NCBI GenBank assembly: GCA_963663385.2
Contig: CAXXXD010000002.1
Span: 1,472,001-1,536,000, forward strand
Direction of reading: 5' to 3'
Length of the DNA: 64,000 nt
Source of the DNA: Oceanispirochaeta sp.
GTDB taxonomy: Bacteria; Spirochaetota; Spirochaetia; DSM-2461
Part shown: positions 1 through 64,000 of the stretch, one piece after another
Position numbering within the stretch: position 1 is the stretch's first letter
Layout: each line of letters starts with the position of its first letter
Notes under the pieces: generated by a model
What the model was told of the DNA's origin: nothing
Database searches by the model: none
Seen by the model: the letters and a program-made list of their open reading frames with translations, nothing else
Position numbers and translations under genes: made by a program

Positions 1-420
1 CTGAAGCAGAGTAAAGCGTCGGATATGATGCATCCCGTACCTTCCATAAAGGAAAATCAGTCCATCAGCGATGTTCTGGCTCATTTCAGTGAATACGATA
101 ATCTGATTTATCCTGTGATCGATCAGTCCGATAATCTGGCGGGAGTCATTACCATCGATCACCTGAAAGATACTTTTATGGCCTCCGGGCTTTCCGGATT
201 TCTTCTGGCCCATGATATTACCGTTCCGGTTCTGTGCAGCTGCCGGGAAGATACTCCGGCGGAAGAGGTTTACCAGCTGATGAAAAAACATAATATCGAT
301 TACATTCCGGTAACGGACAAACAGAATCGTGCAGTGGGTGTTGTGGAGAAGCGGATTGCCCAGAAACTGTTTTCACTGAGGATAATGGAGCTGCGTCAGA
401 AAGCCGATGCCCTCGGCTGA
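1..420 (+). CDS. C-terminal tandem CBS domains of a protein truncated by the window edge (possibly a transporter)
   Basis: Frame is open from base 1; CBS signatures YPVIDQSDNLAGVITIDHL and IPVTDKQNRAVGVV. Confidence 0.75.
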   Translation: MKQSKASDMMHPVPSIKENQSISDVLAHFSEYDNLIYPVIDQSDNLAGVITIDHLKDTFMASGLSGFLLAHDITVPVLCSCREDTPAEEVYQLMKKHNIDYIPVTDKQNRAVGVVEKRIAQKLFSLRIMELRQKADALG

Positions 421-443
421 TTAATAGCGGGAGAAAAAGAAAA

Positions 444-1217
444 ATGCCGGCTGTCGGGGAAATGGATGAAATCCTAAAAAATTTTAATCTCAGCGAGGGG
501 GATCTGGCCGAATACCTCAATAAAAAAGGCTGGGGAGTCGAACATCCCTCAACATTCAGGATTGACCTGGAGACAGATTTTCTGGCTTTGTGGGAAAAGG
601 CTGTACCTTTCACAATGATCTCCATGGAAAGGGGATATGCTGTCTATCAGGCTGTGAATTATATTCTGAAAAATGATCTGCCCGGTGATTTTGTTGAATG
701 CGGGGTATGGAAAGGCGGCAGCTGTATGCTGATGGCCCTGACTCTGATGGAATCCGGAGTTCAGGACAGGGCAATATGGCTGTACGATACTTTTAAGGGA
801 ATGACCGAACCCGGTGATAATGACCGCATCTCATCCACGGGACAGGCTGTTTCCGAACGCTGGGAGGAGGGCTGGTGGGCCGTCAGTCCCGGAATGGTAG
901 AAGCCAATCTTAAAAAAACGGGTTATCCCATGGAGAAATTCCGATTTGTCGAGGGGGATGTCTGTGAAACCCTGAAGATCAGCAGGCCGGAGGCTGTTTC
1001 CCTGCTTCGGCTGGATACGGACTGGTATGAATCCACCAGATTTGAGCTGGAAATACTGTACCCTCTTCTTAAGGAGAAAGGGGTTCTTATTATTGATGAC
1101 TACGGGCATTTCAGCGGATCACGCCTGGCGGTGGATGAGTACTTTGCAAACAGAACCCTGCCGCTCCTGCAGCGCAGTGATTATACAGGGCGTCTCGCTC
1201 TGAAACCGGGTCCTTAG
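444..1217 (+). CDS. TylF/MycF/NovP-family O-methyltransferase
   Basis: Motifs GDFVECGVWKGGS, LYDTFKGM, LRLDTDWYEST, IIDDYG. Confidence 0.85.
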   Translation: MPAVGEMDEILKNFNLSEGDLAEYLNKKGWGVEHPSTFRIDLETDFLALWEKAVPFTMISMERGYAVYQAVNYILKNDLPGDFVECGVWKGGSCMLMALTLMESGVQDRAIWLYDTFKGMTEPGDNDRISSTGQAVSERWEEGWWAVSPGMVEANLKKTGYPMEKFRFVEGDVCETLKISRPEAVSLLRLDTDWYESTRFELEILYPLLKEKGVLIIDDYGHFSGSRLAVDEYFANRTLPLLQRSDYTGRLALKPGP

Positions 1218-1226
1218 CCTGGAATT

Positions 1227-2354
1227 TCAAGCCTCAAATGCCAGGGTATGCCTGTAATGGAACAGAAGTTCCAGAAAAGCCCTGTTCTGTAAAGGATCTT
1301 CTCTGAAGTAATACAGGTGGGAGGAGCAATGGCAGTCACTGCTTCCAAAACCTTTGATTTCATCTTCCGCGATCTTTTTCATATCCCCGGCCAGGGAACA
1401 CTCCAGATTTTTAACAGTATAGATTGGAAAGGCTTTTACCTTTATCGCTTCTCCCAGAAGGCGGTCTGCGTGCCAGTGGTACTTCTTTCTTTTTCTGAGA
1501 TGCCGGTCAACCCGGGACTTGAGGTTGGTCGCAGCTGATCCGACATAGATGTAATACCCTTTTTTAAAATCAATCTCACCCAGGCTGCCAACGGCAAGAC
1601 TTTTTCTGTCCATAGTGATTAGAAGCAGGTAGATCCCGCTGTTATTATCAGCAGCCGAAGTCAGATCGGTCCTGACGGGAATCCCGGTAGATACCAGATC
1701 TAATTCACCTGCTGCATCGCAAATAGTGCTGACACCGTGAAAATGGACATGAGGAGCTGTCTCGGATACTGTTCTGGCAAACTCCGGATCAGTATGGAGA
1801 TTAGGGATAAACTGTCTGGTTCCGGGATTCATGATAACAAAGACCACATGCCCTTCCATATTATCATTTCCCCGGCTTATAACGGCCAGTTCCTTCAGAT
1901 GGCGGGAGGCGCGGGCAGAGGGGGCATCTGGAAACATGGCAACCCCCTCTTCAATAAGAGTACAGGCCTTTACTTCGAGGAATATCTCTTTTTCGCCCGA
2001 AAAAAAGTGCCAGTCAAAGCGGGAGTGACCCCATTTGTATTCAGCTTTTATCTCCCTGGCTTCGGGAAAAAGGCGGGGGATGATCAGTTCTCCGGCAACC
2101 TCATTGGCTTTGGCGGAGAAGAGGGGAACGGTTTCTCCCCTGTATTCAGCCGCAACCAGGGTCCAGGCTGTTTTCCGGGAGGAATCCCTGCTTTTTTCCA
2201 GGATCATCTTTCTGCCGGGATTCATTAGCTCAATCAGACGCCCCGGGTTGGGGCAGTGGGCCCTAACGGGCCCCTCGGGAAGCTGAACGTGTACTATAAA
2301 ACGGTTGGGTCGTTCGAGGAGTGTTCCTTCCGCATCAGCCGAAAATATCTTCAT
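1227..2354 (-). CDS. sfsA: SfsA nuclease-like domain fused to a C-terminal GIY-YIG-like (DUF123-type) domain
   Basis: N-half has RPNRF, AHCPNPGRL, SRFD, FLEVKACTL, FPDAPSARASRHL; C-half has GIYLL...YIYVGSA...RHLRKRKKYHWH...GFGSSDCHCSSHL. Confidence 0.85.
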   Translation of the reverse strand: MKIFSADAEGTLLERPNRFIVHVQLPEGPVRAHCPNPGRLIELMNPGRKMILEKSRDSSRKTAWTLVAAEYRGETVPLFSAKANEVAGELIIPRLFPEAREIKAEYKWGHSRFDWHFFSGEKEIFLEVKACTLIEEGVAMFPDAPSARASRHLKELAVISRGNDNMEGHVVFVIMNPGTRQFIPNLHTDPEFARTVSETAPHVHFHGVSTICDAAGELDLVSTGIPVRTDLTSAADNNSGIYLLLITMDRKSLAVGSLGEIDFKKGYYIYVGSAATNLKSRVDRHLRKRKKYHWHADRLLGEAIKVKAFPIYTVKNLECSLAGDMKKIAEDEIKGFGSSDCHCSSHLYYFREDPLQNRAFLELLFHYRHTLAFEA

Positions 2355-2357
2355 GGT

Positions 2358-2912
2358 CTACTCTGTCAGCAGTTCCATTATTGTCCGGGCAATAGCGGGA
2401 TCATCCCAGTCTGTTCCCCCGATGCGGACGGCAGTCACCCGGCCTGCTTTATCAATCAGATAGGAAGCAGGAAGCCCTTCCAGTTTATACGCATCAAGGG
2501 CATCTCCGTCAGGGAAATAGAATACGGGGATGGTGATATCTGTTTCTTTCAGAAAGCTGCTGACTGTGGAAATTTCCTCATTCATGTTAATTGAAGCCAG
2601 CAGAAAATCCGTATCCTGAAGTCTTGCTGAAAGGCGCTGGAGTGAAGGCTGTTCAGTTCGGCTGGGAGGACTCCAGCTGACCCAGAAATTCAGAAGCGTC
2701 ACCCGTCCTTTAAAAGGAAGGAGTATTCTGTCTGCTGTATCTGCCGGAAAGTTTTCTACCGGGAGAACAGAGATGACAGGCGCATCTGTTCGTGTCGCCG
2801 GTATGGAGAAACCTTTTGATTTCAGGCGGACCATATCCGCTTCTGCCCGGAGTTGCGGCTGAAGCACGATCAGATAAAGAAAAAAAAGGGCCGATGCCTT
2901 TAGGATTTTCAT
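2358..2912 (-). CDS. Exported TlpA/ResA-like thioredoxin-fold protein lacking both active-site cysteines
   Basis: LLNFWVSWSPPSRTEQPSL matches the LNFWAxWCPPCxxExPxL pattern; cis-Pro motif GLPASYLIDKAG; N-terminal signal/TM segment. Confidence 0.75.
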   Translation of the reverse strand: MKILKASALFFLYLIVLQPQLRAEADMVRLKSKGFSIPATRTDAPVISVLPVENFPADTADRILLPFKGRVTLLNFWVSWSPPSRTEQPSLQRLSARLQDTDFLLASINMNEEISTVSSFLKETDITIPVFYFPDGDALDAYKLEGLPASYLIDKAGRVTAVRIGGTDWDDPAIARTIMELLTE

Positions 2913-3643
2913 ATTTTCATTCCTTCTGTAAAAAAGTTTAACAGTATCTGGATAAAATTCAAAAGGGCATGGGCCGGGATGAGAGAAAAAAGCGAGGCTC
3001 CCTTCTGTATCCTGGATACCAGAAACAGGCCTGCCGCAAAAGCATAAAGCAGACCCGGGACTCCCTGGTAAAGATGACCGGCGCTGAATAGAACCGTAGA
3101 TATAAACATGGCTTTTGAAGGGGATATACCGGACTGAAGCAGTCTGTTATAGGCATAGCCCCTAAAGAAAATTTCTTCCTGAAGAGCACTGAAAAGGCAT
3201 GTGACCGCTGCCGGAATCAGCATAGGAGCTTTGGTAATAAGAACAGGTTTTTCCGGATTTCTGAAGACTCCTTCCCGGGGAAGCAGAGCGGATAAACCGG
3301 CTGAAATGACAAGATAAATCAGTGCCAGTCCTCCCAGGGTCAGGAGAAACTCACGGAACCGGGGGACTCCCAGACAATCCGCTACTTGATCCTGACGGCC
3401 AGACGGGATATTCTCCCATAAGTAATATATAAACAGGGAGTATACGGTCGAGAGCAGGATCATCTGGATATGAACGCCCGGAATATCGAAGAACCCCCGG
3501 ATGAATCCAGTCCCCTGATTCAGGTATGAAGGGAGATAGAGGATCACAAACAGTAGAGGCAGTTCCGCTTTAAGAGGGATCTGAAGTTTTTTATCCCGGA
3601 AGTTCAATTTTAATCCTTTATAGTAACAGTCAGGTTTTATCAT
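2909..3643 (-). CDS. CPBP (CAAX/Abi) intramembrane glutamic endopeptidase
   Basis: Multiple TM segments; EEIFFRG, FSAGH and AHALLN motifs. Confidence 0.85.
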   Translation of the reverse strand: MIKPDCYYKGLKLNFRDKKLQIPLKAELPLLFVILYLPSYLNQGTGFIRGFFDIPGVHIQMILLSTVYSLFIYYLWENIPSGRQDQVADCLGVPRFREFLLTLGGLALIYLVISAGLSALLPREGVFRNPEKPVLITKAPMLIPAAVTCLFSALQEEIFFRGYAYNRLLQSGISPSKAMFISTVLFSAGHLYQGVPGLLYAFAAGLFLVSRIQKGASLFSLIPAHALLNFIQILLNFFTEGMKI

Positions 3644-3730
3644 ATCCTTTGTGGTGAAAAAAACAAAGACTGTGATAAAATGAATATTATTTGTTCTTAC
3701 ACGATTATATGCCGAAGATTTAAGTATTAA

Positions 3731-4891
3731 ATGAGTATTTTGAATATTCTCCTTACAGTGTTAATTATTGCGTCAGCAATCCCTCTCTTGTTCAGCCTGC
3801 GGAAAGGATTCAGGAGTATTAACTGGATAGAGTTTTATTCGACAGGGAAAGATGCCGGTTTCAGTTTCAAAGAAATCGGACTGCTTCGAAAAACGGCCGT
3901 TATTAACAGGCATCAAAAGCCTTCATCCCTCTTCTGGTCTCTTGATGTTCTGGATAAATCCATTGCGGGCATTCATAAAAAAAAGGAGATGGAAAAGGAT
4001 CCGGATGAAGTCGAATACCTGGATTACCTGCTCAAGAAAATTTATGTCTACAGAAAAAAAATAGAATTCCAGAAACCCCGTTACAACAGGGGATTGGAAA
4101 CCACCTGGGAAATCCCCCTGAATCAGGTGTTAAAACTGAAAGTTGATATGGTAGGTGTATACGAATGTTCTGTTATAGAGAATAACCGTAACTACCTGCT
4201 GATAACCTACCCGAAGGGACCTCCTCTGCCGGTCGGCTTCAGCTGGCGTGACAGAAATCTCAATGTCTACTTCTGGAAAAAGGAAGATGCCGGGTATTTT
4301 TTTCAGGCCAGGATAATGGAGGGGTATCCGGACAGGAAGTTCCAGACATTGAGGATGACCCAGTCCGATGTTGTCCTGCGGAGTCAGAAAAGAAAATCTG
4401 TCCGGACCGCCTGTGAAATCCCCGCTCAGCTCTACCCTGTAAGAAGTGTCCATACCGCGACAATCATCCCCGAATCCAAACCGGGGCTGCGCTGTATGCT
4501 TCGGGATCTTTCGGAAGACGGTGCGTCACTGCTCATCGGAGGCCGCGGGGAAAAGAGCATGAGTTTGAAGATCCAGTTTGAACTGTACGGGAAGACTGCC
4601 GTTATGAGAGGGGTTGTCCGTACCATCGATTATGATGCTGAAAAGAACATCTCCTGCCTTCACATACAGGCTCTTGAGCCTGATGAGGAGTCCAAATATC
4701 TGATACTTTCCTTCGTCTATAATATTTTCAGGGATGACGAGAAGAAAACCAGTCCTGTTGAATCTCTCGACAGGGAGCCCGACGGGGAAGTTGAGCTGAA
4801 AACCGATAAAAACTCCGACGGTCTGGAAGCTCTTGAGACACTGGAACCCATAGAAGAGGAATTACCTCTTTTAAATTCGGAAGAGGAGTAA
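3731..4891 (+). CDS. Membrane-anchored PilZ-domain (c-di-GMP binding, YcgR-like) protein
   Basis: N-terminal TM; QKRKSVR (RxxxR) and DLSEDG (DxSxxG) PilZ motifs. Confidence 0.75.
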   Translation: MSILNILLTVLIIASAIPLLFSLRKGFRSINWIEFYSTGKDAGFSFKEIGLLRKTAVINRHQKPSSLFWSLDVLDKSIAGIHKKKEMEKDPDEVEYLDYLLKKIYVYRKKIEFQKPRYNRGLETTWEIPLNQVLKLKVDMVGVYECSVIENNRNYLLITYPKGPPLPVGFSWRDRNLNVYFWKKEDAGYFFQARIMEGYPDRKFQTLRMTQSDVVLRSQKRKSVRTACEIPAQLYPVRSVHTATIIPESKPGLRCMLRDLSEDGASLLIGGRGEKSMSLKIQFELYGKTAVMRGVVRTIDYDAEKNISCLHIQALEPDEESKYLILSFVYNIFRDDEKKTSPVESLDREPDGEVELKTDKNSDGLEALETLEPIEEELPLLNSEEE

Positions 4892-5008
4892 TCTTCCGAG
4901 ATTTCTTTACTTTTTCTTTCAATCATATTAAGGTTGATTTCATCTGACTACCATTATAGCGCTCGATACAGGGGGAGGCCCCGATCAAGTAATAGGAGAT
5001 TGAAATCA

Positions 5009-5890
5009 ATGCTAAAATCCCTGAAGAAATGTGGAATGCTGCTGCTGATCGCATCTGTTTTCGGTTGTGCGACCACACCGGGCACAGTTGAAGAGAAACC
5101 TTCAGAAAAAGTAACAACCAATGAAGTAAAGGTTGAGAAAGAGAAGGAGCCCGAATGGGTAACTGTCACGGTAGATGAGTTTTTTATTTCACAGGAAACA
5201 ATCCAGTACGGAGACGGCTTTGTTGACGGGTATAAACTGTATGAATACGATGATAACGGATTGATTCAAAAACAATCCCAGATTGGTTCTGATGAATCGA
5301 TCATCTCTGAAGAATTTTTCTATTATGAGGGAGATCTGCTTGTCCGCAGTGAGTACTACTCCGGAAATGAAATGATATCCCAGTCCCTCTACTCTTATAA
5401 CGGAAAGAAACAGCTTGTTGAAGAATCCTTTATGGACCCCAAAGGTGATCTGCAGGGCGTTTCCTCCTATGAATATGATGAATCAGGAAGAAAAACCAAA
5501 TGGATATCCGGTGACAGCGGGGGGATCCCCATGATGTATACCGAGTATGAATACGATGAAAACGGTATTATCAGGATGAGCTACTTCCTCCCGACAGGCG
5601 AGATGGAAGGGTATACACAGATGATATATAAAGAAAATGTTCTTGTGGAGGAAGCTACTTATTCCGCCTCTTCCAAACTGGAGAAAAAAACAGAGTATGT
5701 CTATAATGAGGGCCGTCTGATGAAATCTCTTTACTATTTTGGTAAGAATCTTTCCCGCACCATTGAGCGCAGCTATGATGAAAACGGGAATGTATCAGAA
5801 CTGAAAACCCTGAACCGAAATGGTGATATTACAGATGTTGTTATTAAAGAGTATGTTGCAATTCCTGTTACGAAACAGGTTCTGATGTAG
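5009..5890 (+). CDS. Lipoprotein with YD/RHS-like tandem beta repeats
   Basis: ATG 5009 follows AGGAG; lipobox VFGC; repeated YEYDxxG / YxYNxxG units about 23-24 aa apart. Confidence 0.65.
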   Translation: MLKSLKKCGMLLLIASVFGCATTPGTVEEKPSEKVTTNEVKVEKEKEPEWVTVTVDEFFISQETIQYGDGFVDGYKLYEYDDNGLIQKQSQIGSDESIISEEFFYYEGDLLVRSEYYSGNEMISQSLYSYNGKKQLVEESFMDPKGDLQGVSSYEYDESGRKTKWISGDSGGIPMMYTEYEYDENGIIRMSYFLPTGEMEGYTQMIYKENVLVEEATYSASSKLEKKTEYVYNEGRLMKSLYYFGKNLSRTIERSYDENGNVSELKTLNRNGDITDVVIKEYVAIPVTKQVLM

Positions 5891-5899
5891 GAGGGACAA

Positions 5900-7081
5900 A
5901 TGAGAAATATCTTCAGAATAACACTTTCCCTTTTACTGCTCATGGGAGGATCTTCCCTGTTTGCCGGAGACCAGGCTGAAGTCTGGAGCCGGCTCTATCG
6001 CCGGGCCATATCCACAGAGCAGAAGGAGATGATCCTTAAGAATATAGTCCAGATAGATGACCGTGCCTTCGAGCCGGTATTGATTGAAGCTCTGGAAGAG
6101 ATGAACGGCAATCAGGAAAAGTTCCGTGGTGACATCGCTCTTATGGTCAAATGGGTTGATATGACAAGGCTGATTGTTAAAGAGCTGGGCGAGCTGAAAA
6201 GCCTTGATGCGGAAGATCAGATCTTTTTTGTTGTCACCCATACAGACGATCCCCTGCTTATTGCGGATGCCCTGGTAGCTCTCGGTAATATCCGGTCAGT
6301 CAAATACGCCCCGGATATTGCTACTATTCTCCGGAATCTGAACTTCAATACCCAGAAAGAGAACAGGGATAATGCGGAAATTCAGGCTTACGGCGCTGTA
6401 ATGGCTCTTCAGAAAATGCGGGAACCCGTTGGGTTTGAACCTGTGTTTTACTCCTATATCGGATGGTATTCCAAACGGACAAAAAATCTGGCGGGGGAAG
6501 CATTAAAGTATATTACCGAAGATCCTACCGAACCAGTCATGAGCATTATGGAAGAAGCGGATTATGATGTGAAGAAAACCGCTCTTATGGTAGAAAAAGA
6601 CTCTTCCGCTCCTGCAGCTAATAAAAACAGAGTAGCCATCCTTGGTCTGGAAGAAGGTCTGAAATATCAGACTACCGATAGAATCGAACAGGATGAACTG
6701 TCCAAGCTCAGGATTGAGGCAATCAAGATTCTAATCGAAAGTGAATCAAAGGATGATCCTGCTGTTCCTTTCCTCAAAGAGATATTCAGAAGGAATCATG
6801 ATGTAAATGAATCCCTTTATGCTCTTTATGCGCTTGGTGTAATTGGATCCGACAGCGCCCTGGAAGTCCTGACCGATAATCTGGCCAAATATAATCAGAG
6901 ACAGCAGGATGGTTTAAAGGCTACCCGGGAAGAGCTGGAGTTTATCAAACAGATTATCAAGTCAATAGGGATGTCCGGTAATCAGCTGGGAATGGGCGTT
7001 CTGACAGAAGTGCAGTTCTCCGATTATACGCCGGCTATTAACCGTCTGGCCAAAGAAGCCATCAATGCATTGGGAGGCTGA
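5900..7081 (+). CDS. Exported HEAT-repeat (alpha-solenoid) protein
   Basis: Signal peptide ending SLFA; HEAT-like ALVALGNI, ALYALGVIG; RBS AGGAGG. Confidence 0.65.
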   Translation: MRNIFRITLSLLLLMGGSSLFAGDQAEVWSRLYRRAISTEQKEMILKNIVQIDDRAFEPVLIEALEEMNGNQEKFRGDIALMVKWVDMTRLIVKELGELKSLDAEDQIFFVVTHTDDPLLIADALVALGNIRSVKYAPDIATILRNLNFNTQKENRDNAEIQAYGAVMALQKMREPVGFEPVFYSYIGWYSKRTKNLAGEALKYITEDPTEPVMSIMEEADYDVKKTALMVEKDSSAPAANKNRVAILGLEEGLKYQTTDRIEQDELSKLRIEAIKILIESESKDDPAVPFLKEIFRRNHDVNESLYALYALGVIGSDSALEVLTDNLAKYNQRQQDGLKATREELEFIKQIIKSIGMSGNQLGMGVLTEVQFSDYTPAINRLAKEAINALGG

Positions 7082-7130
7082 CACCGGGTTGATTTTCCGG
7101 TTTAAGACTTCCCCTAACTGAAAATGGACC

Positions 7131-7156
7131 GCCGCGGGTAAAACCGCGGTTTTTTT
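7131..7156 (+). terminator. Rho-independent terminator
   Basis: GCCGCGG-gtaaaa-CCGCGGT followed by a T run. Confidence 0.75.
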
Positions 7157-7190
7157 GAAGCAGTCCGAAGAGATTTTCAGTTAAACTGAT

Positions 7191-8660
7191 ATGAGTCATT
7201 CAGATGCTCCTTTCACAATAAAAATAATACCCCGGTTTTTATTCTGCTGCAGCGTTTTTACAGTAGCAGCAGGCATGCTCTGTCAGAATCCGGGAGTTCT
7301 GAACAGGACAATCCTCTTTTTCCTTTTATTATTGTCTTCAACTCTCATCCTGCTGGGCAGAAGTGGACTGTTTTTCTCACTGGCCTCCATCATTATCCTC
7401 TTTGGTTTTCAGTATGTACTGCAGCAGTACTCTGTTTCCTATCTGCCTTTCCCCGAAAGTAAAATCTGCTGTATCGAAGGTAAATTGAAGGATGAGCCAG
7501 TATGGTGCGGTGAGTACTCTATCCGACTTTCTCTCCATTGTGATGCTGCAACCTGTTCTGACGGCAATAGTGCGAAATCTGATTCGGATGTAACGGCCTA
7601 TATTAATAAAAACAAATTGAAGGACCCATTCCTTTTGGGCCGCGGGATTCCCGTAATAATAGAAGGACAATTTTCCGGAGAGGAGGGCGGGGCTGCGGCT
7701 CCTGTCTTCAATGGGAAATCTATTCGGGTTGGAACAGGTTCTTCCTGTGCAACCTTACGGCTTGCCATCCTGCAGGCCGTCCGCAGAAAATGCAGTCTGC
7801 TGGGGCGAAATACGGAAATACTGCTTCCGGCTCTGGTTCTGGGGATAAATCATCCGGCCAGGGGAGAATTTGTCGAGCTGTTCCGGAAATCGGGAACAGC
7901 TCACATAATGGCTCTTTCCGGATTTCATGCAGGATTGGCTGGCATCGTTTTATTCCTGATGGGGAAGTTGTTCTTCGGAAACAGAGGCGGTTATGCTTTT
8001 TCGATAGCCGGGCTGCTTGTCTTTCTCTGGCTGGCAGGAATGCGTCCCTCTCTGCTGAGAGCTGTCTGTATGTATTGTATCTTTGCCTGGGGGAAATTAA
8101 CCCAGAGGAATTTCAGCGGGATGAATGTTCTGTTTTTCTCATATATATTAACCGGGTTTATAGACCCGCTTTCCCTGTCCTCTCTTTCCAGTCAGTTATC
8201 CTATCTGGCTTTGGCCGGGATTATAATCAGCGGCATGCGGCTAAACCATCTTTTATACCCCTTGATTCCGGGCTGGCTGAGACTGCCTCTCTGTACTTCC
8301 CTGGGTGCACAGCTATGGACAACCTTCCTTGTTCTTAAGGTTTTTGGCGTTACCTTTCCGGCAGGTCTGATAGCTTCTCTTGTGCTGACGCCCCTGGTTA
8401 CGGTCTATATGTATGGCGGTATCCTGTGGCTGTCTCTTCCTGCGACTTCCTTGAGCATTACGCTTTTTCGTCTGCTTCTGGGCACTATGGAAGGTATTCT
8501 GGTAAAAGTCGGTACCATCTTTGGAAACTTTCCCCCCATTGAGCTGATTATGCATGGACCGGGTCCTTTTCTTCTATTGTTTATTCCTGTATTATTACTC
8601 GAATTCCACATTCCCGGAGCGATCATTCATGGAAAAAGAAAAACTGGATTTAAATTATGA
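7191..8660 (+). CDS. comEC: ComEC/Rec2 competence membrane protein (no C-terminal metallo-beta-lactamase domain)
   Basis: FRKSGTAHIMALSGFH, PSLLRA and multiple TM helices. Confidence 0.8.
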   Translation: MSHSDAPFTIKIIPRFLFCCSVFTVAAGMLCQNPGVLNRTILFFLLLLSSTLILLGRSGLFFSLASIIILFGFQYVLQQYSVSYLPFPESKICCIEGKLKDEPVWCGEYSIRLSLHCDAATCSDGNSAKSDSDVTAYINKNKLKDPFLLGRGIPVIIEGQFSGEEGGAAAPVFNGKSIRVGTGSSCATLRLAILQAVRRKCSLLGRNTEILLPALVLGINHPARGEFVELFRKSGTAHIMALSGFHAGLAGIVLFLMGKLFFGNRGGYAFSIAGLLVFLWLAGMRPSLLRAVCMYCIFAWGKLTQRNFSGMNVLFFSYILTGFIDPLSLSSLSSQLSYLALAGIIISGMRLNHLLYPLIPGWLRLPLCTSLGAQLWTTFLVLKVFGVTFPAGLIASLVLTPLVTVYMYGGILWLSLPATSLSITLFRLLLGTMEGILVKVGTIFGNFPPIELIMHGPGPFLLLFIPVLLLEFHIPGAIIHGKRKTGFKL

Positions 8661-9513
8661 TTCCATTTCGGAAATCAAAGCCCTTCTTGAGATGATGGGA
8701 CTTGGTCCCCGTAAAAGATGGGGTCAGAATTTTCTTATTAACAGAGGAGCCCGAGAAAAGATCATTCGTCAGCTGGATCTGCAGGAGGATGAGAAGGTTT
8801 GGGAGATCGGTCCCGGTCTTGGAGCCATGACAAAAATGGCTGCAGCGTTTCCTGTCGATCTGACCGCTTTTGAGATAGATCCCGGATACGTGGAGTATTT
8901 AAACCGGGCAATGGCAGATTTTCCCCGGTTTCATATTGTCGCAGGAGACGTGCTGAAAACATGGAAAGGGGAAGCCGAAAAGAGCGGCAAACCCCAAAAG
9001 GTATTGGGGAACCTTCCCTATAATGCCGCATCAGCCATTATTGCCGATTTTATTGAGAATGATCTACTGCCCGAGAGGCTGGTTCTTACAGTGCAGAGTG
9101 AAATGGGAGACAGGATGACCGCTGCCTGTGGTTCGAAAAACTACTCTTCCTTCTCCATCCTCTGTCAGTCTGCCTTTGATGTGAAGGATTGCGGCGTTCT
9201 GAATCCGGGGTCTTTCTATCCAGTCCCGCGGGTAGGATCCAAAATAATAATGCTTACGCCTCATGGTAAGTACTCCGATATGAAGGATCCTGTGTTATTT
9301 CATCATCTTATGAGGGATATATTTATTTCCCGCCGCAAAACCATACGGAATAATCTTACATCTATGGGGGGGCACCGTTTCCAGCGTTTTGGTAAGGATG
9401 TCCTTTTTCAGGTTTTCGAAGAGGAGGGTATTGATCTGACCCTGAGACCGGAGAGGGTCTCTGTTGAATCCTTTATCCGTATTTCCAATCGTCTGGCGGT
9501 TCTGGATAAATAG
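8629..9513 (+). CDS. rsmA: 16S rRNA m6,2A1518/1519 dimethyltransferase
   Basis: KRWGQNFLIN, EIGPGLG, GNLPYN, FYPVPRVGS; ATG 8629 preferred as start. Confidence 0.95.
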   Translation: MEKEKLDLNYDSISEIKALLEMMGLGPRKRWGQNFLINRGAREKIIRQLDLQEDEKVWEIGPGLGAMTKMAAAFPVDLTAFEIDPGYVEYLNRAMADFPRFHIVAGDVLKTWKGEAEKSGKPQKVLGNLPYNAASAIIADFIENDLLPERLVLTVQSEMGDRMTAACGSKNYSSFSILCQSAFDVKDCGVLNPGSFYPVPRVGSKIIMLTPHGKYSDMKDPVLFHHLMRDIFISRRKTIRNNLTSMGGHRFQRFGKDVLFQVFEEEGIDLTLRPERVSVESFIRISNRLAVLDK

Positions 9514-9524
9514 GATTACACGCA

Positions 9525-10193
9525 TTGCCGGAAAAATCTTATGCAAAATGCCCTGTCTGCGGGAGCAGGGCTTCTTTTTTTTATCATCATAAAAAACAGG
9601 AAAGGCGTTTCTTTCTCTGCGCTGACTGCTCTCTGGTTTTTCAGGAGGAGGCGTCCCTGCCTGAACCGGATAGGGAACAGGAACGTTACTCCCTTCATCA
9701 GAACTCCCTGAAGGACAGAGGTTATGTTCATTGGCTGGAGAAATTTATGAAGGAGGCGATCTTTCCCTGGTATCAAACAGGGGATATTCTGGATTTCGGG
9801 AGCGGACCGGAACCGGTCCTGACGAAGCTTTTAAGACAGTGCAATCGGAATGTTTATCCTTATGATAAGTACTTTGCACCCCAATGGCCCGAGGGTAAAA
9901 CATTTTCCATGATCGTGCTGTCAGAAGTCCTGGAGCATCTGGATGATCCGGTTTCAGAATTCAGACGGATAGCAGCAGTAGCGGATAATGGCTGCTTCCT
10001 GACCCTGCAGACATCCTTCCTCCGGAATCTTGACAGTAAAACCTTTTCAGCCTGGTGGTATAAGGACGATATAACCCATAAACGATTCTATTGTGCTTCA
10101 TCCCTTTTGAGACTCGGTCTGGAAAGTGGTTGGGATCTGATTTATCAGGATGGAACGTCGATCGCTGTTTATAAAAAAAGTAGAGACAGGTAA
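9525..10193 (+). CDS. Class I SAM-dependent methyltransferase with N-terminal zinc ribbon
   Basis: CPVC...CADC; LDFGSGP; EVLEHL; WWYKDDITH. Confidence 0.8.
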   Translation: MPEKSYAKCPVCGSRASFFYHHKKQERRFFLCADCSLVFQEEASLPEPDREQERYSLHQNSLKDRGYVHWLEKFMKEAIFPWYQTGDILDFGSGPEPVLTKLLRQCNRNVYPYDKYFAPQWPEGKTFSMIVLSEVLEHLDDPVSEFRRIAAVADNGCFLTLQTSFLRNLDSKTFSAWWYKDDITHKRFYCASSLLRLGLESGWDLIYQDGTSIAVYKKSRDR

Positions 10194-10226
10194 AACCTGC
10201 CTCTACAGTAATAGTAATCTTCTAAA

Positions 10227-11102
10227 CTAAATCAGACCCTGATCTGTCAGAACTTTTCTCAGGTATTCCCTGTTACTGTCCGAGGGCGGACAGAGGGGCA
10301 GTCTGAACTCTTCCTCCAGGAGACCCATTAATGCCATGGCAGATTTTACAGGAATCGGATTGGTTTCGACAAACATGGATTTGAACAGGGGAAACAGCTC
10401 ATAATGGATGGTTCTGGCTTTTTCAATATCCCCTCTACGGGCTGCCTGAATCATCTCTTCCATCCACTGGGGGATAATATTGCTGGCTACAGAAACCACA
10501 CCGTTTCCGCCCATTAGAGTCAGGGGAAGAGCCAGGTTGTCATCACCCGAAAGGACATCGAAGTCTGCCGGTTTCCGTTTCAGCACCTCCATCATCTGCA
10601 TCATATCACCGCTTGCTTCTTTTACAGCCACGATATTTTCGTGCTTGGCCAGCTTCATAAGTGTATCCGTTTCGATGTTGACACCTGTCCGGCCTTTGAT
10701 GTTGTAAACCATAACAGGCAGATCCACCGCATCAGCAATGGTCATAAAGTGACGGTACAGGCCTTCCTGTGTCGGTTTGTTGTAGTAAGGAGAAACCTGA
10801 AGGCTGCAGTCAGCACCAATCTGTTTGGCCCGCCTGGTCATTCTGATAGCTTCATCGGTAGAGTTGGATCCGGTACCGGCGATAACCGGTACTTTCCCGT
10901 TTGTCTCTTTTACAACGATTTCAATGACATCCATATTTTCGTCATGAGTTACCGTAGGGCTTTCTCCGGTTGTGCCCACCGGAACCAGTCCGGAAATCCC
11001 TTTTTCAAGCTGAAATCGGACAATCTTCTTCAGAGCATCCGTATCAATCTCTTTATTGCTCTTGAAAGGGGTTACGAGGGCTGTGAAAACTCCGTTAAAC
11101 AT
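10227..11102 (-). CDS. dapA: 4-hydroxy-tetrahydrodipicolinate synthase
   Basis: GTTGES, PYYNKPTQEGLY, YNIKGRTG, KEASG, NPIPVK. Confidence 0.97.
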   Translation of the reverse strand: MFNGVFTALVTPFKSNKEIDTDALKKIVRFQLEKGISGLVPVGTTGESPTVTHDENMDVIEIVVKETNGKVPVIAGTGSNSTDEAIRMTRRAKQIGADCSLQVSPYYNKPTQEGLYRHFMTIADAVDLPVMVYNIKGRTGVNIETDTLMKLAKHENIVAVKEASGDMMQMMEVLKRKPADFDVLSGDDNLALPLTLMGGNGVVSVASNIIPQWMEEMIQAARRGDIEKARTIHYELFPLFKSMFVETNPIPVKSAMALMGLLEEEFRLPLCPPSDSNREYLRKVLTDQGLI

Positions 11103-11196
11103 TTAATTATTTCTCCTTATTTCAAACAGTCATGGGCCGAAGCCGTCTGGTATGCTGTTTTATTTCCATTTCAATAGACAGAGAGGCAAACTGCTG

Positions 11197-11940
11197 TCAA
11201 TCCAGAAAGTCCTGCATAAACTCATCTACCGAGAAAATCCCTGAACGGTTATAAAGCCATTCCGCTGCCAGCACGGAACCCAGGGCAAATCCGCCTCTGG
11301 TTCGAGCACTGTGGGATACTTCAATTGTATCAGCCATTGAGTCCATGGTCATCGTATGTATTCCGGGGATATTTCCGACCCGGACAGATGCCACATGAAG
11401 CTGATCGGGTTTAATGGCTCCCGGAGGGTTTCCCGGGAGTATCTCCTTCTTTCTATCCAGATTTTCCAGGATTCTGCCGGCTGCCGTCAGGGCTGTACCG
11501 GAAGGGGAGTCTATTTTCTTGTTATGGTGGTACTCAATCAGAGATACATCATAATCCTCTACCTTATTAATAAGAGAAGCAGCATAGGATGTGAGCCTGA
11601 AAAACAGGTGAGCCCCAATCGAGAAATTTGAACCGTAAAGGATAGCAGCCGAATCATTGGTAAACAGAGACAATACATCCTTTTTTTGTTTTTCCCATCC
11701 TGTTGTGGCTATTACCGCCTTAAGACCGTAACGGCTGTACATCTCAGCCCTTTCTACCAACCCGTCAGGGAGAGCGAACTCGATAACGGCATCTGCCGCA
11801 TCAAGGCTTTTTTCGTCCGGAGTGAGCATATCTCCCATTCCTCCCGGATCAACCCGGGCGACAATGGTGTGGTTCCTCTGTTTAAGGATCTGTTCAACTT
11901 CACGACCCATCCGGCCGTATCCCATCAGGATGATATTCAT
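11197..11940 (-). CDS. dapB: 4-hydroxy-tetrahydrodipicolinate reductase
   Basis: GYGRMG, ATTG, NFSIG, EYHHNKKIDSPSGTA. Confidence 0.95.
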   Translation of the reverse strand: MNIILMGYGRMGREVEQILKQRNHTIVARVDPGGMGDMLTPDEKSLDAADAVIEFALPDGLVERAEMYSRYGLKAVIATTGWEKQKKDVLSLFTNDSAAILYGSNFSIGAHLFFRLTSYAASLINKVEDYDVSLIEYHHNKKIDSPSGTALTAAGRILENLDRKKEILPGNPPGAIKPDQLHVASVRVGNIPGIHTMTMDSMADTIEVSHSARTRGGFALGSVLAAEWLYNRSGIFSVDEFMQDFLD

Positions 11941-11953
11941 ATTTTTTCCTGTC

Positions 11954-12952
11954 CTAGTCTTCTACCTGAGTCATGGTAACCGATATGGTGTTGACAATAT
12001 CTTCCACGGAACATCCTCTGGAAAGGTCGGAAATGGGTTTGGCAAATCCCTGAAGGAAGGGGCCGTAGGCTCCGGCGTTTCCAAATCTCTGCGCCAGCTT
12101 GTATCCGATGTTTCCAGACTGAAGGTCCGGGAAAATCAGGGTGTTTGCTTTTCCGGCAACTTTTGAACCGGGGGCTTTTTTGGCGCCGACACTTTCCACT
12201 ATTGCGGCATCCAGCTGAAGTTCTCCGTCCACATTCAGTTCCGGTGCTCTTTCCCTCACCAGTTTAAGAGCATCCGTAACCTTGTCTACATTGGGATGGG
12301 CGGCGGAACCTTTTGTAGAGAAAGACAGCATGGCTGTTACAGGCTCTGTCTGAAGGAATGTTTTACAGGATACGGAAGACTGTATAGTAATTTCAGCCAG
12401 CTGTTCAACCGTAGGATCGGGAATTGTCGCGCAGTCCGAGAAGATCATCAGTCCGTCTTTTCCCCACTTTTTATCAGGAAAGTCCATTACAAAGCAGGAT
12501 GAAGCTGAAGATACGCCGGGAGAGGTTTTGATAATGGTAAATCCGGCGACCAGTACTTTTCCTGTGGGATTGTCGGCTCCGGCAACCATGGCATCCGCAT
12601 CGCCTTTGCGGACCATCATGGCTCCCCATTTCAGGCAGTCCCTGATCTGTGCTGCCGCATCCTCTTCAGAAAGACCTTTGTGTTTTCTCAATTCGTAGTA
12701 CTCTTTTCCGTAGGCTTCGGCCAGTTCGGATTTTTCCGGGTCAATGACTGTGAGGCCGTCCAGGGATACGCCGGCTGCTGATGCCGCTGATGCAATGGCA
12801 TCTTCTGCTCCGATAAGGAATACTTCGGATACGATTTTTTCATCCATAACAATTCTTGCAGCTTCCAGAGTTCTGGGTTCGGTTCCCTCGGGAAGAACGA
12901 GTTTCTTCTGCATTTTTATGGCTTGTTCTTTCATATCTGTAACAAATGACAT
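11954..12952 (-). CDS. pta: Phosphate acetyltransferase
   Basis: LPEG, AMLSFSTKGSA, DGELQLDAA, FPDLQSGNIGYK, DLSRGCS. Confidence 0.97.
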   Translation of the reverse strand: MSFVTDMKEQAIKMQKKLVLPEGTEPRTLEAARIVMDEKIVSEVFLIGAEDAIASAASAAGVSLDGLTVIDPEKSELAEAYGKEYYELRKHKGLSEEDAAAQIRDCLKWGAMMVRKGDADAMVAGADNPTGKVLVAGFTIIKTSPGVSSASSCFVMDFPDKKWGKDGLMIFSDCATIPDPTVEQLAEITIQSSVSCKTFLQTEPVTAMLSFSTKGSAAHPNVDKVTDALKLVRERAPELNVDGELQLDAAIVESVGAKKAPGSKVAGKANTLIFPDLQSGNIGYKLAQRFGNAGAYGPFLQGFAKPISDLSRGCSVEDIVNTISVTMTQVED

Positions 12953-13081
12953 TTCTGATCTCCTGATAAAGTGTTATGTATTTCAAATACTATATCCTTT
13001 TTGGGCAAGTAGGAAAATACTCCTTAAGGGGAATTCCTGAACAGTCTTTGCAACTGACTGAAATTATTGTATGATGGGGCC

Positions 13082-13852
13082 ATGCGTGTAGGTGTTTACG
13101 GTTTAGGGCGTTTCGGCGCTTTCTGGGCCGGTTTGTTAGCTGAAACTTTTGAAGTATGCGGGTATTCCAGAAATTCTGACCGAATTACCCCCCAGGGAGT
13201 ACGCAGGGTTTCCTATGAGGAGCTTTTTGAGTGTCAGGTTATTTACCTGTGTAATTCCATTTCATCCATGGAACCTGTTCTGAAGAAGCTTTCAGAGCAT
13301 CTGAAACCGGGGACGCTTGTGATAGACACCTGTTCGGTCAAAGTCTATCCCGTAAGATTGATGAAAGAGCTTCTTCCTGAAAATGTTGAGATTCTGGGAA
13401 CCCACCCGATGTTTGGTCCGGATTCGGGGAAAAACGGTGTTCAGGGTCTTCCCATTGTTGTTTGCCCGGTCAGGGTCAGTGATGACAAATTCGTTTTCTG
13501 GAAGGACCGGTTCAGGAGTATCGGTCTGGTTCTCCAGGAGATGACTGCAGATGAACATGACCGGGAAGCAGCCTACACACAGGGGATTACGCATTTTATA
13601 GGCAGAACTCTGAATGAATTAAATCTTCATCAGAGTGCCATAGGGACATCCGGTTACGATCGTTTGCTTGATATCATCAAACAAACCTGTAACGATCCCT
13701 GGCAGCTTTTTCTTGATCTTCAGAAATACAATCCATATACAGACCGTATGAGGAAGGATCTGCACAGAGGATTGGAAAAAATGCTGAAAACATTTGATTC
13801 TATCGAGAGTTTAGGAGACCTGAATGGCGGAAATTCATTCAAGGAAAATTAA
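13082..13852 (+). CDS. tyrA: Prephenate/arogenate dehydrogenase (TyrA family)
   Basis: GLGRFG Rossmann motif, DTCSVK, THPMFGP, EHDREAAYTQGITHF. Confidence 0.85.
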   Translation: MRVGVYGLGRFGAFWAGLLAETFEVCGYSRNSDRITPQGVRRVSYEELFECQVIYLCNSISSMEPVLKKLSEHLKPGTLVIDTCSVKVYPVRLMKELLPENVEILGTHPMFGPDSGKNGVQGLPIVVCPVRVSDDKFVFWKDRFRSIGLVLQEMTADEHDREAAYTQGITHFIGRTLNELNLHQSAIGTSGYDRLLDIIKQTCNDPWQLFLDLQKYNPYTDRMRKDLHRGLEKMLKTFDSIESLGDLNGGNSFKEN

Positions 13853-14195
13853 GGAACACAGGCTGGATACGGTTCTGGCGGAAGATATAATTTTCAATGG
13901 GGAAGTCTTTTTCTCCAAGGAACTGATGGTAAAGGGAAAACTGGAAGGCCGTATACAGGCGGAAGGTGATCTTTTTATTGGAGAAAATGCTGATGTTAAA
14001 GCTGAAATCGGAGCAAAATCCGTACATGTCATGGGAAAGGTCTATGGGAATGTGACAGCAGAGACTCAGGTGGAACTGTCAGGGTGCGCCGAGGTCGTGG
14101 GAGATATTACCGCTCCCCGGATTTTAATGGAAACCGGATGCCGCTTTGAAGGTGTCAGCCGTATGCTGCCCCGGGAGAACTCAGATGAAAAATAG
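13824..14195 (+). CDS. Bactofilin (polymer-forming cytoskeletal protein)
   Basis: Beta-helix repeats GKLEGRI, IGENADVKAEI, GKVYGNV, GCRFEG. Confidence 0.9.
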   Translation: MAEIHSRKIKEHRLDTVLAEDIIFNGEVFFSKELMVKGKLEGRIQAEGDLFIGENADVKAEIGAKSVHVMGKVYGNVTAETQVELSGCAEVVGDITAPRILMETGCRFEGVSRMLPRENSDEK

Positions 14196-14823
14196 AAAAA
14201 GAAGAACTGCTTTATTCCTGCTGACAGTGCTGATTCTGCCTCTTTCCGCTCAGGAAAGGGATGCTCTGAAATTATACAGACAGGGGAAATATAATGATTC
14301 CGTAAAAATCTGTCTGGAAGAACTGGCTTCCTATGGGGAAAACCAGATAACCAGACGGATGGACTCTTATACAGTTCTTGGGTGGGCTCTCATCCGGCTG
14401 GGGCGATACGATGATGCTATAAAATACTCCAGGGATGCTCTGAAAATATCCCGTTATGATGCCCGGGTTATTGAAACCATGGGGGAAGCCAATTATTTTC
14501 TGGGGAATTATGAGGAAGGTCTGAACTTCTTTCAGCAGTATGCGGCTCTTAATCCTACGGGTGACAGAATCGGGCAGGTCTATTCCTATATGGGAGAGGC
14601 TTATATCCGGATGGGTCAGTATCAGCATGCGGATATTGCCCTGACAACAGCGCTGTACCATGTTCCTTCTGTTGCTCAATGGTGGTCACGGCTGGGCTAT
14701 GCCCGGGAAGGGGCCGGCAGTACGGACTCTGCCAGAGAAGCCTATAATAAGGCTCTCTCTCTTCAGCCTTCGCTTCAGGAGGCACGGAAGGGGTTGGACA
14801 GGATCCGGGGAACCGAATCGTAA
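14185..14823 (+). CDS. Exported TPR protein
   Basis: Signal peptide (LPLSA-Q); several TPR motifs. Confidence 0.8.
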   Translation: MKNRKRRTALFLLTVLILPLSAQERDALKLYRQGKYNDSVKICLEELASYGENQITRRMDSYTVLGWALIRLGRYDDAIKYSRDALKISRYDARVIETMGEANYFLGNYEEGLNFFQQYAALNPTGDRIGQVYSYMGEAYIRMGQYQHADIALTTALYHVPSVAQWWSRLGYAREGAGSTDSAREAYNKALSLQPSLQEARKGLDRIRGTES

Positions 14824-14828
14824 TACAG

Positions 14829-16175
14829 ATGAAAGCTTCTTTTTTTACTTTCGGCTGCAAGCTGAATCAGTGTGAAACAGAAGCCCTTGCAGAATCCTTT
14901 GAACAGCAGGGCTTTGAAATTGTGGATTTCGAAAATCCATCGGATGTCTTTGTTGTCAACACGTGTACGGTAACCTCCAAAAGCGAGCAGAAAGCCCGGA
15001 GGATTATACGAAAGGCCAGTCGGGATTATCCGGAATCTCTTGTTCTGGTAACCGGATGTTATGCACAGCTGGAGCCGGACATCATCCGCTCTCTCGGCGA
15101 TAATGTCCTTTCTGTTCCGCTGGATCAGAAAGATCTTATTATGGATCTGGCTGCATTTCTGGGCAGTGAAACCGTAGAAGGGGACGATCTTTATAAGAAA
15201 TCCGGATTCTGGCTGGAAACCCAGGCTCCGGGTGTGGACGATGCTGCAGCCCGGTTCAGGTTTTCCGCTGCGGATTTCAATTTCCACTCAAGGGCTTTTC
15301 TGAAGATCCAGGACGGCTGTGATAACCGCTGTGCCTACTGCAGGGTCTGTCTGGCCAGAGGGGCTTCTGTCAGTCTGGACAGTGACACCCTGATGTCCCG
15401 TATAAAGGAACTGGAGAGTGCCGGTTACAGGGAAATTGTTCTGACCGGAGTTAATATTGATTCCTACCGGGACGGGGAGATGAATTTATCGGACCTGCTT
15501 GAAAGAATCCTGGAGGAGACCAGTCATTTCAGAATACGATTATCCTCTCTCGAACCCAAGACTCTATTAAGCCGCGATTTAAGTATACTCTCTCATCCGA
15601 GGATATGTCCCCATTTTCATGTATCGGTTCAATCCTGTTCCGATAAGGTACTGCAGCGTATGAATCGGCCCTATCTGACAGATTCTGTGAGACAGGCGGT
15701 GGAAAGGTTGAGAACCCTAAAATCGGACCCCTTTCTGGCAGCCGATATAATTGCCGGTTTTCCCGGAGAGAGCGAGAGGGAGTATCAGGAGACTCTTACG
15801 GCTCTGGAAAAGCTGCAGTTCTCCCGGATTCATGTTTTCCCTTTTTCCGCCCGGCCCGGAACTGCAGCCTGGCAGATGAAACCAGCTGTTCCCGAAAGGG
15901 TAACGGGAGAGAGAACCCGAGCCATCCGTGAAATTTCACAGCGCTCTCATAAAGCCTATTTTGACCGCTGGATCGGGAGGGAGGTCTCTGTTTTGCTTGA
16001 GGAGAGAAAGGCCATTGATGGAAAAGTGTACTGGGAGGGAACATCGGAAAACTATCTGAAAGTTCGAATCCCTGAGAACCAGCTCAGCGGCAGTGAAGAA
16101 CAGCTCAGGGGAGCCCTTGTTTCCTGCCGGGTCGAGTATCATAGCGGTTTTTCCTGTTTCGCCAATATTTTATAA
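14829..16175 (+). CDS. mtaB: tRNA t6A37 methylthiotransferase
   Basis: TFGCKLNQCETE, NTCTVT, VTGCYAQ, KIQDGCDNRCAYC, IHVFPFSARPGT. Confidence 0.93.
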   Translation: MKASFFTFGCKLNQCETEALAESFEQQGFEIVDFENPSDVFVVNTCTVTSKSEQKARRIIRKASRDYPESLVLVTGCYAQLEPDIIRSLGDNVLSVPLDQKDLIMDLAAFLGSETVEGDDLYKKSGFWLETQAPGVDDAAARFRFSAADFNFHSRAFLKIQDGCDNRCAYCRVCLARGASVSLDSDTLMSRIKELESAGYREIVLTGVNIDSYRDGEMNLSDLLERILEETSHFRIRLSSLEPKTLLSRDLSILSHPRICPHFHVSVQSCSDKVLQRMNRPYLTDSVRQAVERLRTLKSDPFLAADIIAGFPGESEREYQETLTALEKLQFSRIHVFPFSARPGTAAWQMKPAVPERVTGERTRAIREISQRSHKAYFDRWIGREVSVLLEERKAIDGKVYWEGTSENYLKVRIPENQLSGSEEQLRGALVSCRVEYHSGFSCFANIL

Positions 16176-16325
16176 CTGCCAGAGAACTGTTCCCGTATTG
16201 ATTTATCAGGGATCTGTGATAAATTTAAAGTAGGATTTTTGTTTTTATAGTGCAGAAAGTACTATAATTATACAAACTTTATAAAAATTCATTTACAAAA
16301 ACTTGTAGTGATTATGGAGGAAAAA

Positions 16326-17225
16326 ATGAACAGAAGAATATTCCATTTTACAGTTATACTGCTGGTCATTCTGTTTATGGCCGGTTGCAACCCCTTTACA
16401 ACCAACATCTACAGCGGTTTTGACAAGTATAAAATGCCCGATCTCGGTGATGTGGACGATGTTTTGAGTGCGGCCCATGATGCTTCATTTTATGAGAATC
16501 TGGAGGATGATGAGGATGCCAAGGCGGAAGTTCTTGAAACCCTGGAGGATACCTACAACGACCCCGATGTAGATGACGAAACCCGGCAGGAAGCTGCCCT
16601 GATGGCGGTCGATGTACATTTGAAGACTTCCAACACGGAAGATACAATGACAAACTTCAATGACCTGATCAGCGATGCAGCCAACGGGGAAGAGGTTTAT
16701 GATGAGGATGATGGGCCGGAAATCCTGTTTAAAAGCCTTTTTGGCGATCCTCCCTACCCGGAAGGCACTCCTGTTACAGATTCCAAGCGGGTGGACTATA
16801 CGGCAAATGTGAGGGTTCAGCTCCAGGCTTTTCTCTATTCTGTCGAACCGCTGGAAGCCTATGGGGCCATTTTGAAATCCGGTGCTCCCGCCCCTCCTGA
16901 TACGAACCGGGGTGATACGTCAACCAAGGCTCTTATGTCGGGTCTGGTACGGTTCATCTGTTACAGTCTGGACAGCGATAACGATAACAGCGGCAGCGGC
17001 GAATATGTGGCCGGTATTGAAGAGGGCGACCTTGATACCATGGCCTATTTTCTGGCCGATCCCGATCCGGAAGCCAGTCTGGAGGACGAGTACAATCGGG
17101 AGCCTGAACAGCCTGAAGATGAGGATGATGAGATTAAATTCTACCTGTCAGATCCTGTGACCGGCGATGACGGACTTTATTATGCCGCTAACGATGGCTT
17201 GAATCTCAAAGAGCTGATGGATTAA
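16326..17225 (+). CDS. Highly acidic lipoprotein of unknown function
   Basis: GGAGG RBS before ATG 16326; lipobox FMAGC; Asp/Glu-rich body. Confidence 0.7.
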   Translation: MNRRIFHFTVILLVILFMAGCNPFTTNIYSGFDKYKMPDLGDVDDVLSAAHDASFYENLEDDEDAKAEVLETLEDTYNDPDVDDETRQEAALMAVDVHLKTSNTEDTMTNFNDLISDAANGEEVYDEDDGPEILFKSLFGDPPYPEGTPVTDSKRVDYTANVRVQLQAFLYSVEPLEAYGAILKSGAPAPPDTNRGDTSTKALMSGLVRFICYSLDSDNDNSGSGEYVAGIEEGDLDTMAYFLADPDPEASLEDEYNREPEQPEDEDDEIKFYLSDPVTGDDGLYYAANDGLNLKELMD

Positions 17226-17236
17226 GGGGGAACTGG

Positions 17237-18445
17237 ATGAAAAAGAAAATACTACTTCTCGTATTGATGATAACAATTGGCAGTGGATTCCTTTTTGCTG
17301 CAGACCGCTATTACACTTCACCTTTTACCTGGTACAGTCCCGAAGTGCAGGCTCAGGGGGGATCATTTCTGGCCAATGCCCAGGGATTTAATGCTCTATT
17401 GTCCAATCCGGCCGCTTTTGCCAAGTATCAGGAAAAAGAGAGACGGGACGGGGAAGTCAGAAAAAAAGGCGAAATAACGGTTCTTTCTCTGAGCGGATCC
17501 TATTCCGGAGATATTTTTACCTTTATGGATGAGTATCAGGAGGATCCTGATGATATTATCGCTATCGTTCTGGATCAGGTTACCTCTTCCGGATTGGGGG
17601 CCGGGCTTCAGGTTGGTGCCGGGTATGTGGGAAAAGGATTTGGAATCGGATACATGTCTGTTGTTGATTTCAGTCTTCCTCCGGTGGAAACGACTCTTGG
17701 AATTAAAGCTGATATGGCCTGGACAAATGGTCTTGTCGCCGGCTATGCCCATCCCTTCCATGTGGGGCCCTTTAAACTTGTTGCCGGAGCCGATTTGAGG
17801 CCCATGTACAGGTTTCTTGTTCCCGGAGTAGATATCGCCTCCATAACCGGCTCTGTAAGCGGGGACGATGAAGAGGAAGAAGATGACAGCGATGACCTGG
17901 ATATGAGCAATATTGATGCCCTGGCCGGTATAGGAGTCGGTGTGGATGCCGGAGCCGACCTGTACTGGAATGATTTTATTTTCAGTCTGGTTATGAGGGA
18001 TATAGGCAATACACGTTTTTTCTTTAAACCTGTAAACGCTTTCGGCAGTTTGACCTTTTCCGATGCGGATGAGGTTGACGATACCTACATCACTCCCTGG
18101 TCCCTGAATCTGGGGGTCGCGTATCATCCTGTGCTGGGAGACTGGAATAAATTTATGGACCTGACGGTTCATACGTCCTATTCGCAGCCCCTTATCTTTG
18201 AAGACAAAATCTACGGGTATGATTCTCAGTCATTCTGGACAAAGCTGGATCTGGGAGCAGAAGTTGTTCTCCTCTCGTCAGTTGCTTTGAGAACCGGTTT
18301 TCAGGGCGGGTACTTTACGGCTGGTTTCGGACTGGATCTGTTTTTTGTTGAGCTGAACGGAGCCCTCTATTCGGAAGAGATCGGTTCAAATGCCGGTGTT
18401 CAGCAGAAGATGGGCGGAGCTTTGGAACTGGCGTTCCGTTTCTGA
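17237..18445 (+). CDS. Outer-membrane beta-barrel, FadL/TraF-like
   Basis: Signal peptide; N-terminal NPAA motif; amphipathic strands; C-terminal ALELAFRF ending in Phe. Confidence 0.65.
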   Translation: MKKKILLLVLMITIGSGFLFAADRYYTSPFTWYSPEVQAQGGSFLANAQGFNALLSNPAAFAKYQEKERRDGEVRKKGEITVLSLSGSYSGDIFTFMDEYQEDPDDIIAIVLDQVTSSGLGAGLQVGAGYVGKGFGIGYMSVVDFSLPPVETTLGIKADMAWTNGLVAGYAHPFHVGPFKLVAGADLRPMYRFLVPGVDIASITGSVSGDDEEEEDDSDDLDMSNIDALAGIGVGVDAGADLYWNDFIFSLVMRDIGNTRFFFKPVNAFGSLTFSDADEVDDTYITPWSLNLGVAYHPVLGDWNKFMDLTVHTSYSQPLIFEDKIYGYDSQSFWTKLDLGAEVVLLSSVALRTGFQGGYFTAGFGLDLFFVELNGALYSEEIGSNAGVQQKMGGALELAFRF

Positions 18446-18467
18446 TTTGATCAGCTAATTTTGATTG

Positions 18468-18500
18468 ACCCGGTAATATTTAAATTACCGGGTTTTTTTT
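18468..18500 (+). terminator. Rho-independent terminator
   Basis: ACCCGGTAAT...ATTACCGGGT plus T run. Confidence 0.85.
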
Positions 18501-18605
18501 GGGTTTGAATCTTCTAAAGATTTTTTAAATCGTTGTTGTGAAAGTAAATGAAAATGAATTTTCGAGTATATTTTCAATTTATATTTATATTTTTTCAAAT
18601 AAGTG

Positions 18606-18634
18606 TTGACACTTTCAGGGCCATTTGGTATCTT
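18606..18634 (+). promoter_or_regulatory. Sigma70 promoter of the tRNA cluster
   Basis: TTGACA-N17-TATCTT with AT-rich upstream region. Confidence 0.75.
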
Positions 18635-18648
18635 CTCAATCGTTCTAC

Positions 18649-18721
18649 GGGCCGCTAGCTCAGCTGGCAGAGCAACGCCCTTTTAAGGCGTGGGTCACTG
18701 GTTCGAACCCAGTGCGGCTCA
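18649..18721 (+). tRNA. tRNA-Lys(UUU), copy 1
   Basis: Cloverleaf; anticodon arm ACGCC-CTTTTAA-GGCGT; GGTTCGAACC T-loop. Confidence 0.97.
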
Positions 18722-18744
18722 AAGGCTAACCGAACGAACAAAAT

Positions 18745-18816
18745 GTCTCCATCGTCTAGGGGTTAGGACACCGGGTTTTCATCCCGGCAACGGGGGTTCG
18801 ATTCCCCCTGGAGATG
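18745..18816 (+). tRNA. tRNA-Glu(UUC), copy 1
   Basis: Anticodon arm CCGGG-TTTTCAT-CCCGG; GGTTCGATTCC. Confidence 0.97.
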
Positions 18817-18819
18817 AAC

Positions 18820-18892
18820 GGGCCGCTAGCTCAGCTGGCAGAGCAACGCCCTTTTAAGGCGTGGGTCACTGGTTCGAACCCAGTGCGGCTCA
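18820..18892 (+). tRNA. tRNA-Lys(UUU), copy 2
   Basis: Identical to 18649-18721. Confidence 0.97.
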
Positions 18893-18917
18893 TCCGTTTT
18901 TGTTCGGTTAGTTTTAT

Positions 18918-18989
18918 GTCTCCATCGTCTAGGGGTTAGGACACCGGGTTTTCATCCCGGCAACGGGGGTTCGATTCCCCCTGGAGATG
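18918..18989 (+). tRNA. tRNA-Glu(UUC), copy 2
   Basis: Identical to 18745-18816. Confidence 0.97.
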
Positions 18990-18995
18990 CTAATG

Positions 18996-19028
18996 AAAAA
19001 GGCTGCTCGATTGTGAGTAGCCTTTTTT
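18996..19028 (+). terminator. Terminator of the tRNA cluster
   Basis: AAAAAGGCTGCTC-gattgt-GAGTAGCCTTTTTT. Confidence 0.85.
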
Positions 19029-19143
19029 CTTTTATAATTCCCAGGGGAGTCGAAACCCTCCGTCTAATCCTGACAGTTACTGTTTAACTCAAATCATATT
19101 GTGTGTATAATACTGCTAATACATTGGTAAGAGGATATGGAAT

Positions 19144-20214
19144 ATGAAACAGAATATTATTTTAAAGGCAGAAGACCTGAATGGTTATCTGACGGAAGAA
19201 GATCATAATAATATTGCAAGAATGAATGAGTACTACTCGGAAGCTATGGTGTCGTATAAGGCCCTTTCAGCCGCCGAGGGAAACTCTGCGGTAATTAAAA
19301 AAGAAACCGATAAGATTATTAAAATGTATGAGATTATGGGTGATTTCATGAAAGAGATTACCTCTAAAGAGGATGCTATTCGTGTCTACTCTTTTGAGAC
19401 TCCTCAGTTAAAGCATGGAGAGGTTTCCCGTTTGATTGCAAAACTGCGTGATATCCGTACGCCCCATGATGAGTTTGTCTACTATGTTCAACGCGCTTAC
19501 GAGCTTCTTTTTAATCTAGCCTACGATGGCGGAGAATCCAACCGGAAGAATCATCTGATTGTAAAAACACCTGTTACAATGCCTGTTCAGAATTACGCTG
19601 TACATAAGATACCTGATGTGGATGAGGCAATTGCCGACTCGGTAATGTGTGTTATGCTCCGGGGGGCTTTGCTCCCCTCTATGATTCTCAGCAAGGAGAT
19701 ACAGGAGTATTCATCAACCGGTTATGTCACACCCTTTGCTCTTTTCAAGATTAAAAGGGATGATTCAAGGATGAAGCATAATATGGAATATGTTCTGGAT
19801 CTTGAGAAATCTTTTTTTGATCCGGCTGATCTGGATGGGAAGAATCTTATTTTTGCAGATCCCATGAATGCAACCGGAGGAAGTCTGGTAACCATAGTTA
19901 AGTATATATTGAGCCTCGGAGTTAAACCGAAGTCTATTCGATTCCTTAATGTGATCTCCGCATTGAAGGGGACATTGCAGATCATCCGTTCCATTGAAGG
20001 GATAACCTGCTATACCCTGTGGATGGACCCTGTACTGAATGACGCCGCTTATATCCTTCCCGGGTTGGGGGATGCGGGAGATCGCCTGAATGGAGCGGAT
20101 CATGATGATTATCCCAGGAATATGATTCAGCTGATTGCCGATTACGGAGCAAACCTTGCCAACTTGTACAGATCTCAGGTCCGGACGATTGAACAGACTA
20201 TTCTGGGGCATTAA
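19144..20214 (+). CDS. upp: Uracil phosphoribosyltransferase, long form with N-terminal extension
   Basis: LRGA, PRPP motif ADPMNATGGS, YILPGLGDAGDRL. Confidence 0.85.
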   Translation: MKQNIILKAEDLNGYLTEEDHNNIARMNEYYSEAMVSYKALSAAEGNSAVIKKETDKIIKMYEIMGDFMKEITSKEDAIRVYSFETPQLKHGEVSRLIAKLRDIRTPHDEFVYYVQRAYELLFNLAYDGGESNRKNHLIVKTPVTMPVQNYAVHKIPDVDEAIADSVMCVMLRGALLPSMILSKEIQEYSSTGYVTPFALFKIKRDDSRMKHNMEYVLDLEKSFFDPADLDGKNLIFADPMNATGGSLVTIVKYILSLGVKPKSIRFLNVISALKGTLQIIRSIEGITCYTLWMDPVLNDAAYILPGLGDAGDRLNGADHDDYPRNMIQLIADYGANLANLYRSQVRTIEQTILGH

Positions 20215-21214
20215 TTTTTTTCTATTATCCCTGTTATTGATCTCCTGCCAGAGTTCTCCTGTAAGGGAAGAGCTGGCCAGGGATTATTATAATATCGGGA
20301 ATGCCTATTTTGATCTGGGAGAGTACGAAAAGGCTGTCGAGTACTACGATCGTTCTCTGGAGCTGGACCCCGGGATTAATCAGGCGGTTTTTAACCTTGC
20401 CAGGACGAATATCGAGACAGGGCGGTATAAAAAATCCTTAAAACTGCTTTCTCAGCTGGAATTAAAGGATCCTGAAAATATTATGGTTCTGGAGATGAAG
20501 GCTTTTACCTATTATAAAATGGAAGAAATAGACCTCGCTTCCGAGTATTACAGAAAAATCCTGGATATTAATCTGTATAGTAAAAGAGCTTTGTACAATC
20601 TGAGTCTGATTGAGAAAGGGGAGGGACGTCTTGCCTCTTCCCGACTGTATCTGGAGCGTTTGCTGGAGCTGGATGATAAACAGGAGTATCGGATTCTACT
20701 TGCGGAGTTGGCGTTGGCGGAAGGTGATCAGGATGAGGCGATTGTTCTGTATGAGTCTTTGCTGCTTGAGGATGATACTCCGTACGAAGTATATGTTGCG
20801 TTAAAAGATCTTTATATAGATACTGAACAGTATTTCGGAGTTTCTGAGATGTTTGACCAGCTTCTTAATACGCCAGAGGGGCAGGAAGTCAGGAAGGACC
20901 TCTTTTTTGAGCGCTGCCGGATTGAGTTTTTGTACCTGGATGACATTATCAGTGCCCAGGAAAATCTGATTCAGGCTCTGGATCTTGGCTATGGACGGGA
21001 AGATAGAGCGTCGCTGGATCTTTTGCTTGAGGAAGTCGATACCGTCTTAAAGGATCAGATTGAAGGAATTATTGAAGAACACCTTCTGGAGCCAGAAGAA
21101 TCAAATGAGCCGGCTGTAGATAATAGCACGGAAGATAATCAGAATTCTGAAGATTCAGGAGTGACTGATGATCTGGAAGAAGAATCAGATCAGAATGTTG
21201 AGTCTGAACAGTAA
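20189..21214 (+). CDS. TPR lipoprotein with acidic tail
   Basis: Lipobox LLISC; TPR YYNIGNAYFDLGEYEKAVEYY; start codon uncertain (TTG 20189 chosen). Confidence 0.75.
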   Translation: MNRLFWGINFFLLSLLLISCQSSPVREELARDYYNIGNAYFDLGEYEKAVEYYDRSLELDPGINQAVFNLARTNIETGRYKKSLKLLSQLELKDPENIMVLEMKAFTYYKMEEIDLASEYYRKILDINLYSKRALYNLSLIEKGEGRLASSRLYLERLLELDDKQEYRILLAELALAEGDQDEAIVLYESLLLEDDTPYEVYVALKDLYIDTEQYFGVSEMFDQLLNTPEGQEVRKDLFFERCRIEFLYLDDIISAQENLIQALDLGYGREDRASLDLLLEEVDTVLKDQIEGIIEEHLLEPEESNEPAVDNSTEDNQNSEDSGVTDDLEEESDQNVESEQ

Positions 21215-21222
21215 TAGGGTAT

Positions 21223-21262
21223 AAAAAAAGCCTTCCGGGAACTATTCTCAGAAGGCTTTTTT
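21223..21262. terminator. Bidirectional terminator between convergent genes
   Basis: AAAAAAAGCCTTC...GAAGGCTTTTTT. Confidence 0.85.
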
Positions 21263-21286
21263 AGTTTTTTGATTTAAATAAAAGAA

Positions 21287-21913
21287 CTACTTCAGGATAT
21301 TTTTCAAATCCTTAAAAACATCTTCGGGTTTCTGGCTGCTGTCCACATCTATCAGGGCCCCTTCGTTCTGGTAGAATTCGATTAATGGCGCTGTTGATTT
21401 ATCATAAACTGATAAACGGTTTTTGATAGCCTCGATTTTGTCATCATCTCTGGTGTACAGTTCTCCGGAGCATTTATCGCATACCCCGTCTTTCCTGGGG
21501 GGGATGAATTCAATATGAAAACTTTCACCGCAGGATCTGCAAACCCTTCTTCCTGATAATCTTCTGATAACTTCATCTTCGGGGATGGTAAAATTTACGA
21601 CTTTATCAATTGAAGTAAATTCCTTCAGGGATTCAGCCTGAGGTATGGTACGGGGAAATCCGTCCAGGATATAACCGTTTTTTGTGTCATCCTGCTCAAG
21701 TCTTTCTCTAACCATCGCAGTGGTAAGCTCATCAGGCACAAGGTCTCCCTTGTCGAGAATACTTTTTACCTGTTTGCCAAGTTCTGTCTGATTTTTAATG
21801 GCTGCTCTGAAAAGATCACCGGTAGATATATGAGGAATACTGTAATGTTCTTTAGCCTTAAAAGCCATAGTACCTTTTCCCGCCCCGGGAGGTCCTAAAA
21901 AAATCAAATTCAT
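21287..21913 (-). CDS. adk: Adenylate kinase (zinc-LID type)
   Basis: GPPGAGKGT, HISTGDLFR, LDGFPRT, CRSC...CDKC. Confidence 0.97.
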   Translation of the reverse strand: MNLIFLGPPGAGKGTMAFKAKEHYSIPHISTGDLFRAAIKNQTELGKQVKSILDKGDLVPDELTTAMVRERLEQDDTKNGYILDGFPRTIPQAESLKEFTSIDKVVNFTIPEDEVIRRLSGRRVCRSCGESFHIEFIPPRKDGVCDKCSGELYTRDDDKIEAIKNRLSVYDKSTAPLIEFYQNEGALIDVDSSQKPEDVFKDLKNILK

Positions 21914-22140
21914 TCTTTCACCTCTTCTTCTGTATTTGTGTAAGTATTATGACATGCTCTGGAACAAAAACCTTGAGTGAATTCTGTATCCAGAGAATAG
22001 TATCGGCCGCAGCTTTTACAGCATCCGTATTGATCGGCACAATCTTCGGAACAGTAGGCTCCATTGATCATTACTACTTCGGGGCAGTATTTTCCGCAAT
22101 TGACACACTTCTTGTAACTCTTGGATTCTGTTTCAGACAT
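21910..22140 (-). CDS. Small Cys-rich protein with two TRASH/MYM-like metal fingers
   Basis: CVNC...YCSEDC and CKSC...FCSRAC; 4-nt overlap with the adk start. Confidence 0.65.
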   Translation of the reverse strand: MSETESKSYKKCVNCGKYCPEVVMINGAYCSEDCADQYGCCKSCGRYYSLDTEFTQGFCSRACHNTYTNTEEEVKE

Positions 22141-22251
22141 AGATAAAATAATATCCAAATAAAATTGTCCGGTCAATAATATCCTTATTGTCTGTTATGA
22201 AAAGATTTAACACTGATCTGTCTTTTTTAAAGGTTTTTTTATAATATTCGG

Positions 22252-22338
22252 TTGACAAAAAAGCGCGATAAGTTATATATTCACGGAGCACTCGGGGCGA
22301 TAAGCTGCGAACCGCACAGAACTAAATGTTCTTTTACA
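22252..22338 (+). promoter_or_regulatory. rrn promoter and boxA-like antiterminator
   Basis: TTGACA (22252) and TATATT (22276); TGTTCTTTTACA at 22327 resembles boxA. Confidence 0.7.
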
Positions 22339-22340
22339 AA

Positions 22341-22382
22341 GGAATTAGAGAAGGGAAATTGAAGTATTTGACGAGAGTCAAG
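22341..22382 (+). repeat. 5' arm of the pre-16S processing stem (pairs with about 24256-24298)
   Basis: GGGAAATTGAAGTATTTGACGAGAGTCAAG is complementary to CTTGATTCTCGTCAACTACTTCTAATTTCCC in the ITS. Confidence 0.75.
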
Positions 22383-22601
22383 ACTGCTGCGTACCGGAGG
22401 CCCGAAGGGCTGAGGAACGCAGTAACTGGTAGAAATGTTCAAATCCTGAAACTTTACGGTTGAGGGGTTTGTCCTAGACGTTAGTTTTCTTTAGAGATAA
22501 AGGGACTGACTTTCGCTTTCAGCTGTTCAGGATGATTACATCCGCTTTGCAATGGCTGAGGGTTTTGGTAGAAAGTTATCCACCTTGTGTGGATAAATTA
22601 T

Positions 22602-24143
<1,542 letters not shown>

Positions 24144-24340
24144 AGCGTGAAAGGTATAAGTCTTGAGGTTTGTACGCCTTGAGCAGTGAGTCACTATTTA
24201 TAGTGCCTATCAGTAGTTACGTTCCTCGGTCTTTGACCTGTGGTACGTAACTTGCTTGATTCTCGTCAACTACTTCTAATTTCCCGTCAGATAATTCCTT
24301 AAAGGGCTTTAGGCGATTTGAGTTTAAGGCCAAACAATTA

Positions 24341-24414
<74 letters not shown>

Positions 24415-24548
24415 TAAAATTAAGTTTGTATCTTGAACAGGATCAAACTTTTTTTACGCCGAATTGCTTGCAGTGAGGCGGGAGATGCGGGAGGCTTTAC
24501 TCTTGCGGATCTTTGAAAAGGTAATAGCGAAGGGATAAATAATAATAT

Positions 24549-27473
<2,925 letters not shown>

Positions 27474-27583
27474 TATTATTATTTATCTCTTCAGTTTTAT
27501 ATAAATTGCAATCGCTTTGGAAGCTAGGAATACTTCTGGAGAGTGAATGCTTCTTGTCAGGGTAAGACTTGATAAGATTATTA

Positions 27584-27692
<109 letters not shown>

Positions 27693-27697
27693 TATTT

Positions 27698-27730
27698 GCC
27701 CCTTGTCTTAGGATGAGGGGCTTTTTCTTT
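27698..27730 (+). terminator. rrn terminator
   Basis: GCCCCTTGTC-ttag-GATGAGGGGC followed by a T-rich tail. Confidence 0.85.
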
Positions 27731-27762
27731 TATAACCGGTTGCGACGACCTTTTTATTAAAA

Positions 27763-29394
27763 TTATAACTCTGAAAAGCAGTCCCCCTGACAGAATCCTT
27801 CCTCATGAAGGGGGCAGTTCCTGCAGATATCAAATACCGGTCTCTGAATAAGGTTATTTAGCGTAGAGTAATAGTTTCCCGGTAAATTGTCCGCCCCTGA
27901 ATATTCCTTGAATCGGTATGTATCTTTTGTTAATGCTTCGCAGGGACTGTAAGTCCCATCGGGATTAAGATTAAAATGAGAAGTAAAATCGTTCCTGTCC
28001 AGATTGCAGATATTGTTTAGATGAGTGTTCCGGAGCAGGTACTTTGATGATTCATTGTCAAAGAGGCAAAGCGGTATAGGGTTTGATATGATGATTTTAT
28101 GTCTTCTGAATTCATATCTGCTTTTTAAATGTTTAACAATAGAGAGAAGATAATCCGCATAGGTTTTAATGGTTTGTTCCGACTTAACTTTATTACAGCG
28201 GGATAATGAGGCTGACAGGCTGATAACCGGATATTGAACTATATCAATATACTTGTTAAGGAAATCCCAGCTCTCATTTTCAGTAAAAGAAACATCATAT
28301 CGCAGAACAATCTGTTTAGAGCAGGTTGTTGCTTTCAGGATATTCTGTGTTATCTGGCGGATCTGCTGTTCTGATTTCAGATTTCTATCTTCAAATAGCT
28401 GAATCACAATTTTTTTCAGATCTTCGAATCTGATAATCTGTGACCAGATATTTTCATGAAATTGCGCCGTTGATGTTATGGTTGTCTGTAGATTGAATCG
28501 TGCTGTTTCAGACAGATAATTCAGGCAGTGGGGTAAAAGGTTTTCCAGACCAGACAGGTTCAGGGTTTTCTTTTCTTTTTCTGATGCGGTAATATTTAAA
28601 ATATCTTCAAACTTTTCCCAATTTATCTGCAGATCCGGAGCTGACGTGTCTTTTTTCCGGTTGGTGCAGTGAAAGCAGCTCATCGGGCCTGAATCCCGTA
28701 AATTAATGGAAACCTGGGTTGAAACCGATTCAAAGATCTTCTCCCGTTCTGCCCTGAATGTTTCATATAGTTTGAATTTCCCTTCTTTGAAAACTATTGT
28801 GCTGTCCAGATTTTCAATTCCCGGAAAATATGCCAGAGACAGGTAATGCTGCAAAAAAAGTTCATCCGGAATGCTGGAGAGAAGGTTTGAAAGATTTCTG
28901 AGTCTAAGTTCTGACAAGAGATGCAGAAAGAGGCTGTTATTAAAATGCCGTATATCAGGGTGAAAATCCTTTTTTTCAACCAACTTCCTTTTCCTGAATG
29001 AGAAGGCGGGATCCATCATAAGGAGATCAAATGCTTTATCTCTGATTGATGGATCATGGTAGAAGAGGAGAGGCAGTATATTTTCGGTTTGATTAAAATC
29101 AAAGTTGTTTTTCTGAAGATCCAGTAAACCTTTGAGGATAAAATCATTTGAAGACTGATTACCTCTGCTTAATTCAGGATTGACTTTATGGCCGGACTCT
29201 CCTGCAGTTGACTCATTCTCCACTTCCTGTTCCATTTGATTAATATTGAATTCTTTACCGATGGATCTGATCTGATACCATATTTTTTTTATTTTACCCA
29301 TATAAAAACCCAGCTTTCTTAAATGGGCAACAGAGTTTTTAGGGTCCAGAAGAAGAATTATAAAAAGAATCAGTATAATCTCAATTAATACCAT
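27763..29394 (-). CDS. TatB-like membrane anchor fused to a HEAT-like segment and a degenerate radical SAM/SPASM domain
   Basis: N-term EIILILFIILLLDPKNSVAHLRKLGFYMGKIKKIW (TM, Pro hinge, amphipathic helix); GPMSCFHC in place of CxxxCxxC; C-term PIPLC...NPDGTYSPC...CRNC-x7-CQGDC. Confidence 0.65.
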   Translation of the reverse strand: MVLIEIILILFIILLLDPKNSVAHLRKLGFYMGKIKKIWYQIRSIGKEFNINQMEQEVENESTAGESGHKVNPELSRGNQSSNDFILKGLLDLQKNNFDFNQTENILPLLFYHDPSIRDKAFDLLMMDPAFSFRKRKLVEKKDFHPDIRHFNNSLFLHLLSELRLRNLSNLLSSIPDELFLQHYLSLAYFPGIENLDSTIVFKEGKFKLYETFRAEREKIFESVSTQVSINLRDSGPMSCFHCTNRKKDTSAPDLQINWEKFEDILNITASEKEKKTLNLSGLENLLPHCLNYLSETARFNLQTTITSTAQFHENIWSQIIRFEDLKKIVIQLFEDRNLKSEQQIRQITQNILKATTCSKQIVLRYDVSFTENESWDFLNKYIDIVQYPVISLSASLSRCNKVKSEQTIKTYADYLLSIVKHLKSRYEFRRHKIIISNPIPLCLFDNESSKYLLRNTHLNNICNLDRNDFTSHFNLNPDGTYSPCEALTKDTYRFKEYSGADNLPGNYYSTLNNLIQRPVFDICRNCPLHEEGFCQGDCFSEL

Positions 29395-29395
29395 A

Positions 29396-30091
29396 TCAGC
29401 CCCATTTCAGGAGTTTTGCAGCAGCAAGACAGAGGAGATACAGGATGAACAGGGGGATCGCTACAATAAACTGGGATAGTAGGTCCTGAGTCATGACAGC
29501 CGAAATCAACAGGGCTACGGGAATAAAATAGGGAATGAATTTAATAAGTCTGGCTCTTTTCAGAATTCGGAATCTGAGCAGTATCAGGGTAATTACCGGA
29601 AACTGGAGCGCTACACAGAAGGCCAGGGTGAATTTGAAATAGAAGCTGATGAATTCATTATAGGAAAAAATCTTGGTCAGACTATCCGGAATAAATGCTT
29701 TAGATTCCAGAAAATAGATTGTTATGGGGAGAAAAATTCTTACAGCGTAAATGGCTGTACAGTAGAGAATTAGACTTAACAGAAAAAGAGTTGAAAAAGT
29801 TGTTTTCTCTTTTTTTTCCAGAGCCGGGAGGATAAAAAGAAGAATATTAAACAGGAAAACAGGAAGAGACAATAGCAGTCCTATATACAGTGAAACCTGG
29901 ATCCTGATAGTGAAGCCTTCATAGACTTTCATTACATGAAAATCTATTTGAAAGGTGCTGTTCAGATATCCTATAAAACGAGGGAAAAGAATGTAGGCGC
30001 TTATTGAAAAAATTATGAAAAAAACTAACGCAATTATCAGTTTCGTCCGTAACTCAATGAGGTGTTGTGTAAATGTGAGGTTTTTTTCCAT
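29396..30091 (-). CDS. tatC: Twin-arginine translocase subunit TatC
   Basis: TFTQHLIELRTKL, YEGF, FILPALEKKEK, QFPV; about six hydrophobic segments. Confidence 0.9.
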   Translation of the reverse strand: MEKNLTFTQHLIELRTKLIIALVFFIIFSISAYILFPRFIGYLNSTFQIDFHVMKVYEGFTIRIQVSLYIGLLLSLPVFLFNILLFILPALEKKEKTTFSTLFLLSLILYCTAIYAVRIFLPITIYFLESKAFIPDSLTKIFSYNEFISFYFKFTLAFCVALQFPVITLILLRFRILKRARLIKFIPYFIPVALLISAVMTQDLLSQFIVAIPLFILYLLCLAAAKLLKWG

Positions 30092-30298
30092 TTAATGGTT
30101 ATTGGAATCGGAATCGGATGGGTCATCATCCGGTTTTGAAGATTTCTCTTCACTCTCTTCTTTCATTCCGCTTTTAAGACCTTTCTTGAATTCTACCAGC
30201 CCTTCACCGATTGAGCGGCCCAGTTTCGGCAGCTTGGATGAACCGAAAATGAGTAATATGGCACCGCCAACTACAAGTATTTCTACAAGACTGATCAT
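30092..30298 (-). CDS. tatA: Twin-arginine translocase subunit TatA
   Basis: EILVV...LLIFGSSKLPKLGRSIGEGLVEFKKG; RBS GAGG. Confidence 0.93.
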   Translation of the reverse strand: MISLVEILVVGGAILLIFGSSKLPKLGRSIGEGLVEFKKGLKSGMKEESEEKSSKPDDDPSDSDSNNH

Positions 30299-30331
30299 GA
30301 GATACCTCTTTTATTAAAGCAAAGTTATTAC

Positions 30332-30595
30332 CTATTTAGTCTGTCCGTAATAGTAGTAATAATAGTAATAATAATTATAGTAGTCGGAATAGTAGTAGTA
30401 ATTGTAATAATTAGAGTAGTAATAGTAGTAATTGTAATAGTTAGAGTAATTGTAATAATCAGAGTAAGTAAAAAGATCACAGCTGCTGACGACTACTGCT
30501 GTTCCGATACCAAGACCGATTTTTCCAATTCTTTCCAGAGCCTGTCTACGGGAGATAGTCGGTTTTTCTTTGCTTTCACCAGTATCAGTTCCCAT
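30332..30595 (-). CDS. 87-aa Tyr-rich precursor with Tat signal and lipobox (putative rSAM substrate)
   Basis: GGAG RBS before ATG 30595; SRRQAL; hydrophobic stretch IGLGIGTAVVV; VSS-C39; core YSDYYNYSNYYNYYYYYSNYYNYYYYSDYYNYYYYYYYYY then GQTK. Confidence 0.85.
   Translation of the reverse strand: MGTDTGESKEKPTISRRQALERIGKIGLGIGTAVVVSSCDLFTYSDYYNYSNYYNYYYYYSNYYNYYYYSDYYNYYYYYYYYYGQTK
30347..30466 (-). repeat. Coding low-complexity repeat: four YS[D/N]YYN units plus poly-Tyr runs
   Basis: 28 of 40 codons are Tyr with TAT and TAC interleaved; the only other residues are Ser, Asn and Asp. Confidence 0.9.
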
Positions 30596-30618
30596 TTTCT
30601 TCTCCAAAAAATGTTCTC

Positions 30619-30634
30619 TTATACTTAAGTATAA
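30619..30634. promoter_or_regulatory. Perfect 16-bp palindrome upstream of the precursor gene
   Basis: TTATACTTAAGTATAA is its own reverse complement. Confidence 0.45.
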
Positions 30635-30653
30635 ATTCAATAATATCATATAT

Positions 30654-31760
30654 CTACTCATTCGGAAACATTTCTATTCGATTCCCGGTTAAAGGCTCGA
30701 TATACTGTGTCATCAGTCTTTGCACTATTTCACAGGCTTCTCCCCGTTTCATAATATCCCCCTTCAAAGCCAGTGTATCGATAGGGCATCCTCCATGACA
30801 CATCCCCCAGAAACGGCAGTATTTGCAGTCAGTCTGTTTCAGAACAATTTGCCGTTTATTTATGATATCTCTTTTACTGTGTTCCAAGGCCGCTCTGATA
30901 CCGGTATTCCGGATATTTCCATAATCTGCCAGGTTTTCATCTCCTGCTTTTCCGCATTGGGAAAGCTTTCCCGTTGGACCTATGTAGAGCCAGTGGTTGG
31001 CGCAATTACCGGCATAATCACATAGAAGTCCACCTTTGCCATTTATAAACCTGATAAACATATCAATTGGACGAAGACCTTCATACTTTTCCGGATTTGC
31101 CAGGTAGATCGGCACCAGCTTTCCAAGGAAGTCGGCATACTCTTCGGGCGTAATATTTATATTGAAGGGATCATCCCCGTAAATGTAAATTTTATTAAAG
31201 GCTGGAGTTGTCTTAGTGTTTATATTTTTCAGGTGGTTAAGTATTCCTACCGGATTTTCAAGGGATCTTCTATGAACGACATATATAACCCCCCAGCTCA
31301 GGTTGTTCCGTTCAGCCAGTTCCGTTCCCTTGAAAAAAAGCTCCTTATAGATCTTTGAATCCCTTTTTTCTCCTATTCCCCGAATACCTTCTATGGGGTC
31401 GTAACTTGAACCTATCATATCAATCTTCAACTCTTTAAATACATCAACTAATTCCTGTGTCAAGCAAGTCATATTTGATTGGATCAGATGCCGGATTCTG
31501 TTTTCAGTCTCTCTGCAATAGGTTCTCTGGTATTCCAGTGCCTTTCTGAAATAGTCAGGACCAAGAAGGCAGGGTTCTCCTCCATGCCAGGTCAGCTGTA
31601 TGGATTCATCCGGGAATTCCTTTAAATAGTCATTCATACGTTTAAACACTGTTTCCAGTATTTCGAAAGTCATTATTTTTTCCTGATGCTTTTTTATAAC
31701 ACCGCAGTAAAGACAGTTGGAATTGCAGAGTTCAATGGGTTTGAAAATTATAACTGCCAT
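30654..31760 (-). CDS. Radical SAM/SPASM enzyme, anSME-like (putative peptide maturase)
   Basis: KPIELCNSNCLYC; TWHGGEP; SPASM Cx5C-x15-C...GNI...CKYC-x5-CHGGCP...C. Confidence 0.9.
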   Translation of the reverse strand: MAVIIFKPIELCNSNCLYCGVIKKHQEKIMTFEILETVFKRMNDYLKEFPDESIQLTWHGGEPCLLGPDYFRKALEYQRTYCRETENRIRHLIQSNMTCLTQELVDVFKELKIDMIGSSYDPIEGIRGIGEKRDSKIYKELFFKGTELAERNNLSWGVIYVVHRRSLENPVGILNHLKNINTKTTPAFNKIYIYGDDPFNINITPEEYADFLGKLVPIYLANPEKYEGLRPIDMFIRFINGKGGLLCDYAGNCANHWLYIGPTGKLSQCGKAGDENLADYGNIRNTGIRAALEHSKRDIINKRQIVLKQTDCKYCRFWGMCHGGCPIDTLALKGDIMKRGEACEIVQRLMTQYIEPLTGNRIEMFPNE

Positions 31761-32629
31761 TTTTCGCCTTCCCGGCGGGGCTCCCGCTTCGTTGCTGAAT
31801 CTATATATTTGAGAATGCTGTCAAACAGGATTTTATAGGAATCATCTTTTTCACACTGGTTCAGGTAAGCCATCCGGCAGCTTCTCCAGGCCGAGCAGAA
31901 AGAACACTTTTCATTATCTATAAATACTCTGGTGCGAATTTCCCGGATTTTTCTGTTTTCACAATCATTGATAATCTCTTTCAGCTGTTCCAATCCGGAA
32001 CCCAGGAAATTTCCCTTTACCAGTTCATCCCTGCTTTCTGCTATATTCATACTCCTGTCTATATAGACAAATTGGGCCGGATCATTGAATACGGGGGCAG
32101 TTATCGAGAACGTTTCATTTTCATAATCCTTTGAGCAGAGAAAACGGAACGGCTCTATGTGGCCTTTTGGTACATTCGTGTAAGCAAAGTAGTGAAAAAG
32201 GTCGTCCAGGCTGTCCCAGTCGATATTATCACCACAACTTTTAAGATAGAAGCCGCAATCAATGTGCAGAGATGACAGAATCCTTAGATCTCGGATATTT
32301 TCCGCTTTATCTGCCGGGAAAAATACCTGCATATTAAAATTCCTCAACCTGCCTGTTTGTATAAGAATCATTGTCAGATCTCCTGTTTCCGGTACAAAGA
32401 GGGCAAGGGGAATCCCTTTGTAGGTATCTTTGAGTTCAAGTTCAGATAGACTTATATGAGAAGTTACTTTTATACAGAACAGACGGAAAAACTCTTTTGA
32501 AAGCTTGTCGATTTCTGTAACATCTTCCAGATTTTCGGTTTCTATAATACTTTCAATATCTTTCAGCTGACTTATCAAGTCCCTGTTGAAGGGTGCTACT
32601 ACGATTTTTTTTCTGTTTTTCTCTTTCAT
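31748..32629 (-). CDS. Degenerate SPASM-like protein with no CxxxCxxC motif
   Basis: C-term VYIDRSMNI...GNFLG...CSFCSAWRSC resembles the neighbour's LYIGPTGKL...YGNI...CKYCRFWGMC. Confidence 0.55.
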   Translation of the reverse strand: MKEKNRKKIVVAPFNRDLISQLKDIESIIETENLEDVTEIDKLSKEFFRLFCIKVTSHISLSELELKDTYKGIPLALFVPETGDLTMILIQTGRLRNFNMQVFFPADKAENIRDLRILSSLHIDCGFYLKSCGDNIDWDSLDDLFHYFAYTNVPKGHIEPFRFLCSKDYENETFSITAPVFNDPAQFVYIDRSMNIAESRDELVKGNFLGSGLEQLKEIINDCENRKIREIRTRVFIDNEKCSFCSAWRSCRMAYLNQCEKDDSYKILFDSILKYIDSATKREPRREGEKWQL

Positions 32630-33621
32630 ATCAGATCCTCCGCAGGAAGGTACTCTTCAATGAAATTTGCCAGGCATCCTCCGGCACATTTTTCGTTTTT
32701 CATATAAATGCAGGATTCACACTCATCGTATATTCCCGCTTTATTCCTGCGGACGGCTTTGTGCATATCGTTGTAGTACTTGTATATATCTTCCACCGAA
32801 TCAAATTCAAAAATACTCCTTCTTTTGAATCTTGACAGTGGAAAGCAGGACCAGACCGTCATATCAGGGCCTATATCCAGAGCCGAGCTGCATACAAATT
32901 TTACAGTAGACGGTCCCTGTCCTTTTTCCAGTTTAAAAAACTGACCGATCTGCTCGTCTGTAAAACTGCATAAGGGAAAGCCGCAGTCAAATCCGGCGCT
33001 TACATTGTGTTTTATAAAGAGAGGCAGATAGGATGACAGTTTCGCAGCCATTTCCTTGAAGTGATCAGGTTTGATACACAGATTCTTTTCCCCTGGTATG
33101 GGGTGGGCCAGGCCTATCCGTATATGTCTGTTTATACCGTATCGTTCAATGTGTTCGAAAAGGTATTCCATGGTGGCTTCCAGGGTGAAAAGATTGAAGC
33201 TGAGGGTGCAGTATTTTCCCAGTACCCGCAGAAAAGCATCAATCCTCTCCAGTTCCTTATCCGTGGACATGGACGGGTGGTTCAGGTTTACTACAAAGCG
33301 GACCCGATGTTCCGGAAACTGTTCCAGGCTGGCAACCAGATGATCCAGCTTCTTTTGAGACATAATTCCGCAGGTGAAAACGGTAACCCCGAAATTCCTG
33401 TTTATCAGATAGAGAATAAACTCGGTAAAATATTTATGAACGGAAGGTTCTCCTCCCAGAAGGGACAACTGGTTGTTCATATGGGACCGTTCGAAAAGAT
33501 CTACAATGTAGATGAAATCTTCCCAGCTTATAAACTTGTGATCTGAGCTGTCCATATATTTTTTAGCAAAGCAGTAGGGGCAGGATCTGACACACTCTTC
33601 GGTAAGCAATATATTTGGCAT
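32626..33621 (-). CDS. Radical SAM protein with SPASM/twitch-type C-terminus
   Basis: LTEECVRSCPYC; LLGGEP; DCGFPLC; VCSSALDIGPDMTVWSC; CESC-x7-CAGGC. Confidence 0.9.
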   Translation of the reverse strand: MPNILLTEECVRSCPYCFAKKYMDSSDHKFISWEDFIYIVDLFERSHMNNQLSLLGGEPSVHKYFTEFILYLINRNFGVTVFTCGIMSQKKLDHLVASLEQFPEHRVRFVVNLNHPSMSTDKELERIDAFLRVLGKYCTLSFNLFTLEATMEYLFEHIERYGINRHIRIGLAHPIPGEKNLCIKPDHFKEMAAKLSSYLPLFIKHNVSAGFDCGFPLCSFTDEQIGQFFKLEKGQGPSTVKFVCSSALDIGPDMTVWSCFPLSRFKRRSIFEFDSVEDIYKYYNDMHKAVRRNKAGIYDECESCIYMKNEKCAGGCLANFIEEYLPAEDLI

Positions 33622-33652
33622 AAACTTCTTCCCTGCAGATAGTTTAGATAAA

Positions 33653-33682
33653 ATTCTACTACCAACATGCTGTGGTAGTCAA
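33653..33682 (-). promoter_or_regulatory. Putative sigma70 promoter of the rSAM/Tat operon with an overlapping dyad
   Basis: Minus strand TTGACT-N18-TAGAAT containing ACTACCA-N8-TGGTAGT. Confidence 0.55.
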
Positions 33683-33748
33683 ATTAATACAAAAATGTTT
33701 ATTATTCATCTCTTGTAAATTATGTGTCAGTCTGTAAAATCTATAGTA

Positions 33749-34396
33749 ATGAAATCCCCTCCTTCGAAAATAGTCCTTTTAACTCCTCTTATCCCTGAAT
33801 TTCACGCAGCCAGGGAAGCTTTTGGAGCCAGGGAATTGGAAAACGGGAGTTACCCGGGAGTCCGGATGGCTGAATGGCGCAGAAAAGGACTGATCCTTAC
33901 GATTGTGCAATGCGGATTGGGAGATAAGGGCGTAAAGAGCGTTCTGCCACTGTTATCGGAACTTCATCCTGATCTTCTGATCGATTCCGGCAGCTGCGGA
34001 GGCCTGAATCCTGCTTTCCCTCCGGGCTCCCTTGTAATGGCCGGAGAGGTTGTTTCCTCTGAAAGCCGTACGGTCCTGTCCATGGATTTTTCCGGTTTTG
34101 AGGGTTCCTTTTCTGATTCCGGTTATTTAAAAACCAGGATGCTGGAAGTTCCTGATCCGGTTCTGGATCAGAAAAGCAGGGATGAATTTCAAAGCAGTAC
34201 CGGAGCCGGTGTATGCTCCATGGAAACCTATGCCGTTGCCGAATGGGCGAGGGATAACGCCGTTAAGTGTTTCAGTCTCAGGGTTGTCACCGACCGGGCT
34301 GATGAGAATACCGGGAAGGATTTCAGGAGGAACCTGCGTAATAATACGCTGCTCCTTTATCGTGCGATAAAACAAATACTGAGTTCTCTCCGGTAA
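33749..34396 (+). CDS. Nucleoside phosphorylase / MTA-SAH nucleosidase superfamily protein
   Basis: CGLG, DSGSCGGL, CSMETYAVA, LRVVTDRAD; start may instead be 33722. Confidence 0.75.
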   Translation: MKSPPSKIVLLTPLIPEFHAAREAFGARELENGSYPGVRMAEWRRKGLILTIVQCGLGDKGVKSVLPLLSELHPDLLIDSGSCGGLNPAFPPGSLVMAGEVVSSESRTVLSMDFSGFEGSFSDSGYLKTRMLEVPDPVLDQKSRDEFQSSTGAGVCSMETYAVAEWARDNAVKCFSLRVVTDRADENTGKDFRRNLRNNTLLLYRAIKQILSSLR

Positions 34397-34512
34397 TTGA
34401 CGGATCATCTGTAAAATGGCATGAAAAGTCGGGTATAATGACCAAATATATATTAAATTTCATAATTGATTTAAAGCACGATATCGAACATAATGGAATG
34501 GGGAGTAATTGA

Positions 34513-34992
34513 ATGATAGACACTACATTACAGCTTGTCACATTTCAGCTCGGGGTTGAAAACTACGGAATTGATATTATGGATGTAAAGGAAATCTACA
34601 GCATCCAGGAAGTGCGTGATATTCCGAATGCCCCCTCATATGTTGAAGGAATCTTTAATCTGCGGGGAGATATTATTCCCGTTATAAATCTTCATAAGCG
34701 TTTTCATCTCAAGAAGGCGGAACTGACCGAAGATGAAGCTTTATTAAGCGGTTTTATTATTATCAATCTGGATGGCATGCAGCTCGGTGTTATTATCGAT
34801 AAGGTTTTGAGAGTGGTGACTATTAATCGCGATCAGATTCAGCCTCCGCCCCAGATGATCACTGGTATCGGAACCGAATATATTCAGGGGGTTATCCATC
34901 AGGAATCGGGTTACCTTATTATACTGGATATCCGGCGACTATTTGATCCGGATGAACTGCAGCAGATAGGACTGGTAAATAGCGTCCGCTGA
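34513..34992 (+). CDS. cheW: Chemotaxis coupling protein CheW
   Basis: LQLVTFQLG, YGIDIMDVKEI, IPNAPSYVEGIFNLRGDIIPVINL. Confidence 0.95.
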   Translation: MIDTTLQLVTFQLGVENYGIDIMDVKEIYSIQEVRDIPNAPSYVEGIFNLRGDIIPVINLHKRFHLKKAELTEDEALLSGFIIINLDGMQLGVIIDKVLRVVTINRDQIQPPPQMITGIGTEYIQGVIHQESGYLIILDIRRLFDPDELQQIGLVNSVR

Positions 34993-36017
34993 TGTCTATT
35001 CCTGTATTCAAACCTTCCATTAAACGCAAGGAGATGGACTCTGTCCTGACATGTCTCGTATCAGATCAGATCGGTCCCGGGCCTCTTTCCGATGATGCCG
35101 CAGAGATGCTGATGGAAAGGACCGGTACAACCGCCTGTCATTTTTTCAGAGAGTATGAAAGGACAATAGAGCTGGCGTTCTCAATGCTTGATCTCGAAGA
35201 GGATGATCAGATTATTCTGTCTCCCCTTGTACCGGGAGCCTATCTTCATGTAATTAAAAAACTCAATCTTCAGCCTGTATTCGTTGATGTAGAATCTAAT
35301 ACGGCAGCTCCCGATCTGGATGATATTCTGGATAAGGTTTGTGAGAAAACCAGAGGAATTCTTCTTTTCGGACCCTTCGCCTATCAGTGGGATTTTTCAG
35401 AATGGGAAAACCCCGGTATTAAAATTATAGAGGACATTACGCAGAACCTTGGCAGTGAAGTAAAGGACGTAGAAGCCGGTTCAACAGGTGATATCGTCAT
35501 TATGAGAATGGAAGCCGGAGATCTGGTTACCTGCGGAGGCGGGTGTGCCCTAATGGTCCGTGATAAATCTCAAAAAGCATTTCTGGATGAAGTTATCGAC
35601 AGATACGATGATTCCATTCTTCTTCCGGATATGAATGCGGCCCTTGCTCTTGTTCAATTCAAGGAATTTGAGAAGAGTTTTGAATTAAGAAAAGAGTTAC
35701 ATGAGTTATTTCTTACATCACTGATGAAGAGCCGGCACGGGTATTTAAATACGCCATCCGAGAGTACTGCCTATTACGGGGCCATGCCTGTTCTGGTAAA
35801 AGGTAAAGTCAAAGAGATTCAGGCTTATGCTCTGAAAAAGAATATTAAAACAACCCTGGCATTCAAGGGCTGCTGCCTGGAAGAGGGGCAGGATTATTCC
35901 ATCCACTGCCCGGAAGCGGAAACCCTGGTGCTGAACTGTATTCTGTTCCCTCTTTACCCGACACTTGGAAAACAGAATAGTGAGACGATTACCCGGGTCT
36001 TGGCTACATTACCCTGA
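34992..36017 (+). CDS. DegT/DnrJ/EryC1 aminotransferase-like protein, apparently lacking the PLP lysine
   Basis: IPVFKPSI, PVFVDV, IIEDITQNLG, LFPLYPTL. Confidence 0.75.
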   Translation: MSIPVFKPSIKRKEMDSVLTCLVSDQIGPGPLSDDAAEMLMERTGTTACHFFREYERTIELAFSMLDLEEDDQIILSPLVPGAYLHVIKKLNLQPVFVDVESNTAAPDLDDILDKVCEKTRGILLFGPFAYQWDFSEWENPGIKIIEDITQNLGSEVKDVEAGSTGDIVIMRMEAGDLVTCGGGCALMVRDKSQKAFLDEVIDRYDDSILLPDMNAALALVQFKEFEKSFELRKELHELFLTSLMKSRHGYLNTPSESTAYYGAMPVLVKGKVKEIQAYALKKNIKTTLAFKGCCLEEGQDYSIHCPEAETLVLNCILFPLYPTLGKQNSETITRVLATLP

Positions 36018-36027
36018 CAGGGCGGAT

Positions 36028-36882
36028 ATGGAACGAGATATTAAGACAGTACTTATTATAGTAAACCTTTCTAAAAAAGGGGCTTCATCTCTCTATCCCG
36101 AGGTTGTGGCCTATCTTGAAGAATTAGGTATATCGATAATTAAACACTCTTTCTCCGGGAAGCCGGAGCCTTTTAACCCACCCCCGGCAGATCTGGCTAT
36201 TGTTATGGGCGGTGATGGAACTGTTCTGTACAGTGCACGGAAACTGTCCAGTCTGGATATTCCTATAATGGCCGTAAATCTGGGTACTTTCGGCTTCCTT
36301 GCTGAAGTCAGTTCCAGGGAGTGGAGGGAAGCGATAGACAGGTATCTGAACGGAAACATGATTGAAAGCCGCAGGATTATGCTGACTGTTGATATCCTGA
36401 GGCATGGCGAGATCGTGGAATCCTGCTGCTGTCTGAATGACAGTGTAATAACTTCTACGGGAATGGCCAAGATTGTCAACCTGAAAGTGAATATTTCGGA
36501 TCAGGAGGTTATCGCCTACCGGGCTGATGGAATAATCTTGTCTACCCCGACCGGATCCACAGCCTATTCCATGGCTGCGGGAGGCCCCATCCTCCATCCG
36601 GAACTGGCTGCGGTTATCATAAATCCGATTAATCCCTTCACCCTTTCAAACAGACCTCTTGTAGTTCCTTCTGAAGAAGAGATCAGTATCCTTGTCCAGA
36701 AACAGCAGAGAACCGATCTTGTTCTGACAATTGATGGACAGGATGTTATCCCTCTCATTCCGGGAGATCAGATTATCGTGCGGAAAAACACCTGCTGTGC
36801 CAGAATCCTTTCTTTCAGAAGAAGGAATTTCTACGAGGTTGTCAGGATGAAGCTGGGCTGGAAAGGGGGGCCTCATGATTGA
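36028..36882 (+). CDS. nadK: NAD kinase
   Basis: GGDGT, NLGTFGFL, DGIILSTPTGSTAYSMAAGGP. Confidence 0.95.
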   Translation: MERDIKTVLIIVNLSKKGASSLYPEVVAYLEELGISIIKHSFSGKPEPFNPPPADLAIVMGGDGTVLYSARKLSSLDIPIMAVNLGTFGFLAEVSSREWREAIDRYLNGNMIESRRIMLTVDILRHGEIVESCCCLNDSVITSTGMAKIVNLKVNISDQEVIAYRADGIILSTPTGSTAYSMAAGGPILHPELAAVIINPINPFTLSNRPLVVPSEEEISILVQKQQRTDLVLTIDGQDVIPLIPGDQIIVRKNTCCARILSFRRRNFYEVVRMKLGWKGGPHD

Positions 36883-38557
36883 AGAACTTCATATTAAAAA
36901 CTATGCCCTTATTGATGAGTGTATTGTCAATTTTCAATCCGGCCTGAATATTCTGACCGGTGAAACCGGAGCGGGAAAATCCGTACTGATCGGAGCACTC
37001 GGGATGATTCTGGGGGCAAAAAATGACTCATCCTCAATTCGCACGGGAGCAGATGAGACCGATGTTACAGGTGTTTTTGAAGTTTCGACTGATGAAATAC
37101 GGCTCTGGCTGAAGGAACATGATCTGGATGATTCTGAAGACCGGCTTATAATCCGCCGGACTCTGAAAAGAAGCGGAAGAGGGAAAGTTTCTATTCAGTC
37201 ACGCCCGTTTCCATTAAGTGAATTGACCGATCTGGGGCGCCTCCTTGTAGACGTACATGGCCAGCATGATCATCAGTCCCTTTTTCATATTGACCAGCAC
37301 CGCCGTTTTCTGGATCGCAGCGGCAAACATGAAGCTTTTGTTCGGGAAATAGCTGACACATTTAACCGGGTAAAAGAGCTGAGCCTCAGGATTGAGAAAC
37401 TGAAATCTGATCTGGCAGATAAAGATGCAGAAATGGAGCTGCTCTCGTTTTCCCTGAATGAAATTGAGAAAGCGGATATAAGGGAAGGGGAAGAGGATGA
37501 AATCCGTACACGTTTGAAAAGGATGAACCAGTCTCAGGAACTCTACAGCCTGGCCGACAGTTTTATGGGGCTTATGCCCGAGAGCAGGGGCGGGGCCATG
37601 TCTTCTCTCCGGCAGGCCGGTCGGGTCTTGTCCGGATTAACAGCCCTGGACGGAGTCGATCCCAAACTGTCAGAGCGTTTCTCCAATGCTTTCTATGAGC
37701 TTGAAGATATCATTGAGAGTGTCCGTTCCGTTAATGATGAAATAACATTCGATCCGCGGGATAAAGAATCGATTGAGGATCGTCTGGCCGAAATAAAACG
37801 GATTTTTCGAAAGTACGGACCAACCTATTCGGAGGTGCAGAACTCATATAAAAAGAGTTCTCTTCGTCTGGAAGAGCTTCAAAGCGGAGAAACGAACCTG
37901 GAACAGCTGGAAAGGGAGAAATCCCAGTGGGAAGAAAATCTGATCAGTAAAGCCCAGGAACTCTCTGAAATGAGGAAAGTCCGGGGGGCTCAGCTTGAAA
38001 AAGAAATAGCAGCTCTTCTGAAGAGCCTTGGTATGGCTTCAGCAGAATTCTCGATCCGGATTACAAAAAGGACAGGTGAAAACGGCCAGGCCGTTTGTGG
38101 GATAAGCGGGCTTGACCGGGTTGAATTCCTGTTCTCCGCCAACAAGGGGGAGCCTTTAAAACCCCTGCGGCAGGTTGCTTCCGGGGGAGAAATCTCCCGT
38201 GTTATGCTTGCTGTAAAAACAGCTCTTGCCGGCACAGACAGGATTCCAGTGCTTGTTTTCGATGAAATTGATTCCGGAATCGGCGGAGAAGTTGCTTCTT
38301 CTATCGGACGTCATATGCGGCAGCTCTCCCGGTATAACCAGATATTGTGCATAACTCATCTTGCGTCAATAGCTGTTTATGCCGATAATCATATAAAAGT
38401 AGAAAAAACAGATAAGGAAGATCGGACAAATACATCACTATTTTCATTGACCGGTGAGTCAAAAGTGATGGAGATAGCCCGGATGTTATCTGGTGACAGT
38501 GAGGGTGATGCCTCTATAAGGCACGCGGAAGTGCTCCTGCAAAATGCTGTCGGGTAG
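36875..38557 (+). CDS. recN: DNA repair protein RecN
   Basis: LTGETGAGKS, HGQHDHQ, ASGGEISR, FDEIDSGIGG, CITH. Confidence 0.97.
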   Translation: MIEELHIKNYALIDECIVNFQSGLNILTGETGAGKSVLIGALGMILGAKNDSSSIRTGADETDVTGVFEVSTDEIRLWLKEHDLDDSEDRLIIRRTLKRSGRGKVSIQSRPFPLSELTDLGRLLVDVHGQHDHQSLFHIDQHRRFLDRSGKHEAFVREIADTFNRVKELSLRIEKLKSDLADKDAEMELLSFSLNEIEKADIREGEEDEIRTRLKRMNQSQELYSLADSFMGLMPESRGGAMSSLRQAGRVLSGLTALDGVDPKLSERFSNAFYELEDIIESVRSVNDEITFDPRDKESIEDRLAEIKRIFRKYGPTYSEVQNSYKKSSLRLEELQSGETNLEQLEREKSQWEENLISKAQELSEMRKVRGAQLEKEIAALLKSLGMASAEFSIRITKRTGENGQAVCGISGLDRVEFLFSANKGEPLKPLRQVASGGEISRVMLAVKTALAGTDRIPVLVFDEIDSGIGGEVASSIGRHMRQLSRYNQILCITHLASIAVYADNHIKVEKTDKEDRTNTSLFSLTGESKVMEIARMLSGDSEGDASIRHAEVLLQNAVG

Positions 38558-38572
38558 AGAAGGAAAACTGAA

Positions 38573-39397
38573 ATGGCAAAAGTCAGCGCTGAAGCAAGAA
38601 CAAAATATTTTGAAAAAATCAAGCAGAATAAACGTCAGATAGATCTTTGTCTTCAGCAGGAATCTAAAATCAAAGCCGTTATCAATAACGGTGAAACCGG
38701 AATTGAGTTTCAGAAGATCTCTCTGGCTGAAGAAAACCTGATAATAGCTTCCAATCTGATACTCATGAATCGTTTATCCCTCAGTTTACTGGGGATTAAA
38801 AATGAAAATTTCCTCAATGATGCCAGAAAAACCTGTTATAAAATAATCATTTATCTGGAAGATATCTTTTCGGATTACCTTGATGCTCCCTATTCGGACT
38901 ATTCGGATAAGCTGGAACTTGTAGCAGATCTTCCGGAAGTTGACCGCTATCGTATTATCAGGGAACTGGGATTTTCAATTCAGGAAGTTAAAACAGGATT
39001 CGGTGAAAATTCAAAATGGAAGTGGTCCATTATCGAACTGGAAGCCAGATTGGCAACCTTATCCAAGAATGTTATAGATCTGAAGAAATTTGTTCCCGGA
39101 ATGGATCCCCGATCCGAGGGATTTCGTGAGAGGGTGGAACATTTCCGAATGACCTGCCGCCTGCTTCAGACGTCGGCAGATAACTTCCGTATGAAATATG
39201 AGCTATCGACCAACCGTATGGATGACTTTAAAACGGCTATTAATTACCTGGCGGCTCTAAAACGTTTTTATACCCTCACCAATCAGAAGAGGGAAATCGA
39301 AGAATTAAAAAAGAAGATCGATATCTGGAAACAGAAAATGGATGCGGATGCCAAAAACGTGGAACACGCCGCCCGGCTGAAGCGGCTTGAACGTTAA
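38573..39397 (+). CDS. Hypothetical alpha-helical protein
   Basis: 274-aa ORF with RBS, co-oriented after recN; no motif recognised. Confidence 0.7.
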   Translation: MAKVSAEARTKYFEKIKQNKRQIDLCLQQESKIKAVINNGETGIEFQKISLAEENLIIASNLILMNRLSLSLLGIKNENFLNDARKTCYKIIIYLEDIFSDYLDAPYSDYSDKLELVADLPEVDRYRIIRELGFSIQEVKTGFGENSKWKWSIIELEARLATLSKNVIDLKKFVPGMDPRSEGFRERVEHFRMTCRLLQTSADNFRMKYELSTNRMDDFKTAINYLAALKRFYTLTNQKREIEELKKKIDIWKQKMDADAKNVEHAARLKRLER

Positions 39398-39795
39398 TTG
39401 CCCTTTAATTCATATAGGGCGTCATCAGGAAACAGTTCTTTTATTGTACGGGTAATCATAGGCCCCTTTCTCCCCTTGAAGTGTACAGGGAAATCTTCGG
39501 ATACGAACTCGCTGATAACCTGTCTGCAGGCTCCGCAGGGTGAAACGGGGTAATCCGCATCCGGACAGAATATGGCCAGCTCTTTAAACTCTGTCAGACC
39601 TTTCGTTATCGCCGTGGTGATCGCGCTTCTTTCTGCACAGATGGTCAAGCCGAAAGATCTGTTCTCAACGTTTACGCCGGTGATTACTTCGCCGTTTGAG
39701 CAGAGAAGAGCTGCGCCCACACGAAAATGGGAGTAAGGGGAATAGGAATTCTCTGCGATCTTTTCCGCCAGGTCTATCAGTTCATTTTTTTTCAT
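39394..39795 (-). CDS. cdd: Cytidine deaminase (tetrameric type)
   Basis: YSPYSHFRVGAA, NVEN, ICAERSA, PCGACRQ. Confidence 0.95.
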   Translation of the reverse strand: MKKNELIDLAEKIAENSYSPYSHFRVGAALLCSNGEVITGVNVENRSFGLTICAERSAITTAITKGLTEFKELAIFCPDADYPVSPCGACRQVISEFVSEDFPVHFKGRKGPMITRTIKELFPDDALYELKGN

Positions 39796-39882
39796 GTTTT
39801 ATCTCCCTTGAAAAAGCGTCTGTTTGATCATATTATGTTCATAGTATAATATAATTTCCAGCTGTGCTGTTATAGAGAACAA

Positions 39883-40941
39883 ATGAAAAAATCATTCTTT
39901 TTATCTGTAATTTTCCTTCTTTTTATCCTGTATTATTTTTTGTTTCCCCTGACGGCGGACAGAGAGTATATCTGGTTGCCTCAGTTCCAGTCAGATTTGA
40001 ACGATCTTGACGGGTGTTCCCTTGCTGTCCTTAAGGACTCAGTCTGTATCCGGACAACAACCCTTACAGGTGTACTCAATCCGGATGGAGAATCCATTAT
40101 CAATAGAGATGAGAACAGGATCAAAACCTATTCCGGCAGCCATACATTTGAATCGAAGGGCGACTTCGTTTCTGTTCTGAGGAATAGAATAAATAATAAA
40201 TATGCGATTTTCGAAGGAGCGGGTTCTCCGCTTATCCTGAATGAGCATTATCTTCTGGCTGATTTTCCTTCCTCTCTGATAAAAGAGGTTAGTACAACAG
40301 GTGATATCCTATGGTCCTGGGAAGGAGTCTCTCCTATTACGGCTCTTTCTGCCAGTACAATGAATGTGGTATTCGGAACCCTGGACGGGAAAGTCTACCT
40401 CTTCAGAAAGGACGGCAGTCAAAGGGTTTTCGAACCTCTGAAGGATAGGAATGATTCTGTTATTTACGGCTTGTCCATCTCTCAGGAGGGGAGCCGGTTG
40501 GCTGTCGTAGCCGGATTGGATAATCAGCATCTTGTTATTTACAGCGAACTGACTACCCTTAAATATGTAGAATCCGCCCGGTTTGAGTTGGATAGCCACT
40601 ATGCAAGGCCGGTTACACTCTTCGCTTCGGATTTGAGCTTTTCTGTATGGGTGGAACAGCCCGGTGAGCTGGTCCGTTATACCAGGAGAGGGGTAGAGAC
40701 CCGCTATCCATTTGACGGGGAGTTGTTGACGATGGTTCCTGATGAGAAAGAGGGGCTGATTCATATACTCTGCAGGAGTGACAGCGGTGAAAGCCGTTTG
40801 AGTATCCTGTCTCTTGAAGGTCGTCTTCTGTTGAGTGAAAAAATGAGTGATGTTCCAAGGTATTTCAAATATTTTGAGAATCAGTTTTCCCTGCTGGTTG
40901 GGCAAGACAGTTTTATTCTGATTGACAGGAAGGAGTATTGA
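39883..40941 (+). CDS. Membrane-anchored beta-propeller-like protein
   Basis: N-terminal TM; WD40/PQQ-like GTLDGKVYLF and ISQEGSRLAVV. Confidence 0.55.
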   Translation: MKKSFFLSVIFLLFILYYFLFPLTADREYIWLPQFQSDLNDLDGCSLAVLKDSVCIRTTTLTGVLNPDGESIINRDENRIKTYSGSHTFESKGDFVSVLRNRINNKYAIFEGAGSPLILNEHYLLADFPSSLIKEVSTTGDILWSWEGVSPITALSASTMNVVFGTLDGKVYLFRKDGSQRVFEPLKDRNDSVIYGLSISQEGSRLAVVAGLDNQHLVIYSELTTLKYVESARFELDSHYARPVTLFASDLSFSVWVEQPGELVRYTRRGVETRYPFDGELLTMVPDEKEGLIHILCRSDSGESRLSILSLEGRLLLSEKMSDVPRYFKYFENQFSLLVGQDSFILIDRKEY

Positions 40942-41786
40942 TGAAGAAATCCTGTCTGTTGATTCTATTCCTTTTTATGATTTCACCTGTTATTTCAGCC
41001 TTTCAGTGGCCTTCCGATCCGGAATTTCTTACCTATTCGTTCTGTGTGGAACTTGAGTATGGGATAAGTAAGGGGTTGCGCTTTGAAGGGGCAGAATCTG
41101 TTCGTCCATTTGATTCAGGGAAGGTCGTCTACCGCTACAGCCCGGATCCGTTTTCGCCTTTGCCCGGGAATCAGCCATCCCTTCTGGTTCTGGAGCATGA
41201 GAATGGATTCCAATCCGTTTATAAAGGATTGGAATCGGCAGATGTCGGGAATGTTCCGCCCTTTGTCAGTAGCGGGCAGATGATCACGGAGCATCCCTTT
41301 ACAGGTACCTACGGTTTTTATATCCGGGACGCCCGTCTGAAGAGGCTTGTGAACCCCCTGCTGCTTTTACCGGGGTTGAATGATGTTCAGGCCCCGGACC
41401 TTTTAACCTTGCGTCTGTATAGCCCTGACGGGGACGTCTATGATATAAAACAGAACGTTTCAATTCCTGCGGGTATTTATGGCGTATATGTACAGGTGCG
41501 TGACCGGATTAACCGGAAAAACCCTCTGGAGCTGATGCCATATACTATCTCTCTGTATAACCTGGGTACGCTGGAAGCTGAACGTAAACTGGATACGCTT
41601 GTACAGGCAGGAGACGTCCTTTCCCTGCAGGATGGTGTTCCGGCTGAGGATCTCTATAATGATGAGAGTTTTCTCTACCTGGGTGAAATGCTTCTGAATT
41701 CCGGAACGACATCTTTCGAGTTGACCATGGAAGATTTCTTCGGCAATGAGCTGAGTGTTGACTATGGTTTTCAGGTTTTGAGGTAG
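40938..41786 (+). CDS. Exported protein with a degenerate M23 peptidase-like domain
   Basis: FQWP...GKVVY...VLEHENGFQSVYKGL...GQ...VNPL; HxxxD and HxH ligands absent. Confidence 0.5.
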   Translation: MMKKSCLLILFLFMISPVISAFQWPSDPEFLTYSFCVELEYGISKGLRFEGAESVRPFDSGKVVYRYSPDPFSPLPGNQPSLLVLEHENGFQSVYKGLESADVGNVPPFVSSGQMITEHPFTGTYGFYIRDARLKRLVNPLLLLPGLNDVQAPDLLTLRLYSPDGDVYDIKQNVSIPAGIYGVYVQVRDRINRKNPLELMPYTISLYNLGTLEAERKLDTLVQAGDVLSLQDGVPAEDLYNDESFLYLGEMLLNSGTTSFELTMEDFFGNELSVDYGFQVLR

Positions 41787-41788
41787 GC

Positions 41789-42682
41789 ATGAAAACTTTT
41801 TCCAAAAAACCCGATGAGAACGAGGTTTCCGCGTCAATCTCCTGTCCCGTTTGCGGCGGCAACCGTTTTAAAACCTGCTGGGAGGCTGATACTGCCAGCT
41901 GGGTAAAATGTCACTCCTGCTCCCTTCTGTTGCAGAATCCTCAGCCTGTAAGCAAAGATATTCTTGAGCGTTATGATGAGGAATATTTTCAGTATGAACG
42001 GGAAAACGAAGAGGCTTTTCTGAATTTGATGTATCTGGGGTTGAGGGATATTGGTTTCGAGTCTCTTTCTTCCGCTTCCCGGGAGCCCGGGACCTTTCTC
42101 GATATCGGCTGTGCTACTGGCCGGCTCGCTGCTTCCCTGAGGGCGGAAGGGTGGCAGGCTGAGGGGGTTGAAGTCTGTCGTGCCGCCGCAGAGTACGGAA
42201 GCCGGAATTTTGGGGTTCCCATATTTCCGGGAACACTGGATGAAGCTGAATTCGATTCAAATTCCTTTGATATAGTACATAATTCCCATGTGATAGAGCA
42301 TGTTAATACTCCTGATCTGTTTATGGCGGAAATATACCGGATTCTGAAGCCGGGAGGCTATTATATATGCGCCACCCCCAATAGCCGGAGTCTGCAGGCT
42401 GTTCTTTTTCAGGAACGGTGGCGTTCTGCTATTGCTGATCATCTTTTTCTATTCTCTCTGAGGACACTGCCCAGATTAGCTGAAAACAATGGTTTCTCTG
42501 TTATCAGAAAAAAAACCTGGGGCGGTTTGGGAAGAGGGACGGCTCCCTCCTGGCTGAAGGATATCGCTGACCCTCTTGTTAAGGTTCTTGGCTGGGGAGA
42601 TGTTATGATCTATCTTTTTCAGAAACCTCCGGCAGGTGGAAGTCCGGTGCAAAATTCAGTATCTTTAAAAGGTCGTTTCTGA
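41789..42682 (+). CDS. Class I SAM-dependent methyltransferase with zinc ribbon
   Basis: CPVC...CHSC; LDIGCATG; HVIEHV; LKPGG; TPN. Confidence 0.85.
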   Translation: MKTFSKKPDENEVSASISCPVCGGNRFKTCWEADTASWVKCHSCSLLLQNPQPVSKDILERYDEEYFQYERENEEAFLNLMYLGLRDIGFESLSSASREPGTFLDIGCATGRLAASLRAEGWQAEGVEVCRAAAEYGSRNFGVPIFPGTLDEAEFDSNSFDIVHNSHVIEHVNTPDLFMAEIYRILKPGGYYICATPNSRSLQAVLFQERWRSAIADHLFLFSLRTLPRLAENNGFSVIRKKTWGGLGRGTAPSWLKDIADPLVKVLGWGDVMIYLFQKPPAGGSPVQNSVSLKGRF

Positions 42683-44957
42683 TTTCTTCTTTGTGAAAAC
42701 TCAAGAGTCTCCTCCCTTCTTCAGAACCGAATAAAACGTCGTAGATCATTCCCTTCTGTGTATGGGTTATGGGCTTCCCCGGAATCGATCCCGTAGTTGT
42801 CAGGAGGATTTTCAGCTCTTTGTACGCTTTTTCCCATTCATCTCTATTGTGACTGTTTTTAATTCTCCACTCTTCGATTCCTCTGTCAAGGATTGTTCTA
42901 AGCCATACTGTCAGATCACCCGGGAGGGCAATTCCCCATTTGGAAGCTGTCTGGATTATCTTTTCAAAGCTGATCCAGGCATCGCTGATGCCCTGTTCCA
43001 TCAGGTAGGTGATCTCCCGCAGGGTATAGTAAAGGAGCGCATCGACAGATTCGTTTAAATGATGGTTGCCGGGTATACCGAGATGCATCATTTCATTTAA
43101 CTGGGACAGCATATCGCAAAACCTGTTGCTTATGGACCGGGACGATGTATTTCTGAAGATGGAAAGGGCTTTCATCAGTGATTTTTTAACTGGCAGTGAG
43201 AGATCTTCCGGGTAGAGCAGAACTGATTTCTGCCGGGATATGAGAGTCATCCGGGAAAAAAGTTTCTTTTCGGCCTGTATTTCAAAGCGGAAAGGTTCAT
43301 AACTCTGGGTATAGATGTTTTGCAGTACAATCTCTCCTGTATAAATATTCTCATCTGTTGTTTCTGCCGTGTATGATAAAACTTTATAAAACCCGAGAGA
43401 TTCGCGATCACAGTCAAGGCTGTAGAATCGACTGAGTATAAGAGAGGCTGCCATCTTGAATTTCTGCTTTTCTCTGTCGAATTTCCGGCTTGTGTACAGT
43501 ACGGCGCCATTTCCCATGGAAGGGTCATTGCTTTCCGCATCAGCCAGGCTTTCCAGCAGGGCCGGTTCGGGGGAGATTGAGAAGAATGGGGAGTAAAGAT
43601 CGATAGACCGCGCCGCATACATCAGGTTCTGCAGGGGCTCAATGCCGGAAATATCCGAGAAAAACCATCCGCAGGATGTGAACATGAACATCTTGTATTT
43701 TTGTCCTTCCAGCAGTCTGAAGAAGAGATTTTTATCGGAGGAAGATTTTTTACCGGAACCGTAATGTGTATAAAAATCATCTCCTTTTGACGGATTAAGC
43801 AGAACCTCTATATATTTATTGCGAATTTCCCAGGGATCCTTACCGGTCAGACGGCCCATCCCTTTTTGAAAAATGCGGTCGGTTTCTTCCGAAAGTCTGT
43901 TTAGTCCTTCTCTGAGGGGGGTGCGCCATTTCTGGTTCCATCCCTCTTTTCCTCCCGTGCTGCAGCCGCAGTCTTTATACCAGCGGGATACCCCGTGAAA
44001 GCAGCTCCAGGAGGATCCTTTATCCTCTTCCCCGCTCTGAAGCACCACTGTGCCGGCGGGTTCCACCCCATCCATCTGAGCGGCAAAGTTGCTCATCCGT
44101 TTGTCCTGGCTGTTTTGGATTTTTGACAGAAAGGCTGCCAGTCCCATGTTGCCCAGTCTTTCATGATGTCCGTAAATTTCGCCATCTGTGGCAATGGGAA
44201 GCTGACCGGATTCCGAAAGGTTTAATTCGGAATCGACCCGGTTGTAAAACTGATTGGCATCTCCTAAAAGATGTTGAAAGGAAATATCGCTTGAGAGGCC
44301 GGGGTGATAGAAGAATATTGTAAGATCCCCGCTGGGGCAGGGGAGTATCCAGGGACGCTGCCACAAAAGAGGGCTGTTGCCGGCTTTTACGGTTTTCTCA
44401 CTGTCCATGGTATAGTAGGCAGCCTGCCAGGGGGAGAGGACGGTAAAGCGTATACCTGCTCTGACCAGCTCATCTGCCGTTTCGGGATGAATGGCTGTTT
44501 CTGCCAGCCACATCCCTTCCGGATCCCGTTCAAAGTGGAATTGAAAGTCTCTGATTCCCCATTCAATCTGGGTCAGACGGTCTTTTTCGGAGGCAAGCGG
44601 AAGGATCATATGATTGTATACCTGTGCCAGGGCATTTCCGTGCCCTCCGTTTTTCTGCAGACTCTTCCGGTCGCCTTCCTTGATTTTCATATAGGTGGAA
44701 GGCGCGTTTTCTCTGATCCAGGAAAGAAGAGTGGGGCCGAAGTTGAATGAAAGGTATTCGTAATTGTTCAGTATACAGGAGGTTTCACCCTTCGGGTTCA
44801 ACACAGGTGACCATCCGTTTGCCTCGTAGCACTCTTCAAGTATTCTTTGATTCCAGTTGTCATAAGGTGCGGCGCTCTGCTGATCCTCGATTATTCCGGA
44901 CCAGGGGTTTTCTCTGGGGGGCTGGTAAAAATGACCATGAATAATTACTGTTTTCAT
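42603..44957 (-). CDS. GH57-family glycoside hydrolase with DUF3536-type domain
   Basis: HGHFYQPPRENPW, SFNFGPTLL, GMWLAETA, ATDGEIYGHH, SWSCFHGVSRW, MFTSCGWFF. Confidence 0.88.
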   Translation of the reverse strand: MKTVIIHGHFYQPPRENPWSGIIEDQQSAAPYDNWNQRILEECYEANGWSPVLNPKGETSCILNNYEYLSFNFGPTLLSWIRENAPSTYMKIKEGDRKSLQKNGGHGNALAQVYNHMILPLASEKDRLTQIEWGIRDFQFHFERDPEGMWLAETAIHPETADELVRAGIRFTVLSPWQAAYYTMDSEKTVKAGNSPLLWQRPWILPCPSGDLTIFFYHPGLSSDISFQHLLGDANQFYNRVDSELNLSESGQLPIATDGEIYGHHERLGNMGLAAFLSKIQNSQDKRMSNFAAQMDGVEPAGTVVLQSGEEDKGSSWSCFHGVSRWYKDCGCSTGGKEGWNQKWRTPLREGLNRLSEETDRIFQKGMGRLTGKDPWEIRNKYIEVLLNPSKGDDFYTHYGSGKKSSSDKNLFFRLLEGQKYKMFMFTSCGWFFSDISGIEPLQNLMYAARSIDLYSPFFSISPEPALLESLADAESNDPSMGNGAVLYTSRKFDREKQKFKMAASLILSRFYSLDCDRESLGFYKVLSYTAETTDENIYTGEIVLQNIYTQSYEPFRFEIQAEKKLFSRMTLISRQKSVLLYPEDLSLPVKKSLMKALSIFRNTSSRSISNRFCDMLSQLNEMMHLGIPGNHHLNESVDALLYYTLREITYLMEQGISDAWISFEKIIQTASKWGIALPGDLTVWLRTILDRGIEEWRIKNSHNRDEWEKAYKELKILLTTTGSIPGKPITHTQKGMIYDVLFGSEEGRRLLSFHKEEIRNDLLKILNFAPDFHLPEVSEKDRS

Positions 44958-45115
44958 ATTACTATATTGACGGAAAAGGCTGATTCTTGTAAACAGTCAT
45001 AGGGCTAATGTGGAAAAATCTGTTTTGTTAGGTATCCGGTTGTAACCAAAACCTCTTGACATGGTTTAAGCATTTTCCCTACGATTAACTAATCATAAAT
45101 TGGAATGGGTAGCAA

Positions 45116-45865
45116 ATGACAAAAGAACGTCTTCATTCTTTCTCTTATGAACAGCTTATTGAAATTTCCAACAGAAGTAATGTCCTGGTAACTCCGGGAG
45201 TGGATAAAGATACTCTGGTGAGTATTCTTATTGATGCCTATGAGGAAGACCGTTTTGAACGGGAAGAGCTGAATAATCTGGCCATTCAGATGGAATCCAG
45301 AAAGTTTTCCATTTCTCAGGACGAAGAGATTGACCTGGGTATGGATGATGATCTGGAGTTGCCCCTGCGATATAATGATACGAGTATTACGGTTTTGCTG
45401 CGGGATCCTTCCTGGATTTTCTGTTATTGGGATCTGGAAGATAAAAAAGTAGCGGAAATTGAAGGAACCCCGGAATACAAAGGGCTGATCCTGAGAGTTG
45501 TTGAGCTGGATTCCTGTGAGTATTCTGATGATAATATTCTGGATTATTTCGATATTCCCATTAAAACAAGTGACTACAGACGTTATGTTAACCTTCCAAG
45601 CGAGGATACCTGTTACTGTGCGGAAATAAGGGCCATTATAGAAGAAAAGGATTATCTTATTGTCCGCTCAAATATAATTGAAACAACCCGGGAGTATGTT
45701 ACAGCTCCTCATGAAAATGATAGATCAAACAGCAGTGAATTGATCCGCCTATCCGGTTTTTCCTCCGAATTCGGTGATGCTCATGGTGTATCCGGATATC
45801 AGGAAATCCCCCAAAGGATTATTCCTATTCATGACTTGCTGAATGAGGAAAACTTTAATGATTGA
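45116..45865 (+). CDS. DUF4912-type protein
   Basis: LPLRYNDT...LLRDPSWIFCYWD...RSN; typical neighbour of GH57 branching enzymes. Confidence 0.75.
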   Translation: MTKERLHSFSYEQLIEISNRSNVLVTPGVDKDTLVSILIDAYEEDRFEREELNNLAIQMESRKFSISQDEEIDLGMDDDLELPLRYNDTSITVLLRDPSWIFCYWDLEDKKVAEIEGTPEYKGLILRVVELDSCEYSDDNILDYFDIPIKTSDYRRYVNLPSEDTCYCAEIRAIIEEKDYLIVRSNIIETTREYVTAPHENDRSNSSELIRLSGFSSEFGDAHGVSGYQEIPQRIIPIHDLLNEENFND

Positions 45866-47462
45866 TACATTGAAAGATAAAAAAGGTATGCTCTCTCTTG
45901 TACTGCATACGCATCTTCCCTTTGTACGGCATCCGGAGCATGAAAAGTTTCTGGAGGAAGCCTGGCTTTTTGAGGCTATTTCTGAAACCTATCTGCCTCT
46001 TCTGCGTGTTTTCGGCAGGTTGGAAGCGGATGCTGTTCCTTTCAGGCTGACTGTTTCAGTCTCTCCGACACTGGCCCATATGCTTCAGGATGAGCTGCTG
46101 ATGCAGCGGTATGTTGATCATTTGAGTATGCTTCTGGAGTTGGGTTCCAGGGAACTGGAACGTAACCGGCAGGATGCGGAAGTTCTTAAACTGGCCAGGA
46201 TGTATTATGACTTTTACTCTCTCAATCTGAAAGAGTTTGAAGAGGTTTATGAGCGGAATATTCTGAAAAAATTCCGCTACTACCAGGATAACGGGTATCT
46301 TGAACTTATAACTACCTGTGCAACCCACTCTTTTCTGCCCCACTATCAGTCCTGTCCTGAAATGATAAGAGCCCAGATCATGACAGGCGTAGAGTCTCAC
46401 GACAGGGTTTTTTCAAAGATGCCATCCGGTATCTGGCTGCCCGAATGCGGTTATTTTCCCGGTGTGGAAGAGTATCTGCGTAATAACGGAATCAAATATT
46501 TCATATCATCCGCTCACGGGATGCTCTATGCGGAAGACAGGCCGGTATATGGTGTATATGCACCTATTAAATGTCCTAACGGCGTAGCTGCTTTTGCCCG
46601 TGACCGTTCTTCATCCAGGGCGGTCTGGTCTGCAACGGATGGTTACCCCGGTGATCCTGTATACAGGGATTTTTACAGGGATATAGGGTTTGATCTGCCT
46701 CTGGACTATATCGGTCCTTATATTAATGACGGGGTGAACCGTGTTAATACGGGATTCAAGTATCATGCTATTACCGGCATAACGGATCAGAAAAAATATT
46801 ATGATCCTGTTGCAGCAAAAGCTAAAGCCTATGAACATGCCAGGCTTTTTGTCGACAATCGTGTCAATCAATGCGAAACCCTGGGGCAGTATATGGACCG
46901 GCCTCCGGTCATCTCTGCGCCCTATGATGCGGAACTCTTTGGCCACTGGTGGTTTGAGGGACCGGACTTTCTTGAAGCTGTTATCCGTGAAGTTGCCAGC
47001 CGGAATTCCGAACTGGCCCTTGTCTCTCCTATGGATTATCTGGCGGCATACCCTGAAAATCAAACAACTCAACCTGTTTTTGCCAGTTGGGGGGATAAGG
47101 GATACGGGCAGGTCTGGCTTGACGGCAGTAACGACTGGATCTATCGTCACACCCATAAGCTGATAGAAAGGATGCAGGAGCTGGTAGAACGCTTCCCCGA
47201 TGAAAAGGGGCTTAAGGAAAGAACCCTGAATCAGGCTGCCAGGGAGGTCCTTTTGTCCCAGGCATCGGACTGGCCTTTTATCATGAAAGCCGGAACCATG
47301 GTGCCTTATGCCCGGAAAAGCATAAAGACTCATATCCATAACTTTAACTACATCTACGATTCTCTTTCAAGGAATACCATCAAGACCGAATGGCTGACCC
47401 GGCTGGAAAAGAAGGATAACATCTTTCCTTTTCTGGATTACAGGATTTTCAAGAAAGAATAG
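45858..47462 (+). CDS. GH57 1,4-alpha-glucan branching enzyme
   Basis: LHTHLPFVRHP, WLFEAISETYLP, GIWLPECG, PYDAELFGHWWFEG, QASDWPF. Confidence 0.92.
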   Translation: MIDTLKDKKGMLSLVLHTHLPFVRHPEHEKFLEEAWLFEAISETYLPLLRVFGRLEADAVPFRLTVSVSPTLAHMLQDELLMQRYVDHLSMLLELGSRELERNRQDAEVLKLARMYYDFYSLNLKEFEEVYERNILKKFRYYQDNGYLELITTCATHSFLPHYQSCPEMIRAQIMTGVESHDRVFSKMPSGIWLPECGYFPGVEEYLRNNGIKYFISSAHGMLYAEDRPVYGVYAPIKCPNGVAAFARDRSSSRAVWSATDGYPGDPVYRDFYRDIGFDLPLDYIGPYINDGVNRVNTGFKYHAITGITDQKKYYDPVAAKAKAYEHARLFVDNRVNQCETLGQYMDRPPVISAPYDAELFGHWWFEGPDFLEAVIREVASRNSELALVSPMDYLAAYPENQTTQPVFASWGDKGYGQVWLDGSNDWIYRHTHKLIERMQELVERFPDEKGLKERTLNQAAREVLLSQASDWPFIMKAGTMVPYARKSIKTHIHNFNYIYDSLSRNTIKTEWLTRLEKKDNIFPFLDYRIFKKE

Positions 47463-47496
47463 ACATGAAAGAATAAAAGGGAATTTCCTGTTGATT

Positions 47497-47528
47497 GGCT
47501 CCGGAATAGTATCCGGAGCTTTTTTTTT
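47497..47528 (+). terminator. Rho-independent terminator
   Basis: GGCTCCGGA-atagta-TCCGGAGCT plus T run. Confidence 0.85.
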
Positions 47529-47602
47529 ACCGTACAGCTATACATATGTATACCTTTTTTCTGTCTATTTAATAATTAGCCCAAACACTTTCTGAATCTT
47601 TG

Positions 47603-47673
47603 TTGACAATCAAATTTTCTGTATTTAAGATGGTAGCAAGTGGTAATTAGTGGTAAATTGTAGGAAGTTGTGG
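47603..47673 (+). promoter_or_regulatory. dcw promoter with MraZ-binding direct repeats
   Basis: TTGACA-N17-TAAGAT, then ATGG/GTGG/GTGG/GTAG/GTGG at a 10-nt period (47630-47670). Confidence 0.8.
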
Positions 47674-48128
47674 AAATAAAGGGTATAAGAGGACAATTTA
47701 ATGGAACTCTTGATGAAAAAGGGCGGTTGATGCTCCCCGCAAAGCTGAGGAGCCAGCTTTCTGTGGATACCCTTGTATTGACAAAAAGTGTTGAACAGTG
47801 TTTATGGCTGTTTCCTGTTGAACGATGGAATAAGCTGGTTGAGGCTCTTACGGCCAGGAACTCATTGTTTAAAGAGCAGTACCAGCAAATTTACCGCCGG
47901 CTGATTGCACCGGCTGAAGAAATCGGAGTAGATAAGAGCGGGCGGGTTAAGCTTCTGCCTTCCCTTATGAAATCCGTCAGCCTGAACAGAGACTGCTATC
48001 TCATCGGTATGGACGACCATGTGGAAATCTGGGATGAGAGGAAATATGAAGAGTATGAAGAGGCTTGTGCCGCCTCTGTCAAAGAGGGCTGGAATAATCT
48101 GGCCGATATGGGAGATCTGGGGTTTTAG
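47670..48128 (+). CDS. mraZ: Transcriptional regulator MraZ
   Basis: LDEKGRLMLPAKLR, DKSGR, VEIWD; GTG start. Confidence 0.95.
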   Translation: MEIKGIRGQFNGTLDEKGRLMLPAKLRSQLSVDTLVLTKSVEQCLWLFPVERWNKLVEALTARNSLFKEQYQQIYRRLIAPAEEIGVDKSGRVKLLPSLMKSVSLNRDCYLIGMDDHVEIWDERKYEEYEEACAASVKEGWNNLADMGDLGF

Positions 48129-48131
48129 AGT

Positions 48132-49103
48132 ATGGATATAGTACATTATTCCATTATGAAAGATGAGGTTTGCTCTTTTCTGGCACCTGCCGAAGACGCT
48201 CAGCTGCTGATCGATTGCACGATGGGTGAAGGCGGGCACTCCGAAGAATTCCTCAAGCGGTACTCCACTCTTAATGTTGTCGGTCTGGATGCGGATCCGG
48301 GGATTCAGGAGGTAGCCATGAAGCGTCTGGCGCCTTATGGCGACAGGGTCCGTTTTGTGCATACCTGGTTTGACCGGTATTTTGAATCCTACTCGGATGA
48401 AAGGCGGCCGGACCGGATTCTGATGGATTTGGGGATTTCCGTATTTCATTATGAGAAAAGCGGCAGGGGATTTACTTTCCGCAGGGATGAACCTCTTGAT
48501 ATGCGTCTTGATTCGGGCAACCCCCTCAGCGCTGAGGTCGTCGTCAACGAGTATGATGAAAATGCCCTGGCGAATATGATTTATGCCTATGGTGAGGAAC
48601 GGTACAGCAGGCGGATCGCCTCCGCCATCGTCCGGAAAAGGGCCGTTGAACCAATCAGAAGCGCCGCTGTTCTGGCGGATCTTATCTTTGAAGCCGTTCC
48701 CGGCAATTACAGGCACGGGCGGATTCATCCGGCTACCAGAACCTTTCAGGCTATCCGGATTGAAGTGAACGGAGAGCTGGACCGTTTGAAGAAAACCCTT
48801 GAAAATGCGGTGAACGTTATGAATATCGGTGGGCGTATCGGGATTATCACGTTTCATTCACTGGAAGACAGGATTGTAAAACGCTATTTTAAGGACCTTA
48901 ACCGCAGCTGTATATGTCCTCCCGAAGCACCCCGCTGTACCTGCGGGGATGTCCGTGTACTGGATATTCTGACAAAAAAACCGGTTGTTCCCACGGCGGA
49001 AGAGGTTAAAGAGAACTCACCCTCCAGGAGTGCTAAATTCCGGGTCGCGGAAAAAATCGCAGAACTTTCCGTTCGTGACGGCAAAGGGACGGTTTATGGT
49101 TAA
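48132..49103 (+). CDS. rsmH: 16S rRNA m4C1402 methyltransferase
   Basis: DCTMGEGGHS, DLGIS, PLDMR, HPATRTFQAIRIEVN, FHSLEDR. Confidence 0.97.
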   Translation: MDIVHYSIMKDEVCSFLAPAEDAQLLIDCTMGEGGHSEEFLKRYSTLNVVGLDADPGIQEVAMKRLAPYGDRVRFVHTWFDRYFESYSDERRPDRILMDLGISVFHYEKSGRGFTFRRDEPLDMRLDSGNPLSAEVVVNEYDENALANMIYAYGEERYSRRIASAIVRKRAVEPIRSAAVLADLIFEAVPGNYRHGRIHPATRTFQAIRIEVNGELDRLKKTLENAVNVMNIGGRIGIITFHSLEDRIVKRYFKDLNRSCICPPEAPRCTCGDVRVLDILTKKPVVPTAEEVKENSPSRSAKFRVAEKIAELSVRDGKGTVYG

Positions 49104-49371
49104 ACGGGCTGTTTCAATTCTGGCGTTGATGCTGTTTCCTCTGATGCTGTGTCTGAATATATGGCAGAGCTATCGCTTTCAGCAGCTGGAAGAGAATCTT
49201 GAGCGGCTGCAGGAACAGCAGATGGATCTTCTGGAGAAGAATAAACGTGCCCTGGCGGCGCTTGCTGTATACAGCTCCCCCTCACGAGTGGGAGCGCTGG
49301 CTGAAGAAGGATTGGGGTTGAAGAAGATAGAAAGCGAAGATGTTGTGCATATTGAGAGGTCCGGTCAATGA
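49096..49371 (+). CDS. ftsL: Cell division protein FtsL-like
   Basis: TM plus coiled coil plus SPSRV...A...LGL; position directly after rsmH. Confidence 0.75.
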   Translation: MVKRAVSILALMLFPLMLCLNIWQSYRFQQLEENLERLQEQQMDLLEKNKRALAALAVYSSPSRVGALAEEGLGLKKIESEDVVHIERSGQ

Positions 49372-50777
49372 TGAACCCTTTTTCTCTGTCCAGGATGATT
49401 GCTCTCAGTAAAGGCTATGTCTTTGGTGAAAAGGAACGCTTTGTTGAACCTCAGACTATTTGTATCGATTCGAGGGAAGCCCAGTCCAGGAGTCTGTTTG
49501 TCCCTTTGAAAGGTGAGCGGACTGATGGCCACTTTCATATCGAGTCTGCTGTCAGGCAGGGAAGCTGTGCTGTCCTCGTCAATCTGGATTGGGCGGAAAA
49601 ACATATTGAAAGCATGACGCTATGGTCTGAACGTTACGGTGTTCTTTTCTTTCCTGTAGACGATACCCTGAAAAAAATGCAGCAGTTGGCTGAAGAACAT
49701 CGAAGACGGTTCACGGCCCTGACTGTTGTGGGGGTTACCGGGAGTAACGGGAAAACCACAACAAAAGAGATGATCGCGGCCATACTGGGCTGTTATAAAC
49801 CGACTTATAAAAACCCGGGAAACCTGAATTCTGAAATAGGCCTGCCTCTTACTGTTTTGCGGATGCGCAATGTATACGACTATGCCGTGCTTGAAATGGG
49901 GATAAACCACATCGGCGAAATGGATATCCTGACCAGGATAGCAAAGCCGGGTCTGGCTCTTATTACGAATATCGGGCGTGCCCATATAGGGTTTATGGGT
50001 AGTCAGAGGAAGATCGCAGAGGAAAAGAGGAAAATCTTCTCACATTTTGGAGCGGATAATGCTGCTTTTATCTATGAAAATGAAGGATTTGACGCTATCC
50101 TGACTGAACATCTGAAGGGCGCTGTCAAATACTTCGGGGAACGTTCGGCAATAGGGCTGAAAGAAGTTGTTGACAGGGGAACCGAGGGGCAGGACCTGGT
50201 ATTTACCGACTATACCATACACCTCTCTCTGCCGGGGCGCCATAATCTTCAGAATGCTCTGGCTGCTATCTGCCTTGCCCAGCATTTGGGCGTTCCTTCT
50301 TCGTGTATTCAGGAAGGTCTGTCCGGGATGAATGCATCCTTCGGCAGAACCGAGATTCTGAAGGGCAGGGTGTGTGTTGTTCAGGATTGTTATAATGCCA
50401 ATCCCGACTCTGTTCTGGCCTCCATAAAAATGACCGTCTCTTTACCGACTGAGGGACGGCGTATTCTTGTGCTGGCAGATATGCTTGAACTGGGAGAGGA
50501 AAGCAGGGCGGCCCATGCAGCCCTTGGAGAATCTTTGTCCGCTGCTGATGTGGACCGGATATTTCTCTTTGGACAGGAGATGAAAGCGGCAAGGGATGTA
50601 TTATCCGGTTTACGGGATGATGTGGTGTATGCTTCGGACTTCAATGATCTGAAGGAACGGTTGCTGGGGTATGTGACTACCGGGGATCTCGTTCTTCTGA
50701 AGGGATCCCGTGGTATGGAACTGGAAAGGCTGACAAAGGAGCTCACCGGTTCCGGAGGGATCGAATCCGTCCCGTAG
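49368..50777 (+). CDS. murF: UDP-MurNAc-tripeptide--D-Ala-D-Ala ligase
   Basis: IDSR, GVTGSNGKTTTKE, NLNSEIG, DCYNANPDS, KGSRG. Confidence 0.95.
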   Translation: MMNPFSLSRMIALSKGYVFGEKERFVEPQTICIDSREAQSRSLFVPLKGERTDGHFHIESAVRQGSCAVLVNLDWAEKHIESMTLWSERYGVLFFPVDDTLKKMQQLAEEHRRRFTALTVVGVTGSNGKTTTKEMIAAILGCYKPTYKNPGNLNSEIGLPLTVLRMRNVYDYAVLEMGINHIGEMDILTRIAKPGLALITNIGRAHIGFMGSQRKIAEEKRKIFSHFGADNAAFIYENEGFDAILTEHLKGAVKYFGERSAIGLKEVVDRGTEGQDLVFTDYTIHLSLPGRHNLQNALAAICLAQHLGVPSSCIQEGLSGMNASFGRTEILKGRVCVVQDCYNANPDSVLASIKMTVSLPTEGRRILVLADMLELGEESRAAHAALGESLSAADVDRIFLFGQEMKAARDVLSGLRDDVVYASDFNDLKERLLGYVTTGDLVLLKGSRGMELERLTKELTGSGGIESVP

Positions 50778-50851
50778 GGACTGAAAGCCGACATAAACCG
50801 TCCTTGGAAGAGGGCGCTGAGTAATGAATTTTTCTATGTTCGGGAGGGGAC

Positions 50852-51931
50852 ATGTTAGAGGCGATTTTTTATCCGCTGGTTAAGTATTTTTCATTTTTTA
50901 ATATTTTCAAATATATCAGTTTCCGGGCTGCCTATGCGGCTGTCACGGCGCTCCTGCTGTCCTTTATGTTTGGACCGCAGGTTATCAGGATGCTCACAAA
51001 ACTGAAACTCGGGCAGGAAGTACGGAATGACGGTCCTCAGACTCATCTGACTAAAGCCGGTACGCCGACAATGGGTGGTGTGCTGATAGTCTTGTCTGTC
51101 GTGATATCCATAATCCTCTGGCAGGATATAACCCAGTTCTATACCTGGCTTATGGTCCTTTCGCTTATCGGATTCGGCGGATTGGGTTTTATGGATGACT
51201 ACCTGAAAATATCCCGGAAAAGCTCGGAAGGTCTTCGATCCGGTTTGAAATTATGGGGTCAACTGCTGATTTCCACTACCATAATGGTTGTTCTGTATCT
51301 GACCAGAAACGAACATACTACTCTTCTGTATATCCCTTTCTTTAAGAATCCCGTATTGGATATGGGTATTTTCTATATCCCCTTCGGGGTTTTTCTGATG
51401 GTGGGGTTTTCCAATGCCGTGAACCTGACTGATGGACTGGACGGGTTGGCCACCGGGTTGATGATATTTGCTTTAATTGCCTTTACTGTAATATCTTATC
51501 TGTCAGGTCATGTGGGGTTCGCCAGGTACCTGCAGATCCCGTATCTGGTCGGATCCGGAGAGCTTACAATAAGCGGTCTCGCTCTGATCGGCGCCTGTGT
51601 AGGGTTTCTCTGGTTCAACTGTCATCCCTCGGAAATAATGATGGGGGATACAGGCAGTCTCTCCATGGGCGGATTTCTGGCGCTGCTGGCGCTGATCCTT
51701 AAAAAGGAGATACTTCTGCTGATTATCGGAGGTGTTTTTGTTATTGAGACCGCTTCCGTTATGATTCAGGTGTTCTCCTATAAACGGACGGGGAAAAGGG
51801 TATTCAAGATGGCTCCAATCCATCACCATTTTGAGTTGTCCGGCTGGGCGGAAAGCAAAGTTGTAACAAGGTTCTGGATACTGGGCGGTATGTTTGCCAT
51901 TCTGGGTCTTTCAACCCTGAAAATCCAGTAA
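50852..51931 (+). CDS. mraY: Phospho-MurNAc-pentapeptide transferase
   Basis: KAGTPTMGG, NAVNLTDGLDGLA, MGDTGS, MAPIHHHFE. Confidence 0.97.
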   Translation: MLEAIFYPLVKYFSFFNIFKYISFRAAYAAVTALLLSFMFGPQVIRMLTKLKLGQEVRNDGPQTHLTKAGTPTMGGVLIVLSVVISIILWQDITQFYTWLMVLSLIGFGGLGFMDDYLKISRKSSEGLRSGLKLWGQLLISTTIMVVLYLTRNEHTTLLYIPFFKNPVLDMGIFYIPFGVFLMVGFSNAVNLTDGLDGLATGLMIFALIAFTVISYLSGHVGFARYLQIPYLVGSGELTISGLALIGACVGFLWFNCHPSEIMMGDTGSLSMGGFLALLALILKKEILLLIIGGVFVIETASVMIQVFSYKRTGKRVFKMAPIHHHFELSGWAESKVVTRFWILGGMFAILGLSTLKIQ

Positions 51932-51961
51932 CCGCGGAAAGGAAATAGATCAGAGTTTTTC

Positions 51962-53104
51962 ATGAGACGATTTGAAGCGGATAAGATCATAATGAATATG
52001 AGCGACTCGGGATTAAAGGGAGTGATGATTCTCCTGACCGGAACAGGTGTAAGCTCTCTGTTTTCCGCTTCCTACCATTTCGGGCGTGTCGCCGCTAATG
52101 ATCCTTTCTATTTTTTTAATCGTCAGCTTATCTGGATTGTATTGGGAACTCTGTTCGCTCTCATTCTTTCACGCCTTCCCCTTCACTTTATAAGAAAATG
52201 GACCATCCCGTTTGTTTTTGTCACGGTGGTCCTGAATATACTGACTTATATCCCCGGTATCGGGAGCAATGCCGGAGGGGCAACCAGGTGGATTGAGATC
52301 GCAGGGCAGTCTTTTCAGCCCAGTGAGCTTGTCCGGGTTGCACTTGTGCTGTATATGGCTCATATTCTGGATAAGAAAAAAGATCATATGAGTGATTTTT
52401 TTAACTCAGTTCTTCCTGTTTTGATTGCTGCGATTATTCTGACTCTCCTGGTTTATTTTCAGAACGATTTTTCTTCGGCAATTTATATCTTCTCCCTTTC
52501 TTTGATTATCCTTTTTATTGCCGGTCTTAAAAAGAGTTATATGATTGGCGGCGGACTGGCTGTGTTAGCATGCGCAGTCCCCATGATAATGGTAAAACCC
52601 TATCGGATTGAGAGAATCAAATCCTGGCTGCATCCTCTGGCCGATCCCGCCGGAGCCGGGTATCAGCTCCTGAAGGCCAGAATGGCTCTGCAGAACGGCA
52701 GCTTCTGGGGTTTGGGATTCGGACGCGGTCAGATAAAACTGGGCGGTCTTCCTGCCGCTCATTCCGACTTTGTTTTTGCCGTTGTGGGAGAGGAAGCCGG
52801 TTTCCTGGGGATCCTCTTTATTCTGGCCCTCTACCTGGCATTTGCGCTAAAGGGATATTCCATAGCAGTGAAGGGAGAGTGCCGTTATATCCGCCTGGCT
52901 GCTTTCGGTTTAACCAGCGCTGTCTATTTGCAGGCCCTGATTAATATGGCTGTCGTTTCCGGAGCACTGCCGGCAACCGGGATTCCTCTGCCTCTGTTTT
53001 CGGCTGGAGGAACATCAACCTTTGTTACCCTTGGGATTTTCGGACTGCTTCTGAATTTCTCCCGCTTCACATATAAGGAGAAGGAGAAGGCCTGTTATGA
53101 GTAG
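51962..53104 (+). CDS. ftsW: SEDS peptidoglycan polymerase FtsW
   Basis: RWI...FQPSE, GYQ, LPAAHSDF...GEEAG, PATGIPLP. Confidence 0.93.
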   Translation: MRRFEADKIIMNMSDSGLKGVMILLTGTGVSSLFSASYHFGRVAANDPFYFFNRQLIWIVLGTLFALILSRLPLHFIRKWTIPFVFVTVVLNILTYIPGIGSNAGGATRWIEIAGQSFQPSELVRVALVLYMAHILDKKKDHMSDFFNSVLPVLIAAIILTLLVYFQNDFSSAIYIFSLSLIILFIAGLKKSYMIGGGLAVLACAVPMIMVKPYRIERIKSWLHPLADPAGAGYQLLKARMALQNGSFWGLGFGRGQIKLGGLPAAHSDFVFAVVGEEAGFLGILFILALYLAFALKGYSIAVKGECRYIRLAAFGLTSAVYLQALINMAVVSGALPATGIPLPLFSAGGTSTFVTLGIFGLLLNFSRFTYKEKEKACYE

Positions 53105-53888
53105 CACCGCCCTTTCCCCTTTGTACAGAAAAATCCGGAATGTGCTGATTGGACTGGCTCTTCTGCTTACAGCGATCCTGATGGTGCAGCTTATTCTGAA
53201 CTTTCTGGTAATGCCCCGGATGAGAATCGGACAGGTTCTTCTTGAAAGTACCCTGCCTCTTTCTGACGAATCGCTTCTGCAGCTTGGGGGAATCTCCGGC
53301 CGGGTTAACTATCTGACTCTGGATGAAAAAGAGCTTCAGGACAGCTATGAATCGTCCCCTCTGATACGGAAAGCCTATGTTCAGAAGCAGTTCCCCAATA
53401 CTCTCAAGATCGTATTATACGGCAGGAGTCCTCTGGGAATCTCCTATCTGGAGGAGAATGGGCTGGAAATACCTGTTGTTTTTGATGAGCAGGGTGTGAT
53501 TTTTCATAAGGGATCCGGAATTCAGGATCTGGATGTCCCTGTTATATCCGGTATCCGTTACGGCGCCGTACAGGAGGGAATGGCACTTCCGGAGGTTCTG
53601 CTGCCTCTTTTTCATGATCTGAAAAATCTGCAGGATAAGGAGCCTCTGCTTTTTAATCAGATATCGGAAGTCAGGATCAACCGGAAGAATGATGAACAGT
53701 ATGATCTGACCCTGTTTTTAACTTCCTATTCTGTTCCTGTTGTCACAAACGCGTTTATTGACAGCGCCTTACTGAAAAAAATATTGTTGGTTCTGGATGC
53801 TCTTGAGGGGCAGCAGATCATGACGAATCTGGAATATGCGGATTTTCGATCCGGTCAGGTAGTTCTGAAAATGAGGGAGGAGGGATAA
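53097..53888 (+). CDS. ftsQ: Cell division protein FtsQ/DivIB
   Basis: TM plus POTRA domain (KQFPNTLKI); C-terminal YADFR; position. Confidence 0.85.
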   Translation: MSSTALSPLYRKIRNVLIGLALLLTAILMVQLILNFLVMPRMRIGQVLLESTLPLSDESLLQLGGISGRVNYLTLDEKELQDSYESSPLIRKAYVQKQFPNTLKIVLYGRSPLGISYLEENGLEIPVVFDEQGVIFHKGSGIQDLDVPVISGIRYGAVQEGMALPEVLLPLFHDLKNLQDKEPLLFNQISEVRINRKNDEQYDLTLFLTSYSVPVVTNAFIDSALLKKILLVLDALEGQQIMTNLEYADFRSGQVVLKMREEG

Positions 53889-55127
53889 GTGCCGGATAGG
53901 GATATGATCGTCGGGCTGGATATCGGTACGAATACGGTCTGTGCTGTAATCGCCGAATATGACGAACAGGGGGAGCTTCAGGTTTCCGGCATGGGGCTGG
54001 TTCCTTCAGAAGGTCTCCGAAAGGGTGTTGTGGTTAATATCGAAGCAGCCCAGCGGGTAATTGCTGAAGCGATAGAAATGGCCGAACAGGAAGCAGGCCG
54101 AACCGTTCACGATGTTTACACTTCTGTAACCGGCGGTAATGTGGAAGGTTTAAACTCCCGCGGAGTCGTTGCAGTAAGCGGAAGAGGCCGGGAGGTTACA
54201 GCCATGGATGTCCGCCGGGTGCTGGAAGCCGCACGTGCCATCGCTGTTCCCATGGATCGGGAGATCCTTCATGTTATCCCCCAGAACTATATGGTGGATG
54301 ATAAAGTCGGGATTCGCGATCCCCTGGATATGATTGGAGTGCGCCTGGAGGCGGACGTCCATATTATTACAGGAAGTATTGCGGCTACCCAGAATATTAT
54401 CAAATGTATCAACAGAAGCGGGTATAGGGTGAATGAGATTTCCCTTGAATCCCTGGCCGCCGGAGAGGCGGTGCTGACTAAGGATGAGAAGGAGATGGGC
54501 GTTCTGTTTATGGACATAGGCGGCGGAACAACCGACATTGTCGTCTATCATGACGGGGCCCCTCACTATACCGGATCTCTTCCCATAGGAGGGGAGCAGG
54601 TTTCATCGGATCTATCCATTGTTATGGAGCAGTCTCTTGATATGGCCGAGAAAATAAAACTTTCACACGGCTGCTGCTGGGAACCTCTTGTGGATATGAC
54701 GGGAGAGGTACTTCTTCCGGGCCTGGGCGGGAGACCGCCCCGGAACTTTCCTGAGGTGGAAATCTGCCGGATTATTCAGTCCCGGATGGCCGAAATATTT
54801 CTGCTTATAAGAAAGCAGCTGCACCAGAAGGGGTATATGAACCGACTGGGCAGCGGGATTGTAATTAGCGGCGGGGGAGCCCTTCTGCAGGGAACCGCGG
54901 AACTGGCTTTGGATATTTTCAGCCGGCCCGTAAGAGTCGGAATCCCTTCGGGGATACGGGAGATGCCTCAGGCATGCAGGACACCCGAGTGTGCAACTGC
55001 AATAGGTCTGGTGCTTATGGCTCAGAATGAGGAAGCTCCCTATTCCGCCGAAACAGAAAATGGAACAAGCGTTTCAGTCGGCTCATTCTGGAAGAGTATT
55101 AAAGATTGGTTAGGTAATTTTATTTAG
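53889..55127 (+). CDS. ftsA: Cell division protein FtsA
   Basis: GLDIGT, GLRKGVVVNIE, DIGGGTT, SGGGA. Confidence 0.96.
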   Translation: MPDRDMIVGLDIGTNTVCAVIAEYDEQGELQVSGMGLVPSEGLRKGVVVNIEAAQRVIAEAIEMAEQEAGRTVHDVYTSVTGGNVEGLNSRGVVAVSGRGREVTAMDVRRVLEAARAIAVPMDREILHVIPQNYMVDDKVGIRDPLDMIGVRLEADVHIITGSIAATQNIIKCINRSGYRVNEISLESLAAGEAVLTKDEKEMGVLFMDIGGGTTDIVVYHDGAPHYTGSLPIGGEQVSSDLSIVMEQSLDMAEKIKLSHGCCWEPLVDMTGEVLLPGLGGRPPRNFPEVEICRIIQSRMAEIFLLIRKQLHQKGYMNRLGSGIVISGGGALLQGTAELALDIFSRPVRVGIPSGIREMPQACRTPECATAIGLVLMAQNEEAPYSAETENGTSVSVGSFWKSIKDWLGNFI

Positions 55128-55166
55128 AGATATATTTATTCGGATATCCTTGGGAGGGGATTTAAT

Positions 55167-56369
55167 ATGGAACTGGAAATACTGGAAGAAACACTGGGTA
55201 ACAAGACAGTTATCAAAGTTATCGGAGCTGGCGGCGGTGGAAGCAATGCGGTCAACCGCATGATATCCTGCGGCGTTCAAGGGGTGGAATTTATTGCAAC
55301 CAATACGGATCTGCAGGCATTGGAGAAATCGGAAGCCAAAATCAAGCTGCCCCTGGGAACAAAGCTGACAGGGGGTCTTGGAGCTGGAGGAAATCCCGAA
55401 ATCGGTGCCCAGGCTGCAGAGGAAGATAAGGAGACCCTTAAAAATATCCTCAAAGGGGCAGATATGGTTTTTATTACCGCCGGAATGGGGGGCGGAACAG
55501 GAACAGGATCTGCTCCGGTAATAGCCCGGATTGCCAGGGAGCTGGGAGCTCTCACTGTCGCTGTTGTCACCAAACCTTTCGGTTTCGAACAGAAAAGAAA
55601 AATGCTCCTTGCGGAAGAAGGTATTCGTAATCTGTATAAGGAAGTGGATACGCTGATTACAATTCCCAACGAGAACCTTATGAAGATCGTAGAGAAGAAT
55701 ACACCGATCCGGGAAGCCTTCCTTAAAGCGGACGATGTGCTCCGGATGGGTGTTCAGGGAATCTCCGACCTTATTACCCAGCACGGGGACATTAATATTG
55801 ACTTTGCGGATGTAAAAGCCGTTATGAATGGTCAGGGTGAAGCCCTTATGGGTACCGGTACAGGCCGGGGAGATAACCGGGCTATTGATGCCGCTACAAG
55901 CGCCATTAACAACCCTCTTCTGGAAGATGCCAATATAGAAGGCGCTATGGGACTGCTTGTCAATGTGGCGGGAGGTCATAATCTGGCCCTGTCCGAATAC
56001 AAGGAAGTCATGGATATTATCGCCGAAAATATTGATCCCAATGCGACGGTTATACCCGGTACAACCATTGATGAAACAATGGATGACGAGATTAAGGTTA
56101 CTGTTATCGCAACCGGTTTTCATACCAGGCGCTTTGAGAATGCGGATGTTCCCGAAATTGCAGAAGAACCTCCAGTTACTTCCGGCAGGGACGAAGTCCT
56201 TTCCTATGATAAATGGAAAAGTTTTTACGATGAAGGAAGCAGTCACAGGGAAATTTCCGGAAGCGGTAACTCATTTCAGAGTCTGTTGGGCGGAGGGAGC
56301 CTTGAATCGGATCTTTATGTTCCGACCTATTTAAGGAATAGAAAAGTCCCTACCGGTAATGAAGGCTGA
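55167..56369 (+). CDS. ftsZ: Cell division protein FtsZ
   Basis: [26 protein letters not shown]-terminal DLYVPTYLR. Confidence 0.98.
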
Positions 56370-56372
56370 TTG

Positions 56373-57266
56373 ATGACCGGGGTAAAAGTTTCCAGACAAT
56401 ACGATACCTACCTCCGTGTTGAACTCCGTATGTCTCCCAATACGGTAGACGCTTACCTCAGAGAGGTATTGAAACTGGAGACTTTTCTTGACTCGTCCAA
56501 AAGGAGCTGGACAGATCTGGATGCTCCACTGCTGGAAGATTATCTGATTACTGTACGTCAGAAGGATCAGGATCTGAGTCCCCGAACCCTTTCCAGGATC
56601 CTCAGCAGTCTAAGATCCCTGATGGAGTATCTCCAACTGGTCGGAATGCGGACGGACAATCCTCTTAACGGGATTGATATGCCCCGTATTACCCAGACCC
56701 TTCCGGAAGTAATGAATATCGAAGAGGTGGAAGCTTTTCTGGATGCGATTCCACTCGATACGATTTTAGGGATGAGGGACCGGACGCTCTTTGAATTGAT
56801 ATACTCCTGCGGCCTCAGGGTATCAGAAGCCGTTGACATCGAAATGACTAATATTTTTCTGGAAGAGGGGATGCTTCAGATTTTCGGGAAAGGCCGTAAG
56901 GAGCGCTGGGTTCCCCTGGGAGCTGAGGCTGAACACTGGTTGAAGGTATACCTGAGTGATGTTCGGCCCAGAATGCTGAAACCGGGGATACAGACTAACA
57001 AGGTCTTTCTGAATAACAGGGGAAACGGACTATCCCGGAAGGGAATGTGGAAAAACTTCAAAACCATTGCAGAGAAGGCAGGAGTTTCCGGAAAAATCCA
57101 TACCCTCCGCCATTCATTTGCCACCCATCTGCTGCAGGGCGGAGCAGATCTGAGGAGCGTACAGGAGATGCTGGGGCATTCGGATATCAGTACGACACAG
57201 ATCTACACCCATCTGGACAGGGATGATCTGGAAAAAGCGCATGGAGATTTTCATCCAAGGGGGTAG
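56373..57266 (+). CDS. xerD: Tyrosine recombinase XerD
   Basis: GLRVSE, GKGRKER, HTLRHSFATHLL, LGHSDISTTQIYTH. Confidence 0.85.
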   Translation: MTGVKVSRQYDTYLRVELRMSPNTVDAYLREVLKLETFLDSSKRSWTDLDAPLLEDYLITVRQKDQDLSPRTLSRILSSLRSLMEYLQLVGMRTDNPLNGIDMPRITQTLPEVMNIEEVEAFLDAIPLDTILGMRDRTLFELIYSCGLRVSEAVDIEMTNIFLEEGMLQIFGKGRKERWVPLGAEAEHWLKVYLSDVRPRMLKPGIQTNKVFLNNRGNGLSRKGMWKNFKTIAEKAGVSGKIHTLRHSFATHLLQGGADLRSVQEMLGHSDISTTQIYTHLDRDDLEKAHGDFHPRG

Positions 57267-57268
57267 TT

Positions 57269-58015
57269 ATGGCAGAAGTCAAGTCGGATTTTTTCTACAA
57301 AATGAAACGTCTTTTTATGTTCTCAGCCATTCTTGTTTTAACTGCTGCCTGTCGTCCCGGACGGAATACAGAGCTGGCCGAAAGAGTCTATGAACTTGAA
57401 ACCGGCAATCCATCTTCCGCAGCAGAGCCAGAGGAGATCCGTTCCATAAGAAAAGATCTGAACCGCTGGGAAGAGGAGCTGAATGACGCCATTACGGCCG
57501 GTCGGAATACAGGGCGGTATTATAAAACTCTGGGACTGAAATTTCTGGATTATAAAATGTACGGCCCGGCCCGGGACAGTTTCAGCCGTGCCCTCGAACT
57601 GTCTCCCGAAAGCGGCCGTCTGTACTATTACCGGGGGTTGTCCCTGTCGCGTCTGGCTCTGACAAGGCAGGAGCCAGACGAACGGATGGAAGAGATGCTC
57701 CTGGTCGAAAAGGATTACCTCCGTTCAATAGCGGTTGAACCGAAATTCGCCACACCCTACTACAGCATTGCCATTCTCTATATTTATGAATTAAAGCGGC
57801 CTTTTGAAGCAGCTCCCCATCTTGAAAAGTATGTTTCCATAGAGCGGAGCGACAGCAGGGGACACCTCCTGTATGCTCAACTGCTGGAAGATATGGGACA
57901 GCTCGAAAAGGCTCTTGATCACTATAATAAAGTCCTTTCACTCTCTCAGCGGGAGGATGAAAAAGAGCAGGCCCGTGAGTACATCCAGCGGATAAAAGAG
58001 GAGAAATGGCAATGA
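57269..58015 (+). CDS. TPR lipoprotein
   Basis: Lipobox LTAAC; TPR motifs. Confidence 0.75.
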   Translation: MAEVKSDFFYKMKRLFMFSAILVLTAACRPGRNTELAERVYELETGNPSSAAEPEEIRSIRKDLNRWEEELNDAITAGRNTGRYYKTLGLKFLDYKMYGPARDSFSRALELSPESGRLYYYRGLSLSRLALTRQEPDERMEEMLLVEKDYLRSIAVEPKFATPYYSIAILYIYELKRPFEAAPHLEKYVSIERSDSRGHLLYAQLLEDMGQLEKALDHYNKVLSLSQREDEKEQAREYIQRIKEEKWQ

Positions 58016-59016
58016 ATAAATCTGTTGTTTTTGCCCTGCACAGACTCTCATATCTGAAACTGGATGAAAAACTGAAGATTCTGAGTGAGTATCCGACTGA
58101 GCAGGCTTTTGCTGAATTGACCCGTTTCGAACTTGAATGGTTTTTGGGACGCAGGATCCGGTGCGCAGCATTCTCTCCCTTTCTGATGCTGGAAACAGCC
58201 AAACGTGATCTGGCCGATTGTGAGAAAACCCGAACCTGTTATGCGTTTTTCGGGGACCCCGCCTATCCCTCGCTTTTAAAAGAAATCTATGATCCTCCGC
58301 TGGTTCTTTTCTGGAAGGGTACTCTGCCTCCGGAAAATCAGCCGGCTCTTGCTGTGGTAGGAACCCGTAAGCCCTCCCTTGATGCGGACAGAAACGCCTT
58401 CTGTCTGGGCATGGATGCTGTCAGAGGACATATCTCCCTGATTTCAGGGATGGCTGCCGGAATAGACGGGGCTGCTCATAAGGGTGCTCTGGCAATGAAC
58501 GGAAGAACCTGGGCTGTGCTCGGGACAGGCTGTGACAGACCCTATCCGTCTGCTCACCGCCATCTGGCGGAAGAGATTCTGAATCACGGGGGCGGTCTGA
58601 TCAGCGAGTTTTTCCCGGGCACCGGGCCTGTCCGTCATAACTTTCCCAAAAGGAATAGAATTATCAGCGGCCTATGCGCCAGAGTTGTTATCGTTCAGGC
58701 TCCCCGCCGTTCGGGTGCGCTGTATACGGCAGATTTCGCTCTGGATCAGGGGCGGGATGTTTATGTGCATGCCAGCGGACTCAAGGGCGGATTCTGTCAG
58801 GGAACGGTGAATCTGGCCAGACAGGGAGCCCCGGTAATTGATTTGCTGAATGATATCTATCCCCATATTCCTGATCCCTATCGGGGATTTCAGGAGCCCT
58901 TCGGTCTGCAGGCAGGCGACCCGGAAGAGGCCGGGCATATGGCGGCACAGCTGATGGGAGAGGAACTGAAGGGAACTCTCACTTTTTACAAAGGAAGGAC
59001 GCAGAGTTATGGTTGA
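58006..59016 (+). CDS. dprA: DNA-processing protein DprA/Smf
   Basis: AVVGTR, SGMAAGIDGAAH, FPKRNRIISGL, SGALYTA. Confidence 0.95.
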   Translation: MAMNKSVVFALHRLSYLKLDEKLKILSEYPTEQAFAELTRFELEWFLGRRIRCAAFSPFLMLETAKRDLADCEKTRTCYAFFGDPAYPSLLKEIYDPPLVLFWKGTLPPENQPALAVVGTRKPSLDADRNAFCLGMDAVRGHISLISGMAAGIDGAAHKGALAMNGRTWAVLGTGCDRPYPSAHRHLAEEILNHGGGLISEFFPGTGPVRHNFPKRNRIISGLCARVVIVQAPRRSGALYTADFALDQGRDVYVHASGLKGGFCQGTVNLARQGAPVIDLLNDIYPHIPDPYRGFQEPFGLQAGDPEEAGHMAAQLMGEELKGTLTFYKGRTQSYG

Positions 59017-59935
59017 TACAGTAGCATGGATGGATGACTATCTTAAGTTCTGCCGGAATATTCGAACCCTGTCCGAACGTACCCTTCAGGCTTATTCCCG
59101 TGATATAGAAAGCTGGTTTCAGTTTCTGGAGCAGGAAAACATTGAAGCGGACAAAGCGGACAGGGGTATTGCCCGTCTCTATATCAGTTCTCTTTCCATG
59201 AGGCAGCTATCTCCTGCCACCATAAACAGAACCCTCTCCTCCCTGAAAGGATTTTATGACCATCAGGAAGGGAAAAAACTGGTGACAGGCAACCCTTTTA
59301 CAGGGGTCAGGTCCCAGAAAAAAGCCGGTAACCTGCCGGTGTATCTTACAAACAGGGAGATAGAAATCCTTCTTGAAGCGGCGGAAGGAACTTCATTCGA
59401 AGCTCTCAGGGATACAGTTCTCTTCGAACTTCTCTATTCCACAGGTTGCCGTGTCAGTGAACTCTGTCACCTGAATGCGGATTCCATTGCAAATGACCGG
59501 ATTCTGATTAAAGGAAAGGGAGGCCGTCAGCGATATGTGTTTATCGGAAATAACGCCAGGAAAGCCCTGGATGCTTATCTTCCGGTACGACTGGAAAAAC
59601 TGACCGTGTTAAAGGAACCCGGTAGGAAAGCCCTTATTCTTGATCAGAGAATGGACCGGTTAACAACACGGGGTGTGTATTATATAATTCAGAAATACCT
59701 GAGAAAAACCGGTTTGAACCGGAAGGCCGGAGCTCACGCGTTTCGCCATGCTTTTGCTACAGAGCTATTGAACGAAGGGGCGGATATACGGGTTGTTCAG
59801 GAGATGCTGGGACATGCCAGTCTTTCCACTACTCAGGTGTATACCCATACGGGGATTGAACGGATCAGAAGGGTCTACCGTCAGGCGCATCCTCATGGAA
59901 AGGAACGAATAAGAAGTCACAGGAGTACTGTATGA
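59009..59935 (+). CDS. xerC: Tyrosine recombinase XerC
   Basis: [29 protein letters not shown]; located before hslV. Confidence 0.85.
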
Positions 59936-60474
59936 GTATAAGAATAAAGGGAACTACTATACTGGCTGTCAGAAGAAACGGTCAGATGGCCATGGCCGGC
60001 GACGGTCAGGTAACTATGGGTGAATCTGTTATTATGAAGGGCAATGCCCGTAAAGTGCGAAGGCTGTATAACGATCAGGTTGTTGTCGGATTTGCCGGTT
60101 CGACGGCAGATGCCTTTACCCTGGAAGAGCGGTTTGAGGGAAAGCTCAGGGAATTTAACGGGGATATTACAAGATCCGCTGTTGAACTGGCCAAGGACTG
60201 GCGGACTGACCGTGCCCTCAGGCGTCTGGAAGCCATGCTTCTTGTTATGGATAAGGATAAAATCCTCCTCCTCTCGGGAAACGGGGATGTTATCGAACCG
60301 GAAGGGGGAGCCATTGCCATCGGTTCCGGCGGAAACTACGCCTATGCGGCGGCCAGAGCATTTCTGGACGGATCTGATTACAGCGCCGCAGAGATTGCCG
60401 AAAGATCTCTGAAAATAGCAGGCGACATCTGCGTGTTTACAAACCATAACATCATCGTGGAGGAAATATCATGA
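59932..60474 (+). CDS. hslV: ATP-dependent protease peptidase subunit HslV
   Basis: [28 protein letters not shown]. Confidence 0.97.
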
Positions 60475-61847
60475 AACCAGTACTGGAACAGCAGACTCCC
60501 AAGGAGATCGTAGCTGAACTGGATAAATATATTATCGGTCAGAATAAGGCAAAGAAAGCAGTGGCCATTGCACTGCGGAACCGGCTCCGCCGCTCCATGC
60601 TGACCGAGGAACTGCGGGATGAAATCGCCCCTAAAAACATTATTATGATTGGCCCCACGGGAGTCGGTAAAACAGAAATTGCCCGCCGTCTCTCCCGTTT
60701 GTGCGGTGCCCCTTTTATCAAGGTGGAAGCCACCAAGTTCACCGAAGTCGGTTATGTTGGACGGGATGTGGAATCCATGGTCCGTGACCTGATGGCGGCT
60801 GCGGTGTCCATGGTGAAAGCAGAGCTTAAAGAAGGGGTCCGGGATGAGGCTGTGGCGGCCACGGAGGAGGCTCTTCTGGATCTCCTGCTTCCCGGTTCCA
60901 ATAAAATCAACCCTGTCCCTGACGGTGAGGGGAAACTGCCCGATGTGATTCCCGAATCTCCGGGAGCCCATACCAGGGAAATCTTCAGAAGAAAGCTGCG
61001 GGACGGCGAACTGGAAGAGCGGCAGGTCGAGGTAAAAGTCTCAGGAGGGACGACTCCATCCATAGAGATATTCTCGGGGAATAACTTTGAAGCCATGGAT
61101 ATGAAACTGGGGGCCCTGGGGAATATTTTCGGCGGAGGAAACAAGAAAACACGCAAGGTGAGTGTCGCCCAGGCACGGGAAATTCTGATGAGCGAGCAGA
61201 CAGATCGTCTGATCGATACGGATAGTGCTGTCGATATGGCCCGGGACAGGGTTCAGAATATGGGAATCATCTTTATCGACGAGATAGATAAGATAGCGAA
61301 CAGGGAGAGCAAGGCAGGGGGGCAGGATGTCTCCCGGGAAGGTGTTCAAAGGGATATCCTCCCTATAGTTGAGGGGAGTACGGTAAGTACAAAATACGGT
61401 ATGATTGACACCTCTCACATCCTGTTTATCGCGGCAGGCGCCTTCAATCTCTCCAAGCCGTCCGACCTGATTCCGGAACTTCAGGGGCGTTTCCCTATCA
61501 GGGTGGAACTGGAGGATTTGAATGCGGATGCCTTCGAGATGATTCTGACACAGCCGAAGAACGCCCTGATCCGCCAGTATTCGGAGCTGCTGAAAACGGA
61601 AGAGGTCTCACTGGACTTTGCCGGACAAGCAATCAGACGACTGGCGGAAATCGCAGAGGAAGTCAATAACCGGACTGAGAACATCGGCGCCAGACGGCTC
61701 CATACCATTATGGAACACCTTCTGGAGGACGTATCATTTAACGCTCCCGATATGAGAGGGCAAACCATACCGGTTACTCCGGAATATGTGGATGAACGCT
61801 TGAGCGACATCATTAAGGACAGGGATCTGAGCCGCTATATCCTTTAG
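60471..61847 (+). CDS. hslU: ATP-dependent protease ATPase subunit HslU
   Basis: [36 protein letters not shown]. Confidence 0.97.
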
Positions 61848-61885
61848 GGATCCGGGATTAACCGGTGAGAAAGGGAACTTTACTG

Positions 61886-61913
61886 TAAACGGGGGAGGGG
61901 TTTTTGCCGATTA
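61886..61913 (+). promoter_or_regulatory. Sigma28 (FliA)-type promoter of flgB
   Basis: TAAA-N16-GCCGATTA upstream of flgB. Confidence 0.7.
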
Positions 61914-61944
61914 TAGTAGGGAACCGACTAAAACAATGAGGTAG

Positions 61945-62367
61945 ATGAGTATGTTTACAGGCAACAGCTTTGGAAAGACAATTGATATTCTGCAGAGAAC
62001 CATGGATACGTCCCTGCTGAGGCGTGAGGTAATTTCCAACAATATCGCCAATGCGGAAACTCCCAACTTCAAAAGAAGCGATGTGAATTTTGAAGCGGAG
62101 CTCTCCAGAGCACTGGCATCTGAAAACAGGCAGACCCTCCCGGCCCGTGTAACCGATGCCCGTCATATGAGCTTCAATGAAGTAACGGACTATCGGTCGG
62201 TCAGACCCAGACGTGTTCTGGACTATTTGACTACCTCAAAAAACAATGGAAACAATGTGGATGTCGAGCAGGAAATCATGATGGCCACAGAGAATCAGAT
62301 GATGTACGAACTGATGAGTCAGTCCATGGCCTGGCAGTTCTCACAGATCAACCTGGTTGCTAGATAA
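61945..62367 (+). CDS. flgB: Flagellar basal-body rod protein FlgB
   Basis: SNNIANAETPNFK, NGNNVDVE. Confidence 0.95.
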   Translation: MSMFTGNSFGKTIDILQRTMDTSLLRREVISNNIANAETPNFKRSDVNFEAELSRALASENRQTLPARVTDARHMSFNEVTDYRSVRPRRVLDYLTTSKNNGNNVDVEQEIMMATENQMMYELMSQSMAWQFSQINLVAR

Positions 62368-62392
62368 CCTGATAATTGAGGAGAAATAGAGT

Positions 62393-62851
62393 ATGGGATT
62401 ATTCAGTTCTATTAATACAGCGGCAACCGGTCTCTCCGCGGAAAGAATGAGACTGGATGTTATTTCCGATAATATCGCCAATGCCAATACAACCAGAACT
62501 GCCGACGGCGGACCCTTTCGCAAGAGCCGTGTAGTATTCCGTCCTGCCGTGGATCAGCCCTACTGGCGTTCTCCCTTTCTTCCGGAATCTCTGGATAACG
62601 GAATCGGACAGGGCGTTCAGGTTTCCAGTATCGAAAAGGATATGGATTCCGAACTGCGCCTGGTTTATGATCCAACCCATCCTGATGCGATTAAAACCGG
62701 ACCCAAAAAGGGATATGTAGAGTATCCCAATGTCAACGTTGTTAATGAAATGGTGGATATGATCTCTGCCACCAGAGCCTACGAAGCAAATGTGGCCATT
62801 ATGGACGGCAGTAAAAGCATGTTTCGTAAAGCTCTGGAAATCGGGAGATAG
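62393..62851 (+). CDS. flgC: Flagellar basal-body rod protein FlgC
   Basis: NIANANTT, YDPTHPDA, PNVNVVNEMVDMISATRAYEAN. Confidence 0.97.
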   Translation: MGLFSSINTAATGLSAERMRLDVISDNIANANTTRTADGGPFRKSRVVFRPAVDQPYWRSPFLPESLDNGIGQGVQVSSIEKDMDSELRLVYDPTHPDAIKTGPKKGYVEYPNVNVVNEMVDMISATRAYEANVAIMDGSKSMFRKALEIGR

Positions 62852-62854
62852 TAG

Positions 62855-63199
62855 ATGAGCAGTATACTGAATACCATTAACGAATCCATGGCTGCGGGGA
62901 ATCATATTACCATGAACCGGACGGATGCCCGGCATATGAAGCTCGCCGGACAGAATGATCCCGGTGTGATTCCCGAAGAGTCCACATTTTCCGATCTGGT
63001 TCGCAAGGGGCTGAATGCCGCCAATCAGGATCAGATAGACAGTTCCAACATGTTTGTTAAAATGATCACGGAACCGGATTCCATTGAAGCTCATGACGTA
63101 AGCATTGCCATGGCTAAAGCCAATATGTCTCTGCAGATGACAAAAAGTATAGTAGACGGGGCCGTACAGGCCTATAAAGATATTATTAATATGAGATAG
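62855..63199 (+). CDS. fliE: Flagellar hook-basal body protein FliE
   Basis: HDVSIAMAKA...VQAYKDIINMR; position. Confidence 0.9.
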   Translation: MSSILNTINESMAAGNHITMNRTDARHMKLAGQNDPGVIPEESTFSDLVRKGLNAANQDQIDSSNMFVKMITEPDSIEAHDVSIAMAKANMSLQMTKSIVDGAVQAYKDIINMR

Positions 63200-63264
63200 A
63201 TGCTGATAAGGGTTCTCCTGGTCTATAGCCGGAGATACCTCAGTTTTCACCGTGGGAGGGGGAA

Positions 63265-64000
63265 ATGCTGGAATGGATTAGAAAACTGCTGAGCCGGATT
63301 TCGACTGTCTGGGGTAAGTGGTCACTCGTTCAAAAACTGATATTCTCGGGTATCCTTGCAGGAGCCCTTGTAGGTATCATTCTACTGTTTACAGTCTCAT
63401 CAACACCTAGTATGGTCCCTCTTCTGGGGGTTCCCATTACCGATCAGGATACAAACGACCGTATTATGCTTAAACTTGATGAGGAAGGTGTTTCCTACAG
63501 GCTTAATGCGGACGGACGGATCTATGTGAGTGATGAAAAAGCCGCCCGGAATATGCGATCCCTGCTTATACGGGAAGACCTTATTCCCTCCGAAACCGAT
63601 CCCTGGGCCATATTTGATGTGGAACGCTGGACTCTGACAGATTTCGAAAGGGATGTTAATCTCAGAAGGGCCATAACCTCCAGTCTGGAGCAGCATATTG
63701 AAGCCCTCGCTGATGTGGATAATGCAGAGGTTTCTCTGGTTATGCCCGAGAAAACCCTCTTTGCCAGTGAACAGAACCCAGTTACCGTGTCTGCTGTACT
63801 TACACCGCGCCCCGGCAGCGATATCAGTGAAAACCGGAATAAGATCGAAGGTATTGTAAAACTGATCCAGTTTGCCGTAGAGGGCCTGACCGAAGATAAT
63901 ATTACCATCCTCGATTATAATGGAACCATACTGAATGATTTCAGGGGAATGGAAAATCTGGACCGGCTGGAATTGACCAGCCGGATGCTCAGGCAGAAAA
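63265..64000 (+). CDS. fliF: Flagellar MS-ring protein FliF (5' part, runs off the window; absent from the ORF track)
   Basis: GGAGG RBS then MLEWIRKLL..., a TM segment, TDFERDVNLRRA, VSLVMPEKTLF, FAVEGLTEDNITI. Confidence 0.9.
   Translation, partial: MLEWIRKLLSRISTVWGKWSLVQKLIFSGILAGALVGIILLFTVSSTPSMVPLLGVPITDQDTNDRIMLKLDEEGVSYRLNADGRIYVSDEKAARNMRSLLIREDLIPSETDPWAIFDVERWTLTDFERDVNLRRAITSSLEQHIEALADVDNAEVSLVMPEKTLFASEQNPVTVSAVLTPRPGSDISENRNKIEGIVKLIQFAVEGLTEDNITILDYNGTILNDFRGMENLDRLELTSRMLRQK

Follow-up and report, generated by a model that had tools for sequence, protein, structure and literature searches.

The closest analogues of the gene cassette described here are the HXS antiphage system and the triceptides. 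According to PMC13128918, HXS has a pair of radical SAM (rSAM) enzymes, HxsB plus HxsC, the small protein HxsD, and an effector with a signal peptide and His-x-Ser repeats that undergoes maturation in the cytoplasm and is active in the periplasm. Triceptides are defined in PMC11499958 by rSAM/SPASM enzymes that form three-residue cyclophanes (GrrM/OscB, FxsB, YhhB, and ChlB).

The locus under study lies in a 64,000-nucleotide stretch of the Oceanispirochaeta sp. contig CAXXXD010000002.1 (hereafter the window). Like HXS, it combines two different rSAM enzymes and a non-rSAM helper with a signal-bearing substrate that has a three-residue repeat, and this substrate too would be matured in the cytoplasm and act outside it. 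Unlike HXS, its repeats are Tyr-x-Ser/Asn/Asp rather than His-x-Ser, its leader is Tat-like, its helper is a 293-aa pseudo-rSAM protein, and there is no peptidoglycan-binding domain; a role in defense is known for HXS alone. With the triceptides it shares a repeated aromatic-X-X core motif and an rSAM/SPASM maturase without an RRE, and the Tyr-motif enzyme ChlB ranks second among the solved relatives of its rSAM-B. However, none of the 3-CyFE family models attains its cut-off on the cassette proteins (the cross-link here is a candidate), and the cassette adds a second rSAM and a pseudo-rSAM protein, cores of up to 28 Tyr in 49 residues, a Tat-like leader with a lipobox, and tat genes, with no protease or exporter. 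It is a real variant of rSAM peptide or protein maturation; neither a curated family nor a published description of it was found, and the first-pass annotation had likewise known of no described system with its architecture. The operon is probably a spirochaete, Tat-linked variant of a widespread rSAM cassette that matures small exported proteins with tyrosine repeats.

Operon organization

Seven tightly packed genes on the minus strand span positions 33621 to 27763 of the window, in the order rSAM-A, p293, rSAM/SPASM-B, precursor, tatA, tatC, and p543:

33621-32626, minus strand: rSAM-A, 331 aa
32629-31748, minus strand: p293, 293 aa
31760-30654, minus strand: rSAM/SPASM-B (rSAM-B), 368 aa
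30595-30332, minus strand: precursor, 87 aa
30298-30092, minus strand: tatA, 68 aa
30091-29396, minus strand: tatC, divergent, 231 aa
29394-27763, minus strand: p543, 543 aa

The rSAM-A and p293 genes overlap by 4 nt and p293 and rSAM-B by 13 nt, and gaps of 58, 33, 0, and 1 nt lie 3′ of rSAM-B, the precursor, tatA, and tatC, respectively. The first-pass annotation had proposed this gene order and assigned all seven products, two degenerate rSAM-like proteins among them, and the open reading frames and their families bear it out. It had recognised no peptidase, ABC exporter, or RRE, and Pfam and NCBIfam searches likewise give no match to such families within the operon.

The maturation enzymes

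The rSAM-B protein matches Radical_SAM and carries a SPASM domain (40.9 bits, cut-off 27); cysteines C12/C16/C19 and eight more are invariant, and the SPASM cysteine set is full. In NCBIfam it matches TIGR04083 (1e-37), DynA (2.8e-35), anSME (5.4e-35), the DarE model, and HxsB (1.5e-16; 60.3 against a cut-off of 370; the HXS models are TIGR03977/TIGR03978). The search against curated families that had been suggested earlier gave no family model that reaches its cut-off for the cassette, and all of those matching rSAM-B fall far short. Its two best solved relatives, both matched over the full length, are anSME (4k36, 1.2e-29) and ChlB (9gm3, 1.7e-10), and in sequence it is closer to anSME, a Ser/Cys oxidase, than to the proven cross-linkers or to any cyclophane-synthase model; it is an anSME/triceptide-synthase-like maturase. 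Like anSME (TIGR03942), its best solved relative, it would be an rSAM/SPASM protein modifier without an RRE that acts before its substrate is exported, but it scores only 121 bits against the anSME cut-off of 349, and there is no sulfatase and no C/S-x-P-x-R motif in the precursor.

The rSAM-A protein matches Radical_SAM (PF04055, 9.8e-12) with a CxxxCxxC motif at C10/C14/C17, and its C-terminal region is cysteine-rich with a SPASM-like CxxCx7CxxxC motif; in an alignment of 27 orthologs the Cys and GGEP columns are invariant. Its PDB matches are generic rSAM N-terminal ones only, and it reaches HxsC weakly (1.4e-4; 20.8 against a cut-off of 267.9). The p293 protein matches no Pfam or NCBIfam family and has no CxxxCxxC. 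In a set of 1.84 billion, its matches to 442 cluster representatives pass E ≤ 1e-3, and three cysteines (C242, C245, and C251) are invariant. Its AlphaFold2 (AF2) model (pLDDT 88.7) is matched best by Foldseek to CteB, SuiB, TigE, ChlB, and anSME, with TMq of 0.5–0.57; the predicted fold thus resembles those of rSAM/SPASM maturases, and p293 may be called a pseudo-rSAM protein.

The tyrosine-rich precursor

The precursor ATG is preceded by a GGAGAAG ribosome binding site, and the protein has two parts:

30482..30595, minus strand: leader, residues 1-38; ISRRQALERIGK followed by a hydrophobic segment and the lipobox V-S-S-C
30332..30481, minus strand: core, residues 39-87 and the stop codon; C-DLFT-(Y-x-[S/N/D] and poly-Y)

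Tyrosine makes up 28 of the 49 residues of the core (C39–K87), and this is the sole strongly Tyr-rich open reading frame in the 5.3-Mb genome; its best 30-residue window holds 23 Tyr, against nine in the runner-up genome-wide. The cores of 48 family precursors contain 32% Tyr, 17% Ser, and 10% Asn. Their Tyr-Tyr spacings show a three-residue periodicity (lags 3 and 6, 676 and 534 counts; lags 1 and 2, 353 and 279), and position Tyr+2 is occupied by Ser 314 times, by Tyr 279, by Asn 217, and by Asp 105.

The family leader has the consensus [IL][ST]RR[DE]A[LI]KR[IM]A; Ala+3 is present in 48/48 leaders, Arg+6 in 46/48, and the RR pair in 43–44 of 48. The TAT_signal model matches 24 of 47 leaders at E ≤ 1. 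The leader is Tat-like in sequence, in agreement with the Tat-type leader first annotated, though the window's own copy, which has extra charged residues (ALERIGK) between the RR pair and the hydrophobic stretch, has no TAT_signal match at E ≤ 1 and is absent from the genome's matches at E ≤ 10. Lgt and LspA are encoded in the genome. A lipobox-like cysteine is found in only about 17–23 of the 48 precursors, so lipidation is not constant across the family.

It is conceivable, but very unlikely, that the peptide is a sacrificial scaffold from which a Tyr-derived small molecule or cofactor is cut as in PQQ or mycofactocin synthesis, possibly in many copies per precursor. Its core is repetitive and multi-unit, and rSAM-A and rSAM-B match the PqqE, mycofactocin maturase, and quinohemoprotein amine dehydrogenase maturase models, but weakly and far below the cut-offs. 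The operon contains no peptidase or further tailoring enzyme, and the export signal and lipobox indicate a polypeptide that is exported intact. In one homolog (L044) the Tyr repeat is fused to a Peptidase_S74 fiber-folding chaperone domain, which suggests a structural protein.

Distribution of the cassette and a possible role in defense

Scanning genomes with alignment A1 yielded 566 stretches confirmed by tblastn, of which the best 80 were kept; these represent 78 loci, and 60 of them (L001–L060) with rSAM-B identity of at least 37% were taken as orthologous. Among these 60 retained loci, which come from over ten phyla, rSAM-A is present in 57 and p293 in 59. A small open reading frame with a [ST]RR[DE]A[LI]KR[IM]A leader and a Tyr-x-(Ser/Asn/Asp) core adjoins the enzymes in 53 of the 60, and five of the seven exceptions are contigs of 2.6–6.4 kb. 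Retention of the precursor by the same enzymes in so many loci excludes chance, and the precursor first called from the window alone is thus real and genetically tied to the enzymes.

A GT9 glycosyltransferase gene lies 3′ of rSAM-B in 29 of the 60 loci and is fused to it in two (L035 and L039); this suggests that the Ser/Tyr-rich repeat may be glycosylated in the cytoplasm before export. The autotransporter heptosyltransferases of the TibC/AAH type fall within the GT9-like enzymes and offer a parallel for such glycosylation of a repeat protein, but GT9 is missing from the window's variant and from its whole genome. Outside the Tat-linked variant, GT9 replaces the tat genes and the general Tat system is presumably used.

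The likeness to HXS raises the question of an envelope defense, in which two rSAM enzymes and a helper mature a repeat effector that acts in the periplasm or at the surface against phages or other invaders; the Tyr array would then be a multivalent barrier. Such a role has a comparable gene complement (PMC13128918) and a shared three-residue repeat logic in its favor, together with the HxsB and HxsC matches given above, a patchy distribution (3/251 Spirochaetota and 2/121 Bacteroidaceae genomes), and an operon GC content of 0.396 against 0.465 for the genome, within the lowest 4.2% of equal-sized windows. On the other hand, both Hxs matches are far below their cut-offs, PADLOC yields only generic viperin-type rSAM matches on the cassette, and, unlike the basic HxsA, the Tyr-rich core ranges from neutral to acidic. 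The window genes scanned around the operon are ordinary housekeeping ones (CheW, NAD kinase, RecN, and an rRNA operon), none matching a defense-type family. A defense function seems unlikely; being a matter of biological role, it would not conflict with the mechanism of maturation and export proposed below.

The Tat genes

The tatA and tatC products match PF02416 (6.9e-15) and PF00902 (1.8e-34), respectively, and they are the only TatA (by tblastn) and the only TatC of the genome, in which no protein has a TAT_signal match above the cut-off (11 of 14 control genomes have some). TatC occurs in 129 of 251 Spirochaetota genomes, and in one of 34 genomes of families f2–f7, which include all listed same-class genomes. 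The cassette-linked spirochaete TatCs form one clade (support 100/98). In genomes G251, G252, and G254 the cassette-adjacent TatC is likewise the sole one, and in the first two the Tyr-rich precursor is the best genome-wide TAT_signal match, below the cut-off. Linked tat genes are found in spirochaete and Prevotella/Muribaculaceae loci, and 10 of the 60 orthologous loci have a tatC within 7 kb. Among sampled Bacteroidaceae, TatC is common (96/121) whereas the cassette is rare (2/121), and Tat there is therefore not dedicated. The first-pass claim that the system has its own Tat translocase thus stands for the spirochaete variant and fails for the cassette in general.

Could the RR leader be chiefly a handle for the maturases, like other RiPP leaders, with export by Sec and processing by signal peptidase I or II, and the linked tat genes incidental? 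The near-invariant Ala+3 and Arg+6 exceed what Tat should need, the window's leader misses the TAT_signal model, most loci have no tatC nearby, and TatC was not found in two of ten cassette genomes lacking linked tat genes (both Elusimicrobia MAGs of unknown completeness). Yet the genome's sole tatA and tatC lie in this operon and no other candidate substrate passes the model, the linked TatCs are monophyletic, the RR pair is retained and half of the family leaders match TAT_signal, and a paralog of a cassette enzyme carries a TatB-like segment in the same polypeptide. We regard Sec export as improbable and prefer export by Tat.

A model for maturation and export

From the genes and their homologs we infer the following chemistry, export route, and lipidation. 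The 87-aa precursor would be synthesized in the cytoplasm, where rSAM-B, and probably rSAM-A too, would abstract hydrogen atoms by means of a 5′-deoxyadenosyl radical and introduce recurring modifications in the Tyr-x-(S/N/D) units; these would most likely be cross-links from the Tyr ring to Cβ, either cyclophane or ether, as in the triceptide/darobactin type. The p293 protein may be a non-catalytic scaffold or peptide-holding subunit. Since maturation requires cytoplasmic Fe-S clusters and SAM and its product would be bulky, we propose that the co-encoded TatA and TatC export it folded or cross-linked. Once it is outside, lipidation of Cys39 and removal of the leader would fall to Lgt and LspA, and a lipid-anchored poly-Tyr peptide of 49 residues would remain on the periplasmic side. 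Such a product is more likely to serve the envelope structurally or as a barrier than to diffuse as an antibiotic.

The TatB-like fusion protein

The last gene of the operon encodes a protein of three parts:

29254..29394, minus strand: residues 1-47; resembling TatB/TatA, with a short TM helix, a Pro hinge, and an amphipathic helix
28720..29253, minus strand: residues 48-225; disordered linker (43-78) and all-helical domain (79-225), from the AF2 model
27763..28719, minus strand: residues 226-543; rSAM-A paralog, catalytically degenerate

Residues 3–40 align with a TatA alignment (hhalign 80.7%, E 1.3e-5) and AF2 predicts helices at 2–16 and 18–47; NCBIfam TatB_Rickett is reached at 0.0027 (17.9 bits, cut-off 75), and Pfam TatA_B_E matches none of seven p543 family members. 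There is thus a modest case that the N-terminus is TatB-like. Residues 230–543 align with rSAM-A (hhalign 99.7%, E 3e-25), and the domain has VIA Z values of 18.8 with anSME, 18.4 with SuiB, and 17.8 with ChlB. The TatB-like segment may bring this domain to the translocon as a last-step enzyme or as a substrate receptor or checkpoint. By alignment, the CxxxCxxC of the window's copy lacks its first Cys and GGEP is gone too, with the SPASM-like cysteines retained, and this loss makes the enzyme role impossible here. Chaperones that bind Tat signals (TorD, DmsD, and NapD) hold their substrates until maturation is complete, and a dedicated cytoplasmic holder of a Tat substrate would be like them in idea alone; in this operon the rSAM-fold domain on its TatB-like anchor, or the pseudo-rSAM p293, would be the candidate for such a holder. 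Radical_SAM matches six of the seven p543 family members, the window's copy being the exception, and the rSAM motif is intact in five of seven homologs.

Organization of the operon

The genes lie on the minus strand between 33621 and 27763, and the first-pass annotation, a model's note made from the sequence, was correct in its anatomy throughout, having placed and identified all seven open reading frames properly.

Genes of the operon
33621-32626, minus strand, rSAM-A, radical SAM protein, 331 aa
32629-31748, minus strand, p293, pseudo-radical SAM protein, 293 aa
31760-30654, minus strand, rSAM-B, radical SAM/SPASM protein, 368 aa
30595-30332, minus strand, Tyr-rich precursor, 87 aa
30298-30092, minus strand, tatA, 68 aa
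30091-29396, minus strand, tatC, 231 aa
29394-27763, minus strand, p543, TatB-like/radical SAM fusion, 543 aa

The gene junctions argue for a single operon, since rSAM-A overlaps p293 by 4 nt and p293 overlaps rSAM-B by 13 nt, and the gaps downstream of rSAM-B, the precursor gene, tatA and tatC are only 58, 33, 0 and 1 nt, respectively. The precursor ATG is preceded by a GGAGAAG ribosome-binding site. A promoter and terminator scan predicted 21 promoters, which is no excess over shuffled sequence (16.2 ± 4.7). The GC content of the operon is 0.396 compared with 0.465 for the genome, placing it in the lowest 4.2% among 2643 equal-sized windows. Convergent with its 3′-end is an rRNA operon (16S, tRNA-Ile, 23S, and 5S; 22602-27692, plus strand), whose 16S-23S spacer contains tRNA-Ile only.

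The radical SAM proteins

The rSAM-A protein carries the radical SAM motif (C10/C14/C17), a GGEP motif and a cluster of cysteines at its C-terminus; it matches PF04055 (9.8e-12), and among solved structures it gives only generic matches to N-terminal radical SAM regions. The rSAM-B protein has a CxxxCxxC motif and a SPASM domain (TIGR04085, 40.9 bits; cut-off 27) with invariant Cys columns. Its top family scores are to TIGR04083 (1e-37), DynA (2.8e-35), anSME (5.4e-35) and DarE (8.2e-33); AmcB and GrrM/OscB, both cyclophane synthases, come next at about 1e-22. It lies far under the curated cut-off of every one of these. Its nearest solved relatives, both aligned over the full length, are anSME (4k36, 1.2e-29) and ChlB (9gm3, 1.7e-10), a triceptide synthase that modifies Tyr. 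PADLOC returned viperin-type radical SAM matches that are generic only.

The p293 protein has no match to a Pfam family, its sole NCBIfam match is a chance one under threshold (15.8 bits; cut-off 30), and hhalign finds no sequence relation to rSAM-A. Its AF2 model is confident (pLDDT 88.7, pTM 0.87), and a fold search with that model finds the radical SAM/SPASM peptide maturases CteB, SuiB, TigE, ChlB and anSME (TMq 0.5-0.57). Because the model is maturase-like, CxxxCxxC is missing and three invariant cysteines are kept in a CxxCx5C pattern, p293 is a pseudo-radical SAM protein; the fold matches and the missing motif thus bear out the earlier guess, made from sequence, that it is a degenerate protein of this kind.

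The cassette and its tyrosine-rich precursor

The trio rSAM-A/p293/rSAM-B with an adjoining precursor gene, here called the cassette, is widespread. At E ≤ 1e-10 the protein collection contains 214 proteins related to rSAM-B, and the names given to some of them go no further than "radical SAM protein," "hypothetical protein" or "uncharacterized protein." Searching 1.84 billion proteins with a p293 profile brings up 442 cluster representatives at E ≤ 1e-3, of which 269 reach E ≤ 1e-30, and all Atlas neighbors of p293 are "hypothetical protein." A genome scan with the single rSAM-B protein found no relative, but one with an alignment as query (A1) gave at least 566 confirmed stretches, of which the best 80 were kept and correspond to 78 loci. 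Sixty of these (L001-L060) are orthologous, with 37-62% identity in rSAM-B, and are the basis of all locus counts given here; the other loci (L061-L078) hold distant radical SAM enzymes (24-28% identity) and are excluded. Among the 60 listed orthologous loci, which come from the best 80 of at least 566 stretches, rSAM-A is present in 57 and p293 in 59, and the order rSAM-A, p293, rSAM-B is constant where they are found. Record titles place the listed loci in, among others, Spirochaetota, Bacteroidota (one of them a complete Segatella copri genome), Ignavibacteria, Planctomycetota, Elusimicrobia and Acidobacteriota, and further in Nitrospirota, Desulfobacterota-type bacteria, Armatimonadota, Gemmatimonadota, Kiritimatiellae and Veillonellaceae.

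The window precursor begins with the leader ISRRQALERIGK, followed by a hydrophobic stretch that ends in V-S-S-C (residues 36-39), which matches the lipobox pattern [LVI][ASTVI][GAS]C. The genome has one match each to PF01790 (Lgt) and PF01252 (LspA). The last 49 residues, the core, include 28 Tyr, 6 Asn, 4 Ser and 3 Asp and contain 10 overlapping Y-x-[S/N/D] units, so that aromatic-X-X motifs are present; there is no His in the precursor and hence no His-x-Ser repeat. It is the only strongly Tyr-rich open reading frame of the 5.3-Mb genome. A chance frame in TAT/TAC-rich DNA was considered as its origin and is ruled out by the ribosome-binding site, the conserved leader and the recurrence of such frames across distant phyla.

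In 47 of the 60 listed loci the trio is flanked, on one side or the other, by a small open reading frame that carries the leader motif, and six more are found when frames at contig ends or slightly variant motifs are admitted (53/60); the seven loci where none was found are five contigs of 2.6-6.4 kb, L053 and L056. The tie between precursor and radical SAM enzymes proposed in the first-pass annotation therefore holds well beyond the window. Its association of the cassette with Tat stands here, where tatA and tatC are linked, but the family is broader and only a variant of it has linked Tat genes: a tatC gene is found no more than 7 kb away in 10 of the 60 listed loci. Four of these are from Prevotella/Muribaculaceae and have tatA and tatC immediately after the precursor gene.

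The leader consensus is [IL][ST]RR[DE]A[LI]KR[IM]A(K), with Ala+3 in 48/48, Arg+6 in 46/48 and Lys+5 in 43/48 leaders, and the RR pair is retained in 43-44 of the 48. Of the residues in the 48 cores, Tyr makes up 32%, Ser 17%, Asn 10%, Asp 5% and His 1.2%. Tyr-Tyr spacings of 3 (676) and 6 (534) outnumber those of 1 (353) and 2 (279), and the residue at Tyr+2 is most often Ser (314), then Tyr (279), Asn (217) and Asp (105). About 17-23 of the 48 precursors have a lipobox-like Cys after the hydrophobic stretch, and none of those from Prevotella/Muribaculaceae do. Elusimicrobia and some Acidobacteria keep the leader and have Tyr-poor cores.

Given the Tyr-x-(S/N/D) motif and the kinship of rSAM-B to ChlB, DarE and DynA, our best guess is that the modification would consist of triceptide-like Tyr-to-C-beta cyclophanes or ether links. 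Oxidation of Ser in the manner of anSME is possible as well. The sulfatase motif C/S-x-P/A-x-R is absent from the 87-aa precursor.

A second architecture includes a GT9-family glycosyltransferase gene after rSAM-B in 29 of the 60 listed loci, its product being 44-63% identical across phyla. rSAM-B and GT9 form a single polypeptide in L035:7001-9055 (684 aa, a Veillonellaceae genome) and in L039:7001-9109 (702 aa, an Acidobacteria genome). No cassette-type GT9 is present anywhere in the window's genome.

The Tat genes

The TatC and TatA proteins match their Pfam families well (PF00902, 119.8 vs gathering threshold 25.1; PF02416, 54.5 vs 21) and fall under the NCBIfam equivalog cut-offs (110 vs 132.7 and 51.4 vs 53.9). 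The genome has one tatC and one tatA, both in this operon. A genome-wide search with TAT_signal (TIGR01409), on which our census of Tat substrates rests, finds no match above cut-off here, and 11 of 14 control genomes have one; a regular-expression scan gave 33 weak candidates, none of them convincing, and missed the precursor. At E ≤ 1 the same model recognizes 24 of 47 leaders of the family, the best of them at 6.2e-4, and likewise the Tat-signal regions of Iro, formate dehydrogenase and MelC1; the window leader gives no match at E ≤ 1.

TatC is found in 129 of the 251 Spirochaetota genomes sampled, the cassette in three. In families f2-f7 of that sample, which include all listed genomes of the same class, only one of 34 genomes has TatC, and the window TatC has the lowest full-length score of those found in the survey. 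In a 31-row tree the cassette-linked spirochaete TatCs form a single clade (100/98) within the spirochaete TatC group (99/99), and four linked Bacteroidales TatCs form another (92/97), to which neither the four housekeeping copies from Bacteroidaceae nor the second TatC in genome G253 belongs; the very long branch of Acidobacteria row G381 is probably a wrong reading frame and is disregarded. The cassette-adjacent TatC is the sole TatC in the S. copri genomes G251, G252 and G254, and a second copy is present in G253 and G255; the best genome-wide TAT_signal match in G251 and G252 is the Tyr-rich precursor, under cut-off.

As far as sequence can tell, Tat would be dedicated to this cassette in the window's genome. 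The earlier claim of an "own Tat translocase" thus fits this genome, whose only tatC and tatA are in the operon, but it does not generalize: 96 of 121 Bacteroidaceae genomes sampled have TatC and two have the cassette, and in G288 TatC and cassette are on separate contigs. Where cassette genomes lack linked tat genes, TatC is present in eight of ten; the TatC search found none in two Elusimicrobia MAGs among these ten.

The TatB-like fusion protein

The C-terminal part of p543 (residues 230-543) is a paralog of rSAM-A (hhalign 99.7%, E 3e-25), and residues 224-543 as modeled can be superposed on anSME (Z 18.8), SuiB (Z 18.4) and ChlB (Z 17.8). Residues 3-40 align with TatA proteins of the operon type (hhalign 80.7%, E 1.3e-5), and the modeled N-terminus has the TatA/B layout, in which a Pro hinge connects a short helix (2-16) to a long one (18-47); the match to NCBIfam TatB_Rickett is weak (17.9 bits vs 75), and Pfam TatA_B_E matches none of seven p543 homologs. 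In the seven-sequence alignment CxxxCxxC and GGEPT are kept in five homologs and lost in the window copy and in L015; Radical_SAM matches six of the seven, the window protein being the exception. With the motifs intact in five homologs and lost here, the family would seem to consist of a TatB-like anchor joined to a real radical SAM enzyme, and so the domain in the window's p543 is predicted to be catalytically dead.

Between anchor and radical SAM-like domain sits an all-helical domain (residues 79-225; window 28720-29157, minus strand; pLDDT about 85-92) with conserved LPLLFD...DPxFxF motifs. The fold search with the p543 model was dominated by the radical SAM domain and barely covered residues 1-216.

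Relationship to described systems

The nearest described architecture is the antiphage system HXS, in which two radical SAM enzymes and a helper accompany a signal-bearing His-x-Ser repeat effector that is matured in the cytoplasm and acts against phage in the periplasm (PMC13128918). Nearest in likely chemistry are the triceptides, made by 3-CyFE enzymes that cross-link aromatic-X-X motifs (PMC11499958). Membership in the HXS, triceptide, anSME and DarE-DynA families fails, because the curated cut-offs are missed: HxsB scores 60.3 bits against 370 and HxsC 20.8 against 267.9, and rSAM-B scores 80 against 310 for GrrM/OscB, 38.2 against 370 for FxsB, 71.8 against 445 for YhhB, 81.3 against 425 for AmcB, 121.1 against 349.45 for TIGR03942 (anaerobic sulfatase maturase), 121.9 against 450 for DynA and 113.8 against 650 for DarE.

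Radical SAM maturation of ribosomal peptides and Tat export are each already known. The first-pass annotation knew of no described system with this architecture, and neither the curated family cut-offs nor the full-text literature (subscription journals and supplements being outside its scope) yielded one; no paper in that literature links radical SAM to precursors rich in Tyr, to Tat signals, to lipoproteins or to heptosyltransferases. Likewise absent from the literature searchable here are a conserved system that unites radical SAM maturation with Tat export, precursors of up to about 60% tyrosine, and a Tat subunit fused to a radical SAM domain. The cassette finding is real and well delimited, and it likely represents a new class of envelope (lipo)proteins with extensive modification that spans gut Prevotella/Segatella, Bacteroidales, Ignavibacteria, Acidobacteria, Nitrospirota and others. 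It offers a natural test case for the way Tat accepts substrates that already carry cytoplasmic modifications, and for proofreading that is specific to one substrate. Since the operon is compact, with seven genes and only one predicted Tat substrate, its genetics should be unusually clean.

Proposed mechanism

The precursor would be translated first, and rSAM-B and rSAM-A, with p293 as a non-catalytic partner, would then modify its Tyr-x-(S/N/D) units by putative radical chemistry. The RR leader would take the modified product to TatA and TatC, where the TatB-like fusion would bring its radical SAM-fold domain to the translocon; this domain would be an enzyme in most homologs and a receptor or checkpoint in the window's genome. 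Gene co-occurrence points to the translation, targeting and translocon steps. Lgt and LspA would presumably lipidate Cys39 and cut the leader off. Tat would be used instead of Sec because the modification needs cytoplasmic Fe-S clusters and SAM, and in the GT9 variant nucleotide sugars as well. A bolder proposal, which we regard as possible and rather unlikely, is a substrate-dedicated Tat translocon with a built-in radical SAM module, in which the radical SAM/SPASM domain of the TatB-like subunit sits at the translocase mouth and there finishes or verifies the radical cross-links of a poly-tyrosine lipoprotein; maturation and export would be mechanically coupled, the domain would be active in most homologs and a mere receptor here, and a whole Tat pathway would serve one substrate.

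Locus variants and neighboring genes

The window layout of precursor, tatA, tatC and TatB-rSAM genes recurs in spirochaete loci L001, L002, L003, L015 and L045, and L054 has a p543-like gene only. In the Spirochaetaceae locus L029 it is rearranged, and a YcaO-domain gene (L029:10338-11414, plus strand; 6.5e-16) lies downstream of the TatB-rSAM gene, with tatA and tatC further along and tatC on the opposite strand. Two Bacteroidetes loci without tatC inside the locus have weak TatA-like matches adjoining the precursor gene (L048:7172-7297, 8e-4; L021:9587-9718, 2e-4). Directly after the precursor gene in an Ignavibacteria locus (L006:9377-10846) and a Bacteroides locus (L007:4875-6134) is a B12-binding radical SAM gene, possibly a third modification enzyme. 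The 255-aa precursor of a Bacteroidales locus (L044:9040-9807, plus strand) has an RR leader, a Tyr/Ser repeat and a C-terminal Peptidase_S74 domain (2.1e-16), a "chaperone of endosialidase" domain otherwise familiar from trimeric phage fibers; this fiber-folding chaperone hints that the Tyr repeat forms a structural fiber. Upstream of the cassette in S. copri locus L033 (1010-4429, plus strand) are genes for a phosphatase of the PP2C type and for a Ser/Thr kinase that is fused to an FGE-sulfatase (formylglycine-generating-enzyme-like) domain, and a DDE transposase gene follows tatC.

In the window, the divergent neighbor of rSAM-A is a PNP_UDP_1-family gene (33722-34396, plus strand) with matches, all under cut-off, to HpnG-like proteins, MTA/SAH nucleosidase and futalosine hydrolase. 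Nucleosidases of this sort can remove 5′-deoxyadenosine, a radical SAM by-product. The gene has no counterpart in the 78 related loci listed and a GC content of 0.492, so it probably lies outside the island. Elsewhere in the window, a tandem tRNA-Lys(ttt)/tRNA-Glu(ttc) pair is repeated twice at 18649-18990 (plus strand).

Follow-up and report, generated by a model that had tools for sequence, protein, structure and literature searches.

The window analysed here, a 64,000-nucleotide stretch of an Oceanispirochaeta sp. genome (G000), contains a seven-gene operon on the minus strand that encodes, in order, rSAM-A, a 293-aa protein of unknown function, a radical SAM (rSAM)/SPASM maturase, a tyrosine-rich precursor, TatA, TatC and, as its last product, a 543-aa protein. 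Operon G+C is 0.38–0.42, compared with approximately 0.45–0.50 in the flanks. rSAM-A (32626..33621, 331 aa) has intact CxxxCxxC and GGEP motifs and matches Pfam Radical_SAM with an E-value of 9.8e-12. The 293-aa protein (31748..32629) is conserved in the operon and belongs to no recognized family, with zero matches in Pfam and NCBIfam; it is confined to the operon-bearing genomes among those compared (4 of 41) and is also found in related loci elsewhere. The 368-aa maturase (30654..31760) is of the DarE/DynA/anSME type, with NCBIfam matches to TIGR04083 (1e-37), DynA (2.8e-35), anSME (5.4e-35) and DarE (8.2e-33), each of which lies under its equivalog cut-off.

The precursor (30332..30661) matches neither Pfam nor NCBIfam families, and its translation features a Tat-like leader (ISRRQALERIGK), a hydrophobic stretch, a lipobox-like VSSC motif and a tyrosine-rich core. 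Translation probably begins at the internal Met23, as judged by eye from the lengths of homologues. Eleven precursor ORFs (ten distinct) have in common the motif (S/T)R(R/K)(D/E/Q)AL(K/E)R, an h-region, a cysteine and a tyrosine-rich tail, and the final product may be lipidated. tatA (30092..30298, 68 aa) and tatC (29396..30091, 231 aa) were assigned by Pfam matches to TatA_B_E (E 6.9e-15) and TatC (E 1.8e-34); these are the sole match to TatA_B_E at E≤1 and the sole TatC match in the genome. The gene for the 543-aa protein (27763..29394, stop codon included), which was taken from the ORF list with an ATG start, forms an open frame of 543 codons with no frameshifts, and translations of the remaining operon genes are all intact. 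The tatC stop codon TGA is followed by a single T and then by this ATG, hence the initial annotation correctly described a 1-nt spacer between the two genes.

The 543-aa protein would be an inner-membrane protein of four parts: a TatB-family N-terminus, a flexible linker, a helical domain and an rSAM/SPASM domain. Residues 1–48 (29251..29394) were assigned as a TatB-like module on the basis of a profile match, conservation and an AF2 model, with a TM helix at residues 2–16, a Pro18 hinge and a basic amphipathic helix at residues 18–48; in the model, the two helices are separated by a break at residue 17. Residues E5, P18, R26 and G29 are invariant across 12 fused homologues; the Glu and the Pro align with their counterparts in solved TatB structures. 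When a profile of 13 such N-termini was searched against PDB sequences, the top four matches were TatB chains (9e02_F, 9e03_B, 2mi2_A and 9dzz_B) with E-values from 4.9e-7 (9e02_F) to 9.6e-5, while TatAd and TatA gave 4.7e-3 and 0.5.

The window N-terminus is the most divergent of the family, featuring a DP hinge and lacking the Gly-x-Gly ahead of the Glu. It has no match to Pfam TatA_B_E (PF02416) at E≤0.1, and NCBIfam TatB_Rickett matches the protein at E 2.7e-3 (17.9 bits, cut-off 75). Pfam TatA_B_E does match 7 of the 13 fused N-termini at E≤0.1, one of which passes the cut-off (24.1 versus 21 bits), and TIGR01410 tatB matches five of the eight fused members scanned (1.5e-7 to 1.5e-4, all under the cut-off). 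The proposal that residues ~1–45 follow the TatA/B pattern is therefore borne out by sequence comparison, weakly for the window sequence alone and clearly at the level of the family. As in TatB (PDB 2mi2; chains of 9e02, 9e03 and 9dzz), an N-terminal TM helix with an early Glu is followed by a Pro hinge and a basic amphipathic helix, and the gene adjoins tatC. In known TatB proteins, what follows is a brief tail of low conservation, whereas the fusion adds ~470 residues that comprise the helical and rSAM/SPASM parts. These are preceded by residues 49–72 (29179..29250), a poorly conserved, low-confidence linker (pLDDT <50 at residues 50–70; identity ~0.19 over residues 46–105).

The N-terminus may bind TatC. 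A complex prediction for TatC (8-row alignment) and the N-terminal 60 residues (13-row alignment) gave a score of 0.00 versus a mark of 0.32 in a run that included no controls, and carries no weight for or against binding. As minimal TatA/TatC systems function without TatB, the TatB-like part does not have to act as a subunit of the receptor. It could instead be a generic anchor, TatB-like by descent, that places the maturase at the membrane and plays no part in the Tat receptor; this would fit with a window N-terminus that falls under every curated TatA/B cut-off and with support for an interaction that derives from gene adjacency. We regard this as highly improbable, since the Glu, the hinge Pro and the Arg and Gly of the amphipathic helix are invariant in the fused family and align with TatB of solved TatBC entries, and the gene abuts tatC. 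Furthermore, a search for a separate TatB-type gene in the operon-bearing genomes G000, G018, G037 and G039 found none, whereas in the congener G002, whose Tat locus has the canonical order tatA-tatB-tatC, a TatB-like protein of 109 aa is encoded by a gene of its own; the order here is tatA-tatC-tatB*.

tatC is located directly upstream in eight of the nine genomes with a visible fused N-terminus. G000 and the other operon-bearing genomes, G018, G037 and G039, are alike in that a single TatC, encoded in the operon, is accompanied by a single TatA_B_E match. This sole Tat set in G000 could represent the general Tat pathway of the organism, with the fused protein as a housekeeping TatB that carries an extra domain. 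Such a role appears rather unlikely, as a different TatC is present in 8 of 10 congeners (that of G002, the one examined for its locus, being in the canonical arrangement just described) and the genes for the 543-aa and 293-aa proteins are absent from all ten. The operon TatCs cluster together in a FastTree tree (support values not given), apart from the TatCs of congeners, and travel with the operon across families; the low G+C of the operon relative to its flanks also argues against a housekeeping role.

Searches for further Tat substrates point in the same direction, although the screens were crude. The TIGR01409 Tat-signal model had zero matches in G000 and responded in 12 of 14 control genomes; since the operon's own precursor also escaped it, its silence is weak evidence for dedication. 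A regex scan of G000 for RR motifs returned 55 candidates, mostly spurious, among which the operon precursor was by eye the only Tat-leader-like sequence. The limits of these screens favor a general pathway, while the lack of any other convincing RR leader within them speaks against it. The TatA/TatC translocase is probably dedicated to the operon.

Residues 73–225 (28720..29178) form a conserved all-helical domain with the motifs LPLLF, DPxFxF and PGIENLD, in which P129, F131, F133, R164, G192 and L196 are invariant among fused homologues. This domain is modeled with a pLDDT of 89.6, and residues 73–223 are predicted to be entirely helical. Its fold matches are weak and of alpha-solenoid/HEAT/ARM type, with a best VIA-align Z of 6.9 and Foldseek E-values of at least 0.94; the match to YibA has a Z of 6.5 over 52 residues. 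Foldseek provided no match at E≤0.001, and the protein atlas contained no usable match for residues 73–225. There is no Pfam HEAT match in the window protein, and among 12 distant non-fused relatives scanned, HEAT_2 (PF13646) is over its cut-off in one and weak in two more. The helical character of what had been called a HEAT-like stretch is therefore supported by the prediction, but the resemblance to HEAT repeats is weak and the domain is HEAT-like at best. TorD/DmsD-type chaperones bind Tat signal peptides for proofreading, and the role proposed below is similar in that a cytoplasmic helical module would retain a Tat substrate until it has matured. These chaperones differ from the fusion in being soluble and outside the translocase, and sequence and fold similarity between the two was not found; a TorD/DmsD-like or other known fold was sought in the helical domain by Foldseek and VIA-align without success.

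The AF2 model of the 543-aa protein (mean pLDDT 87.6, pTM 0.84) features a barrel after helical residues 73–223, followed by a SPASM-like end. Residues ~226–543 align structurally with ChlB (VIA-align Z 19.2, rmsd 3.6, 285 residues aligned), anSME (Z 18.9) and SuiB (Z 18.9), in each case through to residue 543, and Foldseek matches the C-terminal part to SuiB with an E-value of 3e-7. As modeled, residues 226–543 have a partial TIM-barrel rSAM/SPASM fold. The SPASM-type C-terminal domain (residues 437–543; 27766..28086) was assigned from its seven conserved cysteines, all of which are present (C443, C463, C485, C524, C527, C535 and C539). TIGR04085 SPASM matches residues 472–540 at E 7.2e-4 (19.9 bits, under the cut-off of 27), and the cysteine set suggests that auxiliary Fe-S clusters are possibly bound in this part.

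The solved rSAM/SPASM maturases ChlB (9gm3), anSME (4k36), SuiB (5v1q), CteB (5wgg) and PqqE (6c8v) resemble the window protein in their fold over residues 226–543 (Z 17–19), their SPASM-type cysteines and their placement in an operon with further rSAM enzymes and a small precursor. In contrast to these enzymes, the window copy lacks Cys1 and GGEP. Its accessory N-terminal domain is helical, whereas the N-terminal accessory domain of SuiB and CteB is a winged-helix RRE. To our knowledge, no rSAM/SPASM peptide maturase is anchored in the membrane by a Tat subunit.

Family comparison identified residues 226–436 (28087..28719) as a degenerate radical SAM core with GxxxCxxC in place of CxxxCxxC and GLE- in place of GGEP. 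The cluster motif reads G236-x3-C240-x2-C243, with a GGC codon at the Cys1 position, which confirms the earlier observation that the first cysteine is lost, and the SAM motif reads G282-L283-E284 followed by a gap. Of 29 positions conserved in the family, 22 are kept, including C240, C243, G282 and E284 in the core, and the seven that are lost (C236G, Y242H, G283L, the Pro gap, N309T, H332Q and K438N) are all in or beside the SAM core, K438N being just beyond the 226–436 segment. Among 73 intact relatives, C236, G283 and K438 are 100% conserved and the Pro of GGEP is 99% conserved. The window protein has no match to Pfam Radical_SAM (PF04055) at E≤0.1. The curated cut-off of this model (29.5 bits) is passed by 10 of the 12 relatives scanned; of the degenerate homologues P0022 and P0030, the former reaches 26.1 bits and the latter has no match.

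Divergence of the window protein is uneven. Its mean identity to intact members is 0.33 in the TatB part (0.36 among intact members) and 0.32 in the helical part (0.32), but falls to 0.17 over residues 226–345, compared with 0.375 among intact members. In a quick tree, which does not settle the deep branching order, the terminal branch of the window copy has a length of 1.57 versus 0.47 for its intact sister P0002 (SH-aLRT 97).

Because Cys1 is replaced by Gly, GGEP by GLE-, and further core residues are lost, the window protein most likely no longer cleaves SAM, and its description as a dead copy agrees with its lack of residues that all 73 intact relatives share. Binding of some cluster or of SAM could persist, as two loop cysteines and Glu284 remain. 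An enzyme that is still active is nonetheless conceivable: the cluster would be held by C240 and C243 together with an unusual third ligand, and the same last modification would be catalyzed as in intact relatives. Non-canonical cluster motifs exist in a few radical SAM families, the ORF is intact, the rSAM fold is confidently predicted, and C240, C243, G282 and E284 are retained. We consider continued catalysis very unlikely given the substitution of C236, G283 and K438, the loss of Y242, the GGEP Pro, N309 and H332, the marked divergence of the SAM-binding half and the missing Pfam Radical_SAM match. The cysteines of the protein are at positions 240, 243 and 290 and then from 358 onward, with no further cysteine within ~45 residues of the loop.

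BLASTP aligned residues 239–541 of the 543-aa protein with residues 13–318 of rSAM-A (19% identity; E 2e-5 in a single comparison). This one alignment recovers every pairing that had previously been made by eye (SCFHC/SCPYC, INWEKF/ISWEDF, LSGLEN/LLGGEP, PIPLCLF/GFPLCSF and CRNC..CQGDC/CESC..CAGGC), and phmmer relates the intact homologue P0002 to rSAM-A with an E-value of 1.2e-9. BLASTP comparisons with the 293-aa protein (E 2.7), the 368-aa maturase (1.5) and TatA (0.37) were not significant, which leaves rSAM-A as the only detectable relative among these four operon products.

Relatives of the 543-aa protein were obtained by an exhaustive HMMER search, a simpler homology search having returned the query alone, and related loci were sought with a 6-row alignment. 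Full-length homologues are 28–35% identical, the nearest relative being 35% identical. The wider family consists of proteins of ~450–510 aa with a helical N-terminal domain and an rSAM/SPASM domain, and is also found in Myxococcales, Desulfobacterales and Bacteroidales loci. An rSAM-A-type gene is located next to the homologue at every locus with enough flank; rSAM-A is the constant partner of the fused enzyme domain and, by sequence comparison, its distant paralogue. The initial annotation of the 543-aa protein as a paralogue of the operon's own rSAM-A thus requires revision: it belongs to a separate, wider family encoded beside rSAM-A-type genes and is not a recent copy of rSAM-A.

Fusion to the TatB-like part is conserved in Spirochaetales-type genomes; the same N-terminus is carried by 12 of 147 library matches, with full-length matches in G018 and G039. 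CxxxCxxC is kept in 102 of the 105 matches that exceed 400 aa, and in 10 of the 13 TatB-fused members among them; most members of the wider family also keep GGE(P). All three long homologues without CxxxCxxC are TatB-fused. The ancestral state is therefore an apparently active enzyme tethered to the translocon, from which the degenerate window copy derives. The earlier idea of a translocon-tethered pseudo-enzyme may hold for the window copy but does not extend to the family. NCBIfam includes pseudo-rSAM (TIGR04150) and pseudo-SAM/SPASM (TIGR04347) proteins, which are similarly rSAM-fold proteins without the motif, curated from peptide-modification cassettes. These types of model match relatives of the fusion weakly (for example, 30.5 bits versus a cut-off of 525), and the fusion protein falls outside these families as such matches are far under the cut-offs. 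Degeneracy defines the whole family in those cases, whereas in the fused family it is derived and affects 3 of 13 members.

Loss of catalytic residues on a long terminal branch could also mark a pseudogene in the making, in which case TatA and TatC would suffice as a minimal Tat system and the 543-aa protein would be functionless. Decay of such clusters does happen: the G037 homologue is in a worse state, having lost the Cys1 and Cys2 positions (Cys3 is kept) and part of its SPASM end by truncation, and the neighboring gene for the 293-aa protein has an in-frame TAG. Decay is a distinctly unlikely explanation for the window copy, however, as its frame is open, the rest of the operon is intact, the TatB and helical parts are as conserved as among intact members, and the seven SPASM cysteines and most of the family-conserved positions are kept. 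Random loss would not leave three of the four modules untouched.

On balance, and with moderate confidence, we favor a model in which the window protein works as a TatB-like receptor subunit and its enzyme part, no longer catalytic, serves to bind substrate. In most relatives, an apparently active peptide maturase would be anchored beside TatC by its TatB module, and in those intact relatives it would act on the tyrosine-rich, Tat-leader precursor while the receptor grips the leader. In this genome, the SAM-cluster site has decayed; the TatB and helical parts persist, as do all seven cysteines of the SPASM domain. The protein would then serve as the TatB-like receptor subunit of the operon-encoded, probably dedicated TatA/TatC translocase, and would bring to the translocon a substrate-binding or scaffold module, possibly with auxiliary Fe-S clusters. 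This module may bind the precursor and either retain or check it after its modification by rSAM-A, the 293-aa protein and the 368-aa maturase. A more specific mechanism is suggested tentatively, as one that may well prove incorrect: in the spirochaete operons, a Tat receptor subunit with a built-in maturase would keep the tyrosine-rich precursor at TatC, where the rSAM/SPASM domain would introduce the last cross-link or, where activity has been lost, only test for completion, such that export of a ribosomal peptide would be gated by its modification state.

Titles and abstract openings returned by full-text literature searches contained nothing on a TatB-rSAM fusion, on an rSAM peptide system with a Tat leader or on pseudo-rSAM proteins. 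Automatic annotation already labels one relative 'radical SAM enzyme / Sec-independent protein translocase protein', thereby combining both names. The cargo of Tat is folded or loaded with cofactors, and the only quality control known to precede its export relies on soluble chaperones. An enzyme or pseudo-enzyme that is covalently joined to a TatB module would, if confirmed, tie post-translational modification directly and physically to the translocon, in a setting where a whole Tat set travels with a peptide-modification operon. The presence of intact and degenerate versions of one fusion in related genomes also constitutes a natural experiment on the transition from enzyme to pseudo-enzyme. 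The catalytic site appears to have been lost at three places in the tree, the deep order of which is partly unsettled, and solely in TatB-fused members; under the tentative mechanism above, this would mean that selection maintains gating or scaffolding and not catalysis. The fusion of a TatB-like membrane part to a maturase that is degenerate in this genome hints at a physical coupling of peptide maturation to export.

The 543-aa protein is encoded by the last gene (27763..29394, minus strand) of a tightly packed minus-strand operon, which otherwise comprises genes for the radical SAM enzyme rSAM-A (32626-33621; 331 aa), a 293-aa protein without family match in Pfam or NCBIfam (31748-32629), a 368-aa rSAM/SPASM maturase (30654-31760) and a short precursor (30332-30661), followed by tatA (30092-30298; Pfam 6.9e-15) and tatC (29396-30091; Pfam 1.8e-34). 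Its start lies 1 nt past tatC (TGA stop, one base, ATG), as the initial annotation had it. Among NCBIfam models, the 368-aa maturase scores best with TIGR04083, DynA, anSME and DarE (E 1e-37 to 8e-33); none of these matches reaches its equivalog cut-off. The 293-aa protein ends in a Cys-rich motif (CxxC...C...C). Its gene is restricted to operon-bearing genomes (4 of 41), always between rSAM-A and the rSAM/SPASM gene, and the product may be a partner that recognizes the substrate or one akin to a degenerate SPASM protein. Downstream, a complete plus-strand rRNA operon (22602-27692; 16S, one tRNA, 23S, 5S) runs convergently towards the 543-aa gene, with a terminator-like hairpin (27698-27721) about 40 nt short of that gene's 3′ end. 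Directly upstream of the operon is a divergent 224-aa ORF (33722-34396, plus strand) that by eye resembles an MTA/SAH-type nucleosidase, which would fit clearing of radical SAM by-products. G+C is 0.38-0.42 in the operon (28001-34000) and roughly 0.45-0.50 in its flanks; this and the patchy spread across families are consistent with horizontal acquisition.

An AlphaFold2 model of the 543-aa protein, built from a 76-row alignment (mean pLDDT 87.6, pTM 0.84), features helices at residues 2-16 and 18-48, disorder at 50-70, a helical domain at 73-223, and beyond this partial-barrel strands and helices followed by a C-terminal Cys-rich part. Structurally, the portion from about residue 226 to 543 resembles rSAM/SPASM peptide maturases (ChlB, Z 19.2, rmsd 3.6, 285 aligned; anSME and SuiB, both Z 18.9; SuiB by Foldseek, 3e-7). 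The stretch described as HEAT-like is indeed predicted to be helical (pLDDT 89.6 when modelled alone) and has weak, solenoid-type fold matches (best Z 6.9; Foldseek E≥0.94), but a HEAT identity is only possible; HEAT_2 scored above cut-off in one of 12 non-fused relatives scanned.

Taken alone, the N-terminus gives no Pfam match and a sub-threshold hit to TatB_Rickett (E 2.7e-3), so the window sequence by itself does not decide the TatB question. Homologues are more informative. Among 147 HMMER matches, 12 begin with a hydrophobic helix of the form M-F-x-x-G-x-G-E-(hydrophobic x13)-P-x-x-I-P-x-x-F-R-K-x-G, and the 12-row alignment shows no variation at E5, P18, R26 and G29 (window numbering); a thirteenth fused member, P0006, seems by eye to be this protein with its start called internally. 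When a profile of 13 N-termini was compared with all PDB sequences, the top four hits were TatB chains (9e02_F, 4.9e-7; 9e03_B, 1.1e-6; 2mi2_A, 2.9e-5; 9dzz_B, 9.6e-5), with TatAd (4.7e-3) and TatA (0.5) ranking behind. Pfam TatA_B_E was found at E≤0.1 in 7 of the 13, one above the gathering score, and TIGR01410 (tatB) matched five of eight fused members scanned, below its cut-off. By these comparisons, the fused N-terminus is a TatB-type module, of which the window copy is the most divergent representative. The proposed TatA/B-like N-terminus thus stands for the family, but is weak in the window sequence alone. We hold the domain architecture, considered separately from function, with high confidence.

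The fusion recurs. A word-index search with the 543-aa protein returned its self-match alone; exhaustive HMMER searching across 1.84 billion representatives yielded 147 proteins at E≤1e-3, of which 17 reach E≤1e-30. The protein is matched in 5 of 41 related genomes (the window's genome G000, G018, G022, G037 and G039), four of which have the 293-aa gene, missing from G022; matches are full-length in G018 and G039, so fused homologues do exist. Sixteen loci came up when one genome per species was scanned, nine of them from uncultured Spirochaetales or Spirochaetaceae records; three of these nine duplicate loci already in the set, and each genome was counted once. The fused N-terminus is visible in nine genomes (G000, G018, G037, G039 and those of loci L024, L025, L028, L029 and L030), a count that leaves out G022, where a contig end cuts the gene, and L027, where the ORF covers the C-terminal 290 aa only. 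In eight of the nine, tatC lies directly upstream of the fused gene; the exception is L028, where it comes after the precursor. The same seven genes recur across operon loci; L029 and L030 have them in two divergent units, and the G039 locus yielded no tatA. Fusion and gene context are conserved.

Most of the 147 matches are proteins of 450-510 aa without a TatB module, with a helical N-domain followed by the rSAM/SPASM domain. Non-fused homologues adjoin one or two rSAM-A-type genes (Myxococcales, Desulfobacterales, four Bacteroidales records and one other bacterium), with no Tat genes within 9 kb, and the Myxococcales locus encodes a precursor with the same leader as the operon precursors. 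In a single BLASTP comparison, residues 239-541 align with rSAM-A 13-318 (19% identity, E 2e-5), an alignment containing every motif pair that the initial annotation had matched by eye; BLASTP against the 293-aa protein, the 368-aa maturase and TatA revealed no significant match. The intact homologue P0002 matches the window's rSAM-A (E 1.2e-9) and not the 368-aa maturase. It follows that the fused enzyme and rSAM-A are distant paralogues that have long occurred as a constant pair, of which the TatB fusion represents the spirochaete-type form. Paralogy to rSAM-A is therefore retained, but as an old and distant relationship within a wider, mostly non-fused family. At Bacteroidales loci L036-L039, the non-fused homologues and two rSAM-A-type genes are accompanied, by eye, by a PqqD-like small protein and an HprK-like protein; these neighbours and P0050 (870 aa), in which an HprK-related kinase domain is fused to an rSAM domain, suggest a tie to HprK/PqqD/rSAM peptide cassettes.

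The first cysteine of CxxxCxxC is lost in the window copy, as noted initially (G236-x3-C240-x2-C243, with a GGC codon at Cys1), and GGEP reads G-L-E followed by a gap. Only 3 of 105 matches longer than 400 aa lack CxxxCxxC (the window protein, P0022 and the G037 protein P0030), and all three are TatB-fused. Of 29 alignment columns conserved in at least 85% of 73 intact relatives, the window protein keeps 22; C236G, Y242H, G283L, the Pro of GGEP, N309T, H332Q and K438N account for the rest, and none of the seven SPASM-type cysteines is lost. Compared with nine intact fused members, the window protein has a mean identity (given against the mean within those nine) of 0.33 versus 0.36 in the TatB part, 0.32 versus 0.32 in the helical domain, 0.17 versus 0.375 at residues 226-345, 0.25 versus 0.34 at 346-435 and 0.37 versus 0.48 in the SPASM part. 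Together, the uneven divergence and the lost core residues bear the signature of a protein whose enzyme site has escaped selection and whose other parts are still maintained, short of proof of inactivity. The protein described as catalytically dead has, in our estimate, quite probably lost SAM cleavage: with Cys1, GGEP and four other conserved residues gone, inactivity is likely but not proven. A quick maximum-likelihood tree places the window protein as sister to intact P0002 (SH-aLRT 97; branch 1.57 versus 0.47) and the three degenerate proteins at three separate positions, each on a long branch, the deeper forks being unresolved. The G037 fused protein (L008, 8050-9735, minus strand) is far more degraded, with the third Cys of CxxxCxxC alone left and a truncated SPASM end; its 293-aa homologue (12391-13116, minus strand) carries an in-frame TAG, and the whole cluster may be decaying there.

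The window's genome yields a single match each for TatC and TatA_B_E, both inside the operon; G018, G037 and G039 likewise have one of each. In eight of ten congeners, TatC is of another type, and these eight lack the 543-aa and 293-aa genes. The only such locus read, in G002 (L016), is tatA-tatB (109 aa)-tatC beside an fdhD-like gene (by eye); the window's genome is without this canonical arrangement. In a FastTree phylogeny (without support values), the eight operon-linked TatCs form a group of their own, separate from those of the congeners. The Tat-signal model TIGR01409 found nothing in the window's genome versus matches in 12 of 14 control genomes, although it also missed the operon's own precursor, and among 55 candidates from a crude motif scan the precursor alone was convincing by eye. 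Given these screens and the single operon-borne Tat set, a dedicated translocase is a reasonable inference, short of a result.

No Pfam or NCBIfam model recognizes the precursor peptides, which share a leader (S/T)-R-(R/K)-(D/E/Q)-A-L-(K/E)-R-(I/M/L), a subsequent hydrophobic stretch, a Cys in what we take to be a lipobox-like position, and a Tyr-rich tail. We liken the leader to the Tat consensus S/T-R-R-x-F-L-K. The true start of the window precursor is probably Met23, downstream of the annotated first ATG. The leader is strongly conserved (RR(D/E)ALKRIAK), and the Tyr-rich core is very variable in length. Such conservation goes beyond the demands of a Tat signal, and the maturases may therefore recognize the leader as well.

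A full-text literature search, judged by titles and abstract openings, turned up nothing on TatB-rSAM fusions, Tat-leader rSAM peptide systems or pseudo-rSAM proteins. The automatic name of one relative joins ‘radical SAM enzyme’ and ‘Sec-independent protein translocase protein’, so the domain pair had already been noticed by a pipeline, apparently without being discussed. The parts are all of known kinds (TatB, rSAM/SPASM and, as an NCBIfam concept, pseudo-rSAM); what is new is their combination, the operon-bound Tat set and an apparently repeated loss of catalysis confined to the fused form.

In the Tat system, the receptor consists of TatB and TatC; the leader with its twin arginines docks on TatC, and the part of TatB that follows its membrane helix adjoins the passenger. 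A maturase fused there would therefore be placed at the passenger of the docked precursor. A mechanism is proposed where, in most genomes, the fused maturase could add a last modification to the docked precursor. For the modifications in general, aromatic cross-links are the obvious guess, since the 368-aa enzyme matches DarE/DynA-type and cyclophane-forming maturases. In the window's genome, the fused protein most likely binds only; we propose it as the TatB-like subunit of a TatA/TatC machine belonging to the operon, with helical and SPASM modules that would retain or inspect the Tyr-rich peptide once the three other maturation proteins have done their part. We lean slightly towards this complete chain, in which a TatB-like subunit of the operon's Tat machine would hold or check the modified precursor.

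Follow-up and report, generated by a model that had tools for sequence, protein, structure and literature searches.

A tyrosine-rich peptide with a twin-arginine-type signal as candidate substrate of a radical-SAM and Tat gene cassette in Oceanispirochaeta

The window analysed here, a stretch of 64,000 nucleotides of an Oceanispirochaeta sp. genome, contains a short reading frame whose product has a tail made up to two-thirds of tyrosine and which lies between genes for radical-SAM proteins and genes for Tat subunits. Is this peptide a substrate of its neighbours and, if so, what do they make of it? The cassette comprises seven genes in the order rSAM2, p293, rSAM1, precursor, TatA, TatC and p543 (Table 1). 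Their spacing is operon-like, p293 overlapping its neighbours rSAM2 and rSAM1 by 4 and 13 nt, respectively. The reading we propose, to which we give about an even chance, is that the precursor is the substrate gene of a maturation-and-export cassette, whose peptide would be cross-linked by radical-SAM chemistry in the cytoplasm (Tyr to C-beta, i to i+2) and then exported by the Tat route and lipidated.

Table 1. Positions of the cassette genes and of the parts of the precursor within the window
Feature	Position	Strand	Characteristics
rSAM2, 331 aa, first cassette gene	32626-33621	minus	CVRSCPYC at residues 10-17, Cys-rich SPASM-like C-terminus
p293	31748-32629	minus	predicted radical-SAM/SPASM fold without CxxxCxxC; C242, C245 and C251 kept
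rSAM1, 368 aa, anSME-like SPASM	30654-31760	minus	CNSNCLYC at residues 12-19, full auxiliary-cluster Cys set, no N-terminal RRE
Precursor ORF	30332-30595	minus	87 aa plus stop; homologues adjoin rSAM1 orthologues
Signal/leader, residues 1-38	30482-30595	minus	S15-R16-R17-Q-A-L-E, hydrophobic IGKIGLGIGTAVVV, lipobox V-S-S before C39
Cys39, predicted lipidation and cleavage site (+1 Cys, then Asp)	30479-30481	minus	translation
Precursor core, residues 44-83	30347-30466	minus	28 Tyr in 40 residues, eight Y-x-[N/D] triplets
TatA-family subunit, 68 aa	30092-30298	minus	Pfam TatA_B_E 6.9e-15
TatC, 231 aa	29396-30091	minus	Pfam TatC 1.8e-34
p543	27763-29394	minus	TatB-like N-terminus (~1-50), helical linker, rSAM2-like domain 230-543

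Translation of the reading frame, which opens with M and runs through ISRRQALERIGKIGLGIGTAVVVSS to C39 and DLFT, gave a core composed of YSDYYN, YSNYYN, YYYY, YSNYYN, YYY, YSDYYN and YYYYYYYYY, followed by GQTK. This agrees exactly with the YS[D/N]YYN units and Tyr runs into which the first-pass annotation had parsed it, and the reported Tyr density of the core was confirmed, its other residues being 6 N, 4 S and 2 D. The interval given for the core needed narrowing, however, as it does hold the core but corresponds to the whole frame including the stop codon. The ATG at 30595 is preceded by GGAG at a distance of 6 nt; scans for promoters and terminators yielded no excess over shuffles (22 vs 16.1 +/- 4.0). 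A six-frame translation of the whole genome disclosed seven open frames with at least 8 Tyr per 20 residues. Six of them contained exactly 8, the precursor 16, making it the most Tyr-dense open frame of the 5.3-Mb genome, and a chance origin is excluded by this count. A spurious ORF or a slippage artefact was ruled out by this uniqueness together with the conservation described below. The Tyr codons of the core (17 TAC and 11 TAT) are interleaved, and TAC is in excess compared to the 37% found in the long ORFs of the window (binomial p=0.009). On the other hand, the core DNA is an imperfect tandem repeat, whose units 1-3 have the codon pattern TAC TCT xxx TAT TAC AAT in common and whose unit 4 shows synonymous differences, so that traces of both an 18-bp duplication and selection on the protein are present. 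The mixture of TAT and TAC had previously been taken as a sign of selection and not of slippage, of which the first part stands, with duplication to be added.

All eight Asn and Asp residues of the core lie two residues after a Tyr, as had been noticed before (shuffle mean 5.2, p=0.02). Tyr likewise occupies position +1 of all eight (p=0.03), and therefore Y-x-[N/D] and [N/D]-Y are inseparable in the window alone; given the composition of the core, the spacing is only modestly unusual. Homologous precursors were more informative. An N/D at +2 from an aromatic residue was found beyond shuffles in 28 of 37 distinct precursors, though as these are related to each other, the individual shuffle tests are not independent. 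The first-pass annotation would have been contradicted by homologues devoid of the spacing, which is not what we observed. Particularly clear cases are L044 with an aromatic residue at -2 of 23 out of 25 N/D (shuffle mean 7.6), L049 with 21 out of 22 (6.2), L042 with 13 out of 14 (4.2) and L046 with 21 out of 22 (9.9). The -2 rule equals or beats the +1 rule in most of the 37 precursors. The middle residue of the triplets varies, and in one W-x-D triplet W takes the place of Y. The N/D rule is not seen in nine precursors (e.g., L033 5/13, L020 6/11, L029 5/9 and L041 12/19), Ser-type cores (Y-S-S, Y-x-S) among them, and a period of 4 occurs as well.

The cassette is not confined to spirochaetes. 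Of 40 related loci, 37 contained the whole trio rSAM2-p293-rSAM1 and 38 contained rSAM2, the trio loci spanning Spirochaetales, Bacteroidales, Ignavibacteria, Elusimicrobia, Deltaproteobacteria/Syntrophaceae and Nitrospirae. A Tyr-rich ORF with an RR leader was detected in 36 of 41 loci (35 by script and L034 by eye), the five without it being short or truncated contigs or L051, and it adjoins the rSAM1 orthologue in all three relatives having one. Core lengths range from 25 to about 150 residues, while the leader is conserved. These data bear out the precursor of the first-pass annotation as a real and conserved precursor-like gene adjoining radical-SAM/SPASM enzymes; p293, the fusion in p543 and the breadth of the family had escaped that annotation. 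In most non-spirochaete loci the place of the Tat genes is taken by a GT9 glycosyltransferase. In tblastn with five cassette GT9 proteins (E<=1e-3), neither this genome nor the spirochaete loci gave a match, and thus the product made here may differ from that of the other phyla.

The lipobox pattern is [LVI][ASTVI][GAS]C, which the V-S-S-C39 of the precursor fits, and the genome encodes both LspA (1.7e-33) and Lgt (1.9e-66). By regular expression, 15 of the 37 precursors have a lipobox-like Cys ahead of the core, to which two more were added by eye; S-C-D or S-C-E is found in spirochaete and some Bacteroidales homologues. Upstream of the hydrophobic stretch, S-R-R-Q-A-L-E resembles the Tat consensus S/T-R-R-x-F-L-K given in the accessible text of PMC3383694. 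Across phyla, the leader motif RR[DE]A[LI]KR is near-invariant (R 36, R 35, D/E 34, A 37, L/I 36, K 35 and R 37 out of 37) and agrees with that consensus except for A in place of F. The window leader departs from it at two conserved positions, having Q for D/E and E for K. Curated Tat-signal models missed the leader: TIGR01409 had no match in the whole genome at E<=1, PF10518 none over its cut-off in the genome (best 12.2 bits vs 22.7) and Pfam TAT_signal none among 25 precursors at E<=1, results that weigh little since the models are very short. The Tat-signal HMM had no match elsewhere in the genome either. A crude RR-motif scan of the genome for other Tat substrates gave 31 matches, none of them convincing, which is weak evidence because the scan missed the precursor itself on account of E at the K position. 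Hence, the Tat/lipoprotein signal anticipated by the first-pass annotation is borne out by S-R-R-x-A-L, the hydrophobic region, V-S-S-C and the tatA and tatC genes immediately downstream, but not by the curated HMMs.

Attempts were made to assign the enzymes of the cassette to known families. In rSAM1 (Pfam Radical_SAM 3.3e-09) only the generic SPASM domain passed its cut-off (40.9/27, bits/cut-off). The scores for TIGR04083 (129.9/300), DynA NF041298 (121.9/450), DarE NF038005 (113.8/650) and anSME TIGR03942 (121.1/349.45) remained below the respective cut-offs, as did those for the triceptide families, which lay between 38 and 87 bits with cut-offs of 310-450 (GrrM/OscB TIGR04261 80.0/310, AmcB NF041718 81.3/425, YhhB NF041707 71.8/445, FxsB TIGR04269 38.2/370). 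The rSAM1 orthologue of L025 gave 50.6/450 with XyeB TIGR04496, 139.6 with DynA and 137.3 with DarE. Searched against PDB sequences with a profile, rSAM1 had anSME as its sole full-length match (3.6e-24). By sequence, then, rSAM1 appears to belong with anSME, DarE, DynA and the triceptide maturases and is a candidate for the cross-linking enzyme. The paper on the thioether enzyme CrpC, which in its accessible part makes no mention of TIGR04083, was set aside. rSAM2 matched Pfam Radical_SAM (9.8e-12) and Fer4_12 and reached no NCBIfam cut-off. The AF2 model of rSAM2 (pLDDT 85.0) had anSMEcpe (Z 19.2, 287 aligned, rmsd 3.7), SuiB (18.9) and ChlB (18.5) as top structural matches.

The protein encoded between them, p293, disclosed its radical-SAM/SPASM fold by fold search only. 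It had no Pfam or NCBIfam match, nothing among PDB sequences (E 0.22) and no HxsD match at E<=0.01, and the motif CxxxCxxC is absent from its family, of which 427 representatives were found at E<=1e-3 among 1.84 billion proteins. Its AF2 model (pLDDT 88.7, pTM 0.88) matched anSMEcpe (Z 13.4, 257 aligned, rmsd 3.7), CteB (12.3) and ChlB (12.2). A diverged rSAM2 paralogue at the level of sequence was considered and rejected, since hhalign to the rSAM2 family gave a probability of 0.6%. A complex of p293 and rSAM1 was modelled with a score of 0.76, the best of three controls scoring 0.00; among solved complexes 116 of 157 attain this mark, among mismatches 2 of 215, a calibration that holds only roughly for the custom alignments and three chains used here. 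The model runs agreed in at least 91% of contacts with a partner pLDDT of at least 83, and the predicted interface takes in the conserved C242/C245 region of p293. All confident contacts of p293, scored against the other chains (the precursor not among them), were with rSAM1. The modelling thus points to p293 as a predicted partner of rSAM1, and p293 would be a clear-cut case of a pseudoenzyme with the radical-SAM fold whose predicted binding partner is an active, paralogue-like enzyme.

Which known systems come closest? Triceptides are defined by a link from an aromatic residue to a C-beta on omega1-X2-X3 motifs (accessible text of PMC11499958). The first-pass annotation had seen this type of spacing in the core, and the aromatic-X-X motifs of the window core and of the 28 homologues agree with the definition. 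Set against the triceptide maturases XyeB, GrrM/OscB, FxsB, YhhB, AmcB, ChlB and HtkB, the cassette has in common with them the repeated aromatic-X-X motifs, a third residue that is often polar with a C-beta-H, an anSME-like SPASM radical-SAM enzyme without RRE, and ChlB as one of the structures that rSAM2 and p293 match best. It differs in that rSAM1 stays below all curated family cut-offs, in that the leader is a twin-arginine/lipobox signal and not a cytoplasmic leader, in the presence of two active radical-SAM enzymes with a cluster-less paralogue-like partner, and in its own Tat genes, or GT9 in other phyla. Moreover, cores reach about 150 residues here with dozens of motifs, and their cross-links are predicted ones. 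In darobactin and dynobactin, too, rings connect an aromatic residue to a C-beta from i to i+2. Both ether and C-C links have been described (PMC9055067, PMC10705402, accessible parts), daropeptide-type ethers being formed when the C-beta residue is aromatic, which could apply to the Tyr runs. The scores of the rSAM1 family with DarE and DynA are at least as high as with the triceptide models, although far under the equivalog cut-offs, and the products of DarE and DynA are Trp-containing antibiotics of 7-10 residues freed by proteolysis, not Tyr-repeat lipoproteins.

The proposed reading can be put together as follows. The 87-aa peptide is encoded with its twin-arginine-type signal, its lipobox Cys and a core that contains Tyr-x-[Asn/Asp] triplets as well as runs of Tyr. 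In the cytoplasm, rSAM1, predicted to be paired with the cluster-less p293, would abstract the C-beta hydrogen of the third residue of Y-x-[N/D], and the radical formed would couple to the Tyr ring two residues upstream. For runs of Tyr-Tyr-Tyr, an ether or a beta-oxo residue is conceivable as product, and rSAM2 may add a second modification. To judge from the gene content, the rigid product would leave via the cassette's own translocon of TatA, TatC and a TatB-like protein, the latter being fused in relatives to a third, intact radical-SAM domain that is degenerate in this genome. Finally, Lgt and LspA would lipidate and cleave at Cys39, and a Tyr-rich lipopeptide of 48 residues would remain in the envelope or at the outer surface of the cytoplasmic membrane. 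As the signal peptide would double as RiPP leader, neither a dedicated protease nor an ABC exporter would be needed, which would explain why none is encoded.

The same cassette logic could also serve another chemistry, namely C-beta oxidation to formylglycine or beta-oxo residues as by anSME, epimerisation, or Tyr-Tyr or Cys-acceptor links, the period of three being a structural repeat of the product; we regard this as rather unlikely. anSME is the sole full-length match of rSAM1 among solved structures by profile and ranks first in the structural comparisons of both p293 and rSAM2, and it modifies its protein in the cytoplasm before export. There are many Ser-rich cores (L019, L029, L048, L054), several cores have Cys at their start and end, and more than one reaction is to be expected from two active radical-SAM enzymes (three in relatives). 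On the other side, rSAM1 scores 121 bits against the 349 of the anSME family, the cassette contains no sulfatase gene, and the 87-aa precursor lacks the C/S-x-P-x-R sulfatase motif. The strictly kept aromatic-x-[N/D] spacing, in which the middle residue is free and W can stand for Y, is what a ring from i to i+2 requires; neither oxidation nor epimerisation predicts it.

An analogy with the HXS system suggests a further alternative, that the matured product is an envelope-resident effector of phage defence. HXS consists of the radical-SAM proteins HxsB and HxsC, the partner HxsD, which forms a complex with HxsC, and HxsA with its His-x-Ser repeats; HxsA is matured in the cytoplasm and the system acts in the periplasm against the entry of phage DNA (accessible text of PMC13128918). 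The set found here likewise combines two radical-SAM enzymes and a partner, for which binding to one of the two is predicted, with a tripeptide-repeat substrate that would be exported. There are weak matches of rSAM1 to HxsB TIGR03978 (60.3/370, 1.5e-16) and of rSAM2 to HxsC TIGR03977 (20.8/267.9, 1.4e-4), and the spread is patchy and island-like, with p543 carried by 8 of 401 genomes of the class and a cassette GC content of 39.6% vs 46.5% (4th percentile). Yet the family cut-offs were missed, the partner is the radical-SAM-fold p293 and not HxsD TIGR03976, the repeat is Tyr-x-Asn/Asp/Ser and not His-x-Ser, the core containing no His, and a peptidoglycan-binding domain is lacking. Export is non-canonical in HXS according to the same partial text, whereas here Tat genes lie within the cassette. 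As the core is Tyr-rich and acidic or neutral, not basic, the mode of action by DNA binding that has been proposed for HxsA could not be carried over. PADLOC (2023 library, which may lack HXS) returned only weak matches to viperin-type radical-SAM cores, so that the cassette was rejected as a known defence system, and no defence genes were noticed beside it. A role as defence effector is quite improbable in our eyes.

It is hardly believable that the ORF encodes an unmodified low-complexity lipoprotein merely neighbouring radical-SAM genes, or in the extreme is untranslated, since despite its repetitive DNA and its lack of a Pfam or NCBIfam family it accompanies the trio across phyla with leader kept and core length varying, and has operon-like spacing, a TAC bias and GGAG before its ATG.

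TatA and TatC of the cassette are the only matches in the genome to TatA_B_E (at E<=0.01) and TatC, respectively. The N-terminus of p543 (~residues 1-50) appears to be TatB-like, with a transmembrane and an amphipathic helix. TIGR01410 tatB matches six of seven p543 family members (best 3.8e-07), whereas the N-terminus of the window protein matches only TatB_Rickett (7.2e-4, 19.7 bits vs a cut-off of 75); Pfam TatA_B_E matches none of the seven at E<=1, and hhalign with the cassette TatA family gave 95.4% (E 1.7e-08). The C-terminal domain is related to the rSAM2 family (hhalign 99.7%, E 4.5e-26, 292 columns). In the window it is degenerate, being without the GGE motif and, as GPMSCFHC shows, without the first Cys of the cluster, and it is the one member of seven missed by Pfam Radical_SAM. 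C-x3-C-x2-C is kept in five of six orthologues, the L017 copy being degenerate too. Together with the two deviations in the leader, this means that the window copy could be decaying. TatC lies directly upstream of the p543 homologue in all seven genomes with readable context; it is the sole TatC in four of them, this one included, and an additional copy in the three that have further TatC genes. Relatives of p543 were scarce: a word-index search with the family alignment returned the window's own protein and two weak matches, a query with residues 1-230 of the L022 protein found itself and one 568-aa relative, and a metagenome scan with the single L022 protein gave no relative.

The phoD-tatAd-tatCd operon of Bacillus subtilis encodes a substrate-dedicated Tat translocase. 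The cassette resembles such systems, as tatA and tatC adjoin the one substrate apparently served, whose RR signal is followed by a lipobox as in the class II Tat substrates, i.e., Tat lipoproteins (PMC13673990, accessible part). It is unlike them in the fusion of the TatB-like subunit to a radical-SAM/SPASM domain and in a substrate that is a short repeat peptide and not a cofactor enzyme. In the accessible part of the same 2026 review the word 'radical' does not occur. One may go further and imagine a private translocon coupled to maturation: held by its RR motif at the TatBC membrane site, the poly-Tyr peptide would be cross-linked there into a ladder of three-residue rings and passed only when finished, its signal being leader, Tat address and lipidation site in one. 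The exported rod would be an envelope polymer of a new kind, which might be structural, protective or redox-active via stacked phenols, and glycosylated by GT9 in other phyla. This extended version is a doubtful one, which we put forward tentatively.

If the cross-linking reading holds, a large Tyr-based branch with dozens of motifs per substrate, compared to one to three, would be added to radical-SAM peptide cross-linking, together with a RiPP-like pathway using a Tat/lipoprotein signal as leader. Enzymatically rigidified peptides would constitute a new class of Tat substrates, and the fusion of a TatB-like protein with a radical-SAM domain would offer a handle on the old question how the Tat translocon senses a finished substrate. 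The peptide family is widespread and probably cross-linked inside the cell before export. We found no published description of a Tyr-rich Tat-signal substrate of radical-SAM enzymes, in a literature search that covered few subscription journals and not the main triceptide landscape papers. Envelope structure, protection, defence or adhesion are candidate roles of the product. The hosts of the family are anaerobes of guts, sediments and bioreactors. In two loci the Tyr-rich peptide is fused to a Peptidase_S74 (endosialidase-chaperone) domain, which is a trimerising chaperone of fibre proteins.

Judged from its sequence and neighbours, the Tyr-rich open reading frame (ORF) is a candidate radical-SAM-matured ribosomal peptide with an unusual export logic. 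It resides in a cassette of seven minus-strand genes that either overlap or lie no more than 58 nt apart, and GGAG is located 6 nt 5' of its ATG (30595).

Features of the precursor cassette and its flank
Feature	Position (nt)	Strand	Remark
rSAM2	32626-33621	minus	
p293	31748-32629	minus	
rSAM1	30654-31760	minus	
Precursor ORF	30332-30595	minus	87 codons + stop; from translation
Precursor N-region		minus	ends S15-R16-R17-Q-A-L-E; read from translation
Precursor hydrophobic stretch		minus	IGKIGLGIGTAVVV; read from translation
Precursor V-S-S-C39		minus	after hydrophobic stretch; read from translation
Precursor core	30347-30466	minus	residues 44-83, after DLFT, before terminal GQTK
TatA	30092-30298	minus	
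TatC	29396-30091	minus	
p543	27763-29394	minus	
rRNA operon	22602-27692		convergent, ends just past p543

Translation confirmed the observation of the first-pass annotation as a whole, including its parse of the core, whose 40 residues are 28 Tyr, 6 Asn, 4 Ser and 2 Asp. This frame has 16 Tyr within its densest 20 residues; the runners-up in a six-frame translation of the whole 5.3-Mb genome are six frames with exactly 8 each. All eight Asn/Asp residues have Tyr at position -2 (shuffle mean 5.2, p=0.02), which at 70% Tyr is by itself only mildly surprising; the rival rule that Asn/Asp immediately precedes Tyr fits equally well (8/8). The Tyr codons (17 TAC, 11 TAT) are interleaved, which had been taken as a sign of selection rather than slippage. 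TAC is in excess of its 37% share in the long ORFs of the window (p=0.009), units 1-3 share a codon pattern from which unit 4 differs synonymously, and Tandem Repeats Finder disclosed only imperfect periods (64-89% matches). Thus, protein-level selection is visible as claimed, but so is an 18-bp duplication.

Among 40 relatives, only three genomes, belonging to other genera and families, harbor an rSAM1 orthologue (57-62% identity); the same-genus matches are paralogues (22-28%). All three orthologue loci contain the cassette and a Tyr-rich RR precursor, TatA not being found by BLAST in one of them (L014). A search for rSAM1 of at least 38% identity, with each species represented by one genome, yielded 40 loci from Spirochaetales, Bacteroidales, Ignavibacteria, Elusimicrobia, Deltaproteobacteria/Syntrophaceae, Thermodesulfobacteriota and Nitrospirae. 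The trio rSAM2-p293-rSAM1 is complete in 37 of the 40, the exceptions being L051, L021, where a contig end cuts the locus, and L038, in which BLAST did not detect p293. Including the window, 36 of 41 loci have a Tyr-rich ORF with an RR leader (35 by script, L034 by eye); the other five are truncated contigs or L051. The leader is conserved far above the cores, which vary from 25 to ~150 residues: in 37 distinct precursors its positions are R (36), R (35), D/E (34), A (37), L/I (36), K (35), R (37) and I/M (31). The window leader, RRQALERI, is unique among them in having E instead of K (R in one other precursor) and Q instead of D/E (N in two others).

An aromatic residue at -2 of Asn/Asp occurs beyond shuffles in 28 of these 37 precursors, though the single tests are not independent since the precursors are related. 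For example, the cores of loci L044, L049, L042 and L046 gave 23/25, 21/22, 13/14 and 21/22 (shuffle means 7.6, 6.2, 4.2 and 9.9). Here the rival rule, an aromatic residue at +1, reached 21/25, 18/22, 11/14 and 19/22, and it was equal or lower in most precursors. The middle residue of the triplet is free (K, G, S, T, A, E, R, Y, I, L), and one triplet has W instead of Y (W-x-D). The first-pass annotation had made its reading dependent on this spacing in homologous precursors, and most of them show it. Nine of the 37 lack the Asn/Asp pattern (e.g., L033 5/13, L041 12/19), among them Ser-type cores with Y-S-S or Y-x-S, of period 4 in L019 and L054. Both of the latter loci also carry a second rSAM1 paralogue (33-42% identity; L019:7124-8197, L054:7405-8517).

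rSAM1 is a full SPASM enzyme without an N-terminal RRE. Its NCBIfam scores (bits/cut-off) were 129.9/300 for TIGR04083, 121.9/450 for DynA, 121.1/349 for anSME, 113.8/650 for DarE, 81/425 for AmcB, 80/310 for GrrM/OscB and 72/445 for YhhB; except for the generic SPASM domain, no curated family cut-off was reached. Compared with solved structures, its profile matched anSME over the full length (3.6e-24). The enzymes anSME, DarE and DynA and those making triceptides generally start with abstraction of a C-beta hydrogen. rSAM2 is predicted to be a second active radical-SAM enzyme (model pLDDT 85.0; best structural alignments anSMEcpe Z 19.2, SuiB 18.9, ChlB 18.5).

For p293, no family was found by sequence (Pfam, NCBIfam, hhalign to rSAM2, PDB sequences), and in the ESM Atlas its neighbours are clusters labelled 'hypothetical protein'. 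Its model (pLDDT 88.7, pTM 0.88) adopts a radical-SAM/SPASM fold (anSMEcpe Z 13.4, 257 residues aligned, rmsd 3.7; CteB 12.3; ChlB 12.2). The family lacks CxxxCxxC, and C242, C245 and C251 are kept; in a set of 1.84 billion proteins it counts 427 representatives (E<=1e-3), of which 269 reach E<=1e-30. A three-chain model of rSAM1, precursor and p293 as partner scored 0.76 (best control 0.00), a value attained by 116 of 157 solved complexes as against 2 of 215 mismatched ones, this calibration being only rough because our own alignments and three chains were used. With contact agreement of at least 91%, partner pLDDT of at least 83 and confident contacts of rSAM1 122-183 and 222-225 with p293 169-171, 229-249 and 277, the model supports a predicted rSAM1-p293 heterodimer.

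By hhalign (99.7%, E 4.5e-26), the rSAM2 family is homologous to the C-terminal 310 residues of p543, whose first ~50 residues are predicted to be TatB-like. TIGR01410 matched six of seven family members (best 3.8e-07) and Pfam TatA_B_E none of the seven; the family aligned with the cassette TatA family at 95.4% (hhalign), and the only match of the window p543 was TatB_Rickett (7.2e-4). C-x3-C-x2-C and GGEPT are intact in five of six orthologues. The window protein reads GPMSCFHC and SGLE, having lost the first radical-SAM Cys and the GGE motif, and is the only one of the seven unmatched by Pfam Radical_SAM. As the copy of locus L017 is likewise degenerate, this third radical-SAM activity appears expendable or in decay in certain lineages. 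Such fusions are rare: of the 401 genomes sampled in the class, 8 have one (6 of 155 genera). One more relative turned up among 5.8 billion proteins in a word-index search, and the p543-type protein of L022 is named 'radical SAM protein' at NCBI.

The cassette TatA and TatC are the only copies found in the window genome. The cassette TatC is also the sole one in the three relatives first examined. Three further fusion genomes have a TatC directly upstream of the fusion and one or two others elsewhere, so a cassette-specific translocon is retained even beside a housekeeping one. Eight of ten same-genus genomes (G001-G008) have one or two TatC at 151-214 bits and no cassette. The window genome, whose sole TatC is the divergent one of the cassette (119.8 bits), seems to be without the usual Tat system of the genus. 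Curated Tat-signal models matched nothing in this genome, the precursor included, and TAT_signal none of 25 precursors at E<=1, which counts against a textbook Tat signal, although the models are just 21-29 positions long. The triceptide-like reading with a Tat/lipoprotein signal is partly supported, by the spacing but not by Tat-signal models or maturase cut-offs. A Cys directly follows the hydrophobic region in 17 of 37 precursors (15 by regular expression, 2 by eye); the others have Ala-x-Ala-like ends. lspA and lgt are present in the window genome. According to the available part of a 2026 Tat review (PMC13673990), in which the word 'radical' is absent, lipoproteins are class II Tat substrates and chaperone-like TatB C-terminal domains are known.

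Three points suggest that an rSAM1-type enzyme may couple Tyr to the C-beta of residue i+2: the spacing aromatic-x-[N/D/S] across the family, the position of rSAM1 among anSME, DarE, DynA and triceptide enzymes, and the triceptide definition (PMC11499958). The DarE preprint ties ether formation and beta-oxo products to C-beta radicals on aromatic residues; by analogy, the Tyr runs might acquire either. From the gene content, the pre-rigidified peptide would be exported by Tat, its signal peptide doubling as leader. In function, this would amount to a triceptide or daropeptide pathway coupled to a Tat system dedicated to its substrate. Its architecture parallels that of HXS (PMC13128918): a pair of radical-SAM enzymes, one partner and export of a protein built of tripeptide repeats. 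The cassette is assigned to none of the triceptide, daropeptide, dedicated Tat and HXS classes. No description was found in the literature covered; a prior listing in a sequence-similarity network of the key triceptide landscape papers is possible.

In most non-spirochaete loci a GT9 glycosyltransferase directly follows rSAM1, replacing the Tat genes and p543 (eight stand-alone cases and one rSAM1-GT9 fusion, L044:5854-8067, 737 aa); none was found in the window genome or spirochaete loci. At L049:5660-8323 the rSAM1 frame runs into DUF4140/DUF4139 domains (887 aa), which may be read-through or a true fusion. The Bacteroidales loci L038 and L042 each have two tandem precursor genes and, after these, a TatA and a TatC of their own, with no TatB-radical-SAM fusion. 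Peptidase_S74 domains trimerise fibrous proteins and then cleave themselves off. Tyr/Ser-rich RR-signal proteins at L020:8028-8804 and L034:8052-8807 end in such a 'chaperone of endosialidase' (2.2e-16, 4.2e-16), hinting that the repeat region is a fibre.

The GC content of the cassette (27763-33621), 39.6% vs 46.5% for the genome, falls at the 4th percentile of windows of equal size, and a search of 10 same-genus genomes did not turn up the cassette. Both are consistent with horizontal acquisition adjoining the rRNA operon. Divergent from the cassette lies a PNP_UDP_1/MTA-SAH-nucleosidase-like gene (33722-34396, plus strand; Pfam 1.6e-16, HpnG-like 3.2e-15), which was not found by BLAST adjoining the cassette in related loci L013-L015; such enzymes can clear 5'-deoxyadenosine, a radical-SAM by-product. 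Four tRNA genes are arranged in tight tandem at 18649-18989, their pairwise-repeating scores (64.3, 60.5, 64.3 and 60.5 bits) suggesting a duplicated pair, and a further tRNA gene is located in the 16S-23S spacer (24341-24414).
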